Shown: positions 1-64,000 of the stretch, piece after piece
Layout of the letters: each line of letters opens with the position of its first letter
Position numbering within the stretch: the first letter of the stretch is position 1
Virus record (IMG/VR): IMGVR_UViG_2772190736_000001
Location: 26,634-90,633 of that record
Length of the DNA stretch: 64,000 nucleotides
Direction: 5' to 3' (one strand)
From: a virus
Lineage: Duplodnaviria; Caudoviricetes
Notes under the pieces: model-generated
The model's input: only the letters and a program-made list of their open reading frames with translations
What the model was told of the DNA's origin: nothing
Databases searched by the model: none
Program-made: the position numbers and the translations under genes

Positions 1-53
1 GCCTTGGCCATATGGGTGCGATCACCGCACCATCCACAGATCGTGCTTGCCAC
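1..53 (-). CDS. 5' end of a gene running off the window (MASTICGWCGDRTHMAK...), Zn-ribbon N-terminus, possibly DUF4145-like
   Basis: GTG at 53, AGGAGG RBS at 58-63, CxxC motif, promoter at 118-140. Confidence 0.5.
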   Translation of the reverse strand, partial: MASTICGWCGDRTHMAK

Positions 54-117
54 GCTGCCTCCTGAGCTGTACAGAGCACGCCGCCGTACGGTGGTCTGCT
101 ACGTGTCCGATGTTCCG

Positions 118-140
118 ACGGTAGCGACAACCACCGACAA
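118..140 (-). promoter_or_regulatory. RecA-NDp/PafBC-type DNA-damage promoter
   Basis: TTGTCGGTG-N8-TACCGT. Confidence 0.6.
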
Positions 141-226
141 CTGCGGGGCAGCCCCGAGGGAAGCTTGACCAACTTATTTAGTGTGAGAACTCGTAGGACA
201 AGGCCATCCGGAACGGCCCGCAGGAT

Positions 227-946
227 CTACTCGATGGTGTCGTCGGCGATGACGCCCACGGCCGCGAGCGCGGTGAGCAGGTTGGCGAGCGCGGTGCCGT
301 CGGATCGAGAGCCGGTGACGGTCTGCGTGGAGGCGGGGGCTGCGCCTTCGAGAGCCACGATCCGTGCGAGCAGGTCGTTCCCCTGGGCGAGGGGGTAGAA
401 CTGGTCGCTGGCCCAGGAGCGATCTCCGTGCGGGTCGGTGGCCGCAGCGTGGTCGGCGATCTTTTCGAGCGTCCCGGCCGGGGTCTCGGCATCGGTCGCT
501 GGAGGTCCCTGCGGCCCTTGTGGCCCGGACGGGCCCTGCTCACCGCGGGGACCGGGGACGGTGACGTAGAAGGCGCGGGAGGGAGCGACCTGGTCGACGT
601 CGCCGAGGTCGACCTCGGTCTGGGTGGTGGACAGGGAGATGCAGAACCGGCGGGGGCCGGCGCCGACGAGGTTGACGGTGACCTGCCACACCCACTCGGC
701 CGGGTTCGCTCCGGGGATGTCGCAGGGCAGGAGGGGGACGCCCAGGGTGCCGTCGGTGTCGATGAGCCGGCCCTGCTCGTCGAGGGTGTAGACGCCGCGT
801 CCGGAGAAGACGATCCCACGGTCGGGCAGGACGATGGCGGGGGCGACGGGGGTGAACTCGACGGTGCCCTGGGCGGGCTGGCCGCCGGCCGGATTGGCGG
901 CGGTGTAGGTGACGAGGACGGTCGGTACCCCGGGAGGGAACGGCAC
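227..946 (-). CDS. Phage tail-associated/fibre-like protein with short collagen repeat
   Basis: 239 aa, AGGAG RBS, beta-rich N-terminus, GPRGEQGPSGPQGPQGP, last gene of late arm. Confidence 0.65.
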   Translation of the reverse strand: MPFPPGVPTVLVTYTAANPAGGQPAQGTVEFTPVAPAIVLPDRGIVFSGRGVYTLDEQGRLIDTDGTLGVPLLPCDIPGANPAEWVWQVTVNLVGAGPRRFCISLSTTQTEVDLGDVDQVAPSRAFYVTVPGPRGEQGPSGPQGPQGPPATDAETPAGTLEKIADHAAATDPHGDRSWASDQFYPLAQGNDLLARIVALEGAAPASTQTVTGSRSDGTALANLLTALAAVGVIADDTIE

Positions 947-958
947 GGCGGGCTCCTG

Positions 959-1702
959 TCAGTAGCGGCGACGGTCGGGGGCGAGCGCGGCGAGAGCCTT
1001 GATCGCGGTGCGGTTCTGCTGGCCGGGAGTGGACGGGGCGGGGACCGCCGAGGGGGCGCAGGTGTAGCGGGGCGCGGTGGGGTCGAATCCCGTGGCGGGG
1101 GTGCAGGTGTAGGTGACGCCCTGGGGGTCGGTGTACGTCCATCCGGCGGGCGGGCGGCCGTCGGTGCCGTCTCGGCCGGGCGGTCCGTCCTGTCCGTCGG
1201 CTCCGTCTTGGCCCGGGGCGCCGTCCTGACCGTCGACCCCGTCGACCCCGTCGAGGCCGTTGATGCCGTCGGCTCCGTCTTGTCCTGGTGGGCCGCTGGC
1301 GCCGGGCGGCCCGGGCGGGCCGCTCTGGCCGGGCGACGGAGACGAGGCGGCTTGCCCGGGGTCTCCCTTGTCGCCCTTCTCTCCCTTGTCGCCCTTCGGG
1401 CCGGGGATCGGCACGGGGACGGCCGCGCGGTCGGGGAGGTTGTCGACGGCGGCCGTCGGATCGGGGGCGACTGGGGTCTTGCCGTCCGACGTGAGCTGGG
1501 TGCGGAGCTTGCGGACGTCGGTGGCGAGTGTGGTGACGGCGTTTCCGCGCAGGTCTGCCTCGGCCGCGAGCTCTTCGGCCCGCCGGTCGGCGCTGTCGAT
1601 GCGGGCCCAGAGGATGGCGGCGATCCCGAAGAGGGCGACGAGGGCGCACGCGGTGGCGAGGCCGCGCCAGCGGGCGGCCAGGAACCGCTCGGTGCGGCTC
1701 AT
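959..1702 (-). CDS. Membrane-anchored collagen-like protein of the lysis cassette
   Basis: Start MSRTERF at 1702 overlapping upstream stop; TM helix, coiled coil, long G-X-Y repeats. Confidence 0.8.
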   Translation of the reverse strand: MSRTERFLAARWRGLATACALVALFGIAAILWARIDSADRRAEELAAEADLRGNAVTTLATDVRKLRTQLTSDGKTPVAPDPTAAVDNLPDRAAVPVPIPGPKGDKGEKGDKGDPGQAASSPSPGQSGPPGPPGASGPPGQDGADGINGLDGVDGVDGQDGAPGQDGADGQDGPPGRDGTDGRPPAGWTYTDPQGVTYTCTPATGFDPTAPRYTCAPSAVPAPSTPGQQNRTAIKALAALAPDRRRY

Positions 1703-2019
1703 CCGGGATCTCCTCCGAGGTGGGTGATGATCAGGCGTAGGCGGGAGTTCTCCGCCCTCGCGGCGGCCACGGCGGCGGTGGCCTCGGCCAGTGCGACGTC
1801 CTTCGCGACGAGCTGGCTGCGCAGGTCGACGTTCTCCTCCTTGAGGGCTGTCCGCTCCTCCTTGAGGTTCGTCCGTTCTTCCTGCAGCTCGTCCGTCAGC
1901 GTGCTCAAGCTGCTGAGGTTCAGCTCCCCGCGCTTGCCCACGTAAGCCACCACGGCGGTCGCCAGCACGCCAGCGAAGGCGACGAGCGCCCCCGCCAGCG
2001 TGACGGTGGTCGGGTCCAT
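1699..2019 (-). CDS. TM plus coiled-coil lysis-cassette protein
   Basis: 106 aa, N-terminal hydrophobic helix then heptad repeats; follows holin. Confidence 0.75.
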   Translation of the reverse strand: MDPTTVTLAGALVAFAGVLATAVVAYVGKRGELNLSSLSTLTDELQEERTNLKEERTALKEENVDLRSQLVAKDVALAEATAAVAAARAENSRLRLIITHLGGDPG

Positions 2020-2057
2020 TCACGGGGTCCAGTCCATGTGCGTGGGGGAAGGTGAGG

Positions 2058-2417
2058 TCAGGCGCTCGGGAGCGGCTGCTTCGCCGGCACCTTGGCGGTG
2101 ACCTGGCTGCGGTCCCACATGCCGACGGCGACGGTCACGAAGGCCATGACGACGGCCTGGCGTTCGGTGGACCAGTCGAGGCCGAAGCCGATGGACAGCG
2201 CGAGCGCGGCCTGCGCGAAGCCGACGATCGCGGCGCCGAGCCCGTCGTGGACGGCGAGCGCGATGAGGACGCCCATGACCGCCGCGGCGACGGCGTTGAC
2301 GGAGGCCTGTACTTCCGGGGACGCGTTCCAGCCGAATGCGACGACGAGCTTGACGAGGACGGCGATGAGGGCCAGCCACGCGGCGGGTTCACGGCCGAGG
2401 AACAGGGGGGTCTTCAC
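2058..2417 (-). CDS. Holin
   Basis: 119 aa, about 4 TM helices, GREPA motif, directly after endolysin. Confidence 0.8.
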   Translation of the reverse strand: MKTPLFLGREPAAWLALIAVLVKLVVAFGWNASPEVQASVNAVAAAVMGVLIALAVHDGLGAAIVGFAQAALALSIGFGLDWSTERQAVVMAFVTVAVGMWDRSQVTAKVPAKQPLPSA

Positions 2418-2441
2418 GAGGTTCTCCTGGTGGTGGTCGGG

Positions 2442-3527
2442 TCAGAGCTGCTTGGGGACGCGGAGGCGGTCCCACGAGGTCTTGCCGGGGATGCCGTTGG
2501 CGTCCGTGCCGGAGTAGCCGAGCTTGCGCTGCCACTTGGCGTACGACTGCCGGTCTGAGCTGGTGAAATGCGGGCCGGGCCCCTGGGCGTAGGCGGAGCA
2601 ACCTTCGGCGACCAGGCGGCGTCCCATCGCGGTGATGATCGGGGAGCGGCGGCCGGGGCTGAAGAACGCGGCGCCCGGAAACGGCTCGTTCGCCGGGGCA
2701 GCCGGAGCCTTGCCGGGGAGGGTGCCGAGGAGCTTCTTCAGGCTGGCCTCCCCCGGGATGCCGTCGGCGGCCTTCCCGGTGAGGCCCAGGGACTTCTGGT
2801 AGTCGGCGTAGTTCCGGGTGTCGGCGTCGGACCAGGTAGGGCTGGGGCCGTGTGCGTAGTGCTTGCCGAAGCCCTTGGCGACGAGGGCCTTGCCGACGCG
2901 GGTGACGTGGTCACCGACGGCGCCGTACCCGTATGGCAGGCCGTTGATGGTGACCTTGTAGCGGGCCGGGGTGGGGGTGCTGGTGGACGGCTTGCTGCCG
3001 CCGGTGCTTCCGCCAGGTGCGGGCTTCTTACCGACGATGGCGGCCGCGCGGCGGACGATCTCGTCGAGCTGGGCAACGATCTTCGGCCCGGGGCAGTCGG
3101 GGTGGTTGCCCCACGCCTTGCCGCCCATGCCGTGCCATCCGAGTCCCCGGTCGTCCGGCCCGGCGGCCCGCCGGAGAGGGACGTTGTCGTATGTCTGGTG
3201 GACCCAGGCGAAGATTTCGGCGTTGCGGTCGAGCTGCTGCTCGGTAAGGGCCTGGCCTCCGCGGCCCTCGTTCTCCGACGACAGCCAGGTTCGGTTGCCG
3301 TTGCCTTGCGCCCATGCGCGGTCGGCGGTGTCGACCCACTGGTAGAGCTCGCCGGCGCGGCCGGTGCCCCAGTGGGAGGAGGCTTCGGAGGCGGGGTTAC
3401 GGAACCAGGAGTCGGTGCCCATGAGGGTGCCGGCCATGATGTGCACGACGAGGCCGCGGACTTCTTCCTGGCCGCCCTTGCGGAAGTTCGGGACGGGGCG
3501 CCACGTGGCACCAGGCATGCGTGCCAT
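2442..3527 (-). CDS. Endolysin: N-acetylmuramoyl-L-alanine amidase with two peptidoglycan-binding domains
   Basis: LVVH, SSHW, AWAQG, ENEG, CPG amidase_2 motifs; two ADGIPG-type PG-binding repeats. Confidence 0.92.
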   Translation of the reverse strand: MARMPGATWRPVPNFRKGGQEEVRGLVVHIMAGTLMGTDSWFRNPASEASSHWGTGRAGELYQWVDTADRAWAQGNGNRTWLSSENEGRGGQALTEQQLDRNAEIFAWVHQTYDNVPLRRAAGPDDRGLGWHGMGGKAWGNHPDCPGPKIVAQLDEIVRRAAAIVGKKPAPGGSTGGSKPSTSTPTPARYKVTINGLPYGYGAVGDHVTRVGKALVAKGFGKHYAHGPSPTWSDADTRNYADYQKSLGLTGKAADGIPGEASLKKLLGTLPGKAPAAPANEPFPGAAFFSPGRRSPIITAMGRRLVAEGCSAYAQGPGPHFTSSDRQSYAKWQRKLGYSGTDANGIPGKTSWDRLRVPKQL

Positions 3528-3655
3528 CAGGCGTCACCTCGCTCAGCGAGGTCGTCGGCGGTGGCCATGTGGCTGACCTGGTTCTCGGGGGGCGTATCCC
3601 CGTCGTGAACGGGAAGGTCGGCCGAGTCGTTCTCGGTGTTCGCGGTGGCGGGCAT
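3527..3655 (-). CDS. Small acidic 42-aa protein upstream of endolysin (MPATANTEND...)
   Basis: AAGGAG RBS, TGATG coupling with endolysin start; below ORF-track cutoff. Confidence 0.55.
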   Translation of the reverse strand: MPATANTENDSADLPVHDGDTPPENQVSHMATADDLAERGDA

Positions 3656-3750
3656 GCCAGGCTCCTTGTCCCCATGCCGGTGGTCTGGATCGGCGCGCAC
3701 CTGCGGGGGTGCGGTCCCTCGGGGGTTGGAGCGTGGGCGGAGGGTCGCCC

Positions 3751-3800
3751 TGTGATCAGCGTAGAGGCGGGGTGGCGGATCGTTCCCCCTGCTCCCCTGG
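3751..3800 (-). promoter_or_regulatory. Putative phage late promoter (lysis cassette)
   Basis: GGAGCAGGGGGA-N20-TACGCT-GATCACA; same architecture before scaffold, portal, PKS and terS. Confidence 0.65.
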
Positions 3801-3802
3801 CA

Positions 3803-5362
3803 TTACACGGCTCGGGCCAAGGGGTAGTCGGTGGCGAGACCGATGTCCTCGACCAGAAGCCACGCCGGGTTGGAGGCGTTGGCGACCAGCTGGACGTTGC
3901 CGGTGCCGGAGGTGCGCAGCAGGCTGCCGATCAGCGGGGCGACGATGCTCGACCCGGTGGAGTTGATGACGATCTGGTCCATGTCCATGAGGACGTGCTG
4001 GCTGGCGACGGGGATCTGGTAGGAGTTGATGGAGTCGACGAGGGACACGCCAGCTCCGCCGATGCTGCCGCGCCAGACGCGGCAGCGGACGATGTCGTTG
4101 GCTACGGAAGACAGCAGTAGGCCGTGGAAGCTGATCCGGTAGGCGCGTCCGGCTTCGAAGGTGATGTTGGGGGTGGTGATGGCCGCGATCTCAGTGGTCG
4201 TGGTCGTCGCAGTGCTGGTCTGGCTCGCCTGGCACTTCTTGAGGCCCTTCCCCTGGTCGACGCTGCCGATCCGAAACAGCGTGGTGACGTCCAGGCTGGC
4301 GGCGGTGACCGGGCCATTGAGCTTGATGTCCGGGTCTCCGCCGTCGCGGGAGTCGATCCGGAATTCTGAGTTTCCGAGAGTTGAGGTGCCGAGCGTAAGG
4401 CGAGGCACGTTCACGCCGAGGGTGTAGGCCCCGGGGATGATCGTCATGCTGATCTCGTCGTCTTCGGCAGCGATGCCACTCAACGAGATCACGGGGCGGA
4501 TGGCCAACGGCGTGTCCTCGTTGGTCCACTCGATCTGGCCGTTCCCGAAGAACGAGTAGATGTGGGGGACGGACTCGTACCGGGCTATGAAGCCGGGGTC
4601 GTTGAAGAAGCCGCCGGCCAGGGTGACCTCTGCCAGGAGTTTTGCACCCGTCGTGTCCCAGATCTTGTATCCGTCTTCAGAGATGGTGGAGACCACGGCG
4701 CCGGCCGTGTTGCGGATGGTGATCACGCCATCGGGGGTCAGCTCGATGCGCTGTCCTGTGGCGGCGGTACGCAAGGTGGCACCCGTGATGACCTTGCCGT
4801 CGATGGCGTCGGCAGCAAGCTTGGTGCCGGTGATGATCCCGTCGGCGACATCGTCGGCGACGATCAGGGCGGGGGCGATCGGCCCGTTCTCGGCGGAGGG
4901 GGCTGAGGCGGTGCCGGAGGTGGTGCGGGTGAGGAGCCGTACGTACACCGGGGTGGCGGTCGGGATGACGACGATGGCGCCCTGCGCGGTTTCGATCGTG
5001 CCTACGAGGGTGGCCTCGGTCGGGGTGAAACCGGAGGTTGCGGCGGCGTGGACTTCGACGCGGGCGAAGTCGAGGGGGACGCCGACGGTGGTGATGAGCT
5101 GGCCGTCCCACTGGGCCATGACGCCTCCGATGACGGACGCGACGAGGGGCGCGGTGGGGGCGTCGGGGGTGGGGCCGTTGATGACGTTGACGGCGGTGGT
5201 GCCGTCGCCCTGCTGGCCGACGAGCGCGCGCAGGGATCCTGCGTTGTCGCGGACTTCGAGGGCGGTGTCGTCGATGGCGGCGGCTCCGAGGCGGGAGGAC
5301 CGCTCGATGGACGCGATCTTGTTCTCGAGTCGGGTGAGGCGGGTGCCGAGGTCGGCGGTCAT
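3803..5362 (-). CDS. Minor tail protein (receptor-binding/fibre-like)
   Basis: Start MTADLGTR overlapping upstream stop; FN3-like segment, ADAIDGKVITGAT fibre motif. Confidence 0.8.
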   Translation of the reverse strand: MTADLGTRLTRLENKIASIERSSRLGAAAIDDTALEVRDNAGSLRALVGQQGDGTTAVNVINGPTPDAPTAPLVASVIGGVMAQWDGQLITTVGVPLDFARVEVHAAATSGFTPTEATLVGTIETAQGAIVVIPTATPVYVRLLTRTTSGTASAPSAENGPIAPALIVADDVADGIITGTKLAADAIDGKVITGATLRTAATGQRIELTPDGVITIRNTAGAVVSTISEDGYKIWDTTGAKLLAEVTLAGGFFNDPGFIARYESVPHIYSFFGNGQIEWTNEDTPLAIRPVISLSGIAAEDDEISMTIIPGAYTLGVNVPRLTLGTSTLGNSEFRIDSRDGGDPDIKLNGPVTAASLDVTTLFRIGSVDQGKGLKKCQASQTSTATTTTTEIAAITTPNITFEAGRAYRISFHGLLLSSVANDIVRCRVWRGSIGGAGVSLVDSINSYQIPVASQHVLMDMDQIVINSTGSSIVAPLIGSLLRTSGTGNVQLVANASNPAWLLVEDIGLATDYPLARAV

Positions 5363-6456
5363 GCGGTTCCTCCGTACTGGAATGTGTCGGCTGGTGCGAG
5401 GTGGACGGTGGCCTGGGGGCCGCCGGGGGCGTCTGGGCGAGTGGCCCAGCCGGTGATGCGGCACCAGCCGGTGTAGGACGTCCAGGCGTTGTGGATGCGG
5501 GTGTAGATGTCGTCGCCGATCTGCCAGGAGCCGAAGGGGGCGGCTGGGTGGTCGCGGATGACGATCTGGTCGACGGTGCCGAGCTTCTGTCGGCGGACGC
5601 GCTCGCGGGCCGCGCGGGAAGCGAGGACGTCGTTGGCCTTGATGTCGGGCAGGTCCAGGACGTGCTCCAGGCGGAGCCGGCCGTTTCGTACGGCGGAGGT
5701 CTGGCGGCGCTTGGCGGAGCCGTCGCCTTGGCCGGAGGCGATGACGACCTGGGCGTAGTCGTCGCCGGAGAGGACGATCTCGGGGTCCTCGAGGATGTTC
5801 ACGCCGGAGGCGAAGGAGATGTCGGTGCGGCGGGCGCCGAGGCGTGGCCAGCCGATCCTGATCCGCTTGATGACGGCGGTGCGGGATGTGTTCCAGCTGG
5901 TTGCGCAGGTGTAGTCGGGGGTGGCGTCTCCGTCGGCGAGTTCGTCGAAGCGTTCCCCGAGGTTGGGGGTCTCCCAGGCGTTGAACTTGTACGGGTCGGC
6001 GGGCGTGCCGATGGTGGCGCCGGAGGTGGTGGTGTCGACGATGACGCCGAGGGAGCCGTCGGCGACGGACTGCGCGTAGGACCAGATGTCCCGCATCACG
6101 TTCGTGCGGTCGGCGTAGGTGTAGGGGCCGCGGCCGTTGAGCTCGCCGTGGAGGTCGTGGCGGCAGTGCAGGTAGGAGGACCAGGAGGCGGCCTCCAGGG
6201 TGAGTGTGTTGCCGCGGGGGCGGGCGTCCCAGACGAGGCCGCCCCATCGGATCTCGTCGTTCTCCTCCACGTACAGCAGGGTGGTGCCGGGGTCGACGAG
6301 GCGGGTGGCCTGGGCGGCCAGCTTGGGTGCGAGAGTGCCGGTGAGGCTGCCGGGACCGTTGAGGTCGGGCCCGTATTCGAGGCCTTCGAGGGGGAGGTCG
6401 TGGGTGAGCCACTCCCCCGTGACGGCGTGCTGGGTGAGGATCCGCCGGTTGGTCAT
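5359..6456 (-). CDS. Minor tail protein (baseplate hub/Tal-like)
   Basis: Start MTNRRILTQH; LNGPG, WGG motifs; position after Dit. Confidence 0.8.
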   Translation of the reverse strand: MTNRRILTQHAVTGEWLTHDLPLEGLEYGPDLNGPGSLTGTLAPKLAAQATRLVDPGTTLLYVEENDEIRWGGLVWDARPRGNTLTLEAASWSSYLHCRHDLHGELNGRGPYTYADRTNVMRDIWSYAQSVADGSLGVIVDTTTSGATIGTPADPYKFNAWETPNLGERFDELADGDATPDYTCATSWNTSRTAVIKRIRIGWPRLGARRTDISFASGVNILEDPEIVLSGDDYAQVVIASGQGDGSAKRRQTSAVRNGRLRLEHVLDLPDIKANDVLASRAARERVRRQKLGTVDQIVIRDHPAAPFGSWQIGDDIYTRIHNAWTSYTGWCRITGWATRPDAPGGPQATVHLAPADTFQYGGTA

Positions 6457-7388
6457 CGCGGGGCCTCTTCGAACTCGACATCGGCGATCAGCGTCGATGC
6501 CGTGTCGACGCTCATGTTTCCGGCGTTGCCGGGGAAGCAGCGGGCGCGGGCGCGCAGGAGCTGGGTGGTGCCGCGGTAGAGCGGGGGGATGGCGAGGGTG
6601 TCGCCCATGAGGTGGGCGTAGCGGCGCGTGGCTGTCTGGTTGTCGTCGACGCCGACGGCTTCGACGATGAGGAAGGCTCCGTAGGTGGCGGAGATGTCGC
6701 CAAAGACGGCGCCAGAGGCGAGGCGGAGGCCGCCGATGTCGAGGCGGATGCGTGCGGTGGAAGCCCAGGAGGGGACGGGGATGTTCCAGCCGGCGGCGGT
6801 GGAGAAGTAGGAGTAGGTGCTGGCGGTGCCGCCGATGGCGGTGGAGGACGCGGAGGGGGTCTGGGTCCACTGGCGGCGTTCGCGGCGGGGGTTCGCGATC
6901 TTCCGTACGTCTACGACCATGGCGTCGGTGATGGTGGCGGTGGACGCGGGGATGTCGATGCGGGCGAGCGGGATGCCGGTGCGGCCGTCGGGGATCGCCG
7001 TGGTGCTGGAGGAGACGTTGGAGATGACTTGGAAGTAGGTGACGGGGTCGACGGCCGGGTTGAGGGTGCCCTCGTACTGAGGGTCTTCGACGCGGAGGAT
7101 GACCAGGTCGGAGCGTGGTGTTCCTGCGGTGGGGGCGATCTCGATGGTGGCGGCGCCGACGTTGCAGGCGGCGTAGGAGCCCTGGAAGGTGTTGGCGCGG
7201 CCGCGGATGATGCCGGAGCCGTCGGCGATCTGGACGCCGCCTCCGGGGGTGGGCATCTGGGTCACCTTGAGGTCGTCGCCTTGGGTGATGCCTTCGGAGC
7301 CGAGGGACAGGTCGCGCACGAGCATGCGGAAGACCTCGGCGGGGTGGGTGGCGCCGTTGACGAGGATCGGCGCGGGGTACAGGGTCAC
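6453..7388 (-). CDS. Minor tail protein
   Basis: PRSDLVILRVEDP and IPLARIDIPASTATIT motifs typical of actinophage tail proteins. Confidence 0.82.
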   Translation of the reverse strand: MTLYPAPILVNGATHPAEVFRMLVRDLSLGSEGITQGDDLKVTQMPTPGGGVQIADGSGIIRGRANTFQGSYAACNVGAATIEIAPTAGTPRSDLVILRVEDPQYEGTLNPAVDPVTYFQVISNVSSSTTAIPDGRTGIPLARIDIPASTATITDAMVVDVRKIANPRRERRQWTQTPSASSTAIGGTASTYSYFSTAAGWNIPVPSWASTARIRLDIGGLRLASGAVFGDISATYGAFLIVEAVGVDDNQTATRRYAHLMGDTLAIPPLYRGTTQLLRARARCFPGNAGNMSVDTASTLIADVEFEEAPR

Positions 7389-7400
7389 GGTCGCGTCTCC

Positions 7401-8303
7401 TCAGAGGGCGGTGTAGGCGTCGCGCCAGGTCAGGCGCAGTCGGGCGGTGTTGGTGTTGTCGACGGCTGTCCAGCGCATCTCGGACTGCCCGGGTGGCAGG
7501 GAGAACTGGTCGATGCGTGAGGCGGGGCTCAGGTAGGAGAGGGCGTTGCCGCCGGTCTCGCGGGTGACGGTGCGAAACCCGGGCCGGGTGTCGATGTCGA
7601 TCCACTGGCCGGCTGTGAGGGCGAGGGTGGGCAGTTGCAGGGTGCGGCCGGTGGGGACGTGGGTGATCGTGACCTGGGCGCAGGGTCCGGTGATGCGGAT
7701 GATCGGCCAGGTGTCGGTCGTGCCGGCGTTGGTGACCCAGCCGGGGCGGTCGGCGGCGACGGTGCCGTCCTGGACGTAGACCGGGGCGACGACGGGGGCG
7801 GCGAATCCGCCGCCGGTGAGCCAGCCGAGGGGGATCTCGGCGACGGTTGTGGTGTCGGCGTACCAGAGGGGGTCGGTGGCGAGGTACTCGATGTCGAGGG
7901 GGATGTAGCCGTGGATGGAGCGCTGCATGTCGGCGTCGAGGCGGCGCACACGGCCGTGGAGGCGCTTGACGGGGCGGCCGGGCCATGCCAGGCGCAGGTC
8001 CTGGGTGGTGCCGGCGGTGAGGCGGATGGCGGCGGTGTGCAGGGGCTGCTGGAGGTCGGCGAGGAGGTTGAGTGCGGCCGCGCGGTCGCCGGGGATGCGG
8101 ATCGCCGCGTCGATCTGTACGGGGCGGGCGGCGTAGTAGTCGGGGCCGGGCCAGGCGCCGTCGAGGGACGGCTGATCGACGTCGTTGTCGCGTACGGGGG
8201 GCCGGCCGAGGCCGGTGATGTCGCGGATCTGCACGGCGGTGTCGGCGCCGATGACGATGCCGGCGAGGTCCAGTTGTCCGGTGGTCAGGATCGGGTCGGT
8301 CAT
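7401..8303 (-). CDS. Distal tail protein (Dit)
   Basis: 300 aa after tape measure; DPLWY, NAG...WP.I.ITGP, C-terminal WRDAY. Confidence 0.85.
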   Translation of the reverse strand: MTDPILTTGQLDLAGIVIGADTAVQIRDITGLGRPPVRDNDVDQPSLDGAWPGPDYYAARPVQIDAAIRIPGDRAAALNLLADLQQPLHTAAIRLTAGTTQDLRLAWPGRPVKRLHGRVRRLDADMQRSIHGYIPLDIEYLATDPLWYADTTTVAEIPLGWLTGGGFAAPVVAPVYVQDGTVAADRPGWVTNAGTTDTWPIIRITGPCAQVTITHVPTGRTLQLPTLALTAGQWIDIDTRPGFRTVTRETGGNALSYLSPASRIDQFSLPPGQSEMRWTAVDNTNTARLRLTWRDAYTAL

Positions 8304-11300
8304 CGGGTCGCCACTCCCCCTCTGCGTGCGCGGCGCTGCTGACGGTCGATCTCGGCGGCGATCTGGTGGGCGGTGGCGCCCGTACGGAGGGTGGAGACGT
8401 TGATGTTGGTGTCGCCGGTGCTGCCGGGCAGGACGACGATCTGCTGAGAGGAGCGGGCGTCGGTCAGGCCGACGCCCATGCGGCGGGCAGCTTCGCGCAG
8501 GACGGGCAGGGCGCGGGAGCGTTTGTGTGAGCCGAGGGGGATGTAGGCCTCGCCGCCGGTGGAGGGTTCAGCGAAGGTGACGGCGCCGGCGCGGGTGGAG
8601 TAGATGCCTTCGCGGATGCCGCCGTTGGCGTAGGCGAGGCCCCGGTTGGCTCGGGCGAGGTCGGCCAGGAACTTCGTCGAGCGGCTTCCGAGGGACTTCT
8701 TGATCTGTGCGGAGGCCTTGTTGGCGATGGTGATGATCTCGTCCTCGCCGAGACCGGTGGTGGCGGCGACGTCGTGGATGCCGATCCTGGACGTCTTTAC
8801 GGCAGCGATGATCTGCACGAGGGAGGCGAGCTCGTCCTGGCTGAGCTGCTTGTTGGCGGTCTTCGCGGAGTCGTTGGCGGCCGAGGCCTTCTTCTTGTCC
8901 TTCACCGCCTCGACGGCAAGCTTCTGCGCGGCTTCGTCGCCCTGCGCCGCGAGCATCGTGGCGAGGTCGCCGAAGCCCTGGGCGCTCAGGGTGGCGAGGT
9001 TCTGCTGGAAGGCGGCCGTGGTCTGATTGGAGCCGTTCAGCTGCTTGGTGAGGTCGGCGAGGGTGGCCTTGGCGAGCGGGCCGAGTTTGCGCAGGTTGGA
9101 GACGATCTCCCGGAACTGCTTGTTCGACGACTTGGCGAGCGCTGCGACCATCGCGGCGCCTTCTTCGCCGAGGTCGCGGAGCATGCCGATGATGTCGCCG
9201 CCGCCCCGGGCCGCGATCTTCTGCAGGTTCGACTCCCAGGCGCCGTTCGCGGAGATGGCGTCCTTGAGGGTCTTGGCCCAGTCGGTGAGGCTGAACTTCT
9301 GCCGGTAGCGGGTCTCGGCCTTGCTCGCGTTCTCGGTGGCGGTGGTGAGGGCGCGGCGGGCGGAGGCGACCTGCCGTTCGGCGGCCGCGAGCTGCGCGGC
9401 GGTGTGCTTCTTGCTGCGGACCTCGCGGAGTTTGGCCTCGGCGTCCCGCAGCCGGTCGACCGCGTCCGCGCGGGCCCGGATGGCCTTGTTGTAGTCCTCG
9501 CGGGTGATGGGCTGGTGTGTCTCGTCGTAGCGGGACTGCACGTCGCCGGCGCTGCGGCGCAGGGCGGTGGGGGTGTAGGAGAAGCCGCCGGACGCGAAGG
9601 CGTGGATGCCGCCGTTGGCGTTCCATACGATCGCGCGGGGGTCACCGCCCAGGCGCCGGATGGTCTCCTCGGCGATGGCGCGCGAGCGGGGCCGCTTGGA
9701 CGGGGCGAGGGGGATGTACGACTCGCCGCCGGTCTCGGGTTCGGCCCAGATGCGGTAGGTCGCGTGAGGCCGTGCGATCTGCGCGGTGTGCTTCTCCCGC
9801 ATGCCGCCGTCGGCGAAGGTCTCAGCGCCGGCCAGCACGTTGCCGTTCGCGTTGACGACGTTGCGGCTGGTCTGCTGGCGGTTGATGTGCTCGGTGATGC
9901 GTACGTCGCGAGTGGTGATGGTGATGGTGCGGTCCTGCAGCCGGTCGCGTGCTTCCTGCACGGCGCTGATCCCCGCGAGCGCGGTACCGGTCTGGGCGGT
10001 AACCCGGACCTGCCCGTTGGGGAGCTTCTCGGTCTTGTAGCCGAGCTGCTGGAGCAGGGAGATCGCTTCAGCGGTGATCGCCGAGACGACGACCGACTTG
10101 GTGCCCGGGGTCGCCTGGATCTTCTCGATGACCTGGTCGAGTCCCGCGAGGGCGTCCTCGCGGTCCATCTCGACCTTGGTCTCGGTGACGTCAGGGATGG
10201 TGATGATCTGCGCGGCCAGGAGCGCGGCCTGCTCTTTGGTCAGGCCCATGGCCCGCGCGGTGGCGATGAGGCTGGTCTGGCCGCGCCGGTAGATGTCATT
10301 GATCTGCGTCCACGGCGCGTCTGCTTCGCGGGCGGCGGCCGCGGCCTCGTCGGTCTTGGTGCCGAGTGTCTGCAGGGCGGCGGCGGCGTCGCGGGCCTTC
10401 TGGCTGTTCAGGTCGAGCTTGCCGCCGGTCATGGTGAGTGCGCCGGCGTTCTTCTTCGCGGCCTCGGCGGCGTCGTCGATGGCTTGCTCGAAGCCGATCA
10501 TGCCGCCGAGCGCGGCCCGGTTCACGTCATTGAGGGCCTGGATGGCATTCCTGAGCCCGTCGGCCGACTGCTTCTGGGCGTCCAGCTTGACCTTGGTGTC
10601 GAGGGCCTGCTGGCCGAAGACGCCCATGGACTGGGCGGCGAGTTGCTGCTCTGCCTTCAGGTTCTCGACGGCCGCCTGGTACTGCGGCATCAGGCCCTGG
10701 ACGTCCTTGAGGCTGTGGCCCTCCGCGCGGGCGGCTGCTGCGATCTTCTGGAAGTTCGCAGCGGCGAGCTCGGCGTGGCCGGACTGGACGAGCTGGGCCA
10801 TGGCCTCGTCGAGGCCGTTGAAGTCCTCTTCGAGCGCGTTGAGGGACTTCTCGCCCTGGGAGAGCTGGTCGAAGAAGGGCTTCGACTGGCGACGCAGGTC
10901 GTCGAACCAGTCAATGCCGATGGATCCCTCGTCGATGAACTTGTCGAGCTTGTGGCGGGCATAGGCGATCTGGCCCATTTTCTCGATGAGGCCGTCCATG
11001 TCGCCGAACGTCTTGCCCAGCTCGCCGGTGAACTGGGCGGCGACGCCGAGGTTCTTCAGCGACGTCGTGAGCTTGTCGACTTCCGGCGGCGCGCCCTTGG
11101 CTGCTTCGCCGATGGCGGTGACGCCGACCGCCACGAGCGCGAGGACCGCCAGGACGACGGAGGCCCTCTGCATGAGGGTGAGCTGCTGGGTGACGCCGGC
11201 GATGGCGGAGGCGACGCCGCCGAACCTGGCTGCGCGAACGAAGCGGCTGGTGTTGGCGGCGACCAAGGCCATGCCGGGCGCCATCGCTCCGAACGCCATT

Positions 11301-12805
11301 CCTGCGAGCTGGACGGCTTTGAGCGCGAAAGCGACCTGCAGGAGGGTGGAGAGGACGTCGGTGGGGATCGCGTTGACGAGCTGGGCGAAGGCGTTGACGA
11401 CGGTGAGCATGGTGACGCCGGCCTCGGAGCCGGCCGCGACCAGCTTGAGGAGCATACTGAACAGCTCGGACAGGGTGTCGGCGACGGCCGGGCCGTTCTG
11501 GCGGGCGTAGTCGAGGAACTCCCGGAGGTTCTGGCCGACCTTCCCGGTGCTCAGGCCGCGCGTGAGGCTGACGATGCCGGTGTTGGCCCGCGCGAGGGTC
11601 TCGACCGCGAACGTGGTGAAGCGGTCCATGAAGCTGTCGAAGGTCTGGGTGTTCATGCCGCCGGCCAGGATCGTCATGAACCGGCTGGCCTCGCGCGAGG
11701 CTCCCTTCGCCAGGGGCGCCGACCGCTGCATTAGGCCGCTGAAGACGCCCATGGTCTTGATGGCGACGGGCATCGTGTCGCCGGCCAGGGCGTCGGAGAA
11801 GGCCTTGTAGTCGTCGGTGAACACCTCGTACGCGGCGGCGGCCTTCCGGGTCGCGGCCGGGGTGTCGCGCAGGATGCGGAGCCGCTCCTTCTCGGCCTGG
11901 GCGGCTTCCGGGGAGGAGCGGCCGTGCTCGCGGACGGCCTCGTCGTACTTGGTTTGCGCCTCGGCGGCGTCGGCGAGGGCCTTGATCTGGCCGCCGATCG
12001 CGATCCCGAACACTCCGACCGCGATACCGGCCGCCCCCAGACCGGCGGCGATCGGCCCAGCGGTCGCGGCGATCGGCAGCAGGGCGGTGGCGAGCATGCC
12101 GGCGACGACGAGGAGCTGCTGGCCGCTGCCGGTGGTCTGGTTCATCGCGTTGCTGGCGGTGCCGAGGCTGCCCCGTAGGCCGCCCATGCGGCCTCGGACG
12201 TTCCCGAGGGCACCGTTGAGGTCCCCCATGCTGCTCGTCAGCGTCGTGGTACGGGTGTTGAGGGACTCCAGGCGGCCATCGGCGATCCGCGCGGCGGTGT
12301 TGAGGGACCTGAGTCCCCCTGCGGCGAGCAGGGCCCGGTTGCGCAGCTCGTCGAACGCGGACGCGGTCGCGGAGGCGCGGCCGCGGAGGGTCCGCAGGAC
12401 GCGTGCGGTGTCCTGGGCCGCTTCCTGGACCTGCCGCAGGGCCAGGGCGGCGCCGTTGCCGGTGCGGTCGTCGAGGCGGAGCTCGATGGTGACGTTGGTG
12501 TCGAGGCGGCGAAGGCGTTCCTCCGCGCGCCGGGCCTGCTCGGCGATCTGCCGCAGGTTGGTGGCGGCACGGGCGGACTGCCGCTCCAGCCGCTGGAGAC
12601 GGCCGGCGGCCGTGCTCGCCGCGCCCCCCATGCCGCGCAGCGCGCTCTGGGAGGTGCGGGCCGCTGTCCCGAGTTGTCGGATCTCCGTGCGGGCATCGCG
12701 TACGGCGGAGCCGAGGTCGCGGGCGTGGCCGGCGTTGCGGCGCAGGGTCTGCGCGAGGTTCGTTCCCCGGCCGCGCAGGTCGACGGACAGATTCCACTGG
12801 GCCAC
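8300..12805 (-). CDS. Tape measure protein
   Basis: 1501 aa, Ala-rich helical, central TM region, two AEPxTGGExYIPL repeats. Confidence 0.93.
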   Translation of the reverse strand: MAQWNLSVDLRGRGTNLAQTLRRNAGHARDLGSAVRDARTEIRQLGTAARTSQSALRGMGGAASTAAGRLQRLERQSARAATNLRQIAEQARRAEERLRRLDTNVTIELRLDDRTGNGAALALRQVQEAAQDTARVLRTLRGRASATASAFDELRNRALLAAGGLRSLNTAARIADGRLESLNTRTTTLTSSMGDLNGALGNVRGRMGGLRGSLGTASNAMNQTTGSGQQLLVVAGMLATALLPIAATAGPIAAGLGAAGIAVGVFGIAIGGQIKALADAAEAQTKYDEAVREHGRSSPEAAQAEKERLRILRDTPAATRKAAAAYEVFTDDYKAFSDALAGDTMPVAIKTMGVFSGLMQRSAPLAKGASREASRFMTILAGGMNTQTFDSFMDRFTTFAVETLARANTGIVSLTRGLSTGKVGQNLREFLDYARQNGPAVADTLSELFSMLLKLVAAGSEAGVTMLTVVNAFAQLVNAIPTDVLSTLLQVAFALKAVQLAGMAFGAMAPGMALVAANTSRFVRAARFGGVASAIAGVTQQLTLMQRASVVLAVLALVAVGVTAIGEAAKGAPPEVDKLTTSLKNLGVAAQFTGELGKTFGDMDGLIEKMGQIAYARHKLDKFIDEGSIGIDWFDDLRRQSKPFFDQLSQGEKSLNALEEDFNGLDEAMAQLVQSGHAELAAANFQKIAAAARAEGHSLKDVQGLMPQYQAAVENLKAEQQLAAQSMGVFGQQALDTKVKLDAQKQSADGLRNAIQALNDVNRAALGGMIGFEQAIDDAAEAAKKNAGALTMTGGKLDLNSQKARDAAAALQTLGTKTDEAAAAAREADAPWTQINDIYRRGQTSLIATARAMGLTKEQAALLAAQIITIPDVTETKVEMDREDALAGLDQVIEKIQATPGTKSVVVSAITAEAISLLQQLGYKTEKLPNGQVRVTAQTGTALAGISAVQEARDRLQDRTITITTRDVRITEHINRQQTSRNVVNANGNVLAGAETFADGGMREKHTAQIARPHATYRIWAEPETGGESYIPLAPSKRPRSRAIAEETIRRLGGDPRAIVWNANGGIHAFASGGFSYTPTALRRSAGDVQSRYDETHQPITREDYNKAIRARADAVDRLRDAEAKLREVRSKKHTAAQLAAAERQVASARRALTTATENASKAETRYRQKFSLTDWAKTLKDAISANGAWESNLQKIAARGGGDIIGMLRDLGEEGAAMVAALAKSSNKQFREIVSNLRKLGPLAKATLADLTKQLNGSNQTTAAFQQNLATLSAQGFGDLATMLAAQGDEAAQKLAVEAVKDKKKASAANDSAKTANKQLSQDELASLVQIIAAVKTSRIGIHDVAATTGLGEDEIITIANKASAQIKKSLGSRSTKFLADLARANRGLAYANGGIREGIYSTRAGAVTFAEPSTGGEAYIPLGSHKRSRALPVLREAARRMGVGLTDARSSQQIVVLPGSTGDTNINVSTLRTGATAHQIAAEIDRQQRRARRGGVATR

Positions 12806-12820
12806 GCTCCGCTCCCTTCT

Positions 12821-13224
12821 CTACTCGTCGTCTTCGTCGTGGTGGCGTCTGGTGCGGAGGTTCTTCTCGGCGTCGAGGGCGGCCTTCACCGCGGCGGGCA
12901 GGAGGCCGACCTTCAGCCCGTTGGGGTCGATGCCGGTCTTCTGCAGCTCGTCCTGCTTGTCGGCGATGACTTGGCATCCGACGCACCGCTGGACGGTGAC
13001 GTCGTAGGCGTCTTCTTCGTCGTCGTGGCCGTGGTCCCAGTCGTCGTACCGGGTGCCACACTGCGCGCAGAGGGTGAGCTGGTAGGCCTGGTAGGCGAGG
13101 GCTTTCTCGCGGTCGCGGGCGGTCCAGCGGCCTTCGCCGGCGCCGAGGAACTGGGAGTGAGGGATGCCCCACCGGTCGCACAGCTCCAGCTCTGCGCGCA
13201 GGCGCTCATCGTGGATCAGCCTTT
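12821..13224 (-). CDS. Tail assembly chaperone, -1 frameshifted C-terminal part (gpGT-like)
   Basis: Open -1 frame from the GGGAAAA site: KRLIHDERLRAELELC... Confidence 0.8.
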
Positions 13225-13752
13225 TCCCAGGTCGGACCGGACGTGGTTCTGGATGTCCCAGGCGGCGAGGAACAGCTGGCTCGCTTCGCCTTCGGCCCAT
13301 TCGGTCAGGAAGGAGAGGGCGTCATCGGCGGTCAGGCCGTCCAGCGACGAGGCGGCGATCAGCTCCGGTCCGAGGGTCTCGACGTTGAAGCTCTGACCGT
13401 CCTCGGCCTGCGCTTCGGTCGGGGGGTGGGCGCGCTTGAGGGCTTCGAAGTCGGGCCGCGGCAGGGCCTGGAACGTCAGGACGATCGAGACGGCGTCGAA
13501 CTCGGCCTGGGCGGCGTCCAGGGCGGTGGCGGCGGCCTGCTGCTCAGTGTCATCGCCGAGGACCTGGGCGCGGTCGACGCGCCTCTTGGCGGCGTTGAGC
13601 GCCTCGCGGACGGCGGGGTCGTCGCAGATCGTCAGGGGGGTGGTGGGGCGGGTGCGGGCGCGGAGCCGTTCGAGCTTGGCGGCCCAGTGCGCGTCCTGGG
13701 CGACGGCGGCCGGCGGCGGCACGATGGTGCTGGTGGCGGTGGTCTTGGGCAT
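13216..13752 (-). CDS. Tail assembly chaperone (gpG-like)
   Basis: Between major tail and tape measure genes; ends DLGKG*. Confidence 0.85.
   Translation of the reverse strand: MPKTTATSTIVPPPAAVAQDAHWAAKLERLRARTRPTTPLTICDDPAVREALNAAKRRVDRAQVLGDDTEQQAAATALDAAQAEFDAVSIVLTFQALPRPDFEALKRAHPPTEAQAEDGQSFNVETLGPELIAASSLDGLTADDALSFLTEWAEGEASQLFLAAWDIQNHVRSDLGKG
13222..13228 (-). other. Programmed -1 ribosomal frameshift site G GGA AAA
   Basis: X XXY YYZ heptamer in the correct frame just before the stop. Confidence 0.88.
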
Positions 13753-13840
13753 GAGGTGTTCTCCAGGTGGGAAGGGCCCGGCCGGGCCCGAGGCGCCCCT
13801 TCCCGAGCGCGTCGGGACCGGCCGGGGATCAGGGGGTGGG

Positions 13841-14629
13841 TCAGCCGCCGGGCGTGGTCGTGGTGACCTCGACCGCCGGGGTGGTGCCGCCGGTCAGGGA
13901 GGAGGTGGCGGTCATCTCGGCGACGTTCTGGCCGTCGTACTGGCCGCCGAACGTGACCGTGACGGCCGTGCCCGGGAGCGCTCCGCCCGCGCAGACAACG
14001 TCGCCGGGGTTGATGTTCGACAGGCCCTCGAGCGCGGTCTGCACCGCGGCGGCCGCTGCGTCGTAGGAGATGGCGGCGGTGGTCTGGCCGGTGAAGGTCA
14101 GGGTGAACGTGCCGCCGGTCGGCGTGCCGGTGATGGTGATCGTCTGGACCTCGTCGGTCCCGGCCGCGGGGACGGCGGAGTCGAGCACCGGGGTGTCGGT
14201 GATCGAGAACCGGGCGGTCCACTTCGCGGCCTCGTTGTCCACCGTGATCTGCGACGACTTCGAGGCGACACGGACCGGGTAGATGTCCATGGACTGGGAG
14301 GTCGGCACGTCGCCCTTGCGGAGGATGACGATGAAGCCGGTGGTGCCCTTGGCGAGGGCCAGCTCGAGGGTGTTGCTGGTGTCGTCCTCGTAGAACGTCA
14401 GCGAGGAGTCGGCGGCCTGGTCGTCGCCCGGGATCTTCGAGGTGAACGTGCTCTCGAGGTCCGGGGTCTCGATCTCCTGGTTCTCCAGGGCGAAGCCCTC
14501 GACCTCGGCGATCTGCTTGGTCAGCTTCGTCGCGCTGGTCAGCTCGGCGCGGGTCGGAACGTAGTTGGTGTCGGCGATCGTCTCGAGAAACAGGATCTTC
14601 GTGACGCCCTTGCGGGAGAAACGCGGCAT
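13841..14629 (-). CDS. Major tail (tube) protein with C-terminal accessory domain
   Basis: Start MPRFSRKG; tube-like N-terminal ~155 aa plus Thr/Gly-rich beta domain. Confidence 0.88.
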   Translation of the reverse strand: MPRFSRKGVTKILFLETIADTNYVPTRAELTSATKLTKQIAEVEGFALENQEIETPDLESTFTSKIPGDDQAADSSLTFYEDDTSNTLELALAKGTTGFIVILRKGDVPTSQSMDIYPVRVASKSSQITVDNEAAKWTARFSITDTPVLDSAVPAAGTDEVQTITITGTPTGGTFTLTFTGQTTAAISYDAAAAAVQTALEGLSNINPGDVVCAGGALPGTAVTVTFGGQYDGQNVAEMTATSSLTGGTTPAVEVTTTTPGG

Positions 14630-14660
14630 GGTGGGGACCCCTTGGTGCGTACGGCTGTGG

Positions 14661-14695
14661 GCGGCCACCCGATGTGGTGGCGTCCGCGTGGGGTC
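14661..14695 (-). promoter_or_regulatory. Conserved leader hairpin element, copy 1
   Basis: GCCACC-N6-GGTGGC-GTCCGCGTGGGGTC; covarying copy at 21385-21418. Confidence 0.5.
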
Positions 14696-14727
14696 CCGCC
14701 GCGGTGCGGTGTGGGCCTGACCAGAGG

Positions 14728-15177
14728 TCAGGCGGGAGTCAGGTCGAACCTGAACCGCTGCACATTGCTGATGATGGCATCCGGTGGGGCAGATGATCCC
14801 CCCGGTTCGATGTCCAGGCTCCGGCCCATCACCTTCACGCCGTCGATCGTCAGGGCGTGCATCCACTGGCCCGTCGCGGGGTCGCGGGCGAGGAACGCAC
14901 GACGGGCCTTGTCCGCCATCCACTCCGTCTGATCCGCCGATCCGTACGAGCCGGGCGTGCTGGTGGTGGGCCCGGAGACGGCGGTGACCTGATAAACGAC
15001 GCTGAGGTCCTCGCTCTCGTCGGCGAGCGGGGCGCCGGACACGGTGGTGGAGATCGAGTCGAGCAGGTAGTACGGCGGTTCGGCGTCGAGCGGCCGGGCA
15101 CCGCGGCCGACCTTCATGCCGGACACGGTGGCGAGCAGGTCGGCGACTGCGTTGGAGACGGGGAGTCGGTCGATCAC
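14728..15177 (-). CDS. Tail terminator protein
   Basis: GTG start (VIDRLPV); PPYY, YQVTAV motifs; precedes major tail gene. Confidence 0.75.
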   Translation of the reverse strand: MIDRLPVSNAVADLLATVSGMKVGRGARPLDAEPPYYLLDSISTTVSGAPLADESEDLSVVYQVTAVSGPTTSTPGSYGSADQTEWMADKARRAFLARDPATGQWMHALTIDGVKVMGRSLDIEPGGSSAPPDAIISNVQRFRFDLTPA

Positions 15178-15560
15178 GACAGTGCCTCCTGGATCGCGTT
15201 GCGCATCTGGCTCTTCAGGGCCTGTTCGATGAACGGGATGACGGGCCCAACGTGCGGAAAGGGGGGCTGCGCGTACACGCGGCCCAGACTGTCCGGACCG
15301 TAGAACCCGAACTCCAGGCGGCGACCTTGAGGCTGCCGGGTGCCGATGGTGCACTCGGCGCCGTACGGGATCCGTCGGCCTTCCGCATTCCAGGAGGAGC
15401 GGTAGCGGCCGGTGATGACGTTGGGTCCCGGGCGTCCGGAGGCGTTCGCGCGGATACGGCCGATGCCGACCATGGCGGTGTGCGCCACGCCCCGTTCAAT
15501 GGCGCCCGGGAGGGCGTCGGCGGCCGCGTCGAGACGGTCGGCAAGCTCGTCGGGGGTCAC
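15174..15560 (-). CDS. HK97 gp10-like neck/tail completion protein
   Basis: TGRYRSSW, RLEFG, QPPFPH motifs. Confidence 0.85.
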   Translation of the reverse strand: MTPDELADRLDAAADALPGAIERGVAHTAMVGIGRIRANASGRPGPNVITGRYRSSWNAEGRRIPYGAECTIGTRQPQGRRLEFGFYGPDSLGRVYAQPPFPHVGPVIPFIEQALKSQMRNAIQEALS

Positions 15561-16006
15561 GGGGCGCCTGCCGGAGACCGGTTCTGGTCGAGGTAGGTAC
15601 GGCGGACGACTTCCACGGTGGAGGCCTGCCCGGTGTCGACAGCCAGCCAGCTGCGCCCGATCAGCGCGGCACGGGCCGGGTCGTGGACGGAAACGACCTC
15701 GATGAGCGCGCCTTCCGGCGGAATGGGCGCGGTGAGCGGGGTGAGGAGGATGTAGCTGTAGCGGTACTGGCGGGGCCATGGCTGGGTCTGGTCGGGCGCG
15801 ACGGTCCGGTCGGTGCCTCCGACGGCCGGGATGACTGCGCCGTCGCCTTCGTAGAGCACCTCGCCTGGCGGGTACTCCAGTTGGCCGGTGTCCGGGTTGA
15901 GGACGGGCTCGCCCGTGGGCACGGCGCGGACGCGGACAGTGTCGATGAGGAGGTTCGTGCCGAGCCAGCGGGTGACGCCAGCGAGCGCCTGATCGAGGCC
16001 GGGCAT
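15557..16006 (-). CDS. Head-tail adaptor/head closure protein (DUF6093-like)
   Basis: 149 aa, NPDTG...LYEG motif, neck position. Confidence 0.75.
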   Translation of the reverse strand: MPGLDQALAGVTRWLGTNLLIDTVRVRAVPTGEPVLNPDTGQLEYPPGEVLYEGDGAVIPAVGGTDRTVAPDQTQPWPRQYRYSYILLTPLTAPIPPEGALIEVVSVHDPARAALIGRSWLAVDTGQASTVEVVRRTYLDQNRSPAGAP

Positions 16007-16401
16007 CAGCCGGTCGCCTTTCCGAGGGCCCAGTCGGCGAGCTGGGCGAGCATGGCGCGGGTGAGTTCGTGGCGGGAGCCGTCGAGGTCGTCCCGGTCAA
16101 GGGCGGCCCGCTCCAGGGCGGCGGGGTCGACGGCGCGGAGGAACTCGGCGACGGCCGGGCCCGGGTCAGGGGCGTCGCCGATGACCACGTGCGCGAAGCC
16201 CTCGAAGACGGCGGGGGTGGCATGCCCGGAGGCGTAGAGGACGAGGAGTGGTGGCTCGTTGACCCGGTGCTCCAGGGTGTAGCCGCGGAGCTGTCGGGAC
16301 ATGTCAACGCCGCCGATCTCCACCTTCGCGCTGGCGCCGTCGGTGGTGATGCGAACGCCTCGGGTCTGGTCCCCGAGAGAGGGCTCGGCCGGGGTGGTCA
16401 T
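16006..16401 (-). CDS. Hypothetical phage protein
   Basis: Start MTTPAEP, translationally coupled. Confidence 0.7.
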   Translation of the reverse strand: MTTPAEPSLGDQTRGVRITTDGASAKVEIGGVDMSRQLRGYTLEHRVNEPPLLVLYASGHATPAVFEGFAHVVIGDAPDPGPAVAEFLRAVDPAALERAALDRDDLDGSRHELTRAMLAQLADWALGKATG

Positions 16402-16631
16402 GCGTCTTCGTCCTCGTCGTCGGCGGCGGATTCGGGGCTGGGAGCACGTTCCGTGTCGGATTCCACGGACCCGGCGAACCCGATCGGCGGCTTCCCCGAT
16501 TCCGGAATCGGATCGGGAAGTGCCTTGAACAGGCGTAGGGCGGCGGCCTCGGCGTCGGCGAGCGGGGTCCGCTCCTTGGGGCTGGTGACGATCTGCACGG
16601 TGCGGCCTTCGGTGCTGAGGTAGATACGCAT
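16398..16631 (-). CDS. Hypothetical phage protein
   Basis: Start MRIYLST, coupled; PIGF motif and acidic tail. Confidence 0.65.
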   Translation of the reverse strand: MRIYLSTEGRTVQIVTSPKERTPLADAEAAALRLFKALPDPIPESGKPPIGFAGSVESDTERAPSPESAADDEDEDA

Positions 16632-16912
16632 CAGGCGTGGGCTCCTGTCGTGCACGGTTCGCACAAGCAAGCGGCAGCCGCGGCAGCCTTGGTGTGTCGC
16701 CATATGGCGTACAGCTTGATGGCGGCCTCATCGGCTCCTCCACCCTCTACCTTCTCGCCCAAGGCGATGCCGACCGCCCCCTTCAAGCCGATCAGTTCGC
16801 CTCGAATCTGTTCGCCTTGGAGGAAGGTGAGGTTCGCAGCCTGGTTGTCGAAGTGGCTCTGCCGTCGGTGGTACTCGCGCAGGAGCGCCCGGGCGGTAGG
16901 CGGGATACGCAT
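16631..16912 (-). CDS. Hypothetical phage protein
   Basis: 93 aa, TGATG coupling on both sides. Confidence 0.6.
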   Translation of the reverse strand: MRIPPTARALLREYHRRQSHFDNQAANLTFLQGEQIRGELIGLKGAVGIALGEKVEGGGADEAAIKLYAIWRHTKAAAAAACLCEPCTTGAHA

Positions 16913-18741
16913 CAGAAGGGTCCTCCGAAGGCGTAGTCGGGGCGGGAGATGATGTCGGGCCGGGGCCGGAACTCTCTGCGGCAGTTCGGGTGCGCGACGG
17001 GGTGGGCGAGCGCGTCCTGGACGGTGCGCAGGGTGCCGGCGGCCCGGTCGTCATCGTCGTGCGAGGTCCAGCCGCAATTCGCTACGATGATTCCATCAAC
17101 GGTGAAGGTGCCACCGCTTGTTGTCGCGTCGTAGACCCATCCCTCGTAATGCTCTACGTCGACTGACACCACCTGCGAAAGGGTGAACCTGTGGGGAAGC
17201 TGGACAGTCGCAAGGACAGCGTCGTCGTCAGCTGTGAGACCTGTGGCACGTCGTTCCAGCCGCTCTACAACAGCGCGGCCCGGTTCTGCGGGCAGGCATG
17301 CTCGAGGTCCGGCAGTATCCGGCTCCCCCGTGAGGAGATACGCCGCCTCTACGTCGAAGACGGACGCCAGCCGGGCGAGATCGCTGATGTCCTCGGCCTT
17401 CGCGTGTCCCAGGTCTATACAGCCGTCAAGCGCATGGGTATCTCCCGAAGCCGCTCTGAAGCTCTGTCGCTGTGGCATGCGAACGCCGGGGCCGGCGCCA
17501 GGGAAGAACGTGCCAAGGCAGCCCACGACGCCAAGCGCGGACGCCCCTCCAAGCCCGAGAGCTTCGTCAGAAGCGCTATCACCAAGCAGTCCATCGCTTC
17601 GATCATCGGACCGCATGAGGTCAGATTTGCCGAGATGCTGCGAGCCAGAGGCGTCGGATACTCCCAGCAAACTCCGCTGGACGTCTACAACATCGACTTC
17701 ACCCTGACCGAATACCCCGTCGCCGTGGAGATCGTCACCGGTGGCGGTTCGAACGGATACTGGCAGCGCCTTCACAAGCGACGCATACACGTCCTCCACC
17801 ATTGGCACCTGTTTGAGATCAAGTTCCGCAAGGGCCGCCGAGTCCTCACAGAGCCCGTCGTGGACAAGCTGATCGCCTTCGCGGAGAAGGTGAGCGCGGA
17901 CCCAACCCCGTACGGTCAGTACGGGATGGTTTGGCCCAACGGTGAAGACATCCGTACCAACGCTCGTACGCCGCGCTATGCGGTAGGCCGGCCCTGAGAA
18001 CCAGGCTCTGACCATCTGCTTCAGGTGTCCATGCGGAAGGAACGCGCCTCCAGGCATCACGCACTCGGGCCCGTCGCGGACTTCGACCCAGTCGGCGCCG
18101 ACTTCGTCCGCGCAGGTGCGGAGGAAGCCGGTGTTCGCGGTGGTGTAGGTCTGCCAGGAGGTGGCCGCGCGGGCCCAGGATTCGACGGGGTGGCGGGAGG
18201 AGCCGGCGTAGATGACGGTGTCGAGCGGGTGGTCCTGGAGGAGGCGGGCGCGTCCGGGCCATGGCTGGCGGATGCGGTCGACGTGGCCGCGGGCGGCGGT
18301 CAGGGCGTCGCGGAGGAACGCGCGGGCTCGGCGTACGGCTTCACGGATCCGGCCGGTGAGGTCGGCGTAGTACTGCGCGGACAGGGTGGTGATGTGGGCC
18401 TGGTGTCGTGCGGTCCAGGACCATCGGGAGGGGCGGCCGGCGCGGTCCAGGGCGGCGAGGGCACCTTCCCGGTAGGCGATGGGCAGGTCGGTGGCGGCCC
18501 AGCGCTCGACGAGCGCGAGGGCGGCGCGGTCGAAGGCGGCGATCTGCTGCTGGAACGCCTCGCCTGCGGTACGGATCGCGGCGTAGGCGGTGCGGCCGGG
18601 CCGGATGCGGGCGAGGGCGGTGAGGAGCGTGTTCTGGGCGCGGGTGAGGATCCGCCAGGCGGCCGCGAGGGCGTCGGTGGCACCGATGATGAGGGCCAGG
18701 AGCCGGGCCCGTAGGGAGCGGCGGCGTACGGGGGTGGTCAT
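16912..18741 (-). CDS. Minor capsid (MuF-like head morphogenesis) protein interrupted by an intein
   Basis: Start MTTPVRR; extein VEVRDGPE|CGWTSHDD...HPNCRR; 609 aa precursor, 280 aa after splicing. Confidence 0.85.
   Translation of the reverse strand: MTTPVRRRSLRARLLALIIGATDALAAAWRILTRAQNTLLTALARIRPGRTAYAAIRTAGEAFQQQIAAFDRAALALVERWAATDLPIAYREGALAALDRAGRPSRWSWTARHQAHITTLSAQYYADLTGRIREAVRRARAFLRDALTAARGHVDRIRQPWPGRARLLQDHPLDTVIYAGSSRHPVESWARAATSWQTYTTANTGFLRTCADEVGADWVEVRDGPECVMPGGAFLPHGHLKQMVRAWFSGPAYRIARRTSVGTDVFTVGPNHPVLTVRGWVRAHLLREGDQLVHDGLCEDSAALAELDLKQVPMVEDVYASLVKALPVSVRTATGDDLHGDGVFGQGEVDVVDVQRSLLGVSDASGSQHLGKSDLMRSDDRSDGLLGDSASDEALGLGGASALGVVGCLGTFFPGAGPGVRMPQRQSFRAASGDTHALDGCIDLGHAKAEDISDLARLASVFDVEAAYLLTGEPDTAGPRACLPAEPGRAVVERLERRATGLTADDDAVLATVQLPHRFTLSQVVSVDVEHYEGWVYDATTSGGTFTVDGIIVANCGWTSHDDDDRAAGTLRTVQDALAHPVAHPNCRREFRPRPDIISRPDYAFGGPF
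17077..18063 (-). mobile_element. Intein (Hint domain), 329 aa
   Basis: Cys1 CVMPG, block B GPNHPVL..RGW...L..GD, block F WVYDATT, C-terminal IVAN followed by Cys+1. Confidence 0.88.
17191..17997 (+). CDS. Putative homing endonuclease (Zn finger, HTH, Vsr/DUF559-like nuclease) antisense within the intein
   Basis: CETC...CGQAC, HTH PGEIADVLGLRVSQVYT, nuclease E..FAEML...G..YSQQ....YNIDF......VAVEI; RBS-like AAAGGGTG. Confidence 0.82.
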   Translation: MGKLDSRKDSVVVSCETCGTSFQPLYNSAARFCGQACSRSGSIRLPREEIRRLYVEDGRQPGEIADVLGLRVSQVYTAVKRMGISRSRSEALSLWHANAGAGAREERAKAAHDAKRGRPSKPESFVRSAITKQSIASIIGPHEVRFAEMLRARGVGYSQQTPLDVYNIDFTLTEYPVAVEIVTGGGSNGYWQRLHKRRIHVLHHWHLFEIKFRKGRRVLTEPVVDKLIAFAEKVSADPTPYGQYGMVWPNGEDIRTNARTPRYAVGRP

Positions 18742-19067
18742 CGGCGGGGCCGTGCGACGAGCTGGATGACGCCGAGGCCGTCCGGGGTGCTGGTGGCGGG
18801 GTCGTCGGGTGCTGGGGGTTCGCCGTTCTCGAGCTGGGCGATCTGTCGTTCGATCGCGCGGACGTTCTCGGTGTAGGAGAGGGCGACGACGCCGGTCACG
18901 TTGATGGTGGTCGGCTGGTCGTGGACGAGGGCCGCGAGCCGCTCGCGGAGGACTTCGAGGGCGACGGCGCGCGCGGTGCCGAGGCGGGCGTAGCGGGTGT
19001 CGAGGTCGGCGGGGTCGGTGCTGGTGCCGAGCTGCGAGATGAGCCAGGCGCGTGTCGCGACGTCCAT
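18738..19067 (-). CDS. Head-tail connector-like protein
   Basis: 109 aa helical protein, GGAGGAG RBS, downstream of capsid. Confidence 0.7.
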   Translation of the reverse strand: MDVATRAWLISQLGTSTDPADLDTRYARLGTARAVALEVLRERLAALVHDQPTTINVTGVVALSYTENVRAIERQIAQLENGEPPAPDDPATSTPDGLGVIQLVARPRR

Positions 19068-19109
19068 GCGGCTCTCCTCCGGTGGTGGTGTGGGTGGGAA
19101 GGGGTGCGG

Positions 19110-19155
19110 GTACGGGCCCGGCTCCTGGCGCCCCCACCGGGGGCCGGGCCCGTAC
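19110..19155 (-). terminator. Stem-loop after the capsid genes
   Basis: GTACGGGCCCGGC / GCCGGGCCCGTAC 13-bp inverted repeat. Confidence 0.65.
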
Positions 19156-19159
19156 GCGC

Positions 19160-19534
19160 TTACTGACCGCCGGTGCCCTCGGCGGCGGTCTCGGCCGGCT
19201 TCTTCGCGGCCGTCTTCTTGGCCGCGGTGCGCGCGGCCGGCTTGTCCTCGGCGGCGGCCCCGGTGGGGTCAGCGTTGCCGGAGTCGGGTCCCGATCCGTC
19301 GCCAGAGGCGTCGTCCGGGTCGTCGCCGGAAGGGCTGCTGTCGCCCTCCGGGTCCTTGTCGGTCTCGGTCTTGGTCGGGGTCTTCAGGCGGGGCATCTTG
19401 CCGTCGACCCAGGCGGCCGGGTTCGTCACCAGGGCCGCGAGGCGCGGCTCCGGCAGCGTTCCCAGGGCAAGCTCGACCGTCTGGTGGGTGTCCGGGTCCT
19501 TCACGAACACCGTGCTGCGCAGCTGGTAGCCCAT
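19160..19534 (-). CDS. Small head-associated protein with low-complexity tail
   Basis: 124 aa directly after major capsid; AAKK repeats. Confidence 0.75.
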   Translation of the reverse strand: MGYQLRSTVFVKDPDTHQTVELALGTLPEPRLAALVTNPAAWVDGKMPRLKTPTKTETDKDPEGDSSPSGDDPDDASGDGSGPDSGNADPTGAAAEDKPAARTAAKKTAAKKPAETAAEGTGGQ

Positions 19535-19537
19535 GGG

Positions 19538-20602
19538 TCACCACACCGTCGCGGCGATGTGGATGTCGGGGGTGTACATGACCGGCATCGCGGCCGCGTT
19601 GCACTTCGTCCACACCTGAACCGGGTCGTCCTGGTAGCCGGAGGTGACGATGATGCCCGGTGCGACCTCGGCCTCGATGGACGGGTTGCCGCCGGAGGAC
19701 AGGACGATGCCTTCGGCGGTGAGCCCGTACTGGGTCTCGGCCATCTGCCGGGTGTTCGGCGGCAGGAGGAAGAACATGTTCTCCGGCAGGGGCCGCTTGT
19801 TGGTGCCGTCGTCCAGGGGGACCTGCACGTCGTAAACGGTGATCGGCGGCAGTCCGTACCGGCCGCGGACGACGTTGACCTGGTCGGGCGCGAGGACGGA
19901 CGTCGGGATGGTGGACGCGGAGTTCACCGAGCCGTAGTAGGCGGCGCGGTAGGAGTCGTTGCCCATGGCGAGCGCCATCGTCTTGTACGAGGTGAGGGCA
20001 CGGGAGGGCATCGGGGCGCCAGACTTGCGGAGGACCTCGATCCAGGCCATCTCGTCCGCGAGCATGTCGGCGGTCGGGTCGGTCCAGACGGTGGCCGCGG
20101 TCGGCATGTTCGCCGCAGGGACCTTGTGGTCGGCCTCCAGGGTGAGACCGTTCTCGCCGGTGAGGGTGAACTTGCCGTCGACGAGGAGGTCGCCAGCCGC
20201 CAGTTCCATGCGGTTCTGGATCGACAGGACGTGGGCGGCGACGTCGTCGTAGATGGCGCTGACGAGGTCCTCACCGTCCATGCCGCGGGAGACGTTCTGC
20301 AGGATCGTCTCGAGCTCGCCGACGATGTACTTCTGGCCGAGAGGCAGGAGCTTGCCCTCGGTCACGACGCTCGTGATCTCACGGGACGCGACCTTGGTCT
20401 GGGCGTCCCACGCGCGGTAGGACGCGGCGGCGACCCGACGGCGGGTGGAGCGGGTCTGCCACTTCACCGAGTTGACCGTGCGCTCGGGGATGACGGACTG
20501 GGTGAGCTCGTAGTCGGCCGGGGTCTGGATCTCGCGGACGAACGCGTTGATCTCGGTCGGGTTGATGCCCCGCAGGAGGACCTCAAGCATGTCGTTAGGC
20601 AT
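19538..20602 (-). CDS. Major capsid protein (lambda gpE-like)
   Basis: 354 aa, RAWD, NRMEL, DPV.VWTK..A..MPV motifs. Confidence 0.92.
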   Translation of the reverse strand: MPNDMLEVLLRGINPTEINAFVREIQTPADYELTQSVIPERTVNSVKWQTRSTRRRVAAASYRAWDAQTKVASREITSVVTEGKLLPLGQKYIVGELETILQNVSRGMDGEDLVSAIYDDVAAHVLSIQNRMELAAGDLLVDGKFTLTGENGLTLEADHKVPAANMPTAATVWTDPTADMLADEMAWIEVLRKSGAPMPSRALTSYKTMALAMGNDSYRAAYYGSVNSASTIPTSVLAPDQVNVVRGRYGLPPITVYDVQVPLDDGTNKRPLPENMFFLLPPNTRQMAETQYGLTAEGIVLSSGGNPSIEAEVAPGIIVTSGYQDDPVQVWTKCNAAAMPVMYTPDIHIAATVW

Positions 20603-20615
20603 GGGGGGTCCCCTC

Positions 20616-21350
20616 TCAGACCTTGTAGATGAACTGGGTGTTGGAGCCGGCCGGGACGTCGGTCGGGTCGAAGGCGACGGGGAGCTTGGCGACGTCGATC
20701 TGGCCGTGGACCATGAGCGGCGCGGCGGCCTTGGTGGAGCCGGGGTAGAAGGACACCTCGGTGAAGAGGAACCCGGCGAAGATCTGGGAGCCGTCGGTGG
20801 CGGTCGCGGTGTCGCCGCCGGTCGTGGTGGCGATCGTGATGTCCGGGGTGGTGCCGCCGGTGAACGTCTCGGTGGTGGTGGGCGCGGCGACGTTCTCGCC
20901 GAGCTGGGTGCCGCCCCAGGTCAGGGTCCAGGGGCCGCCGGCGTTGCCGGTGACGACGACGTCGCCGGGAGCGATGTTGGACAGGGCCTCGAGCGCGGCC
21001 TGGACCTGCGCGGCGGTGGCGTTGTAGGCGAGGGCGGTTGTGGTCTGTCCGGACCAGGTGATCGTGAAGGTGCCGCCGGTGGGGGCGCCGGTCACGGTGA
21101 GGGTCTGGATCTCGTTGGTGACGGCCGCGTACGGCGCGTACAGCCCCGAGGCAGACAGCTTGCCGAGGGGGATGCCGGACTTCAGCTTCCGCTCGGGCTG
21201 GTGGGCCGAGGCCTCGGTCCAGTGCAGGGTCTCGGAGAACTTCGACAGGTCGAGGGTGATGGTCTGGTTCGCTTCGATGCCGAGCATGCTCATCAGCCAC
21301 GGGCGGCCGACGGCGAGCGTCTCGGTGGTGGTGTACGGCTGGATGTCCAC
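20616..21350 (-). CDS. Head decoration protein with inserted accessory domain
   Basis: GTG start (VDIQPY); LKSGIPLGK...GLY.PY and AGFL...HG....KLP motifs flanking a ~100-aa insert. Confidence 0.82.
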   Translation of the reverse strand: MDIQPYTTTETLAVGRPWLMSMLGIEANQTITLDLSKFSETLHWTEASAHQPERKLKSGIPLGKLSASGLYAPYAAVTNEIQTLTVTGAPTGGTFTITWSGQTTTALAYNATAAQVQAALEALSNIAPGDVVVTGNAGGPWTLTWGGTQLGENVAAPTTTETFTGGTTPDITIATTTGGDTATATDGSQIFAGFLFTEVSFYPGSTKAAAPLMVHGQIDVAKLPVAFDPTDVPAGSNTQFIYKV

Positions 21351-21384
21351 GCCGTGACCCCTTTCGCGTGAGCGCGTGATGGGT

Positions 21385-21418
21385 GCGGGCACCGGGTGTG
21401 GTGCCGTCCACGGGGGTC
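21385..21418 (-). promoter_or_regulatory. Conserved leader hairpin element, copy 2
   Basis: GGCACC-N6-GGTGCC-GTCCACGGGGGTC. Confidence 0.5.
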
Positions 21419-21455
21419 AGGGCGTGGTCCCTCGGGTGGTGCTGGTCTTGTGGGG

Positions 21456-22265
21456 TCAGGCTGCGTCGTCGGTGCGCAGGCCCATCCGGATAGCGCGGGC
21501 GCGGGCAGCGTCGCGGAGCGTGTCCTTGCCCGCGGCCGGGGTGCGGGCGGGAGGTCCGCCGGCCGGGGCGCCGCTGGGGGCGGGCGGCAGACCCTGGGGG
21601 GTGGGGGTGCCACCGAACAGGGTGCTGCGGCGCTCCTTGAGGGCTTCGGCGGCCGCGGTGATGGCGGCGTCGTCGGCGTCCTCAGCCACGCGGGACCGGA
21701 CGAGTTCGAAGGCGTCGTCCAGGTCGTCGCCGGTGGCGCCGAGCTTGACGAGCGCGGCGCGGACGCGGGTCTCGCGCTCTCGTACGGCGGCGGCCTGTTC
21801 CTGTGCCTTTGCGGCGGCCTCGCGGGCGGCGAGCTGCTGCTCCCGGGTATTGAGCTCCTCGGCGCGGCGCTGCTCTTCGGTGAGCTGGGCCTGCCGGGCG
21901 GTCTGGGCGTCCTTGAGGAGCTGGGCGACCTGGGTGGGGTCGAGGTTGTCGGTGGGGAGGCCGGCGGCTTCGGCGATGGCGCGGAGCGCGGCGTTGCGGC
22001 CTTCGTCCTTCTCGTTCTTCATCAGGACGTTCAGGCGCCGCTGGGTGATAGTGACCTTGTCCTCGTCGTCGCCGGTGGCCGCGGTGGCGGGCGGTACGGC
22101 GGGCGGGGTGACGGCGGCCTGCTGCGGCATGTTCGCCGGTGTCGGCGGCGCGGGCGGGGTGGCGGGGTCGCCGTTGTAGAAGACGGCCATGCCCTGGATG
22201 CCGGTGTAGGGGCGGGCCCAGGCAGTGTCGTGCACGGTGGGGCGGTACAGCGCGGGGCGGCGCAT
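21456..22265 (-). CDS. Capsid scaffolding protein
   Basis: GGAGG RBS, Pro-rich ends, central coiled coil, upstream of decoration and capsid genes. Confidence 0.82.
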   Translation of the reverse strand: MRRPALYRPTVHDTAWARPYTGIQGMAVFYNGDPATPPAPPTPANMPQQAAVTPPAVPPATAATGDDEDKVTITQRRLNVLMKNEKDEGRNAALRAIAEAAGLPTDNLDPTQVAQLLKDAQTARQAQLTEEQRRAEELNTREQQLAAREAAAKAQEQAAAVRERETRVRAALVKLGATGDDLDDAFELVRSRVAEDADDAAITAAAEALKERRSTLFGGTPTPQGLPPAPSGAPAGGPPARTPAAGKDTLRDAARARAIRMGLRTDDAA

Positions 22266-22289
22266 GGGGGCACTACCTCCCAAGGAGTG

Positions 22290-22359
22290 TGTCGTCGGCC
22301 CCGCGCCTTGATCCAAGGAGAGCACACTCCATACGGATCGGTCCCCCTGCTCCTCCTGG
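22290..22359 (-). promoter_or_regulatory. Putative late promoter and conserved leader (scaffold/capsid)
   Basis: GGAGCAGGGGGA-N20-TCTCCT-N6-AAGGCGCGGGGCCGACGACA. Confidence 0.6.
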
Positions 22360-22407
22360 ACCCCGAAATCTCAGCGCGTTCCGCCCCTCGGCCCGTATGT
22401 TTCTCCG

Positions 22408-23325
22408 ATGAGACGCGGATGGAAAGAGCTGGCCGAACCCATCGAGCAGCTGTGCCGGGTTTTCGAGACCAGCGCGTCCGTGCATGAGGGATTCTCCTCA
22501 ACGTCCCGTGCCGCTGATGAGGCGCGAGACCGAACGCTCGATGGCCCCTGGGGCGCTCGTGTCACACGAGACGCAAACGTCACTGCTCAGGCCATTGCGG
22601 TGCTGATGATGGACAACCTGGGCTCGCTCGTCGACATCATCAACAGCCCGCGTGGGGTCTACTCGGGATTCACCATGACGCGCGCTGTGGTCGACTCTGC
22701 GACTGGGGCCTGGTACCTCATGGATCCGGAAATTGACGTCCGCGAACGAGTTCGTCGGTTCATGAACTTTCGCCTTGTCAGCTCTCACGAGCGCGGGCGG
22801 CTGCTCCCTGAGGAATGGGACGATCGCCGAGCCCGGATGATTCGCGAGGAGTCGCGCGAGGAGACCGAGAGGATCCTTCAGGGCGCCCGGCTGCACGGCT
22901 ACCAGGTGACGGCAGCGAGCGGCATGAGGGCCCCGTTTCTAGGGGACCGCCTGCCAAGCACGACTGCGTTGGCCAGCCAAGTCGTTCCCCGGGACAACCC
23001 TCTTGGACGAACGTCCTGGAAGCTCACCTCTGCAGTCACTCACGGGACTCTGTATGCCATCTCCATGGCTTTCGAGACGGTCGGCGTAAGCGAGGACCCT
23101 ACTCACGGCGATGTAGCCGTACGTCCTCGCCTCAGCCCTCGTAACGCTGCGGCACAGTTCTCCGCAGCGCCCTTGGCAGCGATCTCGACTCTGGTACGGC
23201 TGTACCGCCAGTTCGGTTGGGACATGCAGGAGCTGGTCCAAGCATCTGCCGCAGTGGAGGCGATGCTGTGGGAGTTCATGCGCGTTCTGTCTCCTCGGGA
23301 GACTCCAGCGACGTTTCGTCCGTGA
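22408..23325 (+). CDS. Moron: all-helical hypothetical protein (DUF5677/HEPN-like)
   Basis: 305 aa, antisense within head module, lower GC; R..VD..A..WY and LTSAVTHG motifs. Confidence 0.65.
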   Translation: MRRGWKELAEPIEQLCRVFETSASVHEGFSSTSRAADEARDRTLDGPWGARVTRDANVTAQAIAVLMMDNLGSLVDIINSPRGVYSGFTMTRAVVDSATGAWYLMDPEIDVRERVRRFMNFRLVSSHERGRLLPEEWDDRRARMIREESREETERILQGARLHGYQVTAASGMRAPFLGDRLPSTTALASQVVPRDNPLGRTSWKLTSAVTHGTLYAISMAFETVGVSEDPTHGDVAVRPRLSPRNAAAQFSAAPLAAISTLVRLYRQFGWDMQELVQASAAVEAMLWEFMRVLSPRETPATFRP

Positions 23326-25135
23326 CCGGGAGCTGGACGACAGGCGGGGCGGGGTCGGGGTTGATGTCGATGCCGAGGTAGGTGGCGACCGCGTCGGTGG
23401 AGCCAGTGGCGTCGGCGAGGTAGCGGGCCTGTTCGAAGCGGCGGGCCTGGATCTGGGCGATCTCGGTCTCGGCGTCGTCCATCGGCCAGCCTGCTTCGGC
23501 GAGGATCCTTACGGCGGTCTCGAGGGACATGACGCCGGCGGTGACGGCCTCGGAGACCTGGGTGAGGACGGCGGCCTTGTCGGTGGGGGTGTACGGGCCG
23601 AAGGAGAGCAGGGCCCGCTGGGTCTGGACGCCGGTCCAGTCGGGGTGCGCTCCGGCGAGGGACATGCGTTGGACGAACTTGAGGAGCAGGGCGTACTTGT
23701 GGGCGCGGGCGAGGCGCATGGAGCCGACGAGGGAGTCAAGCGGGCCGAGGGAGATCTCCAGGGCGTAGCCGGAGGGGACTTCGGAGGGGTTGACGGTGCC
23801 GAGGGTTACGGCGGGCAGGCGGGCGATCGTGGCGGCCCGTTCGGACAGGTCGGTGCGCTGGTTGCGGAGCTCGGCGAGCTGGGGGGAGGTGTCGACGGCG
23901 TCGAGGCGGCCGCCTTCGGGGAGCTCGAGGACGGTGCCGGGGGCGACGGCGAGTTCGCTGCGGCCGTTGGATCGTCCGCCGGAGAGCGCGATGATCGGGG
24001 AGCCGGTGGTGGCGGAGGCCTTTGCGGAGTCGGTGTCGGTGCCGGCCAGCTCGTCGAAGACCTGCAGCACCTTCGCCAGGCTGGATGTGCCCCAGTGCTC
24101 TTCGGCGTCGGGGACGGTGTTGGGGACGTGGATCACTGGGATGAAGTCGAGGTAGAGGTCGAGGTGGTCGAGGACTTCGCCGGTCGGGCCGGTGGCGTAC
24201 TGGGCCTTGTCCATGGGGAGGTTGTCGACGTCGTGGGGGGCTTTGAGGTCGCCGAGGTCCCAGGTGGCGTCGGTGAGGTAGCAGGTGACGTACGACGGGG
24301 TGTCGTTCCACAGGTACTGGCGGGCGATGAACCCGGACTCGGTGGGGATGTCGCCGCGGCCGAGGACCGGTTGGGCGGGGGCGTCGCCGTCGGTGTCGGT
24401 CATGACGGGGGCGCGGACGGGCCGGCCGGTGCGGTCGACGCCGGAGGCGGTGACGGGCCGGATCCAGTCGAGTTCGTAGGTGATGCGGCGCAGCCGCGCG
24501 GGCAGGCCGCGCTTCTTGTCTGCGGGAAGGTCCCAGGCGAGGTGGACGCGTTCGGGGTAGTCGGAGGCGTCGCCGTCTTCGGCGAGGACCGGGTAGTAGA
24601 AGCCGGGGTCGAACGCCTTGAGGCGCACCCTGCCCTTGTTGGGGTCCCAGGCCAGGAGGTAGACGCCGTCGCCGAGGGTCACGGCCTTGCGTTCGGTCTG
24701 GATCATCCGCATGGACAGGAGCTCGTCCTCGGCCCAGTCGCGCAGGAGGGTTTGGACGCGTTCGGCCATCGCCTGGTCGGTGTCGGGGGTGTCGGTGTCG
24801 GTCTGTTCGGCGCTGGGGACGACGATGGTCTGCTCGCGGCCGAGGACGTTGGCGAGGATGGTCTCGATGAACATGGACGGGTCGCCGAACTCGCGGCGGT
24901 CGCTGGCGGTGGGGTCGCGTAGCTGGGCGAGTTCGGCGGCCTGGTTGTTGGCGTAGGCGGCGAGGAGCTTGTAGGCGGCCAGGCGTCGCTCGTCGCCGGC
25001 CGGGACCCAGGAAGCGGCGGCTTCGGGGAAGGCGCGGCGGTGGGGCATGCCGAGGGTGTCGGAGTAGATGGGCTTGTAGTTTGCCCATCCCCAGGCGTCG
25101 ATGACGACGTCCTTGATGCCACTGAGCAGGCCCAC
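23276..25135 (-). CDS. Portal protein
   Basis: ~620 aa, LGDGVY, FIPVIHVPN, WG.S, PSGYAL motifs; first gene of head operon. Confidence 0.88.
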   Translation of the reverse strand: MGLLSGIKDVVIDAWGWANYKPIYSDTLGMPHRRAFPEAAASWVPAGDERRLAAYKLLAAYANNQAAELAQLRDPTASDRREFGDPSMFIETILANVLGREQTIVVPSAEQTDTDTPDTDQAMAERVQTLLRDWAEDELLSMRMIQTERKAVTLGDGVYLLAWDPNKGRVRLKAFDPGFYYPVLAEDGDASDYPERVHLAWDLPADKKRGLPARLRRITYELDWIRPVTASGVDRTGRPVRAPVMTDTDGDAPAQPVLGRGDIPTESGFIARQYLWNDTPSYVTCYLTDATWDLGDLKAPHDVDNLPMDKAQYATGPTGEVLDHLDLYLDFIPVIHVPNTVPDAEEHWGTSSLAKVLQVFDELAGTDTDSAKASATTGSPIIALSGGRSNGRSELAVAPGTVLELPEGGRLDAVDTSPQLAELRNQRTDLSERAATIARLPAVTLGTVNPSEVPSGYALEISLGPLDSLVGSMRLARAHKYALLLKFVQRMSLAGAHPDWTGVQTQRALLSFGPYTPTDKAAVLTQVSEAVTAGVMSLETAVRILAEAGWPMDDAETEIAQIQARRFEQARYLADATGSTDAVATYLGIDINPDPAPPVVQLPVTDETSLESPEETERA

Positions 25136-25152
25136 GGGGCGCACCTTTCCGG

Positions 25153-25208
25153 TGTCGGGCCCCGCGCCTTGTGATCAGCGTACGGCTACACGCCGCTGGC
25201 ACTCCCCC
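25153..25208 (-). promoter_or_regulatory. Putative late promoter and conserved leader (portal)
   Basis: GGGGGA-N20-TACGCT-GATCAC-AAGGCGCGGGGCCCGACA. Confidence 0.65.
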
Positions 25209-26100
25209 GGGCTCGCTCCAGAGCCTTGCGGTACTTGCGGAGCCGGTTGTTCTGGTACCAGTCGAAGCGCCGGATGGTGAAGGAGTCTCTCCACCCGGCG
25301 ATCCTGCTGTGTACGAGCTGCATGCGCGGATCGAGGAGCCGGGTCTGGTCCTGATCGGGTCCGAAGGAGTTACCGAAGAGCGATGCGTCTCCGGCCTCGC
25401 GGAAGAACGCGGTGCCCACGAGGACAGTGTTGATGCGGGCAACCGACCGGAATGCCTTGTGCTCGGCATCGGTCATCCCCTTCTCCACGTTGATCGGGGG
25501 CATGGGTTCGTAGCCGATGTCGTTGACGCCGACGTACCAGGTCCGGTAGCCGCCCGGGTTGCCGAAGTAGAAGGACTCGATGTAGGTGAAGCGACGGGCC
25601 CCAATCCAGGGCCAAAAGTCGTCTGGCTCCGGCATCGCACCAATGCGGGTTTTACCGAGTTTCACCAGGGTGTTTCCGACGAGAAGTCGGGGGCGGAACC
25701 ACCGGCTGGTGGTGGTGATGCCGTAGATCTCAACAGTGCTCTCGGTCGACCAGGTGACCAGATAGCCGAACCGACCGAGCTTCCACGTCCGCTTGGTGAG
25801 TTCTACCTCCAGGTCCTTGTCGGGCACCGGGTTCTCGGGCTGGTACCGGTGGACCGTGCACGGGGAGACCCACGTCGGCTCGCCAAAGAGCTCCTGCATG
25901 TAGTCCGGGCTGACCCAGGGGGCGACCTTCCGGACCCGAGATATGACGTGGCGGCGTCGTCCGAGGGTGCTGCGCCAACCGGCCGCCGCCGTCTTCATCA
26001 GGGTGAGGGTGGCAACGATGGTGGCGGCAAGGGTCCACACGTTCAAGGTGGTGCTGTACCAAGGCTGATCAGCTACGGGCATGGCGGAAGCATGCAACAC
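25186..26100 (-). CDS. Moron: membrane-anchored hypothetical protein (possibly ETEC_3214-like)
   Basis: N-terminal TM helix, YIESFYFGNPGGY...GVNDIG motif, lower GC. Confidence 0.65.
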   Translation of the reverse strand: MLHASAMPVADQPWYSTTLNVWTLAATIVATLTLMKTAAAGWRSTLGRRRHVISRVRKVAPWVSPDYMQELFGEPTWVSPCTVHRYQPENPVPDKDLEVELTKRTWKLGRFGYLVTWSTESTVEIYGITTTSRWFRPRLLVGNTLVKLGKTRIGAMPEPDDFWPWIGARRFTYIESFYFGNPGGYRTWYVGVNDIGYEPMPPINVEKGMTDAEHKAFRSVARINTVLVGTAFFREAGDASLFGNSFGPDQDQTRLLDPRMQLVHSRIAGWRDSFTIRRFDWYQNNRLRKYRKALERARGSASGV

Positions 26101-26337
26101 AGCGCGGCTGCGCGGTACGGCATTTGACAGGGCTCATCGGCTCTACGCTCCCGAAGCTGCCACGAAGTGACAAGTAGCTCTCTGTAATCGCGCTTGACCT
26201 GCGGTGATGCTGTGGTACCTGGTGCCGACTTCACGGCGAAGGCAACACGCTGACATCGGATCAGCGCGTTGACCTGCAAGGTTCTCGAAGCTCCGGATTC
26301 GTGAACTCACCGCATGGCCCGGTACTCCCGAAGGTGT

Positions 26338-26368
26338 CGCCCGCCCCGTGTGTTGCCCGGGGCGGGCG
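26338..26368 (-). terminator. Stem-loop after PKS
   Basis: CGCCCGCCCCG-N9-CGGGGCGGGCG. Confidence 0.6.
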
Positions 26369-26386
26369 CGGCTGCTCGGTGGACCT

Positions 26387-27460
26387 TCAGGTGGTGTGCC
26401 AGGTGCCGCGGAGGGCGGCGGTGGTGAATCCGGGGCCGTAGGCGACGACCACGCCGGCGGCGCCATCCTCGGGCGGGTCGGCGTAGGTGCGCTCGAGGAC
26501 GCGGAGGATCGATACGCCGCCGAGGTTGCCTTCTTCGGTGAGGGTGGCGGTGGAGTGGCGGGTGTCGACGTCGTCGAGGCCGAGGGCGCGTGCGGTGTCG
26601 GTGATGATGCGGGGGCTGCCGGGATGGATCGCGGCCCAGTCGACGCTCTGGTCGGGGCCGATCCAGTCGAGGACGGTGGGCAGGACGTCGTCGGCGGCGG
26701 TGAGGGCTTCCTTCGTGGAGTCGAAGTGGAAGCCGTCGGTTCCGATGCGGCCGCTGTAGCGGTCGACGCTGCCGGGCAGGACGTATTCGAGGGTGTCGTC
26801 GGGGCCGGCGATGTGGAGGCCGGGGCCGAGGGGCTGGTCGGAGACGATGCAGGCGGCGGCGGAGTCGCCGAACAGAGCCTTGTAGATCATCGCCTCGATC
26901 GAGGTGTCGTTGTGGTTGTAGACGCTCGAGATGATCTCGGCGGCGATGACGAGGACCTTGGAGCCGGGTCGGGCGGCGATGAGGTCGACGGCGCGGGTGA
27001 GGGCCTGGGTGCCGCCGGCGCAGGCCATGGTGGTCAGGGCGATCCGGCGGACGGTCGGTCTGAGGCCGAGGGCGGCTATGAGGTGGATGTCGAGGTTGGG
27101 GACGGACCAGCCGGTGGAGTGGGTGGTGATGATCGCGTCGATGTCCGGATAGCTGCCGGGGTCGGGTCCGGGCGTGAGGCCGGCGGCGGCAAGGGCCTGC
27201 TGGGCGGCGTTGGTGGCCAGGGCCAGGGCGTCGGTGAAGGCGGCGGTGGAGCGTTCCTCGATGGTGGCGTCGCCGGACACGGTGGCGGCGGTGAGCGGCC
27301 GGCTGAAGTAGCGGGTCTGCACGCCGAGGTTCCCGATGACGCGGGGTATGACGCGCAGCTGCGGGTGGTCGGGGTGGCGGCCGGCGATGTCGTCGATGAT
27401 TTCGCTGGTCGTCACCTTGTGGGTGGGCAGGGTTGTGATGGGGCGGGAGATGTAGGGCAC
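26387..27460 (-). CDS. Type III polyketide synthase (RppA/PhlD-like)
   Basis: Intact triad: MACAGG (Cys), AIHPGS (His), EGNLGG (Asn); ALFGDS, YGPGF; GGAGG RBS before GTG 27460. Confidence 0.93.
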   Translation of the reverse strand: MPYISRPITTLPTHKVTTSEIIDDIAGRHPDHPQLRVIPRVIGNLGVQTRYFSRPLTAATVSGDATIEERSTAAFTDALALATNAAQQALAAAGLTPGPDPGSYPDIDAIITTHSTGWSVPNLDIHLIAALGLRPTVRRIALTTMACAGGTQALTRAVDLIAARPGSKVLVIAAEIISSVYNHNDTSIEAMIYKALFGDSAAACIVSDQPLGPGLHIAGPDDTLEYVLPGSVDRYSGRIGTDGFHFDSTKEALTAADDVLPTVLDWIGPDQSVDWAAIHPGSPRIITDTARALGLDDVDTRHSTATLTEEGNLGGVSILRVLERTYADPPEDGAAGVVVAYGPGFTTAALRGTWHTT

Positions 27461-27509
27461 GTGGTCCTCCGGCACGGTGGCGGTCGTCGTGGGGGTGCGG
27501 AGTGGGGGT

Positions 27510-27550
27510 GCGGTCAACGTACACACATGCGGCGGAGTTGGTCCCCCCTG
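27510..27550 (-). promoter_or_regulatory. Late-type promoter upstream of PKS
   Basis: CAGGGGGGA-N20-TACGTT-GAC, same spacing as structural-gene promoters. Confidence 0.6.
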
Positions 27551-27559
27551 ACCTGCGGC

Positions 27560-28396
27560 TCAGGTGGTCCGGCGGGCGCGGAGCATGGGCAGTCTGGTGT
27601 GCTGCTTCTTCTGCCCGGGGTGGTAGATGAGGACGATCAGACGAGCTCCTGGGGCGCCGAGGGGCATGGCTGCGCACATGGTGACGTGCCCGGGGCCTTG
27701 GAGGGCGTGGTGTATGGGGCGTTCGTCGCCGTCGGGGTGGATGTGGGCGCCGCCGGATTCCCAGAGGGGTGCGAGATCGGGGTCGGCGCGGGCGTCTTCC
27801 GCGATTTTGAGGAGGGTTTCGTCTTCGGGGCGGAGGGCGAGCGCGGCGCGGAGCTGGGGCAGGACGAGGGGGGCCCAGACTGCTTTCCAGTCGGTGAGCA
27901 TGGTGCGGCCGCGGGGGTCGAGGAGCATCCAGCGCATCGTGTTGGCGGGGACGTGGCTGTCGGGGAAGAGGTCGGCGAAGGCGGCGTTGTGGGCTATGAG
28001 GTTCCAGGAGGCGTCGTTGACGTAGGCGGGGTGGGCGATGCCGTCGACGGCTTCCTGCCAGACGCCGGGGATCTCGAGGCCGGAGGACGGGTTGAGGGGG
28101 TAGGGCGGGTCACCGATGCCGGCGTACCTGCACAGGCAGCCCCACTCCTGCTCGTTGAGGCCGAAGAGGCGGCCGACCTGCTCGAGGTAGTCGACCGGGG
28201 GGTTGGGGTAGCGGCCCGATTCGAGGCGGTAGTACGTGTTGGCGGCGCGGCCGGTGAGTTCGTCGACCTGCTGCTGAGAGAGGCCGGCGGCGCGGCGGCC
28301 TTGACGGCTGGGCCGGGTGAGGCCGTGGTCTTCCGGTTCGATGAGATCGCGGCGCTCGGAGAGGAGCGCCTTGAGGGCCTTGCGGTTCATCTTCAT
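27560..28396 (-). CDS. MmyB/MltR-family regulator (XRE HTH plus PAS-like ligand-binding domain)
   Basis: RR..I.P...GL....GRR..GLSQQQV, YYRLESGR, PAYV.D..WN..AHN, N..RW...DP motifs. Confidence 0.9.
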   Translation of the reverse strand: MKMNRKALKALLSERRDLIEPEDHGLTRPSRQGRRAAGLSQQQVDELTGRAANTYYRLESGRYPNPPVDYLEQVGRLFGLNEQEWGCLCRYAGIGDPPYPLNPSSGLEIPGVWQEAVDGIAHPAYVNDASWNLIAHNAAFADLFPDSHVPANTMRWMLLDPRGRTMLTDWKAVWAPLVLPQLRAALALRPEDETLLKIAEDARADPDLAPLWESGGAHIHPDGDERPIHHALQGPGHVTMCAAMPLGAPGARLIVLIYHPGQKKQHTRLPMLRARRTT

Positions 28397-28442
28397 CGTT
28401 GCCTTTCCCCCGTGTACCGTGCACGCGTGCCCTGGGAGTGTA

Positions 28443-28469
28443 TTTATTGGTGCGCCGTTTCGTAATAAA
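28443..28469. promoter_or_regulatory. AT-rich inverted repeat, candidate operator
   Basis: TTTATT-N15-AATAAA upstream of the MmyB-like gene. Confidence 0.4.
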
Positions 28470-28895
28470 AACTGCGCGTGGATTTCTGTCGGTTGAACGG
28501 TGAAGCTGTGCCCTGTGGGCGCGCTGACCTGCCGGGAAGCGGGGTAGGGCGGCCACACTGCAACACCCCAGGACGGTCCTGCGAGCGGCGGATACGCAAT
28601 CCGTCAAATCGCCTTGTGGGAAAGTCCTGTTGCCCTCGTCGGGCTCCGGCAGGGGCGTTGCCGGACGGTGCTGTATTCCGTGCTTCGGTGCGGATTTCGC
28701 AGCTCGGCACCGTTCCGGTTCGCCTTGCCGGGGCTTTGAGGGCCCCTAGAGCTACGGTCGGCGTCGACAATCGCCCCGATGCCGCGTCCTCGGTGCCGAC
28801 CGTGAAGTACGGGTCAGGTGGCGCTTCCCCCGGCGCCCTCTGGCCAGCCGAGAAGGCCCCGGACGGTCACTCCACCCCCGTTCGGGGCCTTCGGT

Positions 28896-29228
28896 CTACC
28901 CGCCTTCGGATTCCGTGTCGTCGTCGACGAGCGCGTGCTCGGCGTGCGGGTAGCCGCAGGCGCCGGCGCCGAAGTAGCGGGCCTGGCACGGTCCGGGGCC
29001 TTCGTAGGTGTGGTGGGTGATCAGCCGGTGCTGGCCCTCCTCCTTCCGGACCGCGGCCATCACGTCCTTGGCGAGCGTCTCCGCCCATCCCCCGGGGACC
29101 ATGGGCTGACCGGCTGGCCAGGTCAGCTTCTGCACCTGCTCGAGGACGGCCCTGTACCGAGGGTCCTTGCGGGCGTCGGCTCGGGCTCCGGGGTTGAAGT
29201 CGGTGAGGGCGGGTTCTGCGTCGGCCAC
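28896..29228 (-). CDS. Hypothetical phage protein
   Basis: 110 aa, AGGAGG RBS, C-terminal H/C cluster. Confidence 0.65.
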   Translation of the reverse strand: MADAEPALTDFNPGARADARKDPRYRAVLEQVQKLTWPAGQPMVPGGWAETLAKDVMAAVRKEEGQHRLITHHTYEGPGPCQARYFGAGACGYPHAEHALVDDDTESEGG

Positions 29229-29362
29229 AGGGCCTCCTGGTCGTAGGGCGGGCAGGTCCAGTCGAGGGCGATGGCGATCTGGCCATCGAGCGGGGCCGGC
29301 GTCGGGGCGGTGAGCTGCTGCTCCAGGGCGCCGAGGCGGGCGCGGGTCTCAGGCGTCGTCAC
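29123..29362 (-). CDS. Hypothetical phage protein
   Basis: GAGGA RBS; PLDGQ motif; 3' end overlaps next gene. Confidence 0.45.
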   Translation of the reverse strand: MTTPETRARLGALEQQLTAPTPAPLDGQIAIALDWTCPPYDQEALWPTQNPPSPTSTPEPEPTPARTLGTGPSSSRCRS

Positions 29363-29371
29363 CTGCTGTCC

Positions 29372-30064
29372 TCAGATCAGGGCGAGGGCGGACCGCTGAA
29401 CGGTTTCCCCATGGGAGGCGATCAGGCGGAGCTTCGGGAACGACTTGACCGGCTCCTGCCCGGGAACAGCGGGCCACTCGTCGGCGGACAGTCCGTACCC
29501 CGGCGGTCCCCAGCCTGAGTCGAACAGGATGTGCTTCGCGGCCTTCCGGTACTTCGGCTCCCAGTCCCAGGTGAAGAACAGCGGCAGGAGACCGCCGCGG
29601 TTCGGAATGGGTTCCGGTGCCACGGTGCAGCTGTGCCTGGCGCGCTTGTAGATCGGCGTGGCGTACTCGCGGCAGCGTTGGCGGTTGCAGAAGCCCCAGT
29701 GTCGAGACCAGCCGGTGACCGGGTCCCGTTCGCTGAAGCCGTGGACGGTGTTGCGTCCGCAGAGCCGGTCGACGCGGACCATGGGGGCCTGGCATCCGTT
29801 CGGGGTCTGGTCGTGGAGCTTGGAGTCGTAGCGGGGGACGTCGTCGGCGAGGTGGCGCCACATCTGCTCGTTGGTGGCGTTGAGGACTTCGCGGGTGCGG
29901 GTCCAGGTGGTGATCGTGGGGTCGTGGCGGCGGAGGTCCCGGAGACCGACCCAGCCGAGGGCGAGGATGAGGTCGCGGGTGCCGGTGGGCATGCGGCGCT
30001 CGGTGTAGACGCGAGCGAGGAGCTGGTCGTAGCGGGCGAGCGCGTTCTTGTCGTCGATGCTCAC
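29372..30064 (-). CDS. Hypothetical Cys-containing phage protein
   Basis: 230 aa, GAGG RBS, several Cys pairs. Confidence 0.7.
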   Translation of the reverse strand: MSIDDKNALARYDQLLARVYTERRMPTGTRDLILALGWVGLRDLRRHDPTITTWTRTREVLNATNEQMWRHLADDVPRYDSKLHDQTPNGCQAPMVRVDRLCGRNTVHGFSERDPVTGWSRHWGFCNRQRCREYATPIYKRARHSCTVAPEPIPNRGGLLPLFFTWDWEPKYRKAAKHILFDSGWGPPGYGLSADEWPAVPGQEPVKSFPKLRLIASHGETVQRSALALI

Positions 30065-30065
30065 C

Positions 30066-30374
30066 TCAGTCCTCCTCTCCGGTCTTCTTCTGCCGGTGCA
30101 GGGGCCAGGCGGAGGCTCCGCGGAGGCGGTCGGCGTCGATGTCGATGACGCCGAGTTCCAGGAGGTGGAGAAGGGCTTCGTGGACGGCGCCGTCGATGGC
30201 GGTCATGAGAGGCATGGGGTTCTTCAGCGGGCCGTCGGGGCTGTTGCAGGCCCAGGCCATCGCGGCGGAGCCGGCGACCCGGTTGATGATGGCGAAGTCG
30301 CTGCCTTTGCCGGTGTCGACCGGGATGCGGCCCCAGTCGTTGAGGCCGGTGGGAGTCGGGGGCTTGGTCGTCAT
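30066..30374 (-). CDS. Hypothetical phage protein
   Basis: 102 aa, GGAGAGG RBS. Confidence 0.7.
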   Translation of the reverse strand: MTTKPPTPTGLNDWGRIPVDTGKGSDFAIINRVAGSAAMAWACNSPDGPLKNPMPLMTAIDGAVHEALLHLLELGVIDIDADRLRGASAWPLHRQKKTGEED

Positions 30375-30376
30375 GG

Positions 30377-31084
30377 TCAGTCCTCTCCGTCGACAGTGCG
30401 GGCGGCAGCGGCTTCGGTTTCGCCGTTCGGGCCGACCTGGGCGAGTGCGGTGCGGTGCTTCCGGATGATGCGGACGATCTCGGACGACCAGCCGTGCTTG
30501 GTGGCGGTGTCGTCGAGGGCGGCGGGACAGTCGCCGTCGTGGTCGTGGTGCTGTTCGCAGTCCCAGCCGATGAGGAGGGCGTACAGGCGGGCGTCGGTGG
30601 GGTCCTGGGCCCAGTCCCGTTTGCCGTGCTTGATGTGGAGGCGGAGGGACAGCAGGGCGTTGCGGACGCCCGCCGTGAGGGTGGCGCCAGCGTTGAGAAG
30701 GGCGTTCTGGTCCTGCCAGGCCTGGTAGAAGGAGCGACCGACCTCACGGCACTCGGCGTACTGGTCCTCGGCGTCCCAGAGCCTGTCGTACAGCTCGGCC
30801 AGGGTGGCGTCGGTGTGCTCGGCGAGCGGGACGCGAGGGTCCGGCTCGGCGGGCGGGGGCGGTTCCATGTCGGGAAGGGTGCTCGCCGTCTTCAGCTGGC
30901 TGTACTTGGCGTGCCACCGCTTGGCGCGGTGCTTGTACGTATCGCGGTCGGCGATGGCACTCTCTCGGTCGACCTGCAGCTGGTGAAGGGCTTCCGGGGT
31001 GATGGTGTCCATCGTGTACCGGGACTCTTCGGGGCCGAGGAGCTGCGCTTCATCTGTGCCTGAGGCTGGGGAAGGACTGGTCAC
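30377..31084 (-). CDS. Hypothetical phage protein
   Basis: GTG coupled to upstream stop; RDW...DA.LY...IGWDC motif. Confidence 0.7.
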   Translation of the reverse strand: MTSPSPASGTDEAQLLGPEESRYTMDTITPEALHQLQVDRESAIADRDTYKHRAKRWHAKYSQLKTASTLPDMEPPPPAEPDPRVPLAEHTDATLAELYDRLWDAEDQYAECREVGRSFYQAWQDQNALLNAGATLTAGVRNALLSLRLHIKHGKRDWAQDPTDARLYALLIGWDCEQHHDHDGDCPAALDDTATKHGWSSEIVRIIRKHRTALAQVGPNGETEAAAARTVDGED

Positions 31085-31428
31085 TGTCCCCCGCTTTCGT
31101 TGACGTTCTTTCGGTAGGCGATGAGCGCTGATGCGAGGGCGGACTGGTGGATGTCGGAGAACATGACCGCTGCGTGCTCGCCAAAGGCGTTCCGGGCGTC
31201 CTGGAGGGTGACCATGTAGGCGCCCCATGCCTTCTCGAAGGAGTCGTTCTCGCGTTCGTCCTGGATGGCGGCGCGGTGCTCGGGGGTGAGCAGGGCGCGA
31301 CACCCGGCGCAGGGGACGCCCTTTTCGTGGCCGGGCGTGCGGCAGGGACGGGTTCCATCGGGCTGGAGGTCGTGGTCTTCGACGGGGTGGGAGCATGCCC
31401 AGCAGTGGGTGGGGGCTTGGTCGGTCAC
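31081..31428 (-). CDS. Hypothetical Zn-finger-like phage protein
   Basis: GTG 31428, GAGGAG RBS, CxxCxH...C...CxxC. Confidence 0.65.
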   Translation of the reverse strand: MTDQAPTHCWACSHPVEDHDLQPDGTRPCRTPGHEKGVPCAGCRALLTPEHRAAIQDERENDSFEKAWGAYMVTLQDARNAFGEHAAVMFSDIHQSALASALIAYRKNVNESGGQ

Positions 31429-31722
31429 GGCATCGGCTCCTCGGGGCTTGGGGTGATACGGCGGATGCGGAGGGGCGGTCCCAGCGGCGGAGGCGGGTCG
31501 TTGCGGTGCTTCCACGCCTTGAGGGTGCGTACGGGGTGGACAGCGAGAAGGGCGGCGATCTCAACGGCCAACACGGGTTGCGCGGCCCACCAGCGCCAGT
31601 CCCGGCGGGTGATGCGTCGTCCGTACGTCAGCCAGTGGGCCCAGTCGGAGGCGCGGTGGCCGAGGCGGACCCGGCCGAGGGCGTAGCCGACGGCCAGAGA
31701 AGTCAGGATGATGGCCGTCGTC
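31425..31722 (-). pseudogene. Start-less membrane-protein reading frame (...AIILTSLAVGYALGR...)
   Basis: Protein-like frame coupled to next gene at its stop, no nearby start codon. Confidence 0.45.
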
Positions 31723-31962
31723 GCTGGAGTAGGCGGGGAGGTGATGCTGGCAGGTCTTGCAGGCGCGGACGGCGGGGTTCTTCCAGCAGCGTCCGATGTG
31801 CGCGATGGCGGCGGTCTTCTTGCTGCGGGACTGCCGGCAGTGGGGGCACTGGTACCGGGTGACCTGGATGACGAGGGGGTCCTCGGCGGGGATGGGCGGT
31901 GTGACCGGCGCCGGGTCGGGGTTGGGGGTGTTCCAGGGCAGGAGGTCGAGGTCGGTCGTCAT
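31561..31962 (-). CDS. Zn-finger phage protein, probably 3'-truncated
   Basis: CPHC..H...C...CKTC, then non-protein-like read-through. Confidence 0.55.
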   Translation of the reverse strand: MTTDLDLLPWNTPNPDPAPVTPPIPAEDPLVIQVTRYQCPHCRQSRSKKTAAIAHIGRCWKNPAVRACKTCQHHLPAYSSDDGHHPDFSGRRLRPRPGPPRPPRLRLGPLADVRTTHHPPGLALVGRATRVGR

Positions 31963-32348
31963 CGGCGCGGCTCCTGGGCGGGAATGTAGCCGAGGCGGCT
32001 GGCGGCGTTGAGGGCTGCGTCGGCGATGGTCTGGCAGTCGTCGAGGGAGTGCCAGCACTTGAGGGCGTTCAGGGTGGTGCTGACGGCGTTGGTGGCGAGG
32101 GCGCGCTGTTCTTCGCTGTGGGTGGTCTGGTCGTCCCAGATGAGTTCGGTGGCGCCGTTGTGGCCGTGGATGGCGATGGCGTCGTCGAGGTTGTTCCAGG
32201 AGACGGTGGAGGGGCGTTCGCCACGCCAGCGGATGGCGACGGTGCCGTCGGGCCACTGGATGCCGTCGGCGATGCGGCCGCAGCCGGAGACGCCGGAGAT
32301 GTCGGTGTGGCGTTGGAGGTGGAAGCGGCGGGGTTCGGGGTCGGCCAT
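31959..32348 (-). CDS. Conserved actinophage small protein
   Basis: F.L.R..D.SGVSG.G..A.G..W.DG...RW...HGHNGAT motif; GGAGG RBS. Confidence 0.8.
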   Translation of the reverse strand: MADPEPRRFHLQRHTDISGVSGCGRIADGIQWPDGTVAIRWRGERPSTVSWNNLDDAIAIHGHNGATELIWDDQTTHSEEQRALATNAVSTTLNALKCWHSLDDCQTIADAALNAASRLGYIPAQEPRR

Positions 32349-32457
32349 GTGGCGTCTCCTCCGGGGAAGGGCGGGGTGGGTCAAGGGTCGCGCGGTTCGG
32401 CGCGGTTGATGCCCCTGCTCGGCTTGCCCTCGATTGGGGTGGCCGGTGTCCACACTC

Positions 32458-32495
32458 TACCCATACCTCATTGCGTACGCAATGGAATATGGGTA
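32458..32495. promoter_or_regulatory. 38-bp imperfect palindrome (operator-like), copy 1
   Basis: TACCCATA-CCT-CATTGCG-TA-CGCAATG-GAA-TATGGGTA. Confidence 0.7.
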
Positions 32496-32527
32496 CTTGG
32501 GGTGTCCCGTACGGCAGGATGACGCTC

Positions 32528-33130
32528 ATGGACCAGGGGTGGGCGGCTGTCATTGCCGCGGGGGTAGCAGCTGTCGTTGCAGTGGCCGCGAGTTTCATCG
32601 GTGTCTGGCTGGGCCGGCGCACCGTTCGCGACCAGGCGCAGGTCGAGCACGGGCAATGGCTCCGGAACCAGCGCCAGGAGGCCTACGTGCAGTGCCTCGA
32701 CACGTGGGACGGGGCGATGCGCGCCTTCGAGGCGCTCATCGATGAAGCCGAAGAGCGGAAGCGGCAGTACCGATGGGAGACCGACAATGTCGGCGGCAAC
32801 CCGTTCTTTGCCCAGGAGATCTTCGGCGTGGTGGAGGAGATCTCCGGCCCTGTGAATGAGGCCCTGGAACGCGTGCGGCTGCTCGGGCCGGATGCGGTGG
32901 AGAGGGCAGCGAAGAACCTGGAAGACGCCTTGAACGGCATCGGCGGCGCGGTCCGGGCTGGCACCAGTGAGGAGGATTGGGAGGAGTGGCCCAACCACGC
33001 CTTCTGGTACGAGGCGCGAAGAAACGCCACTGAGTGCCGCCGGAATTTCTTCGACGAGGCGCAGGCCGTTATCCGGACTGCGCCAGACACAGCACGGCGC
33101 TCGCTCTGGCGCTCGCGCTCTCCACGCTGA
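32528..33130 (+). CDS. Moron: N-terminal TM plus helical protein
   Basis: Probably leaderless after CAGGAT; TM WAAVIAAGV..., R.EAY motif. Confidence 0.75.
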   Translation: MDQGWAAVIAAGVAAVVAVAASFIGVWLGRRTVRDQAQVEHGQWLRNQRQEAYVQCLDTWDGAMRAFEALIDEAEERKRQYRWETDNVGGNPFFAQEIFGVVEEISGPVNEALERVRLLGPDAVERAAKNLEDALNGIGGAVRAGTSEEDWEEWPNHAFWYEARRNATECRRNFFDEAQAVIRTAPDTARRSLWRSRSPR

Positions 33131-33547
33131 CCAGACGCAAAGGGCCCCGAACGGGGGTGGACATGACGGATCTGTCGAATGGGAGCCTGCTGACCGGCCG
33201 GATTCCCGCAGTCCCTGTCAGCGGAACGCCCGCCCGGTGCAACGTGCGACGGCTTCCCGGGCGGGCCATGCCCTCATCCTCCGCTGGAGCGGCCACGGGC
33301 GCGCGTGGAGCGGTACTTCGGAAGCGAGAGACAGTCACGCATTGCGCCCCCGTACCGGGGATCAATCGGCACGGGGGCGCACAGGGGGTAGCGGGTCAAC
33401 GACCAGTCGGCCCGGCCTCCCGCAGAGCACGGTAGCTGCCTGTCGGCGGCGTCCAGGCGGCGTATCGGTTCGCCGCCGCCCTCACGGGCGACAGGAGCGT
33501 GCGGCTGGTGACGTGCTTGTTGACGACTGCTGTCTCGTAGGGCGGGG

Positions 33548-34129
33548 TCAGGCTGCGGGGGTGGTACGGGAGCGCGGGCGTTCGGTCGACAGGACCGCCC
33601 ACACCCGGCGGCCGTCCTCGGAAGCATCTGTGCCGCAGCTGGCGGTGCCAGGGACTGCGGCGAGGTCGGACAGGATCGTCTGGTCGGGTTCGCCGCCGGT
33701 GTGGCTGAGGACGACGACGAGCAGCATGCCGTCCTGGTCGGCGAGATGGACGCTGATCCGCCGGCCGTCGTCGGCGGTGGCCGCGCCGACGAGGATGCGC
33801 ACGGTCCGCTCGAGGACATCGTCGGTGGGGTGGGCGTACCCCCAGGCGCGGACGGTCTCGAGGACCTTCGTGACGGCCTGGGTCCCGGTCCATGGGTAGG
33901 CGGTCAGTGCCCAGTTCGCGGCGCGCCGGTCTCTGATGGCCATGCGCGGCCGGCGAGTCTCGAGGCGGGCCTGACGGGGCCCGGGGAGCGGGAGTGTCGA
34001 GGTGACGGGCTTGGTCGACGGCTGCGGCCGCGGGGCCTCGACGGGCTTCTTCTGCGGGGGCGGGGTGCGGGGCGGGTAGGTCGGCGGCACCTTCGGGCCC
34101 TTGTCGTTCATGGGCAGCGGATCGGTCAC
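33548..34129 (-). CDS. Hypothetical protein, degenerate HATPase/anti-sigma-like fold
   Basis: C-terminal SCGTD....GRRVWAVL resembles RsbW-like proteins; start uncertain. Confidence 0.55.
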   Translation of the reverse strand: MTDPLPMNDKGPKVPPTYPPRTPPPQKKPVEAPRPQPSTKPVTSTLPLPGPRQARLETRRPRMAIRDRRAANWALTAYPWTGTQAVTKVLETVRAWGYAHPTDDVLERTVRILVGAATADDGRRISVHLADQDGMLLVVVLSHTGGEPDQTILSDLAAVPGTASCGTDASEDGRRVWAVLSTERPRSRTTPAA

Positions 34130-34219
34130 GACAGCCTCCTTGCGCTCCCGACCATCCTGGCAGCCGCCACCGGCCCGTCGAGGCTGATTGCGCAGGTTCC
34201 CCCTGGCGTGCGCCGGTGG

Positions 34220-34573
34220 TCAGTCCTTGTAGCCGATCGGCCCGAGCCCGCTGTGCGCCCGGTTCAGGCCCGCGTACAGCTGCTCCGCCGCGATGCGCGC
34301 GGTCTCCAGGCCGAGCAGCGTCTCGCGCAGATCGTCCTGAAGCTGGTTCTTGTCGCTGCGCAGGTTGCCGCCCCCGTCGAGTTCGGCGATCAGCTGCTGG
34401 GCTTGGTCCAGGGCCTGGGGCAGCTTCATCGCCATCTGCGACAGGCCGGCGACGAGGCTGTAAACGTCGCCGGGGTACTCCCAGCCGTCCCGGGGGCTGC
34501 GGGTCAGGTGGTTGATGGCGCGGATCGCCTCGTCAGCGGCGTCGGCGTGCTGGGCGGGCGTCTTGTCGGTCAC
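34220..34573 (-). CDS. Hypothetical helical protein
   Basis: GGAGG RBS before GTG; EAIRAINHLT...PGDVY. Confidence 0.75.
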   Translation of the reverse strand: MTDKTPAQHADAADEAIRAINHLTRSPRDGWEYPGDVYSLVAGLSQMAMKLPQALDQAQQLIAELDGGGNLRSDKNQLQDDLRETLLGLETARIAAEQLYAGLNRAHSGLGPIGYKD

Positions 34574-34607
34574 GGGCGCGGCCTCCGTCGTTGTGCTGGG
34601 GCCGCCG

Positions 34608-34630
34608 AGTATGTCAGCGGCCACCGACAC
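34608..34630 (-). promoter_or_regulatory. RecA-NDp-type promoter
   Basis: GTGTCGGTG-N8-CATACT. Confidence 0.5.
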
Positions 34631-34666
34631 CCACGTCTGCTTTCCGCCAGGCGAGTATGACCCCTG

Positions 34667-35977
34667 CTAGCCAGATGGGTGCAGCCGCCGCAGAAGTGCG
34701 CCGTCGGTGACATGGCCGATGAGGAAGTCCGCCAGGGCCGCAGTGTCTTCGCCGGGCGGGGCGGGCACCGTCGGCACAGCCACCGCGAACCGGCGCCGAC
34801 GTTTCGGAGCGGGACCGCGTCGGCGCAGCGGCTTGCCGATGACGGTGGCGTAGAGCTTCTTCGCCTCGGCGTCGATGACGTGGATGCCCGTCTCGGCCGG
34901 GGGCGTCTGGCGGGGCTCGTCCCAGGCATCGGGGTGCGGGGCGGGGGCGTCGATATGAGGCAGGGGGTCTGTGCCGGCTACCGCAGCTCTATACGCCGCC
35001 AGCGCGGCTGCCAGGTAGGCGCGGGCGGCACGTTCAGCCAGGTCATGCAGTTCGGCGGTGTGTGTAGCGGCGAGCTCGGCCCGCTGCCGGGCGGTGTCTT
35101 GCCACAGGTGGTGTCGCGCAGCAGCCTGTTCGACGACCACAGGCGGAAGCGGTTCGGGGAGCTTCGGCGGGTCGCTGGCGGCCTCCTTCTCGGCTGCCTG
35201 GCAGGATTCGCTGGCCAGGGTCCACGCCTTGCGCAACGCGCGGTAGGTGCTGCGGTGGTCGTGGAGCAGCTCGTCCGCCTTCTTCGGCCAAGGCTCGGCC
35301 TCGGCGCCGTCGGGGTGCAGAGCGCGGACCTCGGGGTGCGCGGCAGTGTGGGCGGCGTAGTGCTCGCGGTAAAAGTCCCGGCCTCGGTCCGTGATCTGGT
35401 AACCGCAGTAGTCGGTGGTGTGCTCGGCCAACGGCGGCTGATGCTTCTCGATCAGCACGAACTCGATGGTCCTGGAGTAGCCCCACTTCAGCGCTGTTTT
35501 CCGCCGGTCAGCCGCCCATAGAAGGGCCAGGATTTCCCAGGATCTGGCGCTCAGAGCGGCTTTGGGCGCCCCGTCCGGGCGCAGGGAGAGCCCGGCGCGG
35601 GCGGCGGCGCGGCCGGCTCGGGTCAGCGTCACGGTGCGCATGACGCCGAACTGGGTGCCGTAGGCGTCCCTGGTGATGAGGTCGCGTGCGGCGAGCGCCG
35701 CGACGGTGGAACCGTTTCCCTGGTTGTGCCAACCGCGGACCGCGAGCCGGTCCTGCATCTCGGTGGTGCCGAAGATGTCCCTGAGGGATGGGTCGTGGGC
35801 GAAGTCGATGCGGCGCCAGATCGCGGCTGGCGTGTCGTCGAAGTTCCCCTTTGCCGCACGTCGCCCGCGACCGGCTTCATTCTCCTGATCGAGCTCGTAG
35901 ATGACGGCGAGAGTGCCCTGCTGGCGATCGTTCAGCTCGGTCCAGGCGGCCAACGCCTGTGACGTACGCGCTGCCAT
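34667..35977 (-). CDS. Hypothetical protein with tandem winged-helix-like domains
   Basis: 436 aa, GGAGG RBS, LTRAGR and ITDRGR wing motifs. Confidence 0.75.
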   Translation of the reverse strand: MAARTSQALAAWTELNDRQQGTLAVIYELDQENEAGRGRRAAKGNFDDTPAAIWRRIDFAHDPSLRDIFGTTEMQDRLAVRGWHNQGNGSTVAALAARDLITRDAYGTQFGVMRTVTLTRAGRAAARAGLSLRPDGAPKAALSARSWEILALLWAADRRKTALKWGYSRTIEFVLIEKHQPPLAEHTTDYCGYQITDRGRDFYREHYAAHTAAHPEVRALHPDGAEAEPWPKKADELLHDHRSTYRALRKAWTLASESCQAAEKEAASDPPKLPEPLPPVVVEQAAARHHLWQDTARQRAELAATHTAELHDLAERAARAYLAAALAAYRAAVAGTDPLPHIDAPAPHPDAWDEPRQTPPAETGIHVIDAEAKKLYATVIGKPLRRRGPAPKRRRRFAVAVPTVPAPPGEDTAALADFLIGHVTDGALLRRLHPSG

Positions 35978-36018
35978 CGTTCTGCGTCCTCCCGAGCCGG
36001 GCCCGTAGCCCCGCGGTC

Positions 36019-36041
36019 AGCGTAACGAAAGCCACCGACAC
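36019..36041 (-). promoter_or_regulatory. RecA-NDp-type promoter
   Basis: GTGTCGGTG-N8-TACGCT. Confidence 0.6.
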
Positions 36042-36081
36042 CCGTGCCCGTTCGTCAGACCCTCGTGGCAGGATCCGCCGT

Positions 36082-36262
36082 ATGAGTGAGTGGGGGATCG
36101 CCCTGATCGCCGCCGGGTCGGCCATCTTGGGCAGCATCACGACAGGGTTCTTCGCGTGGCGAGCCGGCCACCGGCAAGCCGCCGCCGCAGAAGCTGCGGG
36201 GCAGGCACAGGCGCAGGCGCTGATATCGACCGTGCAGGCCACCCTCGACGAGCAACGGCAGG
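36082..36262 (+). pseudogene. 3'-truncated TM moron gene (MSEWGIALIAAG...)
   Basis: Protein-like to ~36262, then reads the antisense of a convergent gene. Confidence 0.5.
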
Positions 36263-36569
36263 CGTCAGTGCACTCGATCATCCACCCGCCGCCCGGAATG
36301 GCAGAGACCACCGGCGTTGAATCCTCATACAGAGCCGCGAACTTCCCCATGTCTTCTGCACGCGTAAGCCCCCGCGGACCTACGACCAGGGGATGCCCGT
36401 CGTTGTCCCAGGCGATAACGGGCCGCTTGGCTGTCTGCCGGCCCTCCGCGTCCTTGTAGATGGCGTAGTGCGATCGGTCAGCGGGGATCAATCCACGCTC
36501 CTTCAAGTCGATGTGCGGAAAACGGTATGAGCGGGCGAAGGCGTCTGTCAGGCGATCCGCTGTACACAT
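36262..36569 (-). pseudogene. 3'-truncated hypothetical gene
   Basis: RPVIAWDNDG.PLV...IPGGGW, then reads the antisense of the TM gene. Confidence 0.5.
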
Positions 36570-36684
36570 AACGCGTCCCCTGGCAGCTACGGAATGGCCC
36601 GCCACCGACTGGTGAGGGCCATGCGCTGCCGCGATCAGTTGTCCTGGAGGCGCTGGCTGAACTCCTGGACGCTCCGGTCCGGGT

Positions 36685-37488
36685 TCATGCCCTGGAGGCG
36701 TCGACGTCCATGATCCGCCCAATCTGCTCGACCAGCTGGTGAGGGTGGACGATGGCGTCCTTGACGTCGAGACGGCTGCTTCCGGTCCAGCTCATGTTGC
36801 CCTCCGCGTCGGTCACGGCAGCGCCGTGACGGAGCAGGGACCATCCGCCGTCCGAGTAGTCGAAGAAGTACCGCTCGCCCGGGGCCGAGATTTCAAGGAC
36901 ACAGCCGCAGGGGTCATCTGCGTCCCCTTGATCGGCACGGCAGTCCTCCAGGTTGGTGATGGTCTTCGCCTGGTCGCCGAGCAGCGCTGCTACTGCCATC
37001 ACGGTGGCGTGGACGTCTTGGGGCGCCTGGTAGGTGCAGGGGGATGCGTCCAGAGTACGGATAGCCGGACGGAGCAGCTTGAGGTGGGCCTGGATCTCGT
37101 CTGCGGCACCGGTGAGACGGTCCAGCGCGTCGGCCAGGGTGTCCTCACCGGATACCGAGGGGGCCGGGATAGAGACATCACCGCGCGCAGCAATGTGGCG
37201 GACTGCCTGCTCGAGGAGGCGGAGGTTCTCCACCGAGCCTTGAAGGGTGGCGTTGATGGCCGAAGCGACCACCGCGGCATCCTGGGGTGTGTAGATGGCC
37301 CACTCGTGTCCCAGCGCCTTTCCCAGGCCTTCGCTGGCGATCGCGGCTGTGACGGCAAGGGCCAGGGTGTCGGCAGGCTCGTTGGCGTCGGCGGCAACCT
37401 GTTCGGCCGAGCCGGCAAGGTCGTTCACGTACCCCGATGCGTCCTTGCTGTCGCTCCAGCGGAGATGAAGGTCAGGTGCTTCGGTCAC
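36685..37488 (-). CDS. Hypothetical protein
   Basis: 267 aa, GGAGGA RBS. Confidence 0.75.
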   Translation of the reverse strand: MTEAPDLHLRWSDSKDASGYVNDLAGSAEQVAADANEPADTLALAVTAAIASEGLGKALGHEWAIYTPQDAAVVASAINATLQGSVENLRLLEQAVRHIAARGDVSIPAPSVSGEDTLADALDRLTGAADEIQAHLKLLRPAIRTLDASPCTYQAPQDVHATVMAVAALLGDQAKTITNLEDCRADQGDADDPCGCVLEISAPGERYFFDYSDGGWSLLRHGAAVTDAEGNMSWTGSSRLDVKDAIVHPHQLVEQIGRIMDVDASRA

Positions 37489-37584
37489 GGTGGCGTCCTC
37501 CGGTGAGGTTCAGGCAGGCCCGGCGCATGCAGCGCCTGGCGGGACATCGGGAAGCTGGAACCATCTTCGCGGGCTAGGTGAGGC

Positions 37585-37616
37585 GGTGGGTGGGATCCGG
37601 CCGGATCCCACCCACC
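37585..37616. repeat. Perfect 32-bp palindrome (terminator or protein site) after rep
   Basis: GGTGGGTGGGATCCGG|CCGGATCCCACCCACC. Confidence 0.75.
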
Positions 37617-37622
37617 AGACGG

Positions 37623-39077
37623 TCAGAACGGCGCCGGACCCTGGCTGCTGAAGGCTGCGAGGTCGGGGTACTGCTGGGCAAACTCGGCGCGAAGCCGGGC
37701 GTCCTCCTCCGCAACCTTGCGGCGACGCTCCCTCTCGAGAGCCTCACGCGCGGCAGCTTCCTCGTCGAACTCCGCGGCAAGCCCCGCGCCAGCGGCAGCC
37801 TGCTCGGCCGCGTATGCCTCCTCGGCCTCCCACTGGGCAGCGAGCACGGCACCGGCGGCCTCGGTCTCCTGCTGCTCCTGGCACTCCCAGCAGACGGTGG
37901 AGCCGTCCTTGGGGAGCGGGTTGCGGCAGGCGCACTCTGGCATCGGCTGGCGCGGGCCCGGAACGGCCGGACGTTCCTCCGGGGCGGCAGGGGTGGCCTT
38001 CGCCGGTTCGCGGTCGGCGCGGTGGTCCTGCGCGCGGGTCACGCACGCGGTGCACGGCTGGTTGGTGTGGATGTCGACGCGGTCGTCGCAGGCGAGGTTC
38101 CCGCACTCGGCAGTGTCCTTCAGCATCGCTACCAGCGGCCCGAACGGCGCCCGCGGGGACCGGCCAGCATCCCGCTCGGCCTTCCACGCGGGAAGCAGCT
38201 GCCCAGCCCAGTAGCCGTTCCACCGCGGCAGCACCCGGTGCTCGACGAGCTGCTGCACGGTCCGCTCCCGCGGCTGTCCGGTGGCGAGCGCGGTCACAAT
38301 TGCCTGGGAGACGTTCGGGGGTGTCTTGTCGCCGAGAGCGATGTCGAGCTCCCGGGGCAGGAGGTCCCGGAAGGCCTGCACCTGCTCCCGCTGCTGCTTC
38401 GAGAACCGGGGCTTGCTTGTCGCGGGTGCGGCGGAGCCGCCCTCCCTCGGCCCCTTACTACCTGTAGAGGCCTGACGGCATCCAGGGGCGCTACGCGCCG
38501 AAGGCGCAGGTCCAGCAGGCGTCGTACCAAAAGAAGGAACCAGAGGGAGGTCGCGTTCTGGCAGGTCAGGTGCCGGTTCCGGGTCGGAATTCGAACCCCC
38601 TGGGTCGGAATTCCGACCCGACGGGTCGGAATTCCGACCCGCCTCCTGGCTCACCAGGAACGCGAGCTTCACCTCCGCGTTCCGCCACCCCTGGTAGCCA
38701 TCCTTCGGCCTGTCGTTGATGCGGATCCGGATCGGCCGATGCGCTGCCGCGGCCCTGGAGGACGTCTTCAACGGCTCGCCATCAGGGGTCGACACGAGGC
38801 CCACCCTGGAAAGGTTGTCGAGGATCCCCCTCACCCGGGTCAGGCTGCTGGGCTTGCCCTTGGTGCCGCTGGGGATCAGACCGCACAGAGTTGCCAGCGT
38901 CAGCTTGCGGACGGGGTTCTTGAACTTGTCCACCACCAGCGCGCGCAGGATCGCGTAGCCGCGGACGTCCGGGTCCCGGAGGTCGTCACACAGGCCGATC
39001 CAGTCGTGCATGCGGGTGGTGTACCAGCCGCCGTCGTCGGGCCCGTACAGCTCGACGAGGGTGTCCTTCTCGTTCAC
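37623..39077 (-). CDS. Replication initiator-like protein (N-terminal wHTH, internal iterons, Zn fingers)
   Basis: 484 aa; lambda O-like layout; GRNSDP repeats; Cys clusters; ends PF. Confidence 0.7.
   Translation of the reverse strand: MNEKDTLVELYGPDDGGWYTTRMHDWIGLCDDLRDPDVRGYAILRALVVDKFKNPVRKLTLATLCGLIPSGTKGKPSSLTRVRGILDNLSRVGLVSTPDGEPLKTSSRAAAAHRPIRIRINDRPKDGYQGWRNAEVKLAFLVSQEAGRNSDPSGRNSDPGGSNSDPEPAPDLPERDLPLVPSFGTTPAGPAPSARSAPGCRQASTGSKGPREGGSAAPATSKPRFSKQQREQVQAFRDLLPRELDIALGDKTPPNVSQAIVTALATGQPRERTVQQLVEHRVLPRWNGYWAGQLLPAWKAERDAGRSPRAPFGPLVAMLKDTAECGNLACDDRVDIHTNQPCTACVTRAQDHRADREPAKATPAAPEERPAVPGPRQPMPECACRNPLPKDGSTVCWECQEQQETEAAGAVLAAQWEAEEAYAAEQAAAGAGLAAEFDEEAAAREALERERRRKVAEEDARLRAEFAQQYPDLAAFSSQGPAPF
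38581..38640. repeat. Three palindromic 18-bp iterons at 21-bp period (putative origin)
   Basis: GGGTCGGAATTCCGACCC at 38602 and 38623; variant GGGTCGGAATTCGAACCC at 38581. Confidence 0.75.
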
Positions 39078-39254
39078 CGCGCTCCTCCGACCGTGACGGA
39101 AGTGGTGGGGGTAACGCTTCGCTGGGTGTAGATCCCGGGTACGCTCATCACGAGCGACCTCCTTGAAGGGTGGGACGTTCGAGTGCAGCGGGCGACCACC
39201 CGCTGTGGTGCTTCGAAGGCCGGCTGAGCTGCGAACTCGCCGGCCTTCGGCATG

Positions 39255-39530
39255 TCAGCCATCGGACTGGTTGTAGACCGTCCGGAAAAACTCCAGGAAC
39301 GGCTCCGTGGCCATGATCAGGGCGTTGTTGGCCCGGCCGTACGGATGCGGCTTGTCAGGTCCGAACGGCCACTGCTCGGCGTACCTGTCCGAGGTGGCGA
39401 TGTGGCGGACACCCTCTCGGGTGATGCTGCCGACAATCTTCAGGCGCACCAGCAGCTCGGCGCCGGACGTGAAGGTGACAGCTGGGGGCAGACGACTGTC
39501 GTCGGTGCGTTCGGGGTTCCGGGGGCTCAT
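39255..39530 (-). CDS. Small DNA-binding protein (Xis/Cro-like)
   Basis: 91 aa, F.SGAELL.....ITREGVRHIA HTH, WPFG. Confidence 0.65.
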   Translation of the reverse strand: MSPRNPERTDDSRLPPAVTFTSGAELLVRLKIVGSITREGVRHIATSDRYAEQWPFGPDKPHPYGRANNALIMATEPFLEFFRTVYNQSDG

Positions 39531-39553
39531 CGGGACCCCCGGCGGGACGTTCC

Positions 39554-39572
39554 ACTTCGCGTAGCGCGAAGT
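39554..39572. promoter_or_regulatory. Inverted repeat, candidate operator
   Basis: ACTTCGCG-TAG-CGCGAAGT upstream of the HTH/rep operon. Confidence 0.45.
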
Positions 39573-39723
39573 ACACTCATGGCGGATCTCCTAGCGGGGA
39601 TTCAGTAGCCGCGGAAGTCTTCGCAGGACAGCGGCTATAAGAAGGGCGGTCGGCCGGTTGGGAAGCCGGTCGGCCGTCTTGCACGTTCTTGGTCGTCTAC
39701 GGGCCCATCACGTCACTCCCCTC

Positions 39724-40929
39724 TCACGCGGCCAGCGCGTTGATCGCAGCCACGGTCTCGGCGGCAGTCCGATTTCCGGCATACCGGGGCGCACTGAGCA
39801 TTCCCGCCAGCCGGTCAGCTCGCTTCACAATCCACGAGATCTGCTCCTCCTCGGGCAACGAGAGGATCGGCCGGATGGCATCGGCTGCGCCCTCTACGTC
39901 GTCGAGCTGAACGCGCGCCGTCGCCAGGTAGATGTGCGCCAGGCGCTCGTCGTCGAGCGACCGCTCGGCCTCGGGTCCGGTGCGCCACAGCTCGATCGCT
40001 GTGATCGCCTCCCTCTCCGCACGCTCGGCGTCGTGTCCGCCCTGGAGCCAGATCAGTGACGAGCCGGCGTAGTAGGACTGCTTCGCCCTTGAGAACCCGA
40101 AGAGTCCGTGGAGGGAGTCCGGGCGCCGGATCCGCTCGCGCGCGGCCTCCGCCTCGTCGAGCGCGCTGTTCGCCGCCCGGGAGTTGCCGAGGTTCGCCAG
40201 GCACTGGGCCTCGCCGCACCTCAGTCGGGCCTCACCCGTGCCGTGGCCGGAGCCGACCCACTGGTATCCGTCCTGGATGTGTTCCAGGGCCCGCCCGTAG
40301 TCCCCCTGGAACCGGGAGATGAGTGACCTGGTCCCGGCCACCCACGCGGCGAGCTCGGAGTCACCGGCGAACTCGGCGCAGCGGCCTGCGGCAGTCGCGT
40401 GCTCGTGCGCCTCCTCCGCGTCCCCGAGGTCGAGCAGCGCGTACGCGAGGACGCCGGACAGTCTGCCCGCGGCAACGTACAGGTCAGCACGGTCACCGGG
40501 CCTGAAGTGTCCGGAACGCAGCCGTTCGAACGCTTCGCCCCGCAACGCGTGTGCCCGGTTCATCATCGGAGCCGGCGGGTTGCCGAGGTAGTCGAACGCC
40601 GTCGCCTCGACACCTTCCTGGAGCTCCGAGATGTCCAGGTCGGCCAGTGCTGTCAGATCCCTGGACATCGCGAGCGCTGCCGCCCGGGTGCGATGCGCGG
40701 CCGCAGCCGCGCGCCGTTCGGCATCTTCGCGTTGCCACAGGGCGACCAGCTTGCCGTTCGCGCCGAGCACGTCGTCGGCACGGACGGCCACTTCCAGCGG
40801 GGCCAGCCTGCGGCCGGTCTCGAAGGAGTGCAGAGAGGTGCGGTCGTAGTGGATGTGCTGGGCAAGGCCGGCGAGCGACCATCCTGCCTCCATGCGTAGC
40901 TGCCGGAGGCGTTCCGAGAACGTGGTCAT
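39724..40929 (-). CDS. XRE-family HTH regulator with TPR-like C-terminal domain
   Basis: LRQLR...GWSL..LA..IHYD...L..FETGRR HTH plus Ala-rich helical repeats; GGAGG RBS. Confidence 0.85.
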   Translation of the reverse strand: MTTFSERLRQLRMEAGWSLAGLAQHIHYDRTSLHSFETGRRLAPLEVAVRADDVLGANGKLVALWQREDAERRAAAAAHRTRAAALAMSRDLTALADLDISELQEGVEATAFDYLGNPPAPMMNRAHALRGEAFERLRSGHFRPGDRADLYVAAGRLSGVLAYALLDLGDAEEAHEHATAAGRCAEFAGDSELAAWVAGTRSLISRFQGDYGRALEHIQDGYQWVGSGHGTGEARLRCGEAQCLANLGNSRAANSALDEAEAARERIRRPDSLHGLFGFSRAKQSYYAGSSLIWLQGGHDAERAEREAITAIELWRTGPEAERSLDDERLAHIYLATARVQLDDVEGAADAIRPILSLPEEEQISWIVKRADRLAGMLSAPRYAGNRTAAETVAAINALAA

Positions 40930-41005
40930 GCGCTGAGTGTTCCTCCTTCCAGGTGACGTCGACAGGAGTCGTTGCGGCTTATGACCGCGATGCCGGTTCC
41001 TGAGC

Positions 41006-41039
41006 TGTTGTCAGATTCCGGCGGGCCCGGGTGACAACA
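41006..41039. promoter_or_regulatory. Inverted repeat upstream of XRE-TPR gene
   Basis: TGTTGTCA-N18-TGACAACA. Confidence 0.45.
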
Positions 41040-41090
41040 ACACCTTGCGTCGTTGCGGCAGTTGGCGGTGGTGCGATGAGAGCAAGCCGA

Positions 41091-41363
41091 TCACTCGCCC
41101 TCGGAGGTACCCGTGCCGTCCGCTCTTCGTTGCTCCAGGTCCGTCCGCCGGCCCGGCTTCAGAACCCTTGTGTCGAAGTACTCGTCGATCCGGTCCTGCG
41201 GATACTTCGCGCGCGTCGTTCCGGGCACCACCACGGGGGTCGGGAACTCGGGGTCGGTCTTGGCGATGCGGTGCACGCGCTGCCGACTGAGTCCCCGGTG
41301 CTCCGCAATCTCCGGGATGGTCATCAACCTCGGCTCCTCCTTCTCTCTCTCGTTGTCGGCCAT
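41091..41363 (-). CDS. AlpA/Xis-like HTH regulator
   Basis: LMTIPEIAEHRGLSRQRVH...DPEFP.P...PGRRTDL. Confidence 0.8.
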   Translation of the reverse strand: MADNEREKEEPRLMTIPEIAEHRGLSRQRVHRIAKTDPEFPTPVVVPGTTRAKYPQDRIDEYFDTRVLKPGRRTDLEQRRADGTGTSEGE

Positions 41364-41392
41364 GCGGTCCCCTTCAGTATGGCCCAACCCTG

Positions 41393-41421
41393 TTGACAAA
41401 GTCCACCAGGTGTTGGAGTCT
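41393..41421 (+). promoter_or_regulatory. Sigma70-type promoter of the rightward transfer operon
   Basis: TTGACA-N17-GAGTCT. Confidence 0.55.
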
Positions 41422-41550
41422 TGTATCAGCAAAACGACACGACCCCGGGCCAGCAAAAGCCGGACCGGGGTCGCATGTCCCGAGTGGTGTTCCACCACCA
41501 CTCGGGGACGAAGAACCGTCCTACCTGCCACAACAGGAGGTCGATCCGCT

Positions 41551-41874
41551 ATGAGGATCGCATACGTACGCTCGTCCGGGCACTCCACCCTCACGACAAA
41601 GTCCACGCAGTTCGACACCACCGACTCTCTCGCCGAGGCCCTTCGCCGGATGAGGCGTGACGACGAGCTGGTCACGCAGCCGGCCCGTCGGACGCTCGCC
41701 GCGATGGCGCCGGGCTTCGTCCGGCCGCCGGTGCTCCAGCTCGCCCCGAACGTCCGGTTCCTGCCGACGACCGCGAACGACGAGAAGTGCGTCGTCTGCG
41801 AGAAGTGGTTCTGCGACGGGAACTGCGGGTTCGCCCCGGTGCCGTCCGGCGCGGCGCTGAAGGTGGCGGCGTGA
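41551..41874 (+). CDS. Hypothetical protein with C-terminal Cys cluster
   Basis: AGGAGG RBS; CVVCEKWFC...C. Confidence 0.65.
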   Translation: MRIAYVRSSGHSTLTTKSTQFDTTDSLAEALRRMRRDDELVTQPARRTLAAMAPGFVRPPVLQLAPNVRFLPTTANDEKCVVCEKWFCDGNCGFAPVPSGAALKVAA

Positions 41875-42053
41875 TGGCGGGGATCGAGTACGACGAGCTG
41901 GACCCGCTGCTGATCGCGGCGATCGAGGACATGTTCGCGGGCCTGGACCCGACGTCTTTCCTCGACGACGTCCTCGACGGCAACAACCCGCAGGCGTCGG
42001 TCGCCGCGTACGAGGACATGGTGCTCGGCGACTGGGACGGGGAGCAGCGGTGA
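41874..42053 (+). CDS. Small acidic protein
   Basis: TGATG coupling. Confidence 0.6.
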   Translation: MAGIEYDELDPLLIAAIEDMFAGLDPTSFLDDVLDGNNPQASVAAYEDMVLGDWDGEQR

Positions 42054-42469
42054 ACGACTACCCCTCGATCCACGTCCCCGGTGAGATGGCGCCGATCCCG
42101 TCCCGTACCAACCCGGTCCCGCCGCTCGACGACGAGCTCGACGGAGTCCTCGCGGACCTGGCCGGGATCCACCCGGGGATCGACTTCATCCGTGACGGGA
42201 TCCGGCTCCTGGCGCTGGACCGGCTGAACGCCGACCGGACGCAGACGATCCTCTCCACGATCGCCGGCGCCGACGCGAACCTGCTGGCCGCGTTCGGTCT
42301 CCTTGCGCAGCGCCTGACGAACCCCACCTCGAACCCGGCTCTCGATGACCTCGACGCCGAGACGGCGAAGGACGTGCAGCGGCTCGGGGAGCGGTTCGCG
42401 TACGACCTGGCCGAGCTCGCCCCGGGTGACCTGTTGTCCGAGGCGGCCGCCCGTATCGACGGCATCTAG
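42050..42469 (+). CDS. Hypothetical protein
   Basis: 139 aa, GTGA coupling. Confidence 0.75.
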   Translation: MNDYPSIHVPGEMAPIPSRTNPVPPLDDELDGVLADLAGIHPGIDFIRDGIRLLALDRLNADRTQTILSTIAGADANLLAAFGLLAQRLTNPTSNPALDDLDAETAKDVQRLGERFAYDLAELAPGDLLSEAAARIDGI

Positions 42470-42499
42470 CACCGCCCCACCCTTCTGGGGCCCGGCGTA

Positions 42500-42793
42500 C
42501 GGCCGGGCCCCTCCCCCTCCACATCCCTGAAGGAGCCCATCGTGTCCGACTCCCGTCAGCAGGCCATCGAGAACGCCGCCCGCGAGGTCATCGCCCACGA
42601 CGGACCGAACGCCCGCACCGACCCGCACCAGGTCCTCAACGCCATGAACGCCGCCCGCGAGCTCGGCGCCACCGAGCGGGACATCACCGACGAGATGAAG
42701 CGCCAGCGGACCGTCTGACCACCCACCGCGAGGGTCCCAGGTACCGCCCGCCGGGGCCCTCCCCCTCCACACCCCTGAAGGAGCCCCGTCGTG
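42500..42793 (+). repeat. Repeated intergenic leader (two ~45-bp copies; partial third at ~43437-43457)
   Basis: CCCTCCCCCTCCACA(T/C)CCCTGAAGGAGCCC...CGTG before consecutive small genes. Confidence 0.7.
42542..42718 (+). CDS. Small 58-aa protein (MSDSRQQAIEN...)
   Basis: AAGGAG RBS, GC3-biased codons; below ORF-track cutoff. Confidence 0.7.
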   Translation: MSDSRQQAIENAAREVIAHDGPNARTDPHQVLNAMNAARELGATERDITDEMKRQRTV

Positions 42794-43099
42794 CCGAAGA
42801 CCGCCCCGATCACCGCAGACAGCCTGATCGCGAAGTACGCGAGCGACGTTGCGTTCGCCGCCGATAGGACGCCGGCCACCACCGTCGCCGACTTCGTCGA
42901 CCAGCTCCACTTCGCCCACCGCAACCTCACCCACTTCGCCGGAATCAGCCTCGCCGACGAGCTCGACACCGCCGTCATCTACCTGAACGACGCCGAGCAG
43001 GTCACCGACGCCACCGAGAAGCAGGTCCTGCTCAACAAGGCCGCGGCCTACATGCGGGAGATCCCCGACGCGGTCGACGAGTACCGGCTCATGGTCTGA
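42791..43099 (+). CDS. Hypothetical protein
   Basis: AAGGAG RBS, 102 aa. Confidence 0.75.
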   Translation: MPKTAPITADSLIAKYASDVAFAADRTPATTVADFVDQLHFAHRNLTHFAGISLADELDTAVIYLNDAEQVTDATEKQVLLNKAAAYMREIPDAVDEYRLMV

Positions 43100-43191
43100 G
43101 CAGTTCCGCGACCACCCTCCCCACGGGGTCCGGCCCGGGAGCCGACAACGGGCCGGACCCCCACCCACTCCCATCTGAAAGGACCTGCCCC

Positions 43192-43431
43192 ATGGCCCGC
43201 TACAGCGACCAGTACTCCGTCAAGTACACCGGCCCGATCAGCAGCGACTCCGTCACCGCTCGCTGCCCCAGGTGCCACGCGACCCGCGGCCTGACCGTGT
43301 ACGGCCGCCTCGGACAGGCCGGCCGCCTGAAGTGTGAGCGCGGCCACCACTTCGACTACCCGCCCGGCATCGACGCCGTGACCAGTCTCGCCCTGGCCGC
43401 CCGCGACTTCCACGCCGGCCGCACCCGCTAG
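43192..43431 (+). CDS. Small Zn-ribbon protein
   Basis: CPRC...C..GH; AAAGGA RBS. Confidence 0.7.
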   Translation: MARYSDQYSVKYTGPISSDSVTARCPRCHATRGLTVYGRLGQAGRLKCERGHHFDYPPGIDAVTSLALAARDFHAGRTR

Positions 43432-43454
43432 CCACACACCCGAAGGAGCCCGTC

Positions 43455-43757
43455 GTGGCCTTGCGTATGTCCGACCAGATCACGCTCATCGCCTCCGCCG
43501 CCGCCGGTGGCGTCATCACCACCCAGGTGTGGATGTCCGGAGCGACCGCGCACACCACCACCGTCGTCGCCCTGCTCGCCATCATCAACGCCGCCTGGAC
43601 CACCGACGCGCTGCGCCGCAACCGGGCCCAGCACACGGTCACCTGCCCCACGCCCGGATGCGGCGTGAAGGCCGTGTTCTCCAGCGTGAAGCCCGACGAG
43701 CAGGTCCGTCTCATCACGGCCGCCGTCGACCACTCCCGCCACGGGGGTGCGCTGTGA
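43455..43757 (+). CDS. Small two-TM protein with C2H-type motif
   Basis: AAGGAG RBS; CPTPGC...H..H. Confidence 0.7.
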   Translation: MALRMSDQITLIASAAAGGVITTQVWMSGATAHTTTVVALLAIINAAWTTDALRRNRAQHTVTCPTPGCGVKAVFSSVKPDEQVRLITAAVDHSRHGGAL

Positions 43758-43948
43758 CCGCCGCCGAGTTCCGCGCCATCCACGGCGACCCGACCAGCTG
43801 GACGTCGGCCGACCACGAGTCGTACGAGCACCTCGCCGCGATCGACGCCGCGGCCGCGCGGCTCGCCGACGTCCACGTGCTCACCGCCGGCATCACCCGC
43901 TCGGGCAAGTCCGTCGGGCCGGTCCTCGGCCTGCGGGAGGTGTCGTGA
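43754..43948 (+). CDS. Small hypothetical protein
   Basis: GTGA coupling; GDPTSW. Confidence 0.6.
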   Translation: MTAAEFRAIHGDPTSWTSADHESYEHLAAIDAAAARLADVHVLTAGITRSGKSVGPVLGLREVS

Positions 43949-44115
43949 CCGTCAGCCGGGACCAGGCCCTCGCCGCGGCCGCCGAAGGCCTCGCCGTCCT
44001 GACCGCCGAGAAGCAGCAGGCGGACCCGAGCGGCGGGAACCCGGCCACCGACGCGCAGCTGTCCGCCCTCAACGACGCCTACGCCCTCATCGCCCGCACC
44101 CCCGCCTCGGAGTAG
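43945..44115 (+). CDS. Small hypothetical protein
   Basis: GGAGG RBS, coupling. Confidence 0.6.
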   Translation: MTVSRDQALAAAAEGLAVLTAEKQQADPSGGNPATDAQLSALNDAYALIARTPASE

Positions 44116-44153
44116 CCCCCCCCGCTCCTCTTCAGAATCGGAAGGACCCGCCC

Positions 44154-45350
44154 GTGCTTTCCCAGGTACTGAACGCGGTCGAGCAGGTGCCCGTGGAGGC
44201 ATGGGCCGCCCTGCTCGCGCTCGTCACGCTCGGCTTCGGCTACCGACTCGGCCCCAAGCTGAGGGCCCGCACCGGGCACCGCAAGCCCCGGGACCCCCAG
44301 AAGAAGCGCAACCTCATCGGCTTCCTCGGCATGGGCCTCGTCGTCGTCGCCGGCCTCGCCCTGTCCACCAACACCTCCGCCCGCTTCGCCGAGAAGCGCC
44401 TCCACATGGATGCGCCCTGGCACATGACGGTCGGCCTCGTCCTCGAAGCGATCGTCCTCGGCCTGTCCTTCTACGCCTGGGCCTTCCAGGACAAGGGCAC
44501 GACCCGCGTCGTCTACCTCCTGGTCCTCGCCCAGGCCATCGGCGCCATCGAGGTCGTCATCCAGGAACACGAGGACATCGGCACCGCGGTCGTCCGCATC
44601 GTCGGACCGGTCATGCTCGCCTACGGACTCCACAAGCTCCTCGGCCTCGAGGCCAAGCTCGGCAAGGTCGAGATCAAGTCCGACAGCATCCTTGCCCGAG
44701 CCTGGCGGGACCGGCTCAACCGGTTCGAGTCGAAGCTCGGTATCGGCTCGCGTGGCGCGGATGCCGAGTCCATCAGCCGACGCAACGCGCAGGACAAGCT
44801 CGTCACCCTCGTCACTCTGGGTAAGCCCTGGCTCATGGGTAAGCGTGCCTACGAGAAGGCCCTGATGCGCGCCGGCGACGCCTCGTTCCACGGCGTCGGC
44901 GACACCCTCGACGAGTTCGGCATCGAGATGCGAATCACGACCCGCATCGACCGAATGAGGGCCTTCAAGAACCTCCCCGACCGGAACGAGGAGTACTCCC
45001 TCCGCTCCCTGCGCCCCACCACCGGACCCCAGGGCGCACCTGACGCCGCCCCCGGCGACGCCAGCGCTCTGACCAGCGGAGGCGCACCGGGGCACACCTC
45101 CGGCCACGGTGCAGGCGTGCCCGGAGCGAACCCGGGCGAGGCGCAGGCGAACAAGGGGCCCGCCGGGGGCGAGATCGAGCGTCGCACGCAGGCTTTCGAC
45201 CTCTACTTCGACCTCCGTAAGGCTGGCCAGCCGCCCTCGCAGAACGCCTTCGAGAAGGCCTGGCGGGACCACGGATACGGGCTCAAGACCGACGACATCC
45301 GAGCGCTCTACAAGGAAGTCCACACCAAGGTGACCGGGAGCAATCCGTGA
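44154..45350 (+). CDS. Multi-TM plasmid spread/transfer-type protein (Spd/DUF2637-like) with C-terminal HTH-like domain
   Basis: About 5 TM helices, R..GP motif, low-complexity linker, position upstream of traB. Confidence 0.65.
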   Translation: MLSQVLNAVEQVPVEAWAALLALVTLGFGYRLGPKLRARTGHRKPRDPQKKRNLIGFLGMGLVVVAGLALSTNTSARFAEKRLHMDAPWHMTVGLVLEAIVLGLSFYAWAFQDKGTTRVVYLLVLAQAIGAIEVVIQEHEDIGTAVVRIVGPVMLAYGLHKLLGLEAKLGKVEIKSDSILARAWRDRLNRFESKLGIGSRGADAESISRRNAQDKLVTLVTLGKPWLMGKRAYEKALMRAGDASFHGVGDTLDEFGIEMRITTRIDRMRAFKNLPDRNEEYSLRSLRPTTGPQGAPDAAPGDASALTSGGAPGHTSGHGAGVPGANPGEAQANKGPAGGEIERRTQAFDLYFDLRKAGQPPSQNAFEKAWRDHGYGLKTDDIRALYKEVHTKVTGSNP

Positions 45351-46087
45351 CCCACAGCAACCGCCTCTGTGTCGCGAACGACAAAGGACGCGCATGCCAC
45401 CGCCTGGCAGATGCTCAGCTGCCTGTCGCACTGTGCAACGCCCACCGCATCGAGATTGCCCTCGCCGTCGTTCCCGACATGCTCCGCTCCGGGCTCTCGG
45501 TGGCTCTAGCCGACAGCGGCACGGGCGTCGCGGGCCGCGATGACCTGGTCAGAGCGGCCATGGCCACACCAGTTGAGGGTTTGTTGGGCGGGGTCCACGA
45601 CAGCGTCGTCTACTTCATCGCAAACGGTGGACGCGTCAAGATCGGCTACACCACGAACCTGAAGAGCCGCGTAAGCGCGCTCTCGCTGCGCGCCGACAGT
45701 GTGCTCCTCGCTTTGCCGGGTGGGCCCGAGTTGGAGCGGGCGTTGCACGCCAGGTTCGCCCAACACCGCAGTGGCGACACCGAGTGGTTCGAGTTGTCGC
45801 CCGAAATATTCCGGTATGCGTCTGCCCGAAATGCCGCGATCTCGGGTGTAGCTCCACTGGCCTCTGCGGAGGTGGCAGGTGGTCCAAGCGCCGCCACTAC
45901 TGCACGACACGAGCAGCGGAAGTCCCGCGCGTTCCGGATCTACGCAGACCTCGGACAGCCCTCCCAGCGCGCCTTCGTCAAGGCCTGGCGGGAGCACGGC
46001 TACGGCGAGACAGACCAGACCGTCCGCAGCCTCTACGACGAGATGCACGCCGCCTTCGAGAAGTCCCGGAAGGGAAATACGGAATAG
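45347..46087 (+). CDS. GIY-YIG (T5orf172/Mug113-like) protein
   Basis: VVYF....VKIGYT.....R...LE..LH..F...R...EWF. Confidence 0.85.
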   Translation: MTHSNRLCVANDKGRACHRLADAQLPVALCNAHRIEIALAVVPDMLRSGLSVALADSGTGVAGRDDLVRAAMATPVEGLLGGVHDSVVYFIANGGRVKIGYTTNLKSRVSALSLRADSVLLALPGGPELERALHARFAQHRSGDTEWFELSPEIFRYASARNAAISGVAPLASAEVAGGPSAATTARHEQRKSRAFRIYADLGQPSQRAFVKAWREHGYGETDQTVRSLYDEMHAAFEKSRKGNTE

Positions 46088-46137
46088 GCGAGCAATTTGC
46101 CAGAGCCAACCAACGGACCTAATTCAAGGACCTATTC

Positions 46138-46395
46138 ATGTCTGCCAGCCCGCCTGTCCTGCCACAGAACGCCAGCACCGCCATTCGAGCTAGTGCAGCC
46201 GGATTCGCCGATATGACCGGCCCCCTCACTTCGAGCCTGGGAGCGGACCTGGACGCGACCGTGGACGAGCTGTACGCGGCCCTGGAGTACATCGAGAGCC
46301 TGCGCTACGACCCTCAGGACCGGGCCGGCGAGTCCGGGAGCGGATCCACCGGAGCCACCCACCCGACGATCAGCGGAGAGGAGTACGGGAAGTGA
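46138..46395 (+). CDS. Hypothetical protein
   Basis: AAGGA RBS, 85 aa. Confidence 0.6.
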   Translation: MSASPPVLPQNASTAIRASAAGFADMTGPLTSSLGADLDATVDELYAALEYIESLRYDPQDRAGESGSGSTGATHPTISGEEYGK

Positions 46396-48482
46396 GCACG
46401 GACGGAATCACCCTCGTCGACCCCGGAACGGGCTCCCCTGAGGCGGCTACTCCGAGTGACACGGTCGGCGGCGGGGCGGGGCGGGGCGGAAGCGAGAACA
46501 CCGCGCAGGGCCCCCTGGTGGTCGTTCAGCAGCCTCGCGGCACCACCCCGCCCCGCCCCGCCCCGCGCACCAACCGGAGCAATAGCGACAACACGCTACG
46601 AAACGGATACGCCGCGATCTCACACAGCGTGAGCGGTGAGACGGCTGCGATCGGGCTCGGATTCCTCATCGCCGGCCCGGTCGGAGCCGTCATCGGCGGC
46701 ATCACCGGCCCGGCCATCGCCGCCGCCATGATGTGGCGCGGCAGGCGCCGCGAGCACGACGAGAACACCAACACCAACGCCGGCGGCACCACCGGCCAGG
46801 CCCGCGATTCGGCGAGGAACGGGCGCGGAAACCACAGCCCGAACAGCCCCAGGACCACCCGGCCGAACAGCGGAACTCATCAGCAGAACGGCCGCGGAAA
46901 CAACGCGGGCGGCACCGGGAACCACCAGAAGCCCAAGGTGAAAGACCCCGTCGCCGACAAGCTCAGCAAGCTCACGCAGAGCCTCGCCGACAAGCTCAAG
47001 AACCAGCCCAAGTCCGGCCCCTCCGCGAAGGACAACAAGCCCACCACCGACACCTCGACGAAGACCCCCAGCACCAACCGCAAGGACAACACCGGAAAGG
47101 ACCAGAAGTCGCCAGGTGGCGGCAACGGGAGGAAGTGGCTGAAGGACCGGGGCCCCCAGCCCGACAAGCCCAGGCCGTGGGACGGCAGGGGCGACAAGCC
47201 GAAGAAGGACAAGAAGCCCAAGGCCCCCCAGGACAAGCCCGCGAAGCACCGCAAGGACAACAAGAGTCGCGGCACCGACACTGGCGACGTCAGCACCAGC
47301 ACCTCCCCCGACGGCCTTGCCCCCCTCGACCCGAGCGGCAAGCGCATTGCCATGGTCCGCGCCAAGCGAGAGAAGCAGCTTCGCCGCCAGGCTGTCGCCG
47401 CGGGCAAGAAGGCGGCCGACAAGGCCGCGCGCAACGGCAGCGTGGGCGATCCCGCCGAGGTGAAGCTCGAAGTGATCCGGGAAGCCAACCACCGCATCGA
47501 TCTCGCGCTCCGCGCCGAGAACCGGCTGCTCGCCCTGACCGCAGCAGCCGAAAAGCTGAGGAGTACTCCCGTGAACTACCCCGCGATCCAGGCGTCCCCG
47601 GCCAGCCAGAGCCAGCCTGGCACGGCCCTCGCGCGCCAGATCGACGTCCGCAGCTCGACGGCCTACGCGATCCTGACCGCCATGGCCGACCAACTGGCAC
47701 ACGGCCTGCACAGCGACGCCGACGCCGACATGGCCGACCACATCGTTGAGCTGACGGGCGTGCCGAACATGTGCAAGAACCTCGCGGTCGCCGTGCAGGA
47801 GGCCGGTCGTGCGCTCGCCCGGACCGCCCCCCTGCACCCGTCGGTGATCAAGCACCTGAACAACGCGGCCGTCGCCGCCCGCACCGCTGGAGTCATGGCG
47901 GAGAGCATCATGATCGTGTTCGTGCAGGCGCACCGCGAGGACATCATCCGCGTCCTCGACCCGCGCATCGGCGAAGAGCGCTGGAACATCCGCAACGCCC
48001 CCGGCACTCTCGACGCAGCCAAACTCCGCGCCGCGATCGCCGCCGCCCACACCGCGCGCCTCGCCCTGCCCGCAGGAAGCACCCCCAGCGGCCCGCAGGG
48101 CGGCAGCAAGCTCGTCCCGGCCTCCGACGGCAGCACCAAGAAGCTGATCAGCCTCATGAAGGACTTCACCCGCGGGCACATGGTCACCGTCCTGTCCGAG
48201 GTTGCGGGATCCGCCGCCGGTGTCGAGGGCGTCGCCGACTCGATCAACAAGCTCTACCGGCGCATGACGAAGACCTGGCCCACCGAGAACGTCGTCGACG
48301 AGACCGTCGCCCGCACCGCCGGCCAGGTCCGCCGCATCGCGTCCGAGCTCCAGAAGGCCGTCAAGGCCGCGCAGAAGGCACACGCGCGCGAGCTCCGCCT
48401 CAACGCGAAGGGCCGCGCAGGCAAGGGAGCACACGCCGAACAGAAGTGGGACGTCGTAGGCCGCCGCGGTTCGTCCACCTGA
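46392..48482 (+). CDS. Large transfer-associated protein (TraA-like): glycine-zipper TM, basic disordered region, two helical repeats
   Basis: 696 aa directly upstream of traB. Confidence 0.65.
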   Translation: MSTDGITLVDPGTGSPEAATPSDTVGGGAGRGGSENTAQGPLVVVQQPRGTTPPRPAPRTNRSNSDNTLRNGYAAISHSVSGETAAIGLGFLIAGPVGAVIGGITGPAIAAAMMWRGRRREHDENTNTNAGGTTGQARDSARNGRGNHSPNSPRTTRPNSGTHQQNGRGNNAGGTGNHQKPKVKDPVADKLSKLTQSLADKLKNQPKSGPSAKDNKPTTDTSTKTPSTNRKDNTGKDQKSPGGGNGRKWLKDRGPQPDKPRPWDGRGDKPKKDKKPKAPQDKPAKHRKDNKSRGTDTGDVSTSTSPDGLAPLDPSGKRIAMVRAKREKQLRRQAVAAGKKAADKAARNGSVGDPAEVKLEVIREANHRIDLALRAENRLLALTAAAEKLRSTPVNYPAIQASPASQSQPGTALARQIDVRSSTAYAILTAMADQLAHGLHSDADADMADHIVELTGVPNMCKNLAVAVQEAGRALARTAPLHPSVIKHLNNAAVAARTAGVMAESIMIVFVQAHREDIIRVLDPRIGEERWNIRNAPGTLDAAKLRAAIAAAHTARLALPAGSTPSGPQGGSKLVPASDGSTKKLISLMKDFTRGHMVTVLSEVAGSAAGVEGVADSINKLYRRMTKTWPTENVVDETVARTAGQVRRIASELQKAVKAAQKAHARELRLNAKGRAGKGAHAEQKWDVVGRRGSST

Positions 48483-48502
48483 CCAGAGAAGGGAGAGCCA
48501 CC

Positions 48503-50680
48503 ATGTCCACTACAGAGCTACCGATGACACTCACCGACAAGCCGAAGCGATGGGACTTCTCCAGGGACGCCGTCTCCCCTGGCCGTCTCGTCGCCTGGGG
48601 CGGCGAGGCCGCCCTCGCCTCCGCGCTCATCGCCCCGCTCGCCGGCATCCCGTGGGAAGCCGGAGCCGGAGCCGGAGCCCTGTTCACGGCAGCCGCCATC
48701 ACCTACGAGAAGGCCCGCGGATCCTGGCGGCGTGTCGTCACCGCTCGGGCCGCATCCTGGCTCGCGACGACCGGATGGCTCTCGTACACCCTCGCCGAAG
48801 GACCGACACTCCTCACCATGGCCTTCGGCGGCGCCATCTGGGCGACCGGCGCCGCAGTGAACATCGGCATGGACCGGTGGGCCCAGGAGACCAAGGCCGC
48901 TGAGGAAGAGCTCGACCGGCGCCTGGAGCAGGGCGGGAAGATCAAGGCCGCGCAGGACGGCTGGGCGCGGCTCCTGGAGGACATCTGCGGTATCGAAGGG
49001 GCCGTCGCTGACCCCGTTGTCGACCGCTGGCCCAGCGGCGCCGGCTACACCGTCAAGGTCGCTCTTCCCTCGCACCTGAACGTCGACGCCCTGCGCGGCT
49101 ACGAAGCAAGCCTCGCAGGCGCCCTGCACCTTCCCAAGGGCGGCGGTGTCTCCTTCAACGCCGGCGGGCCCGACGTCCCCCGCAACGTCGTCTTCATCGC
49201 CGTCACCGAGAAGAACATGATGAGCGGCGCGATCCCCTACCCGAAGCTGACGCCGACCACCATCAACAAGCCCGTCGGATTCGGTGTCGTCGGCAACGGA
49301 GCCGAAGCCGGCCTGAACCTCAAGGACGAAGGCTTCATCGCGATCGGCGCCCAGGGATCGGGCAAGACCGCCCTGATGAAGACCCTCGGCCTCGGCCTCG
49401 TCCGCTGCGTCGACGCGATCGTCATCGACCTCGACACCTCCGCGAAGATGAGCGCCGTCTTCGTCAACCCCTACCTCCGGCACGGCATCGGCCGCCCGCT
49501 GATCGACTGGCCCGCCACCACCGAAGACGAGTGCCGCCTCGTCATCCAGGCCGCGAAGGCAGCAATCGCCGCCCGCAAGACCGAGTACGCCGACCTCCTC
49601 GAAGACGAGGACGTCGACAACCTCCCGGCACGCCCCGACATCCCGGCCATCCACATCCGCGTCGACGAGACAAAGTCGATGCCCGACGACGTCCTCGACG
49701 GCATCGACTTCATCATCGAGGAAGGCCGCAGCGTCAACGTCCGCGTCTCCAACACCGGACTCCGCGCGACCCGCGAGTACATCACCGGCACCATGGACGA
49801 GCTCACCCCAGGACGAATCGGCCTGCGCACGAACAACTCCAGCGAGCTCTCCATGCTGTTCCCCGACAGCGGCGCCCCCGACATGGCCATCTTCACTGAC
49901 CCCGGCACCGTGGCGTACATGTCGACGACGAAAGGCCCGTACCAGCCGACTCCGGCGAAGGCCTACGCCACCATGGCGGAAGCCTTCACCGAGGGCAGCA
50001 CCGACTACGCCCGCATGCAGAACCTCTTCATGGACGCAGCACGCGAGCTCTCGCCCATCCGCCCCGACATGGACGAGGTCACCGCCCGTGCCATGGGACT
50101 CGCCTGGTCCCAGCGGTGGGCACGCATCATCCCGAACCTGCGCGGAGACGCCTACGGCAACGTGACGGCCGACCGGATGCACGAATCGGTGTGGGAGCTG
50201 TACCGCTCATGGGACAAGCCGGCCTCCTACGACCACCTGCTCGGCCGACTCCTCGACGACGACGGCGACACCATCGCACCGCCCACATCCGGAAGGAGCG
50301 CAGACATCCCGCGCTTGACCGAGGCACTCCTCGACGAGGAAGCCCTGGAGCGCGCCGCCCAGCAGGAAGCGGCCATCGAGCTCGCCAAGGCCTCGCCGCA
50401 TCCCAAGTCGAACGACGACCTGGCCGTCGAGCTGTTCACGGCGCAGGGCCGGCCCGTCAAGCCGTCCGATGTGTACCCGCTGATGGTCCGCGCCGGATAT
50501 ACCAAATCGGACCGAACGTTCCGCGACCTGTGCGCCAAACTCTCGCTGCAAAACCGGCTCGTCAAGGGCCATGATGGAACCTACGCGGCCCCTGAATGCG
50601 ACGAGGTTCCCCATGCAGCCGGACGAGTTCCCGGACCTGAAGATGACGCCCATGGACGAGGCGATGCTCCACATGGCTGA
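48503..50680 (+). CDS. traB: TraB-like FtsK/SpoIIIE conjugative DNA translocase
   Basis: N-terminal TM helices, Walker A GAQGSGKT, Walker B IRVDE, GRS motif, C-terminal wHTH. Confidence 0.82.
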   Translation: MSTTELPMTLTDKPKRWDFSRDAVSPGRLVAWGGEAALASALIAPLAGIPWEAGAGAGALFTAAAITYEKARGSWRRVVTARAASWLATTGWLSYTLAEGPTLLTMAFGGAIWATGAAVNIGMDRWAQETKAAEEELDRRLEQGGKIKAAQDGWARLLEDICGIEGAVADPVVDRWPSGAGYTVKVALPSHLNVDALRGYEASLAGALHLPKGGGVSFNAGGPDVPRNVVFIAVTEKNMMSGAIPYPKLTPTTINKPVGFGVVGNGAEAGLNLKDEGFIAIGAQGSGKTALMKTLGLGLVRCVDAIVIDLDTSAKMSAVFVNPYLRHGIGRPLIDWPATTEDECRLVIQAAKAAIAARKTEYADLLEDEDVDNLPARPDIPAIHIRVDETKSMPDDVLDGIDFIIEEGRSVNVRVSNTGLRATREYITGTMDELTPGRIGLRTNNSSELSMLFPDSGAPDMAIFTDPGTVAYMSTTKGPYQPTPAKAYATMAEAFTEGSTDYARMQNLFMDAARELSPIRPDMDEVTARAMGLAWSQRWARIIPNLRGDAYGNVTADRMHESVWELYRSWDKPASYDHLLGRLLDDDGDTIAPPTSGRSADIPRLTEALLDEEALERAAQQEAAIELAKASPHPKSNDDLAVELFTAQGRPVKPSDVYPLMVRAGYTKSDRTFRDLCAKLSLQNRLVKGHDGTYAAPECDEVPHAAGRVPGPEDDAHGRGDAPHG

Positions 50681-50789
50681 GCTGATCACCGGTCTCAAGA
50701 AGGCCGGCCTCAGCGAGCACTCGGCCGTGCGCTTCGCGGCCATCTACTTCGCCGAGTCGTCTGGGTCCATCAGCGACGAAGACGACTGA
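50613..50789 (+). CDS. Small acidic protein
   Basis: GAGG RBS; L..AGLSE..A motif; overlaps traB end. Confidence 0.6.
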   Translation: MQPDEFPDLKMTPMDEAMLHMAELITGLKKAGLSEHSAVRFAAIYFAESSGSISDEDD

Positions 50790-50806
50790 CCGAACACGCG
50801 ACCGCG

Positions 50807-50837
50807 AGAGCCCCCGGGTCGTACCCGGGGGCTCTTT
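50807..50837 (+). terminator. Intrinsic terminator
   Basis: AGAGCCCCCGGGT-CGT-ACCCGGGGGCTCT-TT. Confidence 0.8.
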
Positions 50838-50870
50838 GCGTCCCGACCCGCCGCCACGAAAGGGAACTTC

Positions 50871-51377
50871 ATGCACGCCGACCTCCCCAACCCGAACAGC
50901 ACGACTGCCCCCGCCTACGACCGGACCACCCTCGACGACCAGGCCAACCAGCTCGTGGCCGCCGTCGATGACGCTCTCCGCGCCTCCTCCTACCGCGACC
51001 CCAGCCCCCTGCCTGCCATTGGGCCCACCCCGCCCGTGCCCCAGCCCGGACGGCCCCCCATGAGTCAGCGAGCCACCGACATCAGCGGCATCACGACCGC
51101 CATCGGCATCGCGTCCCTTCCCGTCTCTCTCGGAGCCTCCGCCATCATGTGGACCGCCGGCCAGGTTGACCCGCTCGTCATCGGCATCCTCCTCGGCGCC
51201 CCCGTCGCCCTCGCGCTGGCCCTCTCCAGGGTGTTCAAGAGCGCCAAGGAGGCCGCCGCTGCCGCACCCGCCGAGCAGCACCACCACTACAACGGGACCG
51301 TCATCCAGGACCAGCGCAGCATCAACACCCAGACCCGCGGCGTCTGGGCCAGCACCCGCAACCAGCTGCCCCGCTAG
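50871..51377 (+). CDS. SpdD-like spread membrane protein
   Basis: Pro-rich N-terminus, two TM helices, HHHYNG.V.Q......TRG.WA.T.N tail. Confidence 0.7.
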   Translation: MHADLPNPNSTTAPAYDRTTLDDQANQLVAAVDDALRASSYRDPSPLPAIGPTPPVPQPGRPPMSQRATDISGITTAIGIASLPVSLGASAIMWTAGQVDPLVIGILLGAPVALALALSRVFKSAKEAAAAAPAEQHHHYNGTVIQDQRSINTQTRGVWASTRNQLPR

Positions 51378-51418
51378 GGCCAGGCTCCGCGGGCGCCAGG
51401 GGGCGGGGGGAGCACCCG

Positions 51419-51460
51419 ATAACCCATATCCCATTGCGTTCGCAATGGGATATGGGTTAT
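51419..51460. promoter_or_regulatory. 42-bp palindrome with perfect 20-bp arms (operator-like), copy 2
   Basis: ATAACCCATATCCCATTGCG-TT-CGCAATGGGATATGGGTTAT. Confidence 0.8.
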
Positions 51461-51489
51461 GTTCTTCCCGCCCACCGAAAGGAGCCCAC

Positions 51490-51870
51490 ATGAACTGCTC
51501 GTTCTGCTCCATCGCCGCAGGCCAGACCCCCGCCGTGATCGTCCGCGAATGGGACGACGCCCTGGCGATCCGCCCCCGCAGCGGGGGCGTGAACGAAAAC
51601 CACGTCCTGGTCCTGCCCCGCGTCCACGTCGACGACGCCGGCACCGACCCGGACGTGACCGCCGCCGTGATGCGCCGGGCCGCCGAGCTGATGGCCGAAC
51701 ACCCCGCCGCGAACCTGATCACCAGCAAGGGCAGTGCGGCGACCCAGACGGTCTTCCACCTCCACGTCCACGTCGTCAGCCGCCAAGACGGCGACGGCCT
51801 GCCCCTGCCGTGGACCCCGCAGCATGCCGCCCGCACCACCACCACGTCGCAGAACGGAGAGGCCCGATGA
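51490..51870 (+). CDS. HIT family nucleotide hydrolase
   Basis: CSFC, HVLVLP..H, QTVFHLHVH. Confidence 0.92.
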   Translation: MNCSFCSIAAGQTPAVIVREWDDALAIRPRSGGVNENHVLVLPRVHVDDAGTDPDVTAAVMRRAAELMAEHPAANLITSKGSAATQTVFHLHVHVVSRQDGDGLPLPWTPQHAARTTTTSQNGEAR

Positions 51871-52361
51871 GCACCACACGCCTGGTCATGGCCCGCGAAC
51901 CCCTCCCCACCGAGGGCCCGTCGGTGTTCCTTGCCGGGCCCACCCCCGACAAGCGGACGCCCGTCCCCTCCTGGCGGCCCGAGGCGGCCCGCCTCCTGGC
52001 CGAGCAGTGGACCGGCAAGCAGCCGCTGACCATCCTGAGCCCCGAGTCCCGCAACGGCGTCCGGGCCGACCGGTACGAGACACAGGTCGACTGGGAGACC
52101 GACGCCCGCGCCGCCGCGACGGCGGTCCTGTTCTGGATCCCCCGCGACGTCGCCACGATGCCCGGCTTCACCACCAACGTCGAGTTCGGCCTGGACGCCG
52201 GCAGCGGCCGCGCGGTCCTCGGCTGCCCGCCCCACTGCCCCAACCCGGAACGTAACCGCTACCTCATCTACGTCGCCCGCCGCCACGACGTACCCATCCG
52301 CTACACCCTCCAGGACACTGCGGCCGCCGCACTCGAACTCATCGCCCGAACGGCCCCGTAG
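51867..52361 (+). CDS. Nucleoside 2-deoxyribosyltransferase-like protein
   Basis: VFLAGP, SWR, QVDWE, LFW.PR, TNVEFG. Confidence 0.85.
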   Translation: MSTTRLVMAREPLPTEGPSVFLAGPTPDKRTPVPSWRPEAARLLAEQWTGKQPLTILSPESRNGVRADRYETQVDWETDARAAATAVLFWIPRDVATMPGFTTNVEFGLDAGSGRAVLGCPPHCPNPERNRYLIYVARRHDVPIRYTLQDTAAAALELIARTAP

Positions 52362-52375
52362 ACCCCGAGGAGGAC

Positions 52376-52654
52376 ATGATGGGCACACGTGCACTCACCT
52401 GCTACATCGCCGTCTGCGACCTGTGCGGCCAGACCAGCGACGACGCCGAGGACGGCCTGCACGCAAGCTCCCCTGAAGAAGCCATCGAGAACGCGACCTT
52501 CGGCACACTCGATGAACGGGGCGGCTGGACCGTGACCCCCGACGGCCGTCTCGTCTGCGACATGCGCACCGACTCCGCTCACGAAGACGTCCACGCCGCC
52601 GCGGGCAAGCGCATGGGCTACGACGCCATGACCGTCGTCTTCACCAACGCCTAG
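52376..52654 (+). CDS. Small Zn-binding protein
   Basis: CDLC...GW......C; GGAGG RBS. Confidence 0.7.
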   Translation: MMGTRALTCYIAVCDLCGQTSDDAEDGLHASSPEEAIENATFGTLDERGGWTVTPDGRLVCDMRTDSAHEDVHAAAGKRMGYDAMTVVFTNA

Positions 52655-52860
52655 AACCGGCAGGGGGATAGCACCTCAGACAAACCGGTCCCCTTCTGCC
52701 ACCATGAATTCCGGTAGCAGCAGTCCGCCTCGCTAGTGTCCCCGCGCTGTGAGACACGACCGCTCGCCCCACGTCGGCCCCGCCATTCCCCCCGTCTGGC
52801 GGGGCCGCCCCGTTTCCCGTACCCAAGACACGCCCTGGCCTTCAAGGGAAGGATGACGAC

Positions 52861-53268
52861 ATGACACCCGAAGAAATCAGTGACCGAATCGCCGCCATCC
52901 ATACCGCCGACCCTTACCAGTACTACTCCAAGTTCCCGCCCCTCTGGCGCGAAGTGCTCTGCGCCATAGCCGACGGGGCTCCCGACCCCCACCTCCTCGC
53001 CGCCGCCGCTCTCAACACCGGAAAGCCAGCCTCGGATATAAGGAAGCCCCTCCTCGGGTACGGGGCACGCCTCTCGCTGATCAAAGCGAGCGAAGGCGTA
53101 AGCGCAGCGAAAGAAGCTGCCGACCTCGGCCTCACCACACAGGCCATCTCCGCAAAACGCCGGAGCGCACTGAAGAAGCTCGGCGCGCGGGACGCCGCCC
53201 ACGCCATCGAGATCCTCCTCGCCTGCGGCGAGATCACCGAAGAAGACCTGGCACCCCCTGCGGAGTAG
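52861..53268 (+). CDS. Protein with C-terminal LuxR-type HTH
   Basis: G....EAA.DLGLT........ALKKLGARDAAHA. Confidence 0.7.
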   Translation: MTPEEISDRIAAIHTADPYQYYSKFPPLWREVLCAIADGAPDPHLLAAAALNTGKPASDIRKPLLGYGARLSLIKASEGVSAAKEAADLGLTTQAISAKRRSALKKLGARDAAHAIEILLACGEITEEDLAPPAE

Positions 53269-53286
53269 CAGGGCAGAACGCCCCTC

Positions 53287-54021
53287 TCACTTCACCGGCT
53301 TCCACACGGCACAGCCCTCGGACGTGAACTGCCCGTCCGACGACCGGATCGTCACCGTGATCTTCCGCGCGCTGGTGGCGAAGTTGTTGTCGATGATCTC
53401 CCCCGACTCACTGGTGCGCTCCCAGTAGCAGTTCTCCATCTTCCCCTCAGCCCGGTACGTCCCCGGTGGAATCGTCTCGTCCTCCCCCTCCGCGTTCGGA
53501 TTCGACGACACCACGAACGTCTCGTTCCCGAACCAGCGGTCGTACTTCCCCGACACCGCCTGCTTCAGCGTCTGCGTCCACTTCGGGCACAGCTTCGGGA
53601 TCCCCGCCTGCAGGATCGCCTTGCCGTCGCCATCTAGATTCCCCGACTCGGCCAGCCACTGCGGCCGCGACGACGAATCCACCGCGCTCACCGGCAGCGA
53701 CACGCAGATGTCCTTCACGAAGTCCGACGCCCTCGAATACAGCCCGTCGAACTCCCAGCCCTTCTCGTGCGCGAGCTTGTCGATCTCCCCCTCCGGGCCT
53801 TCGGCGAAGACCGGCTCCTCCGTGGCGTACGGGTCCTCCGTCGAGAACGGAAACTCCGTCGCCTTCGTCACCGTCGGCTCAACCGTCGGCGTCTCACTCA
53901 CCGCCGCCGGCCCGGCAGCCGCGCCCGACGCCCCGTCACCGTCCCCCGCACACCCGGATATCAGCATCGCCACCGCAGCCACCCCGGCCGCCGTAGCCCC
54001 CACCCCACGTACATGTCTCAT
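53287..54021 (-). CDS. Lipoprotein (possible superinfection exclusion)
   Basis: Lipobox LISG-C; IPPGTYR...CYWER......IIDN..GC..W. Confidence 0.8.
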   Translation of the reverse strand: MRHVRGVGATAAGVAAVAMLISGCAGDGDGASGAAAGPAAVSETPTVEPTVTKATEFPFSTEDPYATEEPVFAEGPEGEIDKLAHEKGWEFDGLYSRASDFVKDICVSLPVSAVDSSSRPQWLAESGNLDGDGKAILQAGIPKLCPKWTQTLKQAVSGKYDRWFGNETFVVSSNPNAEGEDETIPPGTYRAEGKMENCYWERTSESGEIIDNNFATSARKITVTIRSSDGQFTSEGCAVWKPVK

Positions 54022-54050
54022 GCCCCGCAGAATGCCACCCGAGCTCGACC

Positions 54051-54109
54051 GGGGCATCGAAAACGCCCTGATCGGGGATCATCACAGGTAAGGCGCGGGG
54101 CCGACGACA
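54051..54109 (+). promoter_or_regulatory. Putative late promoter and conserved leader (terminase)
   Basis: GGGGCA-N20-GATCAT-N7-AAGGCGCGGGGCCGACGACA; the 20-mer is identical to the scaffold leader. Confidence 0.6.
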
Positions 54110-54131
54110 ACCACACCACGGGAGCCCCACC

Positions 54132-54695
54132 GTGCCAGTCTCGAAAGCCCGGCAAGCAGAGATCGCACAGCGGCGCAGCCAGATGCTCATCATGAAGATC
54201 CAGGGCCGCACCGCAGCCCAGATCGCAGAGCACTTCGACATCTCACCCGCCACCGCGCGCTCCGACCTCTCCCGCGCTATCAAGAAGGCCCGCCGCCTCG
54301 AGGTCCAAGACGCCGAGCTCTACCGCTTCGTCCAGGGCTCCCGCCTCGAACACCTCCTGCGCGCGGTCTGGCCCGCCGCAACAGGTGCTCCCGGACCCGA
54401 CGGAGAACTTGTAGTCGACCTCAAGGCGAGCGAGCAGGCCCGCAAGCTAATCGTCGACATCAGCGACCTGTTCGGGCTCAAGGTCCCCGTGCGTACCGAG
54501 ATCAGCGGCCCTGACGGCGGAGACATCCCCTTCTCCAGCGGCGAGACCGCCGAAGTCATGGCCCTCATCGCCATCTCCGACCGGGACAACGCGGAGATCC
54601 CCGCCATCGACCCCGAAGCCGACTTCGACGACGAAGAAGACGAGGACGACGCCCCCGACGACGAGGACGAGGACGACGATGACGACGGCGCCTGA
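54132..54695 (+). CDS. terS: Terminase small subunit
   Basis: N-terminal HTH, EISGPDGG motif, acidic tail, overlaps terL. Confidence 0.82.
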   Translation: MPVSKARQAEIAQRRSQMLIMKIQGRTAAQIAEHFDISPATARSDLSRAIKKARRLEVQDAELYRFVQGSRLEHLLRAVWPAATGAPGPDGELVVDLKASEQARKLIVDISDLFGLKVPVRTEISGPDGGDIPFSSGETAEVMALIAISDRDNAEIPAIDPEADFDDEEDEDDAPDDEDEDDDDDGA

Positions 54696-56238
54696 CCTCC
54701 AGCCTGGCATCGAAGCGCACTACCGGTCCCTGCCTGCTGCCCAGCGCCGCAGGGTCATCGCCCGCGCCCGGCCCGAGACCCGGATCAAGCTGGCGCGGAT
54801 CGAGCGGCAGATGGCCATGGACCGCTCCCCGGGCGCACTCGCCGCAGTCCTCACAGGAGGCCGGGAGAAGCAGGCCCCCCACCTGGACATGATTGACAGT
54901 GCGTTCCGGCGGATCGCAGCCGGCGAACGCCTCCAGGTGATGCTGACGTGTCCCCCCCGACACGGGAAGTCGCAGCGCGCCTCCCGCTGGGGTCCCCTCT
55001 GGTACCTCCGCCGCCACCCTGAGCACCGTGTCATGATCGCTTGCTACGGCGCCGACCTCGCCGACGACCACGGCCGATGGGTCCGTGACCAGCTCAAGGA
55101 GTACTCACCCGCCCTCGGCATCAAGCTGCACCCCGCCTCCCACGCCGCTAACCGTTTCGACCTCGAACAGCGGCGCGGCTCCAGCGTCCGCGGCGGCATG
55201 GTCACCGCCGGCGTCGGCGGCGGCCTCACCGGCAAGGGCTTCAACCTCGGCATCATCGACGACCCGTTCAAGGGCCACGACGACGCCTCCAGCCCGGCCC
55301 AGCGTGAGCGCGTCTGGGAGTGGTACCGGTCGGTGTTCTTCACCCGCCGCGCGCCCGCCGCCTCCCTCATTTTGATCAACACGCGCTGGCACGAGGACGA
55401 CCTGTCCGGTCGGCTCCTCAAGCACGAACCCCACCGATGGCTGCAGATCGACCTACCCGCCCTCGCCGACAACCCCAGCGACCCCCTCCACCGCCCCATC
55501 GGCGCCCCCCTGTGGCCAGAGCAGTACGACGCGGCCGAGCTCGCCGACATCCGCGAGTCCGTCGGTGAACGCGTTTGGTACGCCTTGTACCAGCAGAAGC
55601 CCCGACCGCTCGAAGGCGGCGTGTGGAAGTGGGCATGGATCACCAACCACCGCCTCGACCTCGAAGCCTGGCCCGGCATTAGCCCGACCCGGATCGTCGT
55701 CGCTGTCGACCACGCCGGCGGCGACGCCATGCGCAACGACGAAGTCGGCCTCGTCTGCGCCGCCAAGGATGCCGAAGGCCACATGTACGTCCTGGACGAC
55801 CGGTCCCGCACCATGGGCGCCGACACCTGGGGCACCGAGGTCTGCCGCCTCGCGATCGAACGCCAAGCCGACGCGATCATCGTGGAGAACAACTTCGGCG
55901 GCGACATGGCCAAGCAGGTCGTCTCCCAAGCGTGGCGGGAGCTCGAGCGCGAAGGCGGTACCCAGCGCATGCTGATGCCTTCGGTCATCGAGGTGAACGC
56001 CAAGCAGGGCAAACGCTTGAGGGCCGAGCCGATTGCCCAGCTGTACCGCCAGGGCCGCATCCACCACGTCGGCGAGTTCACCGAGCTCGAAGGCCAGATG
56101 GTCACCTGGCTGCCTGGCATGGACTCTCCCGACCGTATGGATGCCGCAGTGCACGCCTTGACCGAACTCGCCGATCCGGCGGCCGTCGCCACGGGCAGCG
56201 GTTCGTACAACGACCAGCGGCTCGCGGGACGCCGCTGA
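54679..56238 (+). CDS. terL: Terminase large subunit
   Basis: PPRHGKS, IIDDP, TRWHEDD, LYQQ.P, VEN, SPDRMDA. Confidence 0.95.
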   Translation: MTTAPDLQPGIEAHYRSLPAAQRRRVIARARPETRIKLARIERQMAMDRSPGALAAVLTGGREKQAPHLDMIDSAFRRIAAGERLQVMLTCPPRHGKSQRASRWGPLWYLRRHPEHRVMIACYGADLADDHGRWVRDQLKEYSPALGIKLHPASHAANRFDLEQRRGSSVRGGMVTAGVGGGLTGKGFNLGIIDDPFKGHDDASSPAQRERVWEWYRSVFFTRRAPAASLILINTRWHEDDLSGRLLKHEPHRWLQIDLPALADNPSDPLHRPIGAPLWPEQYDAAELADIRESVGERVWYALYQQKPRPLEGGVWKWAWITNHRLDLEAWPGISPTRIVVAVDHAGGDAMRNDEVGLVCAAKDAEGHMYVLDDRSRTMGADTWGTEVCRLAIERQADAIIVENNFGGDMAKQVVSQAWRELEREGGTQRMLMPSVIEVNAKQGKRLRAEPIAQLYRQGRIHHVGEFTELEGQMVTWLPGMDSPDRMDAAVHALTELADPAAVATGSGSYNDQRLAGRR

Positions 56239-56464
56239 ACCCCCACCGCATATGCCGTTGGCGAGTTCGTGCACGCCTCTGGTGTATCCGCGCAGCCTGG
56301 TGGCAGGGTGAACGGCATGCGGCGCCCCGCCCCCACCCCCGCGGGCTGCCGACGGCCTTGCCTCCGAGCCGACGGGGGCAAGGCCGCGCCCGCCTCCCGG
56401 CTCCCCACGGGAGGCCACAGGCGTGAGCACCGTCGGCACCCGATGCCGACAGCAAGGGGACGAC

Positions 56465-56755
56465 ATGGCCGTCGTTGAAGCAAGGGCGCGGCTACCGCGG
56501 TGCTCCCGCTGTCGCGGCGGCTTGATCATCAGCGCAGTTGCCCCTCAGAACGACGTGCACGGCCGCCCTATCCATCTGGAACTGTGCCGAGCATGCGACC
56601 GGGGGGCGATCGATCGCCCTGCCGCAGGGATTCTGCTCCAGTGGTTTGCCGATGGCGGCGGCCACGACATCACCCGCGCCCAAGAGGGCGTCCACCTGCT
56701 CGTCGAATGGACCAGGGAGTGCATGGCCGCCCACGGCCTGCACTGGGCGCCCTGA
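56465..56755 (+). CDS. Small Zn-binding protein
   Basis: CSRC...ELC.ACD. Confidence 0.65.
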   Translation: MAVVEARARLPRCSRCRGGLIISAVAPQNDVHGRPIHLELCRACDRGAIDRPAAGILLQWFADGGGHDITRAQEGVHLLVEWTRECMAAHGLHWAP

Positions 56756-56794
56756 GCTCCCTGGACAGCAGTTGAACGGCCCGCGCCCCGGGCC

Positions 56795-56817
56795 TTGTCA
56801 GTGCCTCGTGGCAGGCT
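56795..56817 (+). promoter_or_regulatory. RecA-NDp-type promoter
   Basis: TTGTCAGTG-N8-CAGGCT. Confidence 0.55.
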
Positions 56818-56892
56818 GGCGATGCCTGGCGGCGCCCATCCTTGAAGCCGATGCCGCCGCCGGGCGCCCCCTCAACCACCAGGAGGATCCAC

Positions 56893-57054
56893 GTGGAGAA
56901 CTACCGGCTGGCATGGACGCAGGACGGACGGGACGGACGTCAGGTCTCCGCCGTCACCTACGGTCTGTCCGCTGCCGAGGACTACAAGCTCCTCAAGGAA
57001 GCCCAGGATGGCGTCACCGACGTCGAGATCGTTCCAGTGAAGCCCGGCGGGTAA
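56893..57054 (+). CDS. Small hypothetical protein
   Basis: AGGAGG RBS; VENYRLAW...VKPG. Confidence 0.7.
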   Translation: MENYRLAWTQDGRDGRQVSAVTYGLSAAEDYKLLKEAQDGVTDVEIVPVKPGG

Positions 57055-57068
57055 CCGGCGCCCGGACG

Positions 57069-57091
57069 TTGTCAGTGGCGGCTCGTAGCGT
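57069..57091 (+). promoter_or_regulatory. RecA-NDp-type promoter
   Basis: TTGTCAGTG-N8-TAGCGT. Confidence 0.65.
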
Positions 57092-57143
57092 CGTAAGCAC
57101 GAAGGCCGGGACCCGCCCGGCCAGGCGACGCAAGGAGTCGGTC

Positions 57144-57404
57144 ATGGGTGAGATAACGGTCAGCGCGCAAGACATGGACCACCTCCTGTGCGACCCCGCG
57201 AGCGCGTACGGCACCCCGTACCAGCAGGCCTACGCCGAGCTCGCCGCCTCGCACCGCGGCCGGCCGACCGCCGAGATCGTGCCGCTGCTCCGTGCCGCCG
57301 CCGACCGTGCGCTCCTCGGCTTCACCGACGCCGACCTCGCCGAGCAGGCCTGGGCGATCAGCAGCGGCGCCCCGTACGAGCTCCGCGTCCGCGTCACCCG
57401 GTAG
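57144..57404 (+). CDS. Small hypothetical protein
   Basis: AAGGAG RBS; MGEITVS... Confidence 0.7.
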   Translation: MGEITVSAQDMDHLLCDPASAYGTPYQQAYAELAASHRGRPTAEIVPLLRAAADRALLGFTDADLAEQAWAISSGAPYELRVRVTR

Positions 57405-57479
57405 GCCCGGAGGAGTGCGATCACGGGCCTGGGCTGCGTAGCCTGGAAGCACGTCCAGGGGGGTCCTGAAGGAGTACGG

Positions 57480-58391
57480 ATGCCCCGACCCCTATGGTCC
57501 GGAGCGGTGTCGTTTGGCCTGGTCACGGTGCCTATCAAGCTGGAGGCCGCGACCGAGAAGCACGACGTCTCACTGCGGCAGGTGCACCTGGAGGACGACG
57601 GTCGCGTCCGGTACCGCAAGACCTGCGAGATCGACGGCCAGGTCCTGGCCGAGGACGAGATCGGCAAGGGCTACGAGGTCCACAAGGACGCGGTCATCCC
57701 GATCACCGACGCGGACCTCGCGAACATGCCGCTGCCGACGGCGAAAGCCATCGAGATCGTGGCGTTCATCGACCGGGCCGCCGTCGACCCCGTCCAGTAC
57801 GGCGCCGGCTCGTACTACCTCACCGCTGACGGCCCGGTGGCCGCGAAGCCGTACGTCCTGCTCAGGCAGGCACTGGAGCGCAACGAGAAGGTCGCCGTCG
57901 CCAAGTTCGCCCTGCGCGGGCGCGAGCGCCTGGGCCTGCTCCGCCCCCTGGGTGACGCCCTGCTGCTGTCCGGGCTGCACTGGGCCGATGAGATCCGCTC
58001 CCCCGCCGAGCTCGCCCCACCGGACACCGAGCTGACCGACGAGGAGATCGAGGGTGCCCTCACCCTGATGAACACCATGGCCACCGGCCGCCTGGACGAC
58101 CTCGGTGACGAGCTCACCGACCACTACACCGAGGCACTCCATGAGGTGATCGCGGCGAAGGCTGAGCACCGGGCCCCGCAGCCGGTCGCGGAGAGCCATG
58201 AGCCGGTCGGAAAGGTCGTCGACCTGATGGCGGCGCTGGAGAAGTCGGTCGCCGAGGCCCGCGAGCGCCGCGGCGAGACCGATTCCGGGGGCGAGGCGAC
58301 GGTGCACGAGATGCCGAAGCCAAAGAAGGCAGCAGCGAAGAAGACCGCACCGAAGAAGACGTCAACGCCGCGGCGCCGGAAGACGGCCTGA
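57480..58391 (+). CDS. ku: NHEJ DNA end-binding protein Ku
   Basis: W.G..SFGLV.VP.KL, RVRY, KGYE, YYL, VVDLMAALE.S, basic tail. Confidence 0.96.
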   Translation: MPRPLWSGAVSFGLVTVPIKLEAATEKHDVSLRQVHLEDDGRVRYRKTCEIDGQVLAEDEIGKGYEVHKDAVIPITDADLANMPLPTAKAIEIVAFIDRAAVDPVQYGAGSYYLTADGPVAAKPYVLLRQALERNEKVAVAKFALRGRERLGLLRPLGDALLLSGLHWADEIRSPAELAPPDTELTDEEIEGALTLMNTMATGRLDDLGDELTDHYTEALHEVIAAKAEHRAPQPVAESHEPVGKVVDLMAALEKSVAEARERRGETDSGGEATVHEMPKPKKAAAKKTAPKKTSTPRRRKTA

Positions 58392-58393
58392 GG

Positions 58394-58783
58394 TCAGGGG
58401 AACTCGACCTCTGGAGCCGGCGCACGCCCTCCGTCGGGCCGCGTGACGCCAAGGCTTCCCCACGGGGAGCAGATGTCGCACATCTGCAGGTCCGGGTACT
58501 CCTCGGCCGCAGCCAGGACCCCGTCGCGGTCCAGGAGCTCCCCAGCCCCGTACTTGGCCCTGAGGCCGCAGTTGCCCCGGTGGAGGACCGGATGGCCCTC
58601 GGCGGCCCGCGGCGCCGAGATCACCCACGCCTGCTCGCGGCGCGCGACCTCCCTGCGCCGCTTCTCCTCCGCGACCTCGCGCTCCAGGTCCCGGATCTCC
58701 CGCTCCGTGGTCACGGCCTGGTACCGCAGCCACTCCAGCAGCGTCCGCTTCTTCTCCAGCCGGGCGGCTATCGGCAGGCCCAT
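58394..58783 (-). CDS. DUF6233-like Zn-binding protein
   Basis: Coiled coil, LH.G.C...C.IC.P. Confidence 0.7.
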   Translation of the reverse strand: MGLPIAARLEKKRTLLEWLRYQAVTTEREIRDLEREVAEEKRRREVARREQAWVISAPRAAEGHPVLHRGNCGLRAKYGAGELLDRDGVLAAAEEYPDLQMCDICSPWGSLGVTRPDGGRAPAPEVEFP

Positions 58784-58797
58784 GACGGCACCCCTGC

Positions 58798-59196
58798 TCA
58801 CGCCGCCTCGGCGGCCGCGGGCTGGCCGTCAGCCACGGCCAGGACATCGGGGTGGGACTGTAGGGCGGTGCGGGCCTCGATGACCATCGGCCCGCGCTCC
58901 AGGGTGCTCCAGAAGACGTGGGTGACGACAGCGGTCGACAGGTCCCGAATGAGGGCGCGCAGCCGCTCATCTTCAGCGCGCTGCTCCGGGGTGTAGCCCG
59001 GGGACGGAGCTCGCCCATCGGAGATGACGGCATTGGTGGTGCTGTTCACAACGGGCTCCCATCCGGGCATCGGCTCGACGGACCACGGAAGGGTCCGGCA
59101 CAGCGCCTCATGCTCGGCTCGGGCACGGTACAGCCGGGCCTGGAGCTCGGTGAGGTCCGCCGGGAAAGGGAAGGGGGTGGTGTCGTTCGCGCTCAC
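58798..59196 (-). CDS. Hypothetical protein
   Basis: FP.DL...Q...LPWS.EP..GW...H.FW motif. Confidence 0.75.
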   Translation of the reverse strand: MSANDTTPFPFPADLTELQARLYRARAEHEALCRTLPWSVEPMPGWEPVVNSTTNAVISDGRAPSPGYTPEQRAEDERLRALIRDLSTAVVTHVFWSTLERGPMVIEARTALQSHPDVLAVADGQPAAAEAA

Positions 59197-59204
59197 ACCA
59201 GGAA

Positions 59205-59220
59205 ACGTACCTCTGTTCGA
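59205..59220 (-). promoter_or_regulatory. LexA (SOS) box-like site
   Basis: TCGAAC-AGAG-GTACGT just upstream of the 59196 start. Confidence 0.5.
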
Positions 59221-59309
59221 TTTCCGGAGGCTAGTCGTACACACCACCTGCGACTACGGTCACCCAGACGGGCCAGCACCCGCAGCCCGCAACACGGGAG
59301 GGGACCCTC

Positions 59310-59426
59310 ATGAGCGACATCGGATGGGGCATCGTGGCCGACCCGGGCTGGGGCCTGGCCGACCCGGAGTGGGGCGTAGCGCGAGAACCCGAGTGGGGCG
59401 CGGCCGGCGACCCGAACTGGGGCTGA
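59310..59426 (+). CDS. 38-aa peptide with five D/E-x-x-W-G repeats
   Basis: MSDIGWGIVADPGWGLADPEWGVAREPEWGAAGDPNWG*; GGGAGGGG RBS; below ORF-track cutoff. Confidence 0.7.
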   Translation: MSDIGWGIVADPGWGLADPEWGVAREPEWGAAGDPNWG

Positions 59427-59483
59427 AACGCGAACGGCCCGCGCCCAAGACTTCTTGGACGCGGGCCGATCAACACGGCTTCC

Positions 59484-60338
59484 TTACACGGACGCCAGAC
59501 GCTCGCCCCGAGCCGTCAGATCCACGTCAATGACTTCCTCGACCTCATCCGACACATCCTGCTCAGCCGGGCTGATCGTAAGCAGCCGCTTCGCGGCCAG
59601 CTGGTGCATCAGGCCCACGATCGCCATGCTCTTCCCGGCTCCCGCCATGAGATGGAGGCGCATCCCCGTCTCCTCGGCAGCGAGCGTTTCTACGCGCATG
59701 ACGTCCTCAATCGGGCCGCTCAGGGCGCGAGCGTGTGCGTGCAGCAGATCGAGCAAGCAGCCCGCGTCACGTTCGCCGTGAACGATCGCGTTGCGTGCGA
59801 TACTCAGCGCGGCCAGGAGGTCACGCTCGGCGCTCGACAGGTCGACGGGCTTCGGCGGCCGACCGCCCCGCCGCTCCCAGCGCCGCTCGAACGCCTCGAC
59901 CTGCTCCTTCACGTAGACCGGGCCGGCCTTCAGGCGCGCCACGGCGGGCGGAAAGTCTTCGCGGTCCGTGAGCTGCTTGGCACGGGGGCGGCTGACGCCG
60001 AGCATCTCGGCGATCTCGGCGACGCCAACCAGGGCGGGAATGGCGGGCTCGGCGTTGCGCCGGTCCAGTTCCTGCTCGGTCATGGCCTCGATGCCGACAA
60101 CCGGGGCCTTCAGGCCGAGGTCGCGGGCGGCGGCCGTGACGTCCTTGAGGCCGGCGTCGGTGGCGTGCCTGACGGTGGACGCTTCGATGAAGAGCTGAAC
60201 GGTCAGGTTGCCATTGGGGGCGGTGCCGATGGCGGGCGCGGTTCCTGCGAGGCGATCGTGGTCGAGAAGCGCGTCGTAGAGGTCGTCCGGAGCATCGCGG
60301 TGGCCGAGCTCGACGTAGATGCTCCAGGCCTGGGTCAT
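59484..60338 (-). CDS. HicB-like antitoxin/HTH protein with C-terminal extension
   Basis: LVGVAEIAEMLGVSR.R...DFP HTH; follows HicA-like gene. Confidence 0.7.
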   Translation of the reverse strand: MTQAWSIYVELGHRDAPDDLYDALLDHDRLAGTAPAIGTAPNGNLTVQLFIEASTVRHATDAGLKDVTAAARDLGLKAPVVGIEAMTEQELDRRNAEPAIPALVGVAEIAEMLGVSRPRAKQLTDREDFPPAVARLKAGPVYVKEQVEAFERRWERRGGRPPKPVDLSSAERDLLAALSIARNAIVHGERDAGCLLDLLHAHARALSGPIEDVMRVETLAAEETGMRLHLMAGAGKSMAIVGLMHQLAAKRLLTISPAEQDVSDEVEEVIDVDLTARGERLASV

Positions 60339-60411
60339 GGTCGTCTCCGTTCGTGTCGTGATTCAAGGGCGGTGGTGTGGCCCGCCCGAATATCCGGGCG
60401 GGCCGCATGGT

Positions 60412-60609
60412 CTACGGGATGAATCCGTGTCGCTTCATGTGCGCGATGCAGTTGAGGAGGCTTCGCCTGTCCGAAGGAGTGCCCGGGAGGGTGGTGACCC
60501 GCACTCCGCCCTTTTTCACCAGCCAGTGACCGTTCTTGGTCGGAGTGACCTCGAAGCCCTGACTCTCCGCCTTCCTGATCAGCTGCTGGACGTCCCGCTT
60601 GCTGCTCAC
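60412..60609 (-). CDS. hicA: HicA-like mRNA interferase
   Basis: 65 aa; GF......GHW...TPSD. Confidence 0.75.
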   Translation of the reverse strand: MSSKRDVQQLIRKAESQGFEVTPTKNGHWLVKKGGVRVTTLPGTPSDRRSLLNCIAHMKRHGFIP

Positions 60610-60627
60610 CTTGACCTTACCCCCATT

Positions 60628-60677
60628 CCCTTAACACCGTCTAGAGATACTGTGACAGAAACCCTTAACATCGTCAA
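60628..60677 (-). promoter_or_regulatory. hicAB promoter with 14-bp direct-repeat operators
   Basis: TTGACG-N17-CACAGT; CCCTTAACAYCGTC at 60628 and 60662. Confidence 0.6.
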
Positions 60678-60805
60678 CCGTTTCCCGTCCCGGTGAGATC
60701 CGCACGGCACAACAAGCGGCGTGACAGATAGTTACGAATCACGACGCCTTACTGGTGAGTACGGGTCTCGGCCCCGCCAGGAAGGAGACCCGACAGCCAG
60801 TTCGG

Positions 60806-61285
60806 CTACGCAGCGTCCTGCTCCGGGCGCGGCGGCCGTATCAGTCCCGCGCCGATCGCGAGCGCCACAGCGTGCGCCCGGTCCCGCGCACCAAGGCGCC
60901 GCATGACGTCCCGCATCCGCTCCGCCGCCCAGTACTCCGAGCGCCCCATGCGCCGGCCCACTTCCGCGTTCGTGCACCCCTGAGCCACCAGTCCCAGCAC
61001 CTCGACGAGGACCGGCGGGACGACCACCGCAGGCGGAGGATCCAGCAGCCCGAGCTGACCCGCCACGTGCACGGCGTTCACCGTGTTCGCGGCGCCGAGC
61101 CGCGTGAACGTACGGGACAGCACGGAATGCACCCCGGTCGTGGAGAGGAACAGGGCGGCCCCGATGTCCCGGAGCCGCTCCCCGCGGGCCACCCTCCGCA
61201 GAATGTCGACCTCGCGGTCGGTCAGGTACGGGACGGGCCCGCCACCAGCCGGTGACGGGCCCGCCGCGCTGCTCGTACGGGTCAT
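60806..61285 (-). CDS. Tandem LuxR-HTH transcriptional regulator
   Basis: LTDRE..IL..VARG and L.LVAQG.TN.EV...LGARDRAHAV. Confidence 0.88.
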   Translation of the reverse strand: MTRTSSAAGPSPAGGGPVPYLTDREVDILRRVARGERLRDIGAALFLSTTGVHSVLSRTFTRLGAANTVNAVHVAGQLGLLDPPPAVVVPPVLVEVLGLVAQGCTNAEVGRRMGRSEYWAAERMRDVMRRLGARDRAHAVALAIGAGLIRPPRPEQDAA

Positions 61286-61881
61286 GCCGATCGCTCCTCC
61301 GCCAGGCCAAGGAGGTGCTCGTGGATCAGCCGGCTGTACTCGGCGTCCGCGAGCGCGTGGTGCTCCCCAGCCCGCTGCTCGGGCAGCCGCGGGTTCCCGG
61401 CATCGACGATGAGGGCCTGGAGCTCGGTGAACCACTGCGGGATGTACTGCGGCATGACGGGCCAGTTGTTGTCCCAGAGCATGTGGAGCCGGCCGATGTC
61501 CTGGCCGCCGTAGTACGCGTACAGGCGGGTCTCCGACGCATGGGTGTCGGCGAAGTAGCGGGACACCTCGGAACGGATCGTCTCGAGCGGCTTCACATCG
61601 GCGTGGGCCCAGTCCACCTGCCACTCGACCACGACGGAGCTGCCGACTGTGTTCCCGAACGGGTTCGGAGTGGCGTCGACGGACTCTCGTGTGCGCGGCA
61701 GGTAGGGGACCACGTGGTTACGCATCCACGTGTTCCGCAGCAGCGCGTCCGCGTCGACGTCGCGGTTCACGGCGTAGTACGAGCGGTTCTGGTCGTCGGT
61801 GAGGCCGATGGAGACGAGACCGCGGTTGGTGGGATCGGCGGGCAGGAACTCGGTGTCGAGGTAGACGCGGCGAACGCGCAC
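61282..61881 (-). CDS. DEDD 3'-5' exonuclease (Rv2179c/RNase AS-like)
   Basis: YLDTEF, LVSIG, H.ALADA. Confidence 0.88.
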   Translation of the reverse strand: MRVRRVYLDTEFLPADPTNRGLVSIGLTDDQNRSYYAVNRDVDADALLRNTWMRNHVVPYLPRTRESVDATPNPFGNTVGSSVVVEWQVDWAHADVKPLETIRSEVSRYFADTHASETRLYAYYGGQDIGRLHMLWDNNWPVMPQYIPQWFTELQALIVDAGNPRLPEQRAGEHHALADAEYSRLIHEHLLGLAEERSA

Positions 61882-61895
61882 GGGGGCTCCTTCGG

Positions 61896-62072
61896 TCAAA
61901 GGGTGGGGACGACGTCGGTGATGGGGCGGGTCTGCGGTACGGCCGGGCCGCCACACGGCCGGCCGTGGTCCGCGAGCGGGAACGCCAACGGGGCATGCAG
62001 GTCGAGGAACGCCTGCAAGTCGGGGTCGACCGCCGGCGAGTCGTACGGGGCCGCTGCATCGGGCTGCATCAC
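61896..62072 (-). CDS. Small hypothetical protein
   Basis: GTGA coupling with upstream gene. Confidence 0.45.
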   Translation of the reverse strand: MMQPDAAAPYDSPAVDPDLQAFLDLHAPLAFPLADHGRPCGGPAVPQTRPITDVVPTL

Positions 62073-62398
62073 GCCTGGTCCTTCGAGTCGGGATGGGCGT
62101 CAGGGATGGACAGGTCGCGGCTGCCCTGAGTGAGCCAGGAGGTGAGCGGCTGGCGGCTGTTGCCGAGGGGGCAGGGGGCGTCGTTGGGGCACGGCTTGTC
62201 GCGGGCTTCCTGGCAGAGCTCCAAGGAGCGGCGGCCGGAAGTGAAGCTGGGGTGGCCTTCGTCGTCGCGGTCAGGGTCGCGGGCGACGATCCAGTCGGGG
62301 CCGACGGCTTCGATGCGGACGCAGTGGTAGTGGTCGCGGCCGAAGGCGCCGTGGGCGAAGCCATGGATGATGTCGCCGGGGGTGAGGGGCGCGGTCAC
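62069..62398 (-). CDS. Hypothetical phage protein
   Basis: GF..G.FGRD.Y....IEA.G.DWIVAR. Confidence 0.7.
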   Translation of the reverse strand: MTAPLTPGDIIHGFAHGAFGRDHYHCVRIEAVGPDWIVARDPDRDDEGHPSFTSGRRSLELCQEARDKPCPNDAPCPLGNSRQPLTSWLTQGSRDLSIPDAHPDSKDQA

Positions 62399-62640
62399 AT
62401 CTGGTCCTTGGGGCCGGGGGTGGGCTGTTCGAGGACGTAGCCGGTACGCCGGGGCTGGCCGGTCTTGGTGACGCGGCTGGCGTGGAGGTTGCGGATGAGG
62501 ACCCAGCGGGCGCGCTTGCCGGTGTCTGCATCTACGACCCAGGCGTGGTTGTGGCCAGGGGTGAAGCTCTCGATGCGGATGCGGATGGTTGCGTTCTCGG
62601 TGCGGTCGTAGCGTCGGTAGGTCTGGCCGGGCTGGATCAC
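62395..62640 (-). CDS. Hypothetical phage protein
   Basis: GTG start (VIQPGQTY), RRTGY motif. Confidence 0.7.
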   Translation of the reverse strand: MIQPGQTYRRYDRTENATIRIRIESFTPGHNHAWVVDADTGKRARWVLIRNLHASRVTKTGQPRRTGYVLEQPTPGPKDQM

Positions 62641-63080
62641 GTCTGGTCCTTGGGGTTGGTGTGGGCGTGGAGGGCGGCGCGAATGCGGGTCGTAGCCGTG
62701 TTCATGCCGCACTCCCGGGCGGTGAGCGGTACGCCGTCGGCGCTCAGGGCCGCTGCGTCCAGACGGTCTAGTTCGGCGCGGACGGCGTCGAGGGCGGCCT
62801 CGGCCTTGGCGCGCCGCTGCTGCTCGTACTTCCAGCCCTCGCGGTAGCTGGCCTTCTCGTTCATCAGGACGCGGTAGTTGCGGTCCTGCTGCTCGGCGTC
62901 CAGCTCGGCCTGCTCCAGGGCGGCCTCGGCCTTCTCCGCGCGGGTCCGCTCCGTGAGGTAGTCCTTGCGGAGCCGGTCCGTCTCGCGGCCGAGCATGTCG
63001 CGCTCGTTGTAGAGCGTGGTCAGCATCGGGTCGGTGATGCTGTCGACGGTGTGCCGGCTGTCCGGGGCGGGCTGGGTCAT
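62637..63080 (-). CDS. Coiled-coil phage protein
   Basis: 147 aa; HTVDSITD..L..LY. Confidence 0.7.
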   Translation of the reverse strand: MTQPAPDSRHTVDSITDPMLTTLYNERDMLGRETDRLRKDYLTERTRAEKAEAALEQAELDAEQQDRNYRVLMNEKASYREGWKYEQQRRAKAEAALDAVRAELDRLDAAALSADGVPLTARECGMNTATTRIRAALHAHTNPKDQT

Positions 63081-63403
63081 GGGGTGTCCTCTCCGAGGAT
63101 CTGGCGGGCGACAGCGAGGGCGTGCGCGTGGAGGGCGGGGAAGTTGTCGTTCTCCAGGTGCACCATTTCGACGGTGAGCCAGTCGGCAAGGGCCGTACCG
63201 ACGCTGGGCCCCATGAGGGCGGCAAGATCGCCGGAGGGCCCTCCAAGGCCGTTGCGGACGCCGTTGGCGTACCAGTCGGGGCGTTCGGTGAGGGCGGATT
63301 GCCAGTACGGGTTGGTGTCGACGTCGGCCTCGGCAGCGTTGGCGGCCTGGCGGAGCTTGTCGGCTGCGGTCCGGAGTTGGTCGGCGGAGCTGGGTTGGGT
63401 CAT
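63077..63403 (-). CDS. Hypothetical phage protein
   Basis: ALM.P.VG.ALADWL...HALAVAR. Confidence 0.75.
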   Translation of the reverse strand: MTQPSSADQLRTAADKLRQAANAAEADVDTNPYWQSALTERPDWYANGVRNGLGGPSGDLAALMGPSVGTALADWLTVEMVHLENDNFPALHAHALAVARQILGEDTP

Positions 63404-64000
63404 CGGGGGGTCTCCTCGTCGGCCATGTGGTCGAGACGTGCGGCTACGGCGTGGAGCTGCTTGGCGACACGGGCCATGTCGGGGTCGTAGCTCTTGCGGG
63501 CGGTTCGGGCGGTCTCGGCGGCGTCGGCTCGGAAGGCGTCGGCGGCTTCGCGGAGGACGGCGGCGCGGTCGTTGGTCGGCTGGGTGTCGGACAACCCGGC
63601 GGCGGGCTCGTTGTCGTTGAGCGCCTGGTGCTGGCGGATGACCATGGCGGTGTAGGCGTACATCCGCTCCCGTGCGATGTCGGGGCCCTGGCCGGCCATG
63701 AGGAGGAGTTCGAACAGGTCAGCGCCGGGGTGGTTCTGCGGCTCGGTGGTGTTCGGCTCGGCGAGGTCGTCGCGGAGCGCCTGCACCCGCTCGGGGTCGA
63801 GCTCCAACCAGTACGGCTCCCGGTCCGGCCCGGAGAGGCAGATGATCCGGCTGTCGTCGTCGCTGTGGAGGACGTCACCGAGGCCCCAGCGGAGCTGCAC
63901 CGGGTCGTCGGCGGTGGTCGGGTCCGGGTCGGCGGCCGCGCGCTCGGGGTTCGTCAGGCAGGTGTCGGGATCGATGCCGTCGCAGTTGCTGCAGCTGTGC
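63400..64000 (-). CDS. Hypothetical phage protein, 5' end outside window
   Basis: Frame appears open to the window end; RAAVLREAAD motif. Confidence 0.65.
   Translation of the reverse strand, partial: HSCSNCDGIDPDTCLTNPERAAADPDPTTADDPVQLRWGLGDVLHSDDDSRIICLSGPDREPYWLELDPERVQALRDDLAEPNTTEPQNHPGADLFELLLMAGQGPDIARERMYAYTAMVIRQHQALNDNEPAAGLSDTQPTNDRAAVLREAADAFRADAAETARTARKSYDPDMARVAKQLHAVAARLDHMADEETPR

Follow-up and report, generated by a model that had tools for sequence, protein, structure and literature searches.

A short open reading frame at positions 59310-59426 (forward strand) of the 64,000-nt window, the whole stretch of DNA that was analysed, is by all signs of its conservation a genuine protein-coding micro-gene. 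Its 38-residue product belongs to what is, judged by sequence, an undescribed small-protein family, whose members of about 30-47 aa carry 4-6 repeats of a motif centred on Trp-Gly. We searched the full-text literature and found no description of a DPGWG/DIGWG/DPEWG-type micro-protein family. The micro-protein fits into none of the described families or systems, which does not amount to showing a new mechanism. The gene is probably translated, and its product probably remains in the cytoplasm.

The micro-gene and its peptide family

The reading frame runs from an ATG at 59310 to a TGA at 59424-59426 and encodes MSDIGWGIVADPGWGLADPEWGVAREPEWGAAGDPNWG, a peptide with five [DE]xxWG units. The first repeat begins at residue 3, and the Trp residues lie at positions 6, 14, 21, 29 and 37, giving a motif spacing of 7-8 residues; they are framed as G-W-G at residues 5-7 and 13-15, as E-W-G twice and as N-W-G once. 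The peptide is strongly acidic (net charge about -6), and Trp codons are enriched in its gene, with five TGG among 38 codons (13%). The window peptide has no signal peptide, leader or hydrophobic N-terminus, which bears out the initial annotation's statement that a signal peptide is lacking, and the window copy has no dibasic site. The five-motif array is not a matter of chance, since the Poisson expectation for at least 5 motifs is about 6.5e-10 per genome. The 8.1-Mb genome that carries the locus contains 653 [DE]xxWG motifs in 16.2 million six-frame residues, and the peptide locus is the sole site at which at least 3 of them fall within 40 residues; beyond this genome, the same type of pattern is found in relatives from Streptomyces.

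An in-frame 21-nt (7-codon) tandem duplication at 59335-59375 on the forward strand (TRF: period 21, 2.0 copies, 90% matches) evidently gave rise, and recently, to two of the repeat units. When run with the family alignment, which is headed by a natural 46-aa relative of the 38-aa peptide, AF2 returned a pLDDT of 55.3, a pTM of 0.11 and no secondary structure. Based on this disorder, the variable repeat number and spacers, and the in-frame duplication, the peptide is predicted to be a motif array rather than a fold, and to be intrinsically disordered. No match to the peptide was found in Pfam, NCBIfam, PHROGs or PADLOC, and Rfam contains no element for 58700-59900. The ESM Atlas contains the identical peptide, letter for letter, with no usable neighbour.

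The signals around the frame were compared among the family loci. A Shine-Dalgarno element, GGGAGGGG, lies at 59296-59303 (forward), 6 nt before the ATG, and in 9 of the 10 loci compared an element of this type precedes the ATG by 5-9 nt, the exception being L047 with GGATGGGG. Further upstream, a -10-like hexamer TACGGT at 59255-59260 (forward; 49 nt before the ATG) was placed by an alignment of 10 upstream regions within a conserved block, G-N-TA-[CG][CG]-GTC-[AG]-CC, that lies 45-55 nt upstream of the ATG. The hexamer reads TACGGT or TAGCGT in eight of these regions, TACCGC in L043 and GATGGT in L047, and the block is probably the promoter of the peptide gene. By-eye inspection of the aligned regions showed neither a conserved -35 element nor a conserved RecA-independent (PafBC-type) motif. 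On the other side of the gene, a G+C-rich hairpin at 59432-59471 begins 8 nt past the stop codon, between convergent genes. Its folding energy of -30.4 kcal/mol (z = -5.7) is matched by none of 200 shuffled sequences, and it may well act as a bidirectional terminator; hairpins with z <= -2, not homologous to one another, follow the frame in 8 of the 16 intact loci. A simple consensus scan flagged no sigma-70 promoter and no T-tailed terminator at the locus, so that conservation and folding are the basis for assigning a promoter and a terminator. The flanks vary among loci and the unit from promoter to stop is kept, which, together with the gene's own 3' hairpin, suggests an independent, self-contained cassette of putative promoter, strong Shine-Dalgarno element, reading frame and putative terminator. 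The five-unit frame, strong ribosome-binding site and upstream TACGGT are thus exactly as the initial annotation described them, and both the hexamer and the LexA-like box that it pointed out proved to be real and conserved among relatives.

In total, we found 16 intact family loci as well as decayed copies, with Streptomyces as the source wherever one is named. The 16 intact frames encode 31-46 aa and all have the N-terminus M-x-(x)-D-[IT]-G-W-G in common, and D-x-x-W-G is kept among relatives that vary in repeat number (4-6) and spacer length; in many of them RR or RRR stands between the units. With the family profile, about 20 more small proteins were retrieved from 1.84 billion representatives, and a few relatives bear the name "hypothetical protein". 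A profile of the peptide matches 17 of 401 genomes, a count that includes matches from outside the family, and the occurrence of the family is rare and patchy. Separately, there are two class-level matches outside the genus, G767 and G466, which fall inside open frames of 482 and 315 aa, and a DNA match in G021 (L017) lies inside an acyl-CoA-synthetase-like ORF; G034 and G005 were also matched by DNA, and these DNA matches may be due to chance.

Codon usage in these loci points to selection on the peptide. GC3 is 0.89 against a GC2 of 0.63 in the window ORF; it lies between 0.80 and 0.97, above GC2, in every family copy, and is highest in the peptide frame. Trp is TGG in 42 of 42 motifs, and the surrounding codons vary synonymously: the Gly after Trp is encoded by GGC (27), GGA (5), GGG (2) and GGT (1), Pro in the motifs by CCG (8), CCC (7) and CCT (1), and the Asp codons vary likewise. 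The ATG, the Shine-Dalgarno spacing and a stop directly after the last unit are conserved in all 16 loci. The suggestion of the initial annotation that the peptide itself is under selection is therefore upheld by frame, start codon, Shine-Dalgarno element and W-G conserved across 16 loci with synonymous variation, and the reading frame of the homologous repeats, when checked, was kept in every intact locus.

Mobile-element setting and LexA-box neighbours

The window is a prophage, and prophage genes surround the micro-gene. To this extent the initial assignment of the peptide to Streptomyces phages stands; it does not stand for phages at large, as the gene was found neither in deposited phages nor in IMG/VR contigs, and its relatives are mostly located in plasmid-like or other accessory regions. 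Among deposited phages, DNA similarity was limited to a 53-nt match inside the Ku gene, and tblastn with the peptide gave no match; a DNA pattern scan of IMG/VR returned 6 matches, of which none is a family member. On plasmids, there is one degenerate copy (L092), which has no start codon. The best explanation of these observations is that the micro-gene is accessory ("moron"-like) cargo on a Streptomyces prophage, with prophage genes around it and with the conserved -10 block and hairpin as its predicted signals.

Divergent from the micro-gene lies a gene that we call div149 (58798-59196, reverse strand), encoding 132 aa from a GTG at 59196. It belongs to a large Streptomyces family with 753 relatives, for which all 120 source names listed are "hypothetical protein", and it has no match in Pfam or NCBIfam. 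Its product is predicted to be a helical-hairpin protein (AF2 pLDDT 88.5), and structure comparison gave generic helical hairpins only (Foldseek E at least 1; VIA Z up to 7.8), which is uninformative. By hhalign (probability 95.4%, E 1.7e-8), div149 shares homology with the up83 genes, which precede Y-family-polymerase-like genes; in the window, no Y-family-polymerase-like gene lies beside the peptide gene. Downstream of div149 is a gene for a DUF6233 protein (58394-58801, reverse; PF19746, E 1.9e-8), which recurs in L042, L043, L044 and L061. A forward-strand gene encodes the phage type of the NHEJ end-binding protein Ku (57480-58391; phrog_4873; TIGR02772, 257 bits); Ku is again found near the peptide gene in L042 and L044, and L043 has a fragment of it. 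On the other side, the convergent neighbour (59484-60338, reverse) encodes 284 aa with weak matches to PDC-M06B and to HTH_17, the latter (E 1.4e-4) falling short of the curated cut-off. From its position beside a HicA-like small toxin gene (60412-60609, reverse; PADLOC HicA-like, E 5e-9; phrog_2089), one might guess that it is the HicB-like antitoxin partner.

A LexA-type (SOS) box, TCGAAC-AGAG-GTACGT, lies at 59205-59220 on the reverse strand, where it overlaps the -10 (TACGTT) of the leaderless div149 gene. The box agrees with the Streptomyces venezuelae LexA consensus, tCGAAC-N4-GNNCGa (PMC9380542), wherever that consensus is strongly conserved. TCGAAC is found 17-24 nt before the start codon in 10 of 10 div149/up83 genes at peptide loci and likewise in 14 of 16 further members of the div149/up83 family. 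A div149/up83 gene adjoins the peptide gene in 10 of the 16 intact loci: five are divergent from a div149-type gene, and five others (plus one truncated copy) lie directly downstream of an up83/Y-family-polymerase-like operon. In the remaining six, no div149/up83 gene is present within the DNA retrieved. Of 101 genomes sampled from the genus, 64 have a gene of the div149 type. Considering that shared neighbours may reflect descent, loci that share neighbours should not be taken as independent counts. The peptide family is thus associated with LexA-box genes, and the association is partial. In the initial annotation the LexA-like box was a mere landmark; it is the LexA-box genes that recur. In one locus (L066), a gene for a DnaN-like clamp paralogue lies about 680 nt from the peptide gene.

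The best-documented member of this neighbourhood is on an S. venezuelae plasmid, where an operon of a hypothetical protein and a DNA polymerase IV (pvnz_37140-37135) is bound by LexA in ChIP and induced by mitomycin C 15-fold and 7.5-fold, according to PMC9380542. This operon carries the box TCGAACACGTGCTC, and no WG peptide lies downstream of it. The promoter of the peptide gene itself contains no SOS box: the window box overlaps the -10 of div149, with its end 12 nt upstream of where the -35 of the peptide gene would be expected, and at the polymerase-type loci the aligned promoters of the peptide gene are free of TCGAAC. In other words, the peptide need not be damage-regulated.

Proposed function and competing readings

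We tentatively favor the view that the peptide acts in the cytoplasm as a multivalent binder, by way of its Trp motifs, and in this way modulates a protein of DNA damage or replication, a reading that we consider plausible without being confident of it. The product, acidic and predicted to be disordered, would display five G-W-G-centred motifs, the Trp side chains of which would dock, multivalently and stoichiometrically, into pockets on its partner. The peptide would be a decoy, a competitor or an adaptor, and neither an enzyme nor a secreted signal nor a RiPP. The partner would most likely be a component of the DNA-damage or replication machinery, given that the cassette is repeatedly found beside LexA-box genes (div149/up83, with or without the Y-family-polymerase-like gene, DUF6233 and Ku). 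Candidates are the div149/up83 protein, the Y-family-polymerase-like protein and the beta sliding clamp. The idea of a multivalent ligand or decoy had been raised in the initial annotation, and it fits a predicted disordered peptide of variable repeat number. The regulators named there as possible targets found no such agreement: the XRE-TPR protein at 39724-40929 has a homologue in none of the 31 relatives' loci, and a LuxR-type neighbour recurs in two loci only.

An unlikely alternative partner would be a host protein outside repair, which the peptide would block as a counter-defence or host-takeover decoy, by analogy with the viral GW/WG mimics of the Argonaute hook. The gene is on a prophage and in accessory regions, its product is tiny, acidic and predicted to be disordered, like many phage inhibitors, and the family profile also matches eukaryotic GW/WG-repeat proteins (P0019, P0022). 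However, a PIWI domain (PF02171) was found in none of the 5 peptide-bearing genomes, with control genomes positive; PADLOC has no match for the peptide, no defence system is conserved beside the gene, and deposited phage genomes and the IMG/VR pattern scan lack it.

The boldest form of the Trp-motif binder, which we regard as distinctly unlikely, is a first bacterial free-standing multivalent "Trp-hook" micro-protein that titrates a replication/damage-tolerance hub, specifically the beta sliding clamp, by means of an ImuB-like P-x-W-G. Such a peptide would set the access of polymerases and repair factors while the element is resident or induced.

We see little probability in a multi-core precursor or signalling peptide, the D-P-x-W-G units of which would be cut or modified, for instance on Trp, by host enzymes encoded elsewhere and exported. 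The short, near-identical units with invariant W-G (five in the window, 4-6 in relatives) and the RR or RRR between units in many relatives would suit a precursor, and the family profile also matches animal APGWamide-type precursors with KR-APGWG-KR units, from which it is clear that arrays of xPGWG units are able to function as multi-copy precursors. Still, neither a leader nor a signal peptide is present, the window copy lacks a dibasic site, repeat number and spacers drift freely, and the neighbours are DNA-metabolism genes. Genes for radical-SAM, P450, YcaO, lanthipeptide, prenyltransferase, peptidase or ABC-exporter proteins are conserved beside the peptide gene in none of the 16 loci, and no RiPP enzyme, protease or exporter recurs by Pfam in the window and 18 relatives' loci. 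The initial annotation had noted that no modifying enzyme is adjacent, which the neighbouring genes confirm in that none is conserved by Pfam; its suggestion of a multi-core precursor finds no conserved enzyme, protease or exporter to go with it. An S8 peptidase is present once, in L043, and a methyltransferase is shared by L067 and L073, which are related loci.

It is equally hard to regard as probable that the frame is no functional gene at all, but a decaying or spurious ORF, or a selfish repeat DNA or RNA element that stays open in G+C-rich DNA. Seven decayed or truncated copies retain the Shine-Dalgarno element and the first repeat, so the gene appears to be lost often; the other frames are mostly stop-free too, as expected in G+C-rich DNA, and the occurrence is rare and patchy. 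A search of sequencing runs for the locus yielded no RNA run and a single DNA run, with a 0.06 share of words. Against this stand the ATG, Shine-Dalgarno spacing and terminal stop conserved in 16 loci, the GC3 maximum in the peptide frame, and the synonymous variation of Gly, Pro and Asp codons around an invariant Trp. In addition, each of the 10 gap runs in the six closest pairs has a length divisible by 3, and codon differences there are more often synonymous than non-synonymous (36 vs 30). Among all pairs of at least 70% identity, this is true of only 258 out of 564 gaps in the alignments, a low share that we attribute to unreliable nucleotide alignment of repeats and that is not positive evidence. 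Lastly, a cis-acting, translation-dependent sensor, in which a Trp-rich leader or uORF reports Trp-tRNA supply or stalls the ribosome to control a neighbour, is highly improbable: 13% of its codons are Trp and a downstream ORF overlaps the 3' end of the peptide gene in two loci (L041/L063 and L087), but a -30 kcal/mol hairpin follows 8 nt past the stop, the next gene is convergent, downstream genes vary among loci, the D, P and G of the motif are conserved with synonymous variation rather than TGG alone, and no Rfam element is present.

Annotation routinely overlooks proteins of fewer than 50 residues, and a recognisable logic is rare among them. This micro-protein has a clear design, a Trp-Gly array on a predicted disordered acidic chain, and a clear address in Streptomyces phages, plasmids and accessory DNA, usually next to LexA-box genes. 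If the proposed Trp-motif binder does bind a replication or repair hub, bacterial mobile elements would use short-linear-motif mimicry, well known from eukaryotic viruses, to steer the host DNA-damage response, and the peptide would offer a way to probe the uncharacterised SOS genes of the div149/up83 family as well as the polymerase-like operon found on the plasmid. Should the peptide lack a partner, the family would still be a clean test case for repeat micro-genes that arise by in-frame duplication and then decay.

Comparison with known systems

Prophage morons are self-contained promoter-gene-terminator units, and DinI and PsiB are small, acidic, folded SOS regulators. The micro-gene resembles these in its small acidic product and in being a mobile, seemingly self-contained cassette or lying beside SOS genes. 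It differs from DinI and PsiB in that it has no sequence or fold similarity to either and is predicted to be disordered, whereas they are folded.

The APGWamide-type precursors, to which the profile has motif-level matches (P0008, P0009, P0023-25, P0032 and P0033), share tandem x-P-G-W-G units with the peptide. They are long and secreted, with a signal peptide and KR sites, whereas the window peptide is bacterial and has neither a signal peptide nor a dibasic frame. The resemblance is a coincidence of motif and does not reflect homology.

A further parallel is provided by the GW/WG "Ago-hook" regions (GW182/TNRC6-type proteins and viral mimics), which are disordered and carry several Trp flanked by small residues in variable copy number. 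The peptide is alike in having multiple Trp beside small residues along an acidic or polar chain that is predicted to be disordered. Unlike these regions, the peptide is encoded by a bacterial mobile-element gene, it consists entirely of the repeat array, and all five carrier genomes lack PIWI.

Canonical beta-clamp-binding motifs are of the QL[SD]LF type: position 1 is Gln, and positions 2 and 4 provide hydrophobic anchors. The units of the peptide have the form x-D-P-[GEN]-W-G, and none of them has Gln-Leu or a Leu at position 4.

As for the S. venezuelae plasmid operon, pvnz_37140-37135 is the same gene pair as found at the peptide loci (up83 plus a Y-family-polymerase-like gene, 80% identical to that of L042). 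It has the same Ku and DUF6233 neighbours and the same type of SOS box. It differs in having no WG peptide; the window instead has the div149 paralogue, with no polymerase-like gene beside the peptide.

A motif that resembles a repeat unit comes from mycobacterial ImuB, an inactive Y-family polymerase, the clamp-binding motif of which is QLPLWG (PMC10421592). The peptide has Asp or another residue in place of Gln-Leu and Gly, Glu or Asn in place of the Leu anchor, and five copies instead of one; P-x-W-G is common to the motif and the repeat, and both occur in actinobacterial DNA-damage contexts.

The micro-gene and its product

The initial annotation had proposed a micro-peptide built from five [DE]xxWG units, and the position and product of this ORF were exactly as claimed. 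An ATG at 59310 and a TGA at 59424-59426 (+) delimit a product of 38 aa, MSDIGWGIVADPGWGLADPEWGVAREPEWGAAGDPNWG, with Trp at residues 6, 14, 21, 29 and 37, and with seven acidic residues but a single basic one. The ORF is preceded by a Shine-Dalgarno (SD) sequence, GGGAGGGG (59296-59303, +), 6 nt 5' of the ATG, and by a -10-like hexamer, TACGGT (59255-59260, +), 49 nt 5' of it, while folding predicts a hairpin at 59432-59471 (-30.4 kcal/mol; z = -5.7 versus shuffles), between the ORF and the convergent gene at 59484-60338. No sigma-70 promoter or T-tailed terminator was flagged by a simple consensus scan, and both are therefore assigned from conservation and folding only. Across the whole 8.1-Mb genome, a six-frame scan found 653 occurrences of [DE]xxWG, and the ORF is the sole place where at least three fall within 40 residues (Poisson expectation for at least five copies, ~6.5e-10). 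TRF detected a duplication of 21 nt (59335-59375) that keeps the frame, so the array expanded by copying units of seven codons.

The product matched no family in Pfam, NCBIfam, PHROG or PADLOC, no Rfam family overlaps the ORF, and full-text literature searches with the motifs and related terms, which did not extend to the supplementary tables of PMC9380542, returned no description of the family. The micro-protein represents an undescribed family, covered by no described protein or RNA family, that combines an unusual motif-array design with a reproducible genomic address. With a 14-member alignment, AlphaFold2 gave a pLDDT of 55.3, a pTM of 0.11 and no secondary structure. Three elements are retained among relatives: M-x-(x)-D-[IT]-G-W-G at the N-terminus, the D-x-x-W-G units, and G-D-[PT]-x-W-x at the C-terminus. 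What differs is the number of units (4-6), the spacers and whether a basic patch, NRRR, is present; the micro-protein has no hydrophobic N-terminus. Such features suggest a cytoplasmic protein whose short linear motifs are strung along a disordered chain and act by avidity and not by fold.

The window is a prophage and extends to the end of contig C27. Its genes for tail fibre, holin, endolysin, tape measure, major tail, major head, scaffold and portal proteins lie at 227-25144 (-), and the large terminase gene lies ~30 kb off on the plus strand (54679-56235), as does a gene for a phrog_645 protein (together 54132-56235, +). This odd layout could reflect circular permutation or splitting of one element, or the presence of two. 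Closer to the micro-gene are a phage-type Ku gene (57480-58388, +), a DUF6233 gene (-) and the divergent gene for a 132-aa protein of the family div149 (58798-59196, -), for which a confident helical-hairpin model was obtained (pLDDT 88.5). On the other side lie the convergent gene for a 284-aa protein with a weak HTH match (59484-60338, -), a HicA-like gene of 65 aa (-; the pair spans 59484-60609) and a sigma/LuxR-like gene (-). Genome G385 contains the same neighbour block at 45-70% protein identity, including the HicA-like and 284-aa genes, which probably form a toxin-antitoxin pair. The XRE-TPR protein encoded at 39724-40929, which had been suggested as a possible target of the peptide, was not borne out in this role, as homologues are absent from the loci of 31 relatives.

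Relatives and coding signature

A first DNA search among relatives found a pair of related small ORFs in G014. The family profile matched six small proteins in a collection of 5.8 billion (two labelled 'hypothetical protein', from Streptomyces); against 1.84 billion representatives it gave 36 matches at E <=1e-3, of which about 20 are family members of 30-62 aa. Six-frame searches of the genus matched 17/401 genomes, a number that includes a different, secreted class and weak matches, and a class-wide sample of 401 genomes gave convincing matches in G000 and G014 only, plus two weak ones, both within long open frames. Of the 32 stretches returned when each species was represented by one genome in a pattern scan, 14 were intact family ORFs (every one in a Streptomyces-titled record), 7 were truncated or decayed copies and 11 were unrelated. 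Adding the window and G192 brings the intact loci to 16; among records bearing a title, Streptomyces alone yielded the family. In many decayed copies, the SD, the ATG and the first D-x-G-W-G survive, after which the frame is lost or stops early (decayed or truncated: L071, L074 and L090, with the record title Microtetraspora glauca NRRL B-3735, and L082, L089, L081 and L075). Three remnants were found in a single genome, and a plasmid copy (L092) has no start codon.

Other proteins carry WG repeats. A second DPGWG class (L025, L026, L029 and L038/L040, in G240, G066, G004 and G192; also P0020) consists of proteins of 70-110 aa with an N-terminal signal/TM segment (MAKKLIRTVVG...) and 4-6 DPGWG units within Ala/Pro-rich linkers. 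It is likely secreted and has the motif alone in common with the micro-protein. Its conserved chromosomal locus adjoins a gene whose product, by eye, starts like the ClpB N-terminus, and a conserved gene of 134-164 aa. In a bacterial protein of 507 aa (P0026), a long disordered linker made up of repeated ERGWGAPAEPGW units follows an XRE-type HTH at the N-terminus and precedes a membrane segment and a C-terminal domain, which places a GWG array in a different architecture; on an IMG/VR contig (L055, 842-912), the C-terminus of a larger ORF has QDP[DN]WG-type repeats with six WG, in a layout unrelated to the micro-protein family.

Each of the 10 loci examined closely has an ATG with an SD 5-9 nt ahead (GGGAGGGG-like in nine, GGATGGGG in L047). 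A -10 block, G-N-TA-[CG][CG]-GTC-[AG]-CC, is conserved 45-55 nt 5' of the ORFs, with TACGGT or TAGCGT in eight loci and weaker forms in L043 and L047. GC3 is 0.80-0.97 and exceeds GC2 in each copy. Within the motifs, Trp is encoded by TGG (42/42), the following Gly by GGC (27), GGA (5), GGG (2) or GGT (1), Pro by CCG (8), CCC (7) or CCT (1), and Asp by GAC (37) or GAT (4). Gap runs in the six closest nucleotide pairs number 10, each divisible by three, and differing codons are 36 synonymous versus 30 non-synonymous. Among pairs of at least 70% identity, 258/564 gaps are divisible by three, a figure counted neither way because nucleotide alignment of the repeat was judged unreliable. Alternative frames are largely open as well, as expected at such G+C content, so that openness alone proves nothing; it is the conserved SD, start, stop, GC3 and synonymous pattern that carry the coding argument and counter the view that the ORF is non-functional. 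We consider it very probable that the ORF is a real gene. A search for RNA sequencing runs containing the locus returned none, and translation is predicted.

Genomic settings and SOS boxes

Three settings recur among the 16 intact loci. In five (the window, L068, L080, L086 and L088), the micro-gene is divergent from a div149-type gene; in another five (L060, L061, L062, L073 and L078), it lies 3' of a two-gene operon of up83 and a Y-family-polymerase-like gene, as does the truncated copy L081; and in two (L063 and L087), it is divergent from the gene for a 446-aa protein without known family. The remaining four (L047, L066, L067 and L077) have other settings; in L066, a DnaN-like sliding-clamp paralogue (DNA_pol3_beta_2; 3627-4880, -) lies ~680 nt from the family member, divergent from it, and adjoins a helicase with HA domains. 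The distance from the polymerase-like gene to the micro-protein start is about 90-100 nt in four loci and 1 kb in L073. Flanks include transposases, an integrase fragment, an AAA_10 protein and a terminase, and unrelated hairpins (z <=-2) lie 3' of the ORF in 8/16 loci. The promoter-to-stop unit is kept while the flanks change between loci, and the gene behaves as a small self-contained cassette.

The polymerase-like gene, a related form of which is carried by 78 Streptomyces-type plasmids, has IMS_C and IMS_HHH domains. Its alignment to DNA polymerase IV models begins only at about model position 83 and scores far below cut-offs, and its protein may therefore be without a working palm domain. 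The proteins of ~331 aa encoded at L042 (7232-8227), L043 (5925-6917) and L046 (7204-8196) gave no palm-domain match. Such proteins may be catalytically inactive, ImuB-like scaffolds.

The div149 and up83 families are homologous (hhalign probability 95.4%, E 1.7e-8), with the motifs F-P-x-D-L and H-P-[YF]-W in common. In 10/10 div149/up83 genes beside the micro-gene, [AT][AT]TCGAACA lies 17-24 nt ahead of the start codon, and a TCGAACA-type element precedes 14/16 further family members from other genomes. In the 10 neighbours of the micro-gene, the element overlaps a TAnnnT hexamer 6-8 nt ahead of the start, a spacing that suggests leaderless transcripts. Members of the div149 family (L093-L108) nearly always have a GTG start with the invariant element TCGAACAGGCGTAnCAT directly against it. 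The window's LexA-type box, TCGAAC-AGAG-GTACGT (-), fits all strongly conserved positions of the S. venezuelae consensus, tCGAAC-N4-GNNCGa (PMC9380542), and div149 is probably a leaderless, LexA-controlled gene. In that species, the plasmid operon pvnz_37140-37135, described as 'hypothetical protein + DNA polymerase IV', has the box TCGAACACGTGCTC, is enriched in LexA ChIP and responds to mitomycin C with 15-fold and 7.5-fold induction (PMC9380542). We located this operon in NZ_CP018075.1, with the box TCGAACACGTGCTC present, Ku and DUF6233 genes ahead, and a polymerase-like gene 80% identical to that of L042; the order Ku-DUF6233-up83-polymerase (L091, 69903-76883) is that of several micro-protein loci. 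The neighbours of the micro-protein therefore belong to a damage-induced gene family. No WG peptide was found on the NZ_CP018075.1 plasmid, and div149-type genes occur in 64/101 sampled genomes of the genus, so the micro-protein is a rare add-on. Its own promoter has no TCGAAC box, so its expression may be independent of LexA.

Possible modes of action

The initial annotation had also considered a multi-core precursor, and the family profile even matches animal APGWamide precursors; however, conservation was seen for neither an enzyme or exporter nor a leader or cleavage frame, and we consider this reading unlikely. An anti-defence decoy of the Ago-hook kind would call for a PIWI protein, which was detected in 0/5 carrier genomes, with positive controls detected. 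The reading as a Trp-codon leader is made unlikely by the putative terminator and convergent gene 3' of the ORF.

Our main reading is instead that the micro-protein would be made and kept in the cytoplasm, where its Trp side chains could serve as multivalent hooks on a partner protein, most probably one from the damage/replication module that travels with its gene. Taken as a whole, we hold this reading tentatively, as plausible but short of probable. The beta clamp is a candidate partner, a lead that draws on motif resemblance and on the DnaN-like paralogue ~680 nt from the family member in L066. The inactive Y-family polymerase ImuB binds the clamp through the motif QLPLWG (PMC10421592); that motif and the micro-protein repeat have P-x-W-G in common, but the repeat is without the Gln and Leu anchors.
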